DNA of 16,352 nt from an uncultured Aquificales bacterium. GTDB taxonomy: Bacteria > Thermosulfidibacterota > Thermosulfidibacteria > Thermosulfidibacterales > Thermosulfidibacteraceae. The DNA lies in the NCBI GenBank assembly GCA_964453345.1, contig CAYVOC010000031.1, forward strand, positions 1 to 16,352, given 5' to 3'. This document shows, piece after piece, positions 1 to 16,352 of this stretch; positions within the stretch are counted from its first letter, which is position 1; each line of letters starts with the position of its first letter. The notes below the pieces were generated by a model. The model did no database searches, was not told where the DNA came from, and worked only from the letters and a program-made list of their open reading frames with translations. The position numbers and the translations under genes are program-made.

Positions 1-4
1 CTTT

Positions 5-727
5 TTATTTTTGCATAACCTTTATTATTCTTCTGCAGAATCCGGTTATTATCTTGGCTTCTCTGCGGCTCAGCTGAATCCTGGATAGAAGCCTCTTTAT
101 GTTTGTCATCCAGAGTTCTGTGTTGTGGTGGGGGACAAAGTTTATAGCCTCGCATGCCCTTCGAATGTAGTCATACATGATCTTCTGGTCTTCGAGGGTT
201 GCAAGTTCAGGGGTGGGTATGCTGGGTTTCAGGGCTTGCTGGTATATCTCATATAAACAGACGGCGACGGAGTGGGACAGGTTAAGGGATGTTGAATTGT
301 GGGTGGGTATGGTGATGGCTTCGTTGCACATGTAAAGTTCCTGATTGGTTAAACCCCACTTTTCGTTTCCGAACAGCAGTCCCACCCTGTTTTTGATGAG
401 CATGGATGCTATTCTGGGTGCCGCCTCTTTCAGGCTGCTGTGAACCTTCCTGTGGTGCCCGAGTCTTGCGGTGGTTCCTATAAGATAGTTGAGTCCCTTT
501 ACAGCATCGCTGAGGTTATCATATACCTTCATCCTCTGAAGAACGGGCAACCCTATTCTCGTTGCGGTTGTCTTCGCCCTTTCCCAGTCAAAGTTTATGG
601 GGTTTACGATTATGAGGTTTTCTACTCCGAAGTTTGCGCATGCCCTTGCCGATGATCCGACATTCTCCGGGATCCTTGGTTCAAGCAGAATGATGTAAAG
701 GTTCTTTAGGGGGGAATCACCAGCCAT
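5..727 (-). CDS. trmJ: TrmJ/LasT-family SPOUT RNA methyltransferase (tRNA 32 2'-O-methyltransferase-like)
   Basis: Motifs IILLEPRIPENVGSSARACANFG, GTTAR, LLFGNEKWGLTNQEL and SLNLSHSVAVCLYE. Start placed at ATG 727; the ORF track extends it to 760. Confidence 0.85.
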   Translation of the reverse strand: MAGDSPLKNLYIILLEPRIPENVGSSARACANFGVENLIIVNPINFDWERAKTTATRIGLPVLQRMKVYDNLSDAVKGLNYLIGTTARLGHHRKVHSSLKEAAPRIASMLIKNRVGLLFGNEKWGLTNQELYMCNEAITIPTHNSTSLNLSHSVAVCLYEIYQQALKPSIPTPELATLEDQKIMYDYIRRACEAINFVPHHNTELWMTNIKRLLSRIQLSRREAKIITGFCRRIIKVMQK

Positions 728-1635
728 ATTCTCTGATACACCTTCTTTTGTTTCCAGCATTTTATCCCCACCCTTTCCCTTTTTGTTGGATTTATATCGA
801 GATCCTTAGGAGTTTTTATGGGCTTCCATCCCTTTGTGGATGTGTATATTTCGCATCTGTCGAAGTCCTTTATGGCATTGTAGCTTATGGGTAGTTCTTC
901 TTTGATGCACAGGGGACGGATTTTTATCTGCGTTTCCAGAAAATTTTCCGATGCCCAGCTTCCAACTGCCGGGATTCTCGGAATGAGGTATGGATTTGTG
1001 CAGTTGGAGACGGTTCCTATGTCCTGGGTGAAGGCGTAGCTGAAGTATTTTTTTACGATTTGAATTATCTGTGGCGTGTATTCACCGTAGGGATAGGAGT
1101 ATATGTTGGGCGTGTATCCGAAGATCTTATGAAAACGCTTTATCGCTTTCCTTATGTCCTCTTCGGAGAAGTTGCTGGCTCTGGGGTGGGAGTAGGAGTG
1201 GATGCCGAGATCCAGAAGGCCGCTTTTCAGCATCTCTTTTATCTGGGTGGATGTTAGAAAGTCCGGGTATTGGTCTATGGCTTCCATGTATAGAAAAAGA
1301 ACGAAGGGAATTTTAAGTTTTTTCAGCACACTGTAGGCCCTTAGGGTGCTTTTGTAGCCGTCATCTATGGTTATTAGGGCAAGTTTCCTTTTGAAGCCGT
1401 ATCTTGTGGCGTGCAGAAATTCTTCCAGAGTTGCAAATTTGAATCCATTACGGGTGAGAATGTTGATATGTTTTTTCAGTTGATCCACGCTGGTGGAGGT
1501 TGATGGATAGCGATTATCGTCAAATCGGTGGTATAACAGTATAACTCCGTAGTTATCGGAGGCTGCATCTGAAGCTGAGGTGCCACTCGGTATCAATATA
1601 GCGAGGATCGATGCGACAATGATCGTAGCTATCAA
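706..1635 (-). CDS. Exported polysaccharide deacetylase (CE4/NodB family)
   Basis: Motifs ILLYHRF, ITIDDGY, HSYSHP and YSYPYGEY, with a hydrophobic N-terminus. Start placed at TTG 1635 (GGGAG 7 nt upstream); the ORF is open to TTG 1704. Confidence 0.85.
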   Translation of the reverse strand: MIATIIVASILAILIPSGTSASDAASDNYGVILLYHRFDDNRYPSTSTSVDQLKKHINILTRNGFKFATLEEFLHATRYGFKRKLALITIDDGYKSTLRAYSVLKKLKIPFVLFLYMEAIDQYPDFLTSTQIKEMLKSGLLDLGIHSYSHPRASNFSEEDIRKAIKRFHKIFGYTPNIYSYPYGEYTPQIIQIVKKYFSYAFTQDIGTVSNCTNPYLIPRIPAVGSWASENFLETQIKIRPLCIKEELPISYNAIKDFDRCEIYTSTKGWKPIKTPKDLDINPTKRERVGIKCWKQKKVYQRIWLVIPP

Positions 1636-2395
1636 GGTGGTTCTCCCTGATGATCTTTTCGAGTCTTCCAATGTATTCTTCCCCGAGAGTGGAGTATTTT
1701 TCAAGGTATTTGACGAGATGCAGGGATTCTGGCTTTCTTTTTCTTGCTAATCTAAATCCTTCGTATGCCCATCCGGTGTTAAGGTTGTAGTAGTAGGAGT
1801 CCACAGCCTCAAGGATACTTGAAAATTTTTTTAGATACACTTCAGCTTTCTTTGCTTTTACCCCCCTTTTGGAAAAGCTCCACTCTCCGAAGAGGTTGTT
1901 CGCTTCGCAAAAGAATCTTGAGCTTCCCCAGCCGCTTTCTATGGCTGCCTGAGCTATGGCAAGTCCTGCCGGGATGGGGGCGATCTTGTAAAGCAACTCT
2001 TCCACCGTTGTTGCCCTGTATTTTCTGGACAGTTCTTTTAGAAATCTTTGCTCCTCTTCGGATAGCCTTTTTCCCGAATCAAGCTTCTTTTTTAGTTTTG
2101 CGATTCGCTCCCTTAGCAGTTCTATTCTGTAGTTCTTAACGAGGATGGAGGGCAAAAGGATGTCTATAAAGATCCGCTTCCTTTTTTTGGCGGGAAGTTT
2201 GGCTAAGCACGGGACTCTGCGATAGATCACAGGTTTTACGGAATTACAATCCACCCTTTCTACTTCTGAGAAGGTGCTCGGTGCCTTTACTATAAGCTTG
2301 AGCCTTTTATACCTTTCGACTTTCAGGCATAGGGCTGCAAAAACGCCGCCCAGGGTGAAGACTAAAACAACAAGGGCTATTTTTCCCTTGCGCAT
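1553..2395 (-). CDS. Bax-like glucosaminidase (GH73) domain protein with N-terminal signal/anchor
   Basis: Motifs IAQAAIESGWGSSRF..EANNLFG, YYYNLNTGWAY and LEKYSTLGEEY, with a hydrophobic N-terminal segment. Confidence 0.85.
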   Translation of the reverse strand: MRKGKIALVVLVFTLGGVFAALCLKVERYKRLKLIVKAPSTFSEVERVDCNSVKPVIYRRVPCLAKLPAKKRKRIFIDILLPSILVKNYRIELLRERIAKLKKKLDSGKRLSEEEQRFLKELSRKYRATTVEELLYKIAPIPAGLAIAQAAIESGWGSSRFFCEANNLFGEWSFSKRGVKAKKAEVYLKKFSSILEAVDSYYYNLNTGWAYEGFRLARKRKPESLHLVKYLEKYSTLGEEYIGRLEKIIRENHLDSYDHCRIDPRYIDTEWHLSFRCSLR

Positions 2396-2655
2396 TCTGA
2401 GGGAAGAAGGGTGAGTCCCACCTTTTCCCTGAGGTATCTGCAGGCCTCCTCTATGTGTTCGAAGATCTCATATACCCCCTCTGAAACCACAGCTATCATG
2501 TCCGGGCGTCCTTCGGGGATAAATATCTTGTATGTTTTGCCGTCCTTCCCCTGAACGCGGACCTCGTGGTGGTGCCAGGGTGCCGGATACAACTTCTGGA
2601 GTTTCTGGAAGAATGCTCTGACGGGTTTTATGTTTTCCAGGTGCAGGTGGCTCAT
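2377..2655 (-). CDS. Hypothetical protein, 92 aa
   Basis: ATG preceded by purine-rich GAAGGGGGTGAAAGG. It fills the gap in a tightly packed operon and has no recognised motif. Confidence 0.65.
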   Translation of the reverse strand: MSHLHLENIKPVRAFFQKLQKLYPAPWHHHEVRVQGKDGKTYKIFIPEGRPDMIAVVSEGVYEIFEHIEEACRYLREKVGLTLLPSECAREK

Positions 2656-2670
2656 CCTTTCACCCCCTTC

Positions 2671-3339
2671 TTAAGGCTGGTTTAGTTTTAACCCCTCTTG
2701 CAGGCGTCTTTCAAGTGCAAACAGGGCCTTTTTTAGGTTCAGTTGCTCTTCCTCCACCCTTGCGTTTTTCGGTATGATTATGGGGTCTCCGAATCCTATC
2801 ACCACCTTTGAGAAGGGCTTGGGAATCATGAGTCTGTCCCAGCTGTTCAGCTCCCACCAGTTTGAGAAGAGGCAGGTTGCCGGCAGTATGGGCTTTTGGG
2901 ATAGCTGGGATAGTATGATGGCGCCGGGAGATACGGAATAGATGGGGCCCCTGGGGCCATCCGGGATTATGGCAACTATGCGGCCCTCTTTGAGCAGCCT
3001 GAGGGCCGATCTTGCTCCCGCTACAGGTTTCTTGTTGCTTGAGCCTTCAACAGGATGGTATCCGAATTTTTTTAGTATGGATGCAACGAGCCTGCCGTCT
3101 CTGCTGGGACTTACCATGGCGGCAATTCCCTGGTTCCTTTTGGCCCATATAAGGGGTATCATCCTGTTGTGCCAGAAGACGCATATGAATCCGCCGTGCT
3201 CTTTTCGCAGTTTGTCTATTACGGCGTCGTTTACGATTGTTATTTCAACGGTTCTCAGGAGCAGTGAGGCTGCAGGTGGTATAAGCAACTCTCCGAGTTT
3301 GGTGAGGAGGCTTTTCAGTTCAAGGTTTGCAGCTGGCAT
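2671..3339 (-). CDS. DUF374 lysophospholipid-acyltransferase family protein (LpxJ-like lipid A secondary acyltransferase candidate)
   Basis: Motifs [27 protein letters not shown] and [14 protein letters not shown]. Adjacent to msbA and lpxB. Confidence 0.8.
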
Positions 3340-5048
3340 AGTTTTGTGTAGTAACCTCCCTTCTCTATGAGTTCCCTGTGGGTTCCCTCTTCAACTATCC
3401 TTCCCTTTTCCATAACGTAGATTTTATCTGCGTCTATGACGGTGGCAAGCCTGTGGGCTATGGTTATGACGGTTTTGCCCTTCATCAGTTTGAAGAGCGC
3501 ATCCTTGACCAGCATTTCGCTTTCTGCATCAAGGGCGGATGTGGCTTCGTCAAGTATCAGTATGGGTGCGTTCTTTAAAAAGGCTCTGGCGATTGATATG
3601 CGCTGCTTTTGCCCGCCGGATAGCCTCACCCCCCTGTCTCCCACCACCGTTTCGTATCCCTCCGGTAGCTGTTCTATGAACTCATGGGCGTGGGCGAGTT
3701 TCGCCGCCTCTATAACTTCTTCACGTGAGGCGTCCGGCCTGCCGTAGAGGATGTTGTTGAATACGGTGTCGTTGAAGAGAATAACATCCTGACTCACCAC
3801 ACTTATGAGCCTTCTCAGGGATGAGAGTTTTATCTTTCTTATGTCTATGCCGTCTATGTAGATGGCCCCTTTGGTTACATCGTATAGCCTTGGTAGAAGA
3901 TCGATCAGGGTGCTTTTCCCTGATCCGCTGGGTCCCACAATGGCTACCCTTTCTCCCTTGCTTATTCTCAGGTTTATCCCCTTAAGGACCCACTCATCCT
4001 CCGGGGCGTCGGGATACCTGAACCAGACGTTGTCGTAGACAATGTCTCTTTTAAAGTCGTCTATCTCAACCGCATCGGGAGAGTCTTTTATGTCTTCTTC
4101 CATGTCGAGAAACTGGTATATGCGTTCTGCTGCCGCTATGGCTGCGTTTATATCTGCGTTCACCTTGGATATTTTGGTTACAGGATCATACATCATCATC
4201 AGGGCTGCCATGAAGGAGAAGAAATCTCCCGTTGTCATGGCACCGTTCACGACCCTGTGGCCTCCAATGAGGATGATGATGGCTGCAGCGATGGATCCCA
4301 GAAGTTCAATTAGAGGGGCGTTCAGCTCTTTGATCACAACTCCCTTCATGTTCAGCTTCAGAAGCTTTTGCATCTCCCTGGAGAATCTTTCCACCTCTCT
4401 TTCTTCGGCGTTGAAGGTTTTTATCACCTTCGCCCCGTCGAACCCCTCTATGAGTATGGCGGATATGTCCGCCATCTTTTTCTGCTGTCTTTTGGAGATC
4501 TTTTTCATCTTCCTGCCGATGTGGTAAATTATTGCTCCCATTATCGGTAAAAGCATGAGGGTCACTGTTGCGAGCTGCCAGTCCCTTTTGAACAGCACAA
4601 AGCAGAGGGCTATCACCGTCAGAATTTGTCTTATGAGGTTTCTTATGAGGGATACGTTTGCCTTCTGTATTACGCCCACATCGTTTATAACCCTTGATAC
4701 AAGCTCTCCGGTTTTTGCCGACTTTAGAAAAGCGTAGCTCATGTTCTGTAATTTTTTGTATAAATCTATGCGGATCTGCATTATCATGAGCTGGCTTATG
4801 TATTTCATGATGTAGTTCTGGGCGAATCTTGCTATTCCCTTGATCAGGTAGAGGCCCACTATGGCTGGAGGTAAAATCTTCAGCATCTGCTGGTTCTTTT
4901 CTATGAAGATCTTGTCCATGACGGGTTTTACCAGCCATGCGGTAGCACCGTGGGTTGCTGCAACTATTGCCGCGCAGATGAGGGCTAAAAGAGCCAGGAA
5001 CCAGTGCGGAAGCAGGTATTCTCTAAGTAGTCTTAGATAGAGTTTCAT
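3315..5048 (-). CDS. msbA: Lipid A export ABC transporter ATP-binding/permease MsbA
   Basis: Transmembrane domain plus NBD with Walker A GPSGSGKS, signature LSGGQKQR and Walker [13 protein letters not shown]. Directly downstream of lpxB. Confidence 0.88.
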
Positions 5049-6090
5049 GGAAGAACTCCGCTGCTCGTTTATAGGGGCTTATTCCCTTCAGCCTTTTTGT
5101 TATTTCTTCGGTGATGGCTTTTATTCTTTCGGCGTGCACAGGATCAAGAAGGGACAGCAGCCTTTTCTCAATACGCTGGGGGGTGCACTCTTCCTGCAGG
5201 CATTCTGGAAACACCTCTCTTCCGGCAAGTATGTTTACTATGCTTATGAAATTCACCTTCACAAGCCTTCTGCCTATGTGCCAGGATATGGGTGAGGTTT
5301 TGTATACCACAACTGTTGGTATGCCGAGTATTGCCAGTTCCAGGGTGGCTGTTCCCGAGGCTGCTATGGCGGCTGAGCTTTGGGCCATGTATCTGTATCT
5401 CTCCTCAAAGGGAACAATTTTTGCCCAAGGGGGGATCTTTCCGTATAATCTGTTTGGAATGTGTGGGGCTTTCACTATGATGGCGGGCAGTCCGATCTTT
5501 TCTACCGCTTTGAGCATTACGGGAAGCAGCTTTGAGACTTCACTTTCCCGTGATCCTGGAAGCAGGGCTATGTGCGCTGCTTTGGGGAAGTTTTTGAAGG
5601 GGCTTAGCCTTTCCACAAGGGGGTGTCCGAAAAATTTTGCATTCACGCTGTGGGCGCGGAAAAAATCCTCTTCAAAGGGAAAGAGACAGACAAGGGCGTC
5701 AACGCTCTTTTTCAGCCTGTTTATCCTCCGTTCTCCCCAGGCCCACAGCTGGGGAGCCACATAGTAGCATACGGGTTTGTGAAGCTTCTTCATGTGGGAT
5801 GCAAGCCTCAGGTTCATCCCGGGATAGTCGATGAGGATGGCTCCGTCGCACTCCTCTCCGATTCTCTTGAGCTTCCGGTAGGCTTTGAGTATGCGGATGA
5901 TCTTGCGGGGTTCTTCCATTCCGACGAAGGAGAGATCCCCTGCAGGGATCTCCACTTGCATCTCCCTTGAGAGCCACAGGGAACCTGCCCCTATAAAGCT
6001 GTATTCTCCCAGTCCCTTCAGCTCCTTAATCAGGTGCAGGGCGTGAAGGGACCCCGATTCCTCTGCCGCAACCAGAAGTATGCGCTTCAT
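5023..6090 (-). CDS. lpxB: Lipid A disaccharide synthase
   Basis: Motifs [41 protein letters not shown] and ASGTATLE. Confidence 0.95.
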
Positions 6091-6176
6091 TCTGGTTCGA
6101 CAAGAGTTCTAAGGACTTGCTTCTTATCATCGGCATGCGAGAGAAAGAAGTTCAAAACTCCACCTCTCGCCTCCAT
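6087..6176 (-). CDS. Putative 29-aa small [32 protein letters not shown]
   Basis: AGGAGG Shine-Dalgarno 6 nt before ATG 6176. Its TGA overlaps the lpxB ATG (ATGA). It is below the ORF track size cutoff. Confidence 0.5.
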   Translation of the reverse strand: MEARGGVLNFFLSHADDKKQVLRTLVEPE

Positions 6177-6186
6177 TTATTTCCTC

Positions 6187-6450
6187 CTATTTGTAAATTT
6201 CTTTTCTATGCCCGATTCTCAATATCAGAATGGTCCTGGACTCGGTATCTATATCGCATATCAGCCTATAATTCCCCATCCTAAAACGCCATAGTGGGGC
6301 CCAAGGCCCTTTTAAAGGTTTAGCAAGTTTCAAAGGGTCTGGATGATCTTTTAGTCTATCAATGAATCTTGCTATTCTGTTAAGAGTCTTGGAGTCTAAA
6401 GATTTAAGGTCTTTTACTGCGCTATCCGAGATTTTTATAGTCCAGCTCAA
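6187..6450 (-). CDS. Type II toxin, RelE/StbE family mRNA interferase
   Basis: Motifs WTIKISDSAVKDLKSLD, KPLKG, WRFRMGNYRLI and ILRIGHRKEIY. The TTG start overlaps the antitoxin stop. Confidence 0.92.
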   Translation of the reverse strand: MSWTIKISDSAVKDLKSLDSKTLNRIARFIDRLKDHPDPLKLAKPLKGPWAPLWRFRMGNYRLICDIDTESRTILILRIGHRKEIYK

Positions 6451-6683
6451 TCTCCAATTCCCAGCTCTTCTTTTACTTTTTCCCAGTCGTGAACTTTCTC
6501 TTCTCCCTTTTCGATCTTGCTGAGTATCTCTATTCCCGTATAGTAATCTTCAAGTTCGGCTATGTATCTTTCTAAAGCTTCTGTTATAAAGGAAGAAATG
6601 GTCCTGTGGGTTTGATTTGCAAGTTTTTTTACCTTCTCCTCAAGTTCCCAGGGTAATTCTATAACTATTTGCCTTGACTCCAT
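6447..6683 (-). CDS. Type II antitoxin with ribbon-helix-helix N-terminus (RelB/CopG-like)
   Basis: RHH-like pattern IVIELPWELEEKVKKLANQTHRTISSFITEALERYI and acidic C-terminus ELEDYY...DWEKVKEELG. GGGAGG RBS; lies immediately upstream of the toxin. Confidence 0.88.
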   Translation of the reverse strand: MESRQIVIELPWELEEKVKKLANQTHRTISSFITEALERYIAELEDYYTGIEILSKIEKGEEKVHDWEKVKEELGIGD

Positions 6684-6702
6684 ATCTTCCTCCCTTGATT
6701 AT

Positions 6703-7659
6703 TTAAACTATCCTATTCCTCTTTTCTCCCTTCAGGAAGGCTTCTATGTTTCTGGCTATCTCTTCCACAAGCAGTTTTCTGGCCTCCTTTGAGGCCCAGG
6801 CTATATGAGGAGTTATCAGCAGCCTTTCCTTTTCCCTGATTTTGAGTAGCGGGTTATCCCTTTCTATAGGCTCCTTTTCGAGCACGTCCAGTCCCGCAGC
6901 AAAGATTATTTTTTCATCAAGGGCCCTGGCGAGATCCCCTTCTATAACTATCCCGCCCCTGCCCAAATTGAGGAGTATGGAGGTTGGCTTCATCAAGCAG
7001 AGTTGTTCGTATCCTATAAGCCCCCTGGTTTTTTCGTTCAAAGGCGCGTGTATGGAGACTATATCGGATTCCCTCAACAGCTCTTCCAGGCTTACTTTCG
7101 GATAGGGTTCGTCCCTTTCGATTCCGGAGGTTGAGTAGTATATGACCCTGCATCCGAAGGCTGTTGCCACTCTTGCCACCTCTCTGCCGATGGTTCCCAG
7201 TCCTATTATCCCCCAGGTTTTGCCCTTTATTTCCCAGAAGGGTGCGTCCAGATGGGTAAATATGGGGCTTTGGCAGTAGGCGCCGTTTTTCACATAGTCG
7301 TCGTAGTATCTCAGCCTTCTCAACAGATAGAAGAGCATGGCGAAGGTGTGTTCCACAACACTCTGGGTGGAGTAGCCTGCCACGTTGCATACCGCTATGC
7401 CTCTTCTTTTGGCCGCTTCTATGTCTATGTTGTTGTATCCTGTGGCAGCCACACATATAAGCCTGAGTTTCGGTGCCATGCCCATCGCCTCTTCGTCTAT
7501 AACCACCTTGTTGGTCACGATTATCTCTGCGTCTTTTATCCTTGCCCCGAGCTCTTTTCGGGATGTGGTGGGATAGACTGCAAGTTCTCCAAGCTCCTGG
7601 ATGGGGTGAAGGTCTATGTCCTCCCCCAGGGTTGCGGCATCCAGTATGGCGATTCTCAT
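6703..7659 (-). CDS. D-isomer-specific 2-hydroxyacid dehydrogenase (glycerate/hydroxypyruvate reductase-like)
   Basis: Motifs ATGYNNID, GIIGLGTIG, SIHAPL, LNLGRGG, LDVLEKEP and ITPHIAW. ATG 7659 overlaps the lpxI TGA. Confidence 0.93.
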   Translation of the reverse strand: MRIAILDAATLGEDIDLHPIQELGELAVYPTTSRKELGARIKDAEIIVTNKVVIDEEAMGMAPKLRLICVAATGYNNIDIEAAKRRGIAVCNVAGYSTQSVVEHTFAMLFYLLRRLRYYDDYVKNGAYCQSPIFTHLDAPFWEIKGKTWGIIGLGTIGREVARVATAFGCRVIYYSTSGIERDEPYPKVSLEELLRESDIVSIHAPLNEKTRGLIGYEQLCLMKPTSILLNLGRGGIVIEGDLARALDEKIIFAAGLDVLEKEPIERDNPLLKIREKERLLITPHIAWASKEARKLLVEEIARNIEAFLKGEKRNRIV

Positions 7660-8444
7660 TTTTCCCACCCCTTTAGAAGATTTTCATCAACGCCGACGAT
7701 TGTTATACCGCATTTTCTGGCTATTTCTGTTGCTCTGGGATCGAGAACAGTTTCCTTCGCCTCAAAGGCGATGGCCGATACCTTTGCCTTTGCGGCCACA
7801 TGGATGGTTCTCTCACCTATCACAGGCAGATCCATCAGGGTCTTCTGGGTGGGTCTTTTTACCTTGACCACCACGGTCTTTTCCGCGAATCTTCCGGCCC
7901 TTTCTATGGTTTCATCCGTTCCTTCCATGGCTTCTATGGCTATCACGGTTCTCTTTTTAACAACCACTGTCTGGCCTATCTGGAAGGTTCCCATTGCCTT
8001 TGCTACCCTGAAGCCGAAGGCTATGTCCTCTTTTATATCTTCGGTAAGTTTGCCGGTGATGAGTCCGGGGCCGGGTATGTAGCGGGATAGCATGCTTTTT
8101 TGATCGATCACCTCTATCCCTTCCCCCTCTAAGACCTCTATCACCTTGGCCATGATCTCGTCGTCTTTGAAACTTCTTATTTTCGTCAGAAGCCTCACCG
8201 CTGTTAAATCCAGTTTGTATCCCTTGAAGAGGCCCTTCTTTTCCACCTTGCCGAAGAAGGCCACCTTGGTGATGCCCTCTTTTTTCAGGGTCTTCAGGAT
8301 CCTTCCCACCTCTCCGGGTGAGAACCTGTAGTGGAAGGGGTATTCTGGCTGATCGGACACTGATATAACCAGAGGGTTTCCAAGGGCCTCAATCGCCAGT
8401 TTGACTATGGGACCCTTGCCGGCTATAAGTGCGACTTTTCCCAT
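7656..8444 (-). CDS. lpxI: UDP-2,3-diacylglucosamine diphosphatase LpxI (DUF1009)
   Basis: Motifs ALIAGKG, IGQTVVV, AIEAMEGTDETIERAG, VKVKRPTQ and DLPVIGERT. Lipid A gene context. Confidence 0.92.
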   Translation of the reverse strand: MGKVALIAGKGPIVKLAIEALGNPLVISVSDQPEYPFHYRFSPGEVGRILKTLKKEGITKVAFFGKVEKKGLFKGYKLDLTAVRLLTKIRSFKDDEIMAKVIEVLEGEGIEVIDQKSMLSRYIPGPGLITGKLTEDIKEDIAFGFRVAKAMGTFQIGQTVVVKKRTVIAIEAMEGTDETIERAGRFAEKTVVVKVKRPTQKTLMDLPVIGERTIHVAAKAKVSAIAFEAKETVLDPRATEIARKCGITIVGVDENLLKGWEK

Positions 8445-9142
8445 TAATCAAAGAGCCAGACCTTGGAGTCCACAAGCATCCAGCCTTCCCGACCCCTTAC
8501 AAAGTCTGCCTCTATCTTTTTCACCTCTTTGAACTGGAGGGCAAAGGCGAAGATTCCGGCGAACTCCTCCTCCAGCCCTATGGAGTCCATGTCGTTTTTG
8601 TCTTTGACTTGGATCTCCTTCTCTTCGCTATTTTTGCCTATGATCTTTTTCCACCAGACCTTGAAGGGCAGGGATTTCTTTTCCCTCTCTATCTTTATCC
8701 AGCACTTGTCGTCTCCCGGAACGTATTCCTGAACAACTATACCGGTCAGGGAGACCCAGGGCATGTGGGTTGCGATCTCACCGAGTATTTGAGGGTAGGC
8801 CTCCTCCACCTGGGATTTTTCCGTTATGAGAACCACACCTCCTATGTCTCCCCTGTGGACAGCCTTGGAGGTTTCCGATTTGACGATCACGGGAAGCCCC
8901 ATTTCGTCAATGACGCTGTATATGTCCCGTTTGCTCAGAACCACTCTGTATTCGGCCACGGGGACGCCGTAGTAGTCAAAGAGCTCCATGGATTCGGTGG
9001 TCATTTCGGTTCTGGCCTGTTTCCTTAGCTTTTCTAATAGCTTCTTGGCCTTCTTCTTTCCCACCAGGAAGCGTTCTTCCCATTCTTCCCTTTTGAAGAT
9101 GCTTTTGAACCTTTCTATGGCTTCTTCTATCCTTTCCTTCAT
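8444..9142 (-). CDS. Stand-alone ATP-grasp protein resembling the ADP-forming acyl-CoA synthetase beta subunit/domain (divergent)
   Basis: Motifs ESMELFDYYGVPV, PVIVKS, HRGDIGGV and GIVVQEYVPG. Start at ATG 9142 with a GGGAGG RBS. Confidence 0.7.
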   Translation of the reverse strand: MKERIEEAIERFKSIFKREEWEERFLVGKKKAKKLLEKLRKQARTEMTTESMELFDYYGVPVAEYRVVLSKRDIYSVIDEMGLPVIVKSETSKAVHRGDIGGVVLITEKSQVEEAYPQILGEIATHMPWVSLTGIVVQEYVPGDDKCWIKIEREKKSLPFKVWWKKIIGKNSEEKEIQVKDKNDMDSIGLEEEFAGIFAFALQFKEVKKIEADFVRGREGWMLVDSKVWLFD

Positions 9143-9164
9143 GAGCGCACCTCCCGTGCACGAT

Positions 9165-9193
9165 AGATTACCATTACCAGGTTGGTTGGGCAA
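9165..9193 (-). promoter_or_regulatory. Putative sigma70 promoter for the ATP-grasp/lpxI operon
   Basis: TTGCCC-17 bp-TAATCT with a TG extended -10 element, ending 22 nt before ATG 9142. Confidence 0.5.
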
Positions 9194-9217
9194 TAAACCG
9201 AGGGTGGGGGAAGGGGG

Positions 9218-9239
9218 GTGGGGAGGGGAACCTCCCCAC
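9218..9239 (-). terminator. GC-rich stem-loop after glnA (terminator or mRNA-stabilising hairpin, no U-tract)
   Basis: Perfect 9-bp inverted repeat GTGGGGAGG-N4-CCTCCCCAC, 12 nt past the glnA stop. Confidence 0.5.
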
Positions 9240-9251
9240 TAACTATTACGT

Positions 9252-10661
9252 TTAGATGTCAAAGTAAAGCACGAATTCGTAGGGATGGGGATGCAGTCTG
9301 AACTGTTTGATCTCCTCTCTTTTCCAGTTGATATACATGTTCAGGAAGTCCTCAGTGAAGACGTTGCCGACCCTTAAGAATTCGCTGTCTTCCTCTAAGG
9401 CCGCTATGGCCTCTTCCAGGCTTTCGGGGGTGCTTTCCATCTTTTCGATTTCCTCAGGGGGGAGGGAGTATATATCCTTGTCCACCGGTTCCCCCGGGTC
9501 TATCTTGTTTATTATGCCGTCAAGCCCTGCAAGCAGCAGAACCGAAAAGGCGAGGTAGGGATTAGCAGAGGGATCGGGGAATCTCACCTCGATCCTTTTG
9601 GCCTTGGGGCTGGGGGAATACATGGGGATTCTTATGGCAGCGCTTCTGTTCCTTGCAGAGTAGGCCAAGTTTACCGGTGCCTCAAATCCCGGAACCAGCC
9701 TCTTGTAAGAGTTGGTGGTCGGATTTGTGAAGGCACAGATGGCCTTTGCGTGCTCCAGTATCCCGCCTATAAAGTAAAGCGCAAGCTCGGATAGACCAGC
9801 ATACTCGTCTCCGGCGAACAGGGGTTCTCCGTTTCTCCAGAGGGATATGTGGGTGTGCATCCCTGTCCCGTTGTCTCCGAAGATGGGCTTGGGCATGAAG
9901 GTTACGGTCCTTCCGTATTTGGCCGCTGTGTTGCGCAGTATGTATTTATACTTCATGACGTTGTCGGCCTGCTCCACAAGCTCGGCGTATCTTATGTCTA
10001 TCTCCCCCTGACCCGCGGTGGCTACCTCGTGATGGTGGAACTCGACGGTGATTCCCGCATCCTGGAGGATCAGACACATTTCATTTCTCATATCCTGAAA
10101 CTTGTCGTGGGGTGGTGCGGGGAAGTAGCCCCTTTTGGGGGGAATTTTGTAGCCCGTGTTGGGGGTCTCCTCCCTATCGGAGTTCCACCAGGCCTCAACT
10201 GAGTCTATAAAGTAGAAGCTGCGCTGGGGTTCGCAGGCGAATCTCACGTCGTCAAAGATGAAGAATTCAATTTCGGGTCCCACATAGCATGTGTCGGCTA
10301 TGCCTAAGGACCTCATATAACTTACGGCCTTTTTGGCTATGTATCTGGGGTCCCTGCTGTAGGGTTCTCTGGTTATGGGATCCACTATATCTGCGAAGCA
10401 GACTATGGTCGGCTCTTTGAAGAAGGGATCGATGAAGGCTCCCTTGGGATCGAGAATCACAAGCATGTCGGAGGCCTCAATCCCACGCCATCCCCTTATG
10501 GAGGAGCCGTCGAAGCCCAGTCCTTCTTCGAAGGCTTCTTCATCTATCATCTCTGCAGGGAAGGTGAAGTGGTGCCATGTTCCGAAGGGGTCGGTGAAGC
10601 GCACATCAACGAACTTTACCTCACCGCTTTTGACCAGCTTCAGGAACTCCTTTCTCTCCAT
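9252..10661 (-). CDS. glnA: Glutamine synthetase type I (GSI-beta-like)
   Basis: Motifs FDGSSIRG, HHHEVATAGQGEI, FMPKPIFGDNGTGMHTH, NSYKRLVPGFEAP and IEVRFPDP, plus an adenylylation-site-like DIYSLP. Start ATG 10661 with GGGAGG RBS. Confidence 0.97.
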   Translation of the reverse strand: MERKEFLKLVKSGEVKFVDVRFTDPFGTWHHFTFPAEMIDEEAFEEGLGFDGSSIRGWRGIEASDMLVILDPKGAFIDPFFKEPTIVCFADIVDPITREPYSRDPRYIAKKAVSYMRSLGIADTCYVGPEIEFFIFDDVRFACEPQRSFYFIDSVEAWWNSDREETPNTGYKIPPKRGYFPAPPHDKFQDMRNEMCLILQDAGITVEFHHHEVATAGQGEIDIRYAELVEQADNVMKYKYILRNTAAKYGRTVTFMPKPIFGDNGTGMHTHISLWRNGEPLFAGDEYAGLSELALYFIGGILEHAKAICAFTNPTTNSYKRLVPGFEAPVNLAYSARNRSAAIRIPMYSPSPKAKRIEVRFPDPSANPYLAFSVLLLAGLDGIINKIDPGEPVDKDIYSLPPEEIEKMESTPESLEEAIAALEEDSEFLRVGNVFTEDFLNMYINWKREEIKQFRLHPHPYEFVLYFDI

Positions 10662-10698
10662 TAATGCCCTCCCACATCTTTTCATGGCAGGAGGATAC

Positions 10699-10726
10699 AT
10701 AATAGGGCATCTGCGGGGAAGGTCAA
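10699..10726 (-). promoter_or_regulatory. Putative sigma70 promoter of glnA
   Basis: TTGACC-16 bp-TATTAT on the minus strand, 37 nt upstream of the ATG. Confidence 0.5.
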
Positions 10727-10795
10727 GGTGAACAAAAAATGTGCTATCGGGTGCAGATTGACGAAGCAGGCGGTTGCGCCTATTTATTCAGCCTG

Positions 10796-12109
10796 ATGGG
10801 TGAGAAGTTTTTCATACGGACCTTCGGCTGCCAGATGAACGAGCATGACTCCGAAAAGATTCGGGGACTTCTTGTGCATATGGGGATGGAAGAGGCGGAG
10901 AGTGAGCGGGAGGCGGATGTTGTAATTCTGAATACGTGCGCTGTCAGGGAAAAGCCGGTGCACAAGGTTTACAGCGAGCTTGGGCGGTTTAAGCGCTGGA
11001 AAGATAAAATATTTGCTGTTTGCGGTTGTGTCGCTCAGAAGGAGGGCAAGAGGCTTGTGGAGCGCATGCCCCATGTGAGCATAGTTATAGGCCCGCGGAA
11101 CATATACAGACTGCCTGAGGCCATAGAGAGGGCCAAGCAGGGCAAAAGGAGCATCTTCACGGAGCAGAATGGGCGGTGCCCCATAACCGATTTGAGGTAT
11201 CCTATAAAGAGGCGGAACCCCTACCGTGCCTATGTGACCATAATGGAGGGGTGCGACAACTTTTGCAGCTATTGCATAGTTCCCTTTGTCAGGGGCAGGG
11301 AGGTGAGCCGCCCCTGGCGGGAGATACTTGATGAGGTTAAGCGGCTTGCTGATGAGGGCTATAAAGAGGTGACCCTCTTAGGGCAGAATGTTAACTCCTA
11401 CGGGAAGGGCCTGGAGGATCCCATAGACTTTCCGGATCTGCTTTACAAGATACACGAGGTGGAGGGGATTGAGTGGATCAGGTTCATCACCTCCCATCCC
11501 AAGGATTTCTCTGAAAAGCTTATAGATGCGGTGGTAAGTCTTCCCAAGATCTGTGAATACATACACCTTCCCGCCCAGTCCGGATCCAACAGGATACTCT
11601 CTTTGATGAACAGAAGATATACAAGGGAGCAGTATCTTGGCATCATAGACAGGCTCAAGTCTTCCGGGAAGTATTTTGCCTTCACTTCGGATTTTATAGT
11701 GGGCTTTCCTACGGAGACCGAGGAGGACTTTGAGCAGACCCTCTCCCTGATAAGGGAGGTGGAGTATGAAGGGGTTTTTGCCTTCATGTATAACCCCCGG
11801 GAGTTTACGAGGGCCTACAGCTGGGAGGATGATGTCCCGCCTGAGGTAAAGAGGGAGAGGTTGAGGAGGCTGCTTTCCCTTCAGGATGAGATAACCGAGA
11901 AGCTGAGTTCCTCCTACGTGGGAAGGGTTGTTGATGTGCTTTTCGATGAATACAGGGATGGATGCCTTTATGGCAGGACGAGGACCTTCAAAATAGTAAA
12001 GGCCTCCGGTGACAAATCTCTGCTTGGGAATATAGTAAAAGTTAAGATAACAGAGGCCAGGATGTATGAGCTTAAAGGGGAAATCGTGCAAGGGGGAAAG
12101 GAAGGATGA
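10796..12109 (+). CDS. miaB: tRNA-2-methylthio-N6-dimethylallyladenosine synthase MiaB
   Basis: Motifs [19 protein letters not shown] and radical-SAM CDNFCSYC, plus LLGQNVNSY and a C-terminal TRAM domain. Confidence 0.95.
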
Positions 12110-12579
12110 TACGGATGAAGGTGGTTAAGGTTATTCTGGATCCAATTACAAACTCTCCCATTGTTATCCTTAAGGATATGGAGGAGAGGAGGCTTCTTCC
12201 CATCTGGATAGGTCTTTTTGAGGCAAGCGCCATAGCCATGAAGCTTGAGGATGTTACAACTCCGAGGCCCATGACCCACGATCTTATAGCCAACATCCTT
12301 GATAGCCTCAGGGCAAGTGTTGAGAGGGTGGTGGTGAACGATCTTGTGGAGAACACCTACTACGCCACGATATACCTTAACACCCCGTCGGGCATGGTGG
12401 AGGTGGATTCCAGGCCCAGCGACGCCATAGCAATAGCCCTGAGGACGGGTGCTCCCATATATGTTGAGGAGGTGGTGCTGGAGAGGGCCCAGAGCCTTGA
12501 GGAGGAGGACAGGGACAAGCTGCTCAAGGAGTGGCTTGAGCGTCTGAGCCCGGAGGATCTGGAGAAGTTCAGGGCTTGA
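12106..12579 (+). CDS. Bifunctional nuclease family protein (DUF151)
   Basis: Motifs [17 protein letters not shown] and [17 protein letters not shown] overlap with miaB. Confidence 0.92.
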
Positions 12580-13858
12580 GCCTTTTGTCTATAACCCTCT
12601 GGGCCTTCCCGGGTTTTCTGGGTATGGTGCCCTCTGGCACTAACTCCAGATCTACCCTGAAACCCAGAAAGTCGTATAGATGGGTTGCAAGATGCTCCTT
12701 TAATTCTCCGTTTGCAACTCTGCTTTTGTCCTTTATTTCAAGTATCACCTTTACGTAGGTTTTGCCCTTCCTTTCGTCCAGAATAATCTGGTATTCGTTG
12801 CCTACTTCCTTGTGGCGCATGAGGATGGCCTCTATCTGGGAGGGGTAAAAGTTCACACCCTTGACCTTCAACATGTCGTCGGTGCGTCCCTTTATCCTGG
12901 CTACCCTGAGCATGGTTCTTCCGCAGTCGCATCTTTCCCTTGAGACTATGCTTGTTATGTCCCTGGTTCTGTATCTTATGAGGGGGAGCCCCTCCCTGGT
13001 AAGGGTGGTCACCACCATCTCCCCTTCCTGACCGTCTTCCACGGGTTTTCCGGTTTCAGGATCCACTATTTCCACTATGTAGTGGTCCTCCCAGACGTGT
13101 ATCCCGCACTTGTGCTGGCAGTCTATCCCGAGGCCCACACCTCCCGTTTCCGTCATTCCTATGATGTCGTAGGAGTCTATCCCCATCTCCCTTTCTATTC
13201 TGGCCCTCATCTCGTCCGACCAGACCTCGGCTCCGAATATGCCTATGCGCAGATCTGTTTCTGAAAAGTCAAAGTTCTCTTCTTTAGCCACCTCTATGAG
13301 CCTGAGGGGATAGGAGGCGATGGCGCATATAACGGTTGTTCCCATCTCCTTCATGAGCTTCAGCTGCAGCATGGATCTACCCGCCCCTATAGGAACGATC
13401 ATGGCGCCTATTCTCTCGCATCCGTAGTGGAAGCCAAAGCCACCGTTGAACAGACCGAAGGAAGGGGTTATCTGCACCACATCTCTACTTGTGACGCCCG
13501 CTGCGGTGAGGCACCTTGCCATTATCTCGGCCCACTGCTCCACATCGTTTCTCGTGTAGAAGTTCACGATGGGGGTTCCCGTGGTTCCCGAGGACATGTG
13601 AAAGCGAACGAAGCTGTCCTTGGGGGCGCAGGTGTATGCGAAGGGATACCCCTCTCTGAGATCTTCCTTTGTCATAAAGGGCAGCTGCTGCAGATCTTCC
13701 AAGGTCTTTATATCCTCTGGTTCCGGCCTTCCAAGCTTCTCCCAGTAGAAGGCGTTGTTCTCCTTTATGTGCCTTATGGTGTCTCTCAACCTTTCTAACT
13801 GCACTCTCTCCAGTTCTTCTCTGTCCATTCCCTCAAGCCTTGGCTGATACATGGGCAT
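12569..13858 (-). CDS. paaK: Phenylacetate-CoA ligase family protein
   Basis: Motifs [38 protein letters not shown] and [20 protein letters not shown]. Confidence 0.9.
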
Positions 13859-13860
13859 GG

Positions 13861-14346
13861 CTACGCCTCCGTATAACCGATTTCAAGGGCTTTTATGTTG
13901 CTATCGTTGTTTTTGCCAAGGTGTTCGAGGCTCTTTAGGCCTTCGTGCAGATCGATGCCAAGATGCTTTAGAATTGCGCCAACTGCCACCACATTCATTA
14001 GCTTGGGATGCACATCTTTCTTCTCGAGGATTTTTTTCAGGTCAACGGTTGGTTTTTCCATCCCGTAGGCCACGGTAAAGGTCTTTCTGTTGAGGTAGGG
14101 TTCAACCTTGCCGGACTCATCAGGGTGCAGGATCACCGCAACGTCCGCTTCACCGTAGCAGATGAGGGGAGAGTGGTAGTTGCCTGTCTTGAGGAAGGCA
14201 AGAACGCTTCCTCCCCTTGTGGCCATTCCGTGGTTCTCTGTGGATATGACGGGGACCCCGAGTCTGGTCAGGGTTATCCCTATAAGTCTTGTGGCAAGAA
14301 CTATGCCCTGCCCCCCGACTCCCGCAAAGACCATCCTTTTGTTCAT
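13861..14346 (-). CDS. iorB: Indolepyruvate:ferredoxin oxidoreductase beta-subunit-like protein (POR gamma family), short form
   Basis: Motifs AGVGGQGIVL, TENHGMATRGGSV, SPLI..GEAD and NIKALEIG. Adjacent to paaK. Confidence 0.8.
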   Translation of the reverse strand: MNKRMVFAGVGGQGIVLATRLIGITLTRLGVPVISTENHGMATRGGSVLAFLKTGNYHSPLICYGEADVAVILHPDESGKVEPYLNRKTFTVAYGMEKPTVDLKKILEKKDVHPKLMNVVAVGAILKHLGIDLHEGLKSLEHLGKNNDSNIKALEIGYTEA

Positions 14347-14383
14347 GTTCGGTTTCCTTAAATCTGCCCCCTTCTTTTGTCAA

Positions 14384-15376
14384 TCACCTTTCCGCTATTC
14401 TCTCCTTCACCTTGACGCCGAAGTGTCTCCCGGCTTCGGTTACGTAAGCGAGGATCTTATCCCCTTCTTTAAGCTTCACCACCGATATGGGTGAACCGTC
14501 CGGAGATGTCAGCCTTATGGTTTCTGCATTTTGAAGGATCAGGCTCCCTTCCTTGTCCTGGTATCTGGCCCTCACAATTAGCAGGGGCCTGACTTCAGTT
14601 TTGTTTCTCCCGACAATAGCCTCCCTTGCCTCTCCGTTGCTGTTTACCACAAGGACCTTTTCCCCTGTTGCAAGTTCCGAAAGATACTTGGTTCTGTTGC
14701 CCGGGCACAGTATATAGGCGTGTATCCCCCCCGCATTGACCCTGAAGGGTCTGGGAGCCACGTATGGGTTTTCAACGCTTTCGGAGTGAACCAGAAGGAA
14801 GAAGTCGCTTCTGTCTCCCACCAGCATGCCTTCACCGATGCTCATGAGTTCCGTTGTGTCGATGCACGCTCTGTAGCCCATGCCTGCCGGTTTCACGTCA
14901 ACTACCTCTGCCTCAACCAGTTGCAGTTTTTCGGGCCTGCGCTTGATGATGTTTCCCACCTCCTTAACGGTGGAGGGATTGCTGGTTTCTAAAAGAACTC
15001 CCCTTGTGCCCACCTCGAGGACTCCGGCCGCCATTTCGGCCTCTTCGGGTGTTCTGACCATTGCGATGATGTTCTCGCTCTGGGCCACCAAGTTTTCTAA
15101 GGGGATGATCTTCCAGTCTTCTGCATCCACCACAACCAGTCCCCTTTTGGATAGCTCAAGGGCCTTTGTTTCGTCTTCCTTGGAGGATATCTTCACGAAG
15201 AAGACATCCCTTTCCGGAACAATGTCTCCATCCTTCGATACCACCTGCACTATCCCAAGCTCCTTCACCTTGGGTGCGTATCCCTCCTCAACCATTATGG
15301 CGTCGGCGCCGGCTTCCAGGGCGGAGGTGACGATCTTCTTGTTCCAGGGGATGGCCTTCACCCAGAAAAGCTTCAT
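14384..15376 (-). CDS. 3-dehydroquinate synthase II (archaeal type, AroB'/MJ1249 family)
   Basis: Motifs [48 protein letters not shown] and GRHFG. Confidence 0.95.
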
Positions 15377-16167
15377 TTCAGCACCTCCAGGGCTTCTTCA
15401 ATGGATGCACCCTCGTGGACTATCATGGCTATGGCTTTGACCATAGCCGTGGGGTTTTCGTGCTGGAAGACGTTTCTTCCAATGGAGACGCCTGCTGCAC
15501 CTGCCTCCATTGCCCCCTTGACCATTCTAAGCACATCTTCAGCGGTATCCATCTTCTCCCCGCCCGCTATGACGACAGGTATGGGGCATCCTTCGGTGAC
15601 TTCCCTGAAGCTCTCCGGGTCTCCCGTGTATGGGACCTTGACGAGATCGGCCCCCAGCTCTGCTCCAACCCTTGCAGCATGCTTCACAACCGAGGGATCG
15701 TATTGATTACGGATCTTGGGGCCTCTGGCATACACCATGGCTAATAGCGGCATTCCCCACTCTAAGCACTTGGCCGATATTTCTCCGAAGTCCTTGAGCA
15801 TGGTGGGCTCGTCTTCGGCGCCTATGTTCACGTGTATGGAGACAGCATCCGCCCCAAGCTTTATGGCCTCCTCAACCGTGCAGACAAGCACCTTGTTGTT
15901 GGGGGTTGGAGAGAGGCATGTGCTTGCGGAAAGGTGTATTATCAAGCCTATGTCCTTGCCCCTTCTTCTGTGGCCTGCAGGGACTATGCCCTTGTGGATT
16001 ACTATGGCGTCGGCTCCTCCGTCGGCTATCTTTCCTATGGTTTCCTTCATGTTGGTGAGACCCCTTATGGGTCCCACGGTGATGCCGTGGTCCATGGGCA
16101 CAATGACTGTTGTGCCCTTCTCCCTGTTCATGATCCTCTCAAGCCTTATCTCCTTGCCAACGATCAT
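15373..16167 (-). CDS. 2-amino-3,7-dideoxy-D-threo-hept-6-ulosonate (ADH) synthase, DhnA-type class I aldolase (AroA'/MJ0400 family)
   Basis: Motifs [42 protein letters not shown] and GRNVFQ. Translationally coupled to DHQ synthase II; AGGAGG RBS before ATG 16167. Confidence 0.9.
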
Positions 16168-16198
16168 CTTCCACCCTCCTTCAGAAGATTTTTGTAAT

Positions 16199-16237
16199 AA
16201 AAAAGGGGCCATGGAAGCCTTTTGCTCCCATGGCCCC
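16199..16237 (-). terminator. Intrinsic terminator (attenuator) in the leader of the aro operon
   Basis: mRNA GGGGCCAUGGGAGC-AAAAG-GCUUCCAUGGCCCC-UUUUUU: a 14-bp stem with one G-U pair and six U, 31 nt upstream of the ADH synthase ATG. Confidence 0.9.
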
Positions 16238-16297
16238 TGATCTATGGGCTGGAGGGCCATGGGGGGCTTGGTGCCCGCCCATGGCCCCTGCCTTCAC

Positions 16298-16352
16298 CTA
16301 CAGCGGTGCCTGGACGGGCACCCTGCTAAAGTACCACCAAAAGTAAAAGTAG
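16298..16352 (-). CDS. Aromatic amino acid leader peptide, 5'-truncated by the window edge (...YFYFWWYFSRVPVQAPL*)
   Basis: Minus strand reads TAC TTT TAC TTT TGG TGG TAC TTT AGC AGG GTG CCC GTC CAG GCA CCG CTG TAG. The start codon lies outside the window. Confidence 0.8.
   Translation of the reverse strand, partial: YFYFWWYFSRVPVQAPL

What the first reader, a model, noticed from the sequence alone, without database searches (positions are those of the whole stretch)
16298..16352. Unannotated leader peptide with eight consecutive aromatic codons (YFYFWWYF): a combined Phe/Tyr/Trp sensor
Seen: the minus strand from 16351 reads Y-F-Y-F-W-W-Y-F-S-R-V-P-V-Q-A-P-L-stop (TAG 16300-16298), ending about 130 nt upstream of the ADH synthase gene, and the ORF track misses it. 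Established: attenuator leaders such as trpL, pheL and hisL carry runs of codons for the pathway end product. Inference: one leader reads all three aromatic aminoacyl-tRNA pools, which suits the first steps of the common aromatic pathway. A bacterial-style translational attenuator on the archaeal-type AroA'/AroB' route is not a textbook arrangement. I cannot check the literature from here, and the leader's start is beyond the window.
Basis: partly seen in the sequence, partly recalled or inferred. Interest (0 to 1): 0.9.

Follow-up and report, generated by a model that had tools for sequence, protein, structure and literature searches.

The report
Aromatic leader-peptide attenuator before aroA'
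The run of Phe/Tyr/Trp codons at the contig end is the tail of a small leader gene that most likely lets stalled ribosomes switch on the first two genes of aromatic amino-acid synthesis, a classical bacterial control device seen here on the "archaeal-type" pathway entry.

Summary
The minus strand 16351-16298 reads YFYFWWYFSRVPVQAPL-stop. It is the only one of 2,314,297 stop-free 8-codon windows in this genome that is 8/8 aromatic.

The window is a whole contig, so the start is missing. A 99.2% identical metagenome contig (L113) supplies it: a 35-codon ORF, MKELSRTYTGQSRTLQGFYFYFWWYFSRVPVQAPL, with nine aromatic codons in a row. It is not the end of a long protein.

Between the ORF and aroA' (ADH synthase) lie an intrinsic terminator and mutually exclusive hairpins that covary in relatives. 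Masked folding predicts read-through when a ribosome sits on aromatic codons and termination once it has passed them.

All 17 of 17 same-order genomes carry such a leader, as do Desulfobacterota and Spirochaetota loci; 0 of 28 archaeal loci do. The same RNA scaffold carries Leu codons before leuA and Trp codons before trpE.

This is a classical mechanism: a new member of a known kind. The nearest precedent is C. glutamicum aroR-aroF. This scan has already noted the same device on other DNA (e1-4971669). I found no paper describing it. There are no expression data.

The parts
16298..16352 (-). 3' part of the leader ORF: last base of a Phe codon, eight aromatic codons, SRVPVQAPL, stop TAG 16300-16298. 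The 5' part (17 codons plus two bases) lies in a 243-nt assembly gap.
   Evidence: full ORF in L113 797-904; gap defined
16328..16351 (-). Sensor codons Y F Y F W W Y F (TAC TTT TAC TTT TGG TGG TAC TTT)
   Evidence: unique in the genome; all three residue types kept in 18 of 18 same-order leaders
16308..16322 (-). Segment 1 (GGUGCCCGUCCAGGC), inside the ORF just after the aromatic run. It pairs with segment 2.
   Evidence: covariation of the 1:2 helix
16301..16325 (-). Local hairpin at the ORF's 3' end (CAGGGUGCC / GGCACCGCUG, -13.8 kcal/mol). It competes for segment 1; its role is unclear (possibly a pause site or a damper).
16270..16288 (-). Segment 2 (GGGGCCAUGGGCGGGCACC). It pairs with segment 1 or with segment 3.
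16253..16267 (-). Segment 3 (GCCCCCCAUGGCCCU). It pairs with segment 2 (-32 to -36 kcal/mol) or with segment 4 (antiterminator, -23.4).
16224..16237 (-). Segment 4 (GGGGCCAUGGGAGC), the 5' arm of the terminator. It pairs alternatively with segment 3.
16199..16218 (-). Segment 5 (GCUUCCAUGGCCCC) plus U6. With segment 4 it forms the intrinsic terminator.
   Evidence: terminator scan 16238-16204 plus T run; -29 to -31 kcal/mol
16174..16179 (-). Shine-Dalgarno GGAGGG of aroA', 6 nt before the ATG at 16167
   Evidence: read
15373..16167 (-). aroA' (2-amino-3,7-dideoxy-D-threo-hept-6-ulosonate synthase)
   Evidence: TIGR01949 387.4 bits (cut-off 299.45); NF005556 425.6 bits
14384..15376 (-). aroB' (3-dehydroquinate synthase II). 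Its start overlaps the end of aroA' by 4 nt.
   Evidence: NF002627 465 bits (cut-off 392); PF01959
13861..14346 (-). 2-oxoacid:ferredoxin oxidoreductase gamma / IorB-like gene, probably in the same operon
   Evidence: PF01558 77 bits; IorB models below their cut-offs
12569..13858 (-). Phenylacetate-CoA-ligase-like gene, the last gene on this strand before a convergent gene
   Evidence: PaaK models 414-427 bits, below their cut-offs; ORF map

Best explanation
This is the 3' end of the leader ORF of a ribosome-mediated transcription attenuator that controls aroA'-aroB' and probably the two genes behind them. The transcript carries five pairing segments. Segment 1 lies inside the ORF, right after nine consecutive Phe/Tyr/Trp codons. 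Segments 2 to 5 follow the stop codon. Two sets of pairings exclude each other: 1:2 with 3:4 (no terminator), or 2:3 with 4:5 (terminator plus U6). When charged Phe-, Tyr- or Trp-tRNA is scarce, the ribosome waits on the aromatic run and leaves segment 1 free. Segment 1 then captures segment 2, segment 3 captures segment 4, and RNA polymerase reads into aroA'. When all three are plentiful, the ribosome runs over segment 1 to the stop. Segments 2:3 and 4:5 form and transcription ends at 16199-16204. Shown here: the sequence, its uniqueness, the complete ORF in a conspecific contig, the terminator, conservation and covariation of both pairing sets, and the reuse of one scaffold with other sensor codons. 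Inferred: that ribosome position selects the fold, that the output is transcriptional, and that each of the three amino acids counts.
For: (1) Eight aromatic codons in the window, nine in L113, and the only 8/8 window of 2,314,297 in the genome. (2) A complete 35-codon ORF with an in-frame ATG in L113, which is 99.2% identical over 2,214 nt to the window and over 606 nt to contig C55. In runs X2 and X3, a 294-nt unitig covers L113 586-879 with 0 differences. (3) Terminator at 16238-16204 plus a T run. Hairpin energies are 2:3 -32 to -36, 3:4 -23.4 and 4:5 -29 to -31 kcal/mol. (4) Masked MFE on L113, with the transcript cut at the end of segment 4: with the A site on codons 18-25 (eight of the nine aromatic codons) the fold is 1:2 plus 3:4; with the A site on codon 26 or later, including the stop, it is 2:3. 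The result is the same at 37, 55 and 70 C; at 80 C the switch moves by one codon. (5) Covariation in 15 MAFFT-aligned sequences. The antiterminator set has 87.4% of cells paired, 9 of 26 pairs changed on both sides, and 0 of 500 shuffles reach this. The terminator set has 89.7%, 12 of 29, and 1 of 500. One position changes in step in all four segments (A-U 9, G-C 5). (6) 17 of 17 same-order genomes have a small ORF with at least 6 of 8 aromatic residues 100-134 nt upstream of aroA'. In 18 of 18 (with L113) the aromatic frame has an ATG, against 2 of 18 for each other frame, and F, Y and W are all present. (7) Three relatives of family f2 have a shorter design in which hairpin 2:3 is itself followed by the U tract and segment 1 is its direct competitor. 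This gives the same logic. (8) Internal control: covariance model R1, built from the aro attenuators, finds three sense-strand sites in this genome: aro (103.5 bits), leuA leader (64.9) and trpE leader (55.5). The three other listed matches lie on the opposite strand of these same sites. Across the order the extra sites carry Leu runs before leuA and WWW(W) before trpE or an ABC permease. The sensor codons therefore track the regulated pathway.
Against: There are no expression data of any kind. The leader's start is not in the window or its assembly; it is taken from a conspecific contig. In the same runs a minor variant replaces L113 628-849 with 1,053 other letters (depth 23.8 against 116.6), so not every strain need have this N-terminus. 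No consensus promoter was found by the scan (0 sites), and no clear Shine-Dalgarno precedes the leader ATG. Initiation is inferred from a conserved TTGACA and its spacing. The full-length naked RNA folds into the terminator state. The antiterminator wins only at the decision point, so the switch depends on kinetics that I cannot compute. The ribosome footprint (A site +13 nt) is an assumption. The local hairpin 16325-16301 competes for segment 1 and is not explained. In C. glutamicum aroR, Tyr supply had no effect, so a three-way sensor cannot be assumed.
Confidence: 0.85

Rival explanations
1. The leader is translated and senses aromatic supply, but the output is not transcription termination. 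Stalling might instead change mRNA stability, translation of aroA' by coupling or reinitiation, or Rho access.
For: Two of three f2 relatives (L016, L018) have no run of five U after the hairpin. The leader ATG in L113 lies 1 nt after the stop of the upstream oxidoreductase gene, so coupling to upstream translation is possible.
Against: In the window a 15-bp hairpin is followed directly by U6. The terminator helix covaries in 15 sequences. The aroA' Shine-Dalgarno at 16179-16174 lies outside segments 1-5.
Confidence: 0.07
2. The small ORF encodes a functional aromatic-rich micro-protein (for example a membrane peptide), and the hairpins are an ordinary terminator of that gene.
For: The ORF is conserved in position and is hydrophobic in its core.
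Against: Outside the aromatic run the peptides share no sequence or length (23-45 residues). Conservation after the run is at the RNA level, with pairing and compensatory changes. The same scaffold carries Leu or Trp runs before leuA and trpE. A gene terminator would not need a conserved competing helix.
Confidence: 0.03
3. The RNA is a ligand- or protein-binding switch (of the riboswitch, T-box or TRAP kind), and the aromatic reading frame is incidental.
For: Strong, conserved structure.
Against: No Rfam family, T-box included, matches above its threshold. The structure is only a chain of simple competing hairpins. The aromatic frame is unique in the genome and keeps an ATG in 18 of 18 sequences, while the order of F, Y and W varies freely.
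Confidence: 0.03

Closest known systems
Corynebacterium glutamicum aroR leader peptide / aroF attenuator (Neshat et al. 2014). I saw only the summary passage in PMC11802643, not the original paper.
   Same: A leader peptide with mixed aromatic codons placed before the first enzyme of the common aromatic pathway. Ribosome stalling raises transcription.
   Different: aroR carries Phe-Tyr-Phe with no Trp, and precedes a DAHP synthase. Here there are nine codons of all three kinds before ADH synthase, in a Thermosulfidibacter-like lineage. Homology could not be tested because no aroR sequence was in hand.
E. coli pheL-pheA and trpL-trpEDCBA attenuators (Rfam Phe_leader, Trp_leader; model names recalled)
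   Same: A short ORF with cognate codons, a terminator and a competing antiterminator; read-out of charged tRNA by the ribosome (passage in PMC11802643).
   Different: Those have one amino acid each and four segments, with the stalled ribosome covering segment 1 (textbook knowledge). Here there are five segments, and the stalled ribosome leaves segment 1 free. The naked RNA at the decision point is therefore predicted to be in the ON state. No Rfam leader model matches.
The leuA and trpE attenuators of this same genome (C8 about 12018-12190; C38 about 299-450)
   Same: The same RNA scaffold, hit by model R1 at 64.9 and 55.5 bits. Segment 1 lies at the ORF's 3' end, followed by two hairpins and a U tract.
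   Different: The sensor codons are Leu (LSLLNLLLL) or Trp (WWW) instead of the F/Y/W mix.
T-box leaders of aromatic genes in Firmicutes (Panina et al. 2003, seen only as a reference in PMC1262725)
   Same: A transcription attenuator that responds to tRNA charging for aromatic amino acids.
   Different: T-boxes bind uncharged tRNA directly and need no translation. No T-box match was found here.

Membership tests
Ribosome-mediated (leader-peptide) transcription attenuator | Short translatable ORF with start and stop just upstream of a biosynthetic operon | tested here: met
   The stop is in the window. The start and the whole 35-codon ORF are in the conspecific contig L113. An in-frame ATG is present in 18 of 18 same-order sequences.
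Ribosome-mediated (leader-peptide) transcription attenuator | Run of codons for the end product(s) of the regulated pathway | tested here: met
   Nine consecutive F/Y/W codons before aroA'-aroB'; 1 of 2,314,297 windows.
Ribosome-mediated (leader-peptide) transcription attenuator | Intrinsic terminator between the leader and the first structural gene | tested here: met
   15-bp stem 16238-16204 plus a T run; the helix covaries.
Ribosome-mediated (leader-peptide) transcription attenuator | Mutually exclusive antiterminator whose formation depends on where the ribosome sits | tested here: met
   Alternative helices 1:2 and 3:4, with 9 of 26 pairs changed on both sides. Masked folding switches at the end of the aromatic run. 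This is in silico only.
Ribosome-mediated (leader-peptide) transcription attenuator | Read-through rises when the cognate amino acid or charged tRNA is limiting | not testable with these tools
   No RNA run holds the locus. Culture experiments are needed.
Rfam Phe_leader / Trp_leader / other curated leader families | Match to the family covariance model at its gathering score | tested here: not met
   No leader family appears among matches up to E = 10 in window 15900-16352, or up to E = 0.1 in L113, L080, L061, L065 and L002.
T-box riboswitch | Match to the T-box model (specifier loop, T-box sequence) | tested here: not met
   No T-box match.
aroR-type aromatic leader (C. glutamicum) | Mixed aromatic codons in a leader before the first common-pathway enzyme | tested here: met
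   The enzyme here is ADH synthase, not DAHP synthase, and Trp codons are present as well.
aroR-type aromatic leader (C. glutamicum) | Sequence or structure homology to aroR | not tested

The most novel reading that the evidence does not exclude
A deep-branching thermophilic order (Thermosulfidibacter-like) builds its amino-acid attenuators from one reusable five-segment RNA scaffold, and only the sensor codons are exchanged: Leu for leuA, Trp for trpE and for an ABC permease, and a Phe/Tyr/Trp mix for aroA'. Its logic is inverted relative to E. coli: untranslated or stalled means ON, and a passing ribosome means OFF. The mixed leader acts as a true three-input OR gate on the entry to the aromatic pathway. 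The aro version has travelled with aroA'-aroB' between bacterial phyla (Desulfobacterota share a recognisably similar RNA).
Probability: 0.3. Interest if true: 0.65.

Novelty: new member of a known kind. Interest (0 to 1): 0.5.

Why it matters
The finding gives a sequence-level regulatory link between the ADH-synthase/DHQ-synthase-II route and aromatic amino-acid supply in bacteria, where the role of these "archaeal" genes has mostly been inferred from homology.

It defines an unannotated cis-regulatory RNA. The RNA is conserved in all 18 genomes of an order and is recognisable in Desulfobacterales. It could be curated as an RNA family and used to annotate operons.

It is also a natural example of one leader reading three tRNA pools. 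That makes the question "does each codon type count?" directly testable in culturable carriers such as Desulfovibrio or Pseudodesulfovibrio.

The three-member scaffold (aro, leu, trp) in one small genome is a clean natural codon-swap experiment.

Tried and rejected
The missing 5' end was not in the assembly: the last 15-55 bases of C31 occur nowhere else in the genome.

Rfam gave only sub-threshold chance matches.

Seven of the nine literature searches bore on this question (one search was mis-specified and useless). None found a paper on a leader before ADH synthase/aroA', or on leader peptides in Aquificae or Thermosulfidibacter. Rodionov 2004 (PMC545781) and Naville 2010 (PMC2965389) contain none of the terms searched. 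Seliverstov 2005 (PMC1262725) reports no Phe or Tyr RNA elements in Actinobacteria (passage). Lopatovskaya et al. 2010 (Mol Biol 44:128) was seen only as a reference, and Price et al. 2011 (J Bacteriol) is not held. Neither could be read, and either might mention such leaders. Supplements were not consulted.

No RNA holder was listed for the locus.

The promoter scan found no consensus promoter.

pheA and tyrA of this genome have no leader directly upstream.

A second aromatic-looking frame (C41, FYFYFY) has no start codon and was dropped as noise.

My first automatic terminator picker mis-assigned L013, L015, L017 and L019 and found no U5 in L016 and L018. Those rows are not used as evidence.

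A Leu/Val-rich frame (LLLLLVVL-stop) overlaps the run in the window. It has no start codon in L113, and an ATG in only 2 of 18 sequences.

Full report
**Observation.** The minus strand of the window from 16351 reads TAC TTT TAC TTT TGG TGG TAC TTT AGC AGG GTG CCC GTC CAG GCA CCG CTG TAG. This translates as YFYFWWYFSRVPVQAPL-stop, with the stop at 16300-16298. The stop lies 130 nt before the ATG at 16167 of a gene that passes the equivalog model for ADH synthase (TIGR01949, 387.4 bits against a cut-off of 299.45). The next gene is DHQ synthase II (NF002627, 465 bits against 392).

The run is not a chance product of composition. Of 2,314,297 stop-free 8-codon windows in all six frames of the 1.5-Mb genome, exactly one is 8/8 aromatic, and it is this one. 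The leader RNA folds far better than its shuffles (z = -7.0).

**Where the start is.** The window is the whole of contig C31, and the assembly holds no continuation. An exact-pattern scan of metagenome contigs found one record, L113. L113 is 99.2% identical to C31 14139-16352 and, at its other end, 99.2% identical to the first 606 bases of contig C55. The MAG therefore has a 243-nt gap exactly here.

In L113 the frame opens with ATG at 797 and reads MKELSRTYTGQSRTLQGFYFYFWWYFSRVPVQAPL (35 codons). An alternative ATG at 779 would give 41 codons. The run is thus nine aromatic codons long, and the ORF is short. It is not the end of the upstream protein, a 2-oxoacid:ferredoxin oxidoreductase beta subunit whose stop lies 1 nt before the ATG.

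Contigs of four public DNA runs were laid on L113. In two runs that may be the window's source, a 294-nt unitig covers L113 586-879 without a difference, and the next unitig starts at 850, which is the window's last base. A minor variant (depth 23.8 against 116.6) replaces 628-849 with 1,053 other letters. This branch explains the contig break.

**Anatomy.** After the aromatic run come five pairing segments (window coordinates, minus strand):
- Segment 1: 16322-16308, inside the ORF.
- Segment 2: 16288-16270.
- Segment 3: 16267-16253.
- Segment 4: 16237-16224.
- Segment 5: 16218-16205, followed by U6 at 16204-16199.

Helix 4:5 is an intrinsic terminator by the scan tool. Segments 2 and 4 share GGGGCCAUGGG, and segments 3 and 5 share CCAUGGCCC. 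Segment 3 can therefore pair with 2 (-32 to -36 kcal/mol) or with 4 (-23.4). Segment 1 is complementary to segment 2 over 15 pairs, with one G-U and one bulge. A small hairpin (16325-16301, -13.8) also uses part of segment 1. I cannot assign it a role.

**How it most likely works.** I folded the L113 transcript cut at the end of segment 4, the moment before the terminator can form, with a ribosome-sized stretch made unpairable.
- With the A site on any of codons 18-25 (eight of the nine aromatic codons), the best fold is 1:2 plus 3:4, and the terminator arm is sequestered.
- With the A site on codon 26, on later codons or on the stop, the fold is 2:3 and the terminator arm is free.

The result is the same at 37, 55 and 70 C, and shifts by one codon at 80 C. 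This is the correct regulatory sense: scarcity gives read-through.

The design differs from the four-segment E. coli trp scheme, as I know it from the textbook account. Here the stalled ribosome does not cover segment 1 but leaves it free, and a ribosome that passes covers it. The untranslated RNA at the decision point is therefore predicted to be ON. The footprint size and the kinetic competition are assumptions, and the full-length naked RNA prefers the terminator state.

**Comparative evidence.** A protein search of 41 genomes found aroA' in all 17 other genomes of the same order (3 families, 7 genera). All 17 have a small ORF with at least 6 of 8 aromatic residues that ends 100-134 nt before aroA'. 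Three more distant loci (63-69% identical aroA') have none.

In 18 of 18 sequences (with L113) the aromatic frame has an in-frame ATG, against 2 of 18 for each of the other two frames. Every leader holds F, Y and W (F 1-4, Y 2-6, W 1-4). Their order varies, and the N-terminal parts are unrelated.

On a MAFFT alignment of 15 five-segment sequences, both pairing sets are supported:
- Antiterminator set: 87.4% of cells paired, 9 of 26 pairs with changes on both sides, 0 of 500 shuffles as high.
- Terminator set: 89.7% of cells paired, 12 of 29 pairs, 1 of 500 shuffles.

These shuffle controls ignore relatedness, and the structures were derived from member sequences, so they overstate the support. 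The slid controls fall to 28-60% paired. One position changes in step in all four segments (A-U in 9 sequences, G-C in 5).

The three f2 genomes were left out of these alignments because they have a shorter design. In them hairpin 2:3 is itself followed by the U-rich tract, with segment 1 as its competitor. The logic is the same.

**Wider distribution.** Among the 80 best aroA' loci from one genome per species, a leader of this kind (at least 6 of 8 aromatic, in-frame start, stop 30-220 nt upstream) is present in 34:

| Group (grouped by me from record titles) | Loci with leader |
|---|---|
| Thermosulfidibacter-like | 10 of 10 |
| Desulfobacterales-type | 17 of 17 |
| Desulfovibrio / Pseudodesulfovibrio | 4 of 5 |
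| Spirochaetota | 2 of 3 |
| Unclassified | 1 of 6 |
| Smithella | 0 of 3 |
| Desulfurobacteriaceae / Thermovibrio | 0 of 8 |
| Archaea | 0 of 28 |

**An internal control.** A covariance model (R1) built from the 15 aro attenuators, without the aromatic codons apart from the last one or two at the 5' end of each row, finds three sense-strand sites in the window's genome: aro (103.5 bits), a site before leuA (64.9) and a site before trpE (55.5). The three other listed matches are weaker opposite-strand echoes of these sites. The leuA leader reads MVFVKIYKNLSLLNLLLLRCARPGP, and the trpE leader ends in CWWWQAL.

R1 hits all 18 of 18 genomes of the order. Of the further sites, I inspected the 14 for which DNA was fetched. 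They carry Leu runs before leuA, W3-4 runs before trpE, or W3-4 runs before a LivH-like ABC permease. One scaffold with sensor codons that follow the regulated pathway is the strongest argument that the aromatic codons are the sensor.

R1 also hits, on the sense strand just upstream of aroA', 17 of 70 loci that were not in the model: the Desulfobacterales-type loci plus L100. It does not hit the Desulfovibrio loci L078, L080 and L083, or the two spirochaete loci.

**Initiation.** A perfect TTGACA precedes the leader in L113 and in 16 of 17 relatives. In 16 of these 17 sequences an in-frame ATG lies 28-34 nt after it. It is the first such ATG in 11; in 5 it is a later one, by my hand count. This suggests a transcript that starts at or next to the ATG. 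The consensus scan reports no promoter, so this remains an inference.

**Comparison with what is known.** The kind is classical. The closest precedent I could document is the C. glutamicum aroR leader (Phe-Tyr-Phe) before aroF. It responds to Phe and not to Tyr (passage in PMC11802643; the original paper was not seen). No Rfam model matches. Eight usable full-text searches found no description of a leader before ADH synthase or in this lineage. Two possibly relevant papers could not be read.

This scan has already noted the same device on other DNA. Note e1-4971669 describes an aromatic leader before aroA'-pheA, and several notes describe aromatic leaders before DAHP synthase. Those notes are unchecked and are not counted as evidence.

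**Verdict.** This is a real, conserved and so far uncurated leader-peptide attenuator whose sensor is a Phe/Tyr/Trp mix. It is a new member of a known kind, not a new principle. Still open are expression, the kinetic step, which of the three amino acids count, and the exact start.

Noticed in passing
G000 contig C8, about 12018-12190 (+); locus L002/L117: Leu-codon leader (MVFVKIYKNLSLLNLLLLRCARPGP) with Shine-Dalgarno, two hairpins and a terminator directly before leuA. It uses the same scaffold as the aro attenuator (R1 64.9 bits).
   Followed up: partly
G000 contig C38, about 299-450 (+); locus L118: Trp leader ending CWWWQAL-stop, just after a tRNA gene and before trpE (ATG 466), trpG and trpD. 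R1 scores 55.5 bits. The leader's start codon is uncertain (possibly GTG).
   Followed up: partly
Loci L136 (G011), L137 (G013), L138 (G009), L148 (G015): W3-4 leaders on the same scaffold sit before a LivH-like ABC permease instead of trpE. This suggests a Trp-starvation-induced amino-acid uptake system in these relatives.
   Followed up: no
G000 contig C55 1-2957 (reverse strand; L150) together with window 12569-14346: The leader-aroA'-aroB' unit is embedded in a cluster. Upstream are an aminotransferase and 2-oxoacid:ferredoxin oxidoreductase alpha and beta genes; downstream are an oxidoreductase gamma/IorB-like gene and a phenylacetate-CoA-ligase-like gene. From memory of the methanogen aryl-acid route, this looks like a salvage path from aryl acids to aromatic amino acids, placed beside the de novo entry genes.
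   Followed up: partly
L113 628-849 (the assembly gap next to window 16352): In runs X2 and X3 a minor variant replaces these 222 bases (end of the oxidoreductase gene, the TTGACA and the leader's N-terminus) with about 1,053 other letters. The aromatic run stays in an open frame. This branch is why the contig ends inside the leader.
   Followed up: partly
L113 761-797 and the relatives: The conserved spacing from TTGACA to the leader ATG (28-34 nt) suggests leaderless leader-peptide mRNAs in this order. The leuA leader of the same genome, in contrast, has a clear Shine-Dalgarno.
   Followed up: partly
Loci L047, L056-L063, L070-L077, L094 (Desulfobacterales-type): Their leaders end in a shared ...GLPG(V/C)R motif. 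It corresponds to segment 1 of the RNA (GGCCUGCC-like) and also appears in family f3 of the window's order (…GLPKRSPGL). Peptide 'conservation' here reflects RNA pairing, and may point to common descent or transfer of the attenuator together with aroA'.
   Followed up: partly
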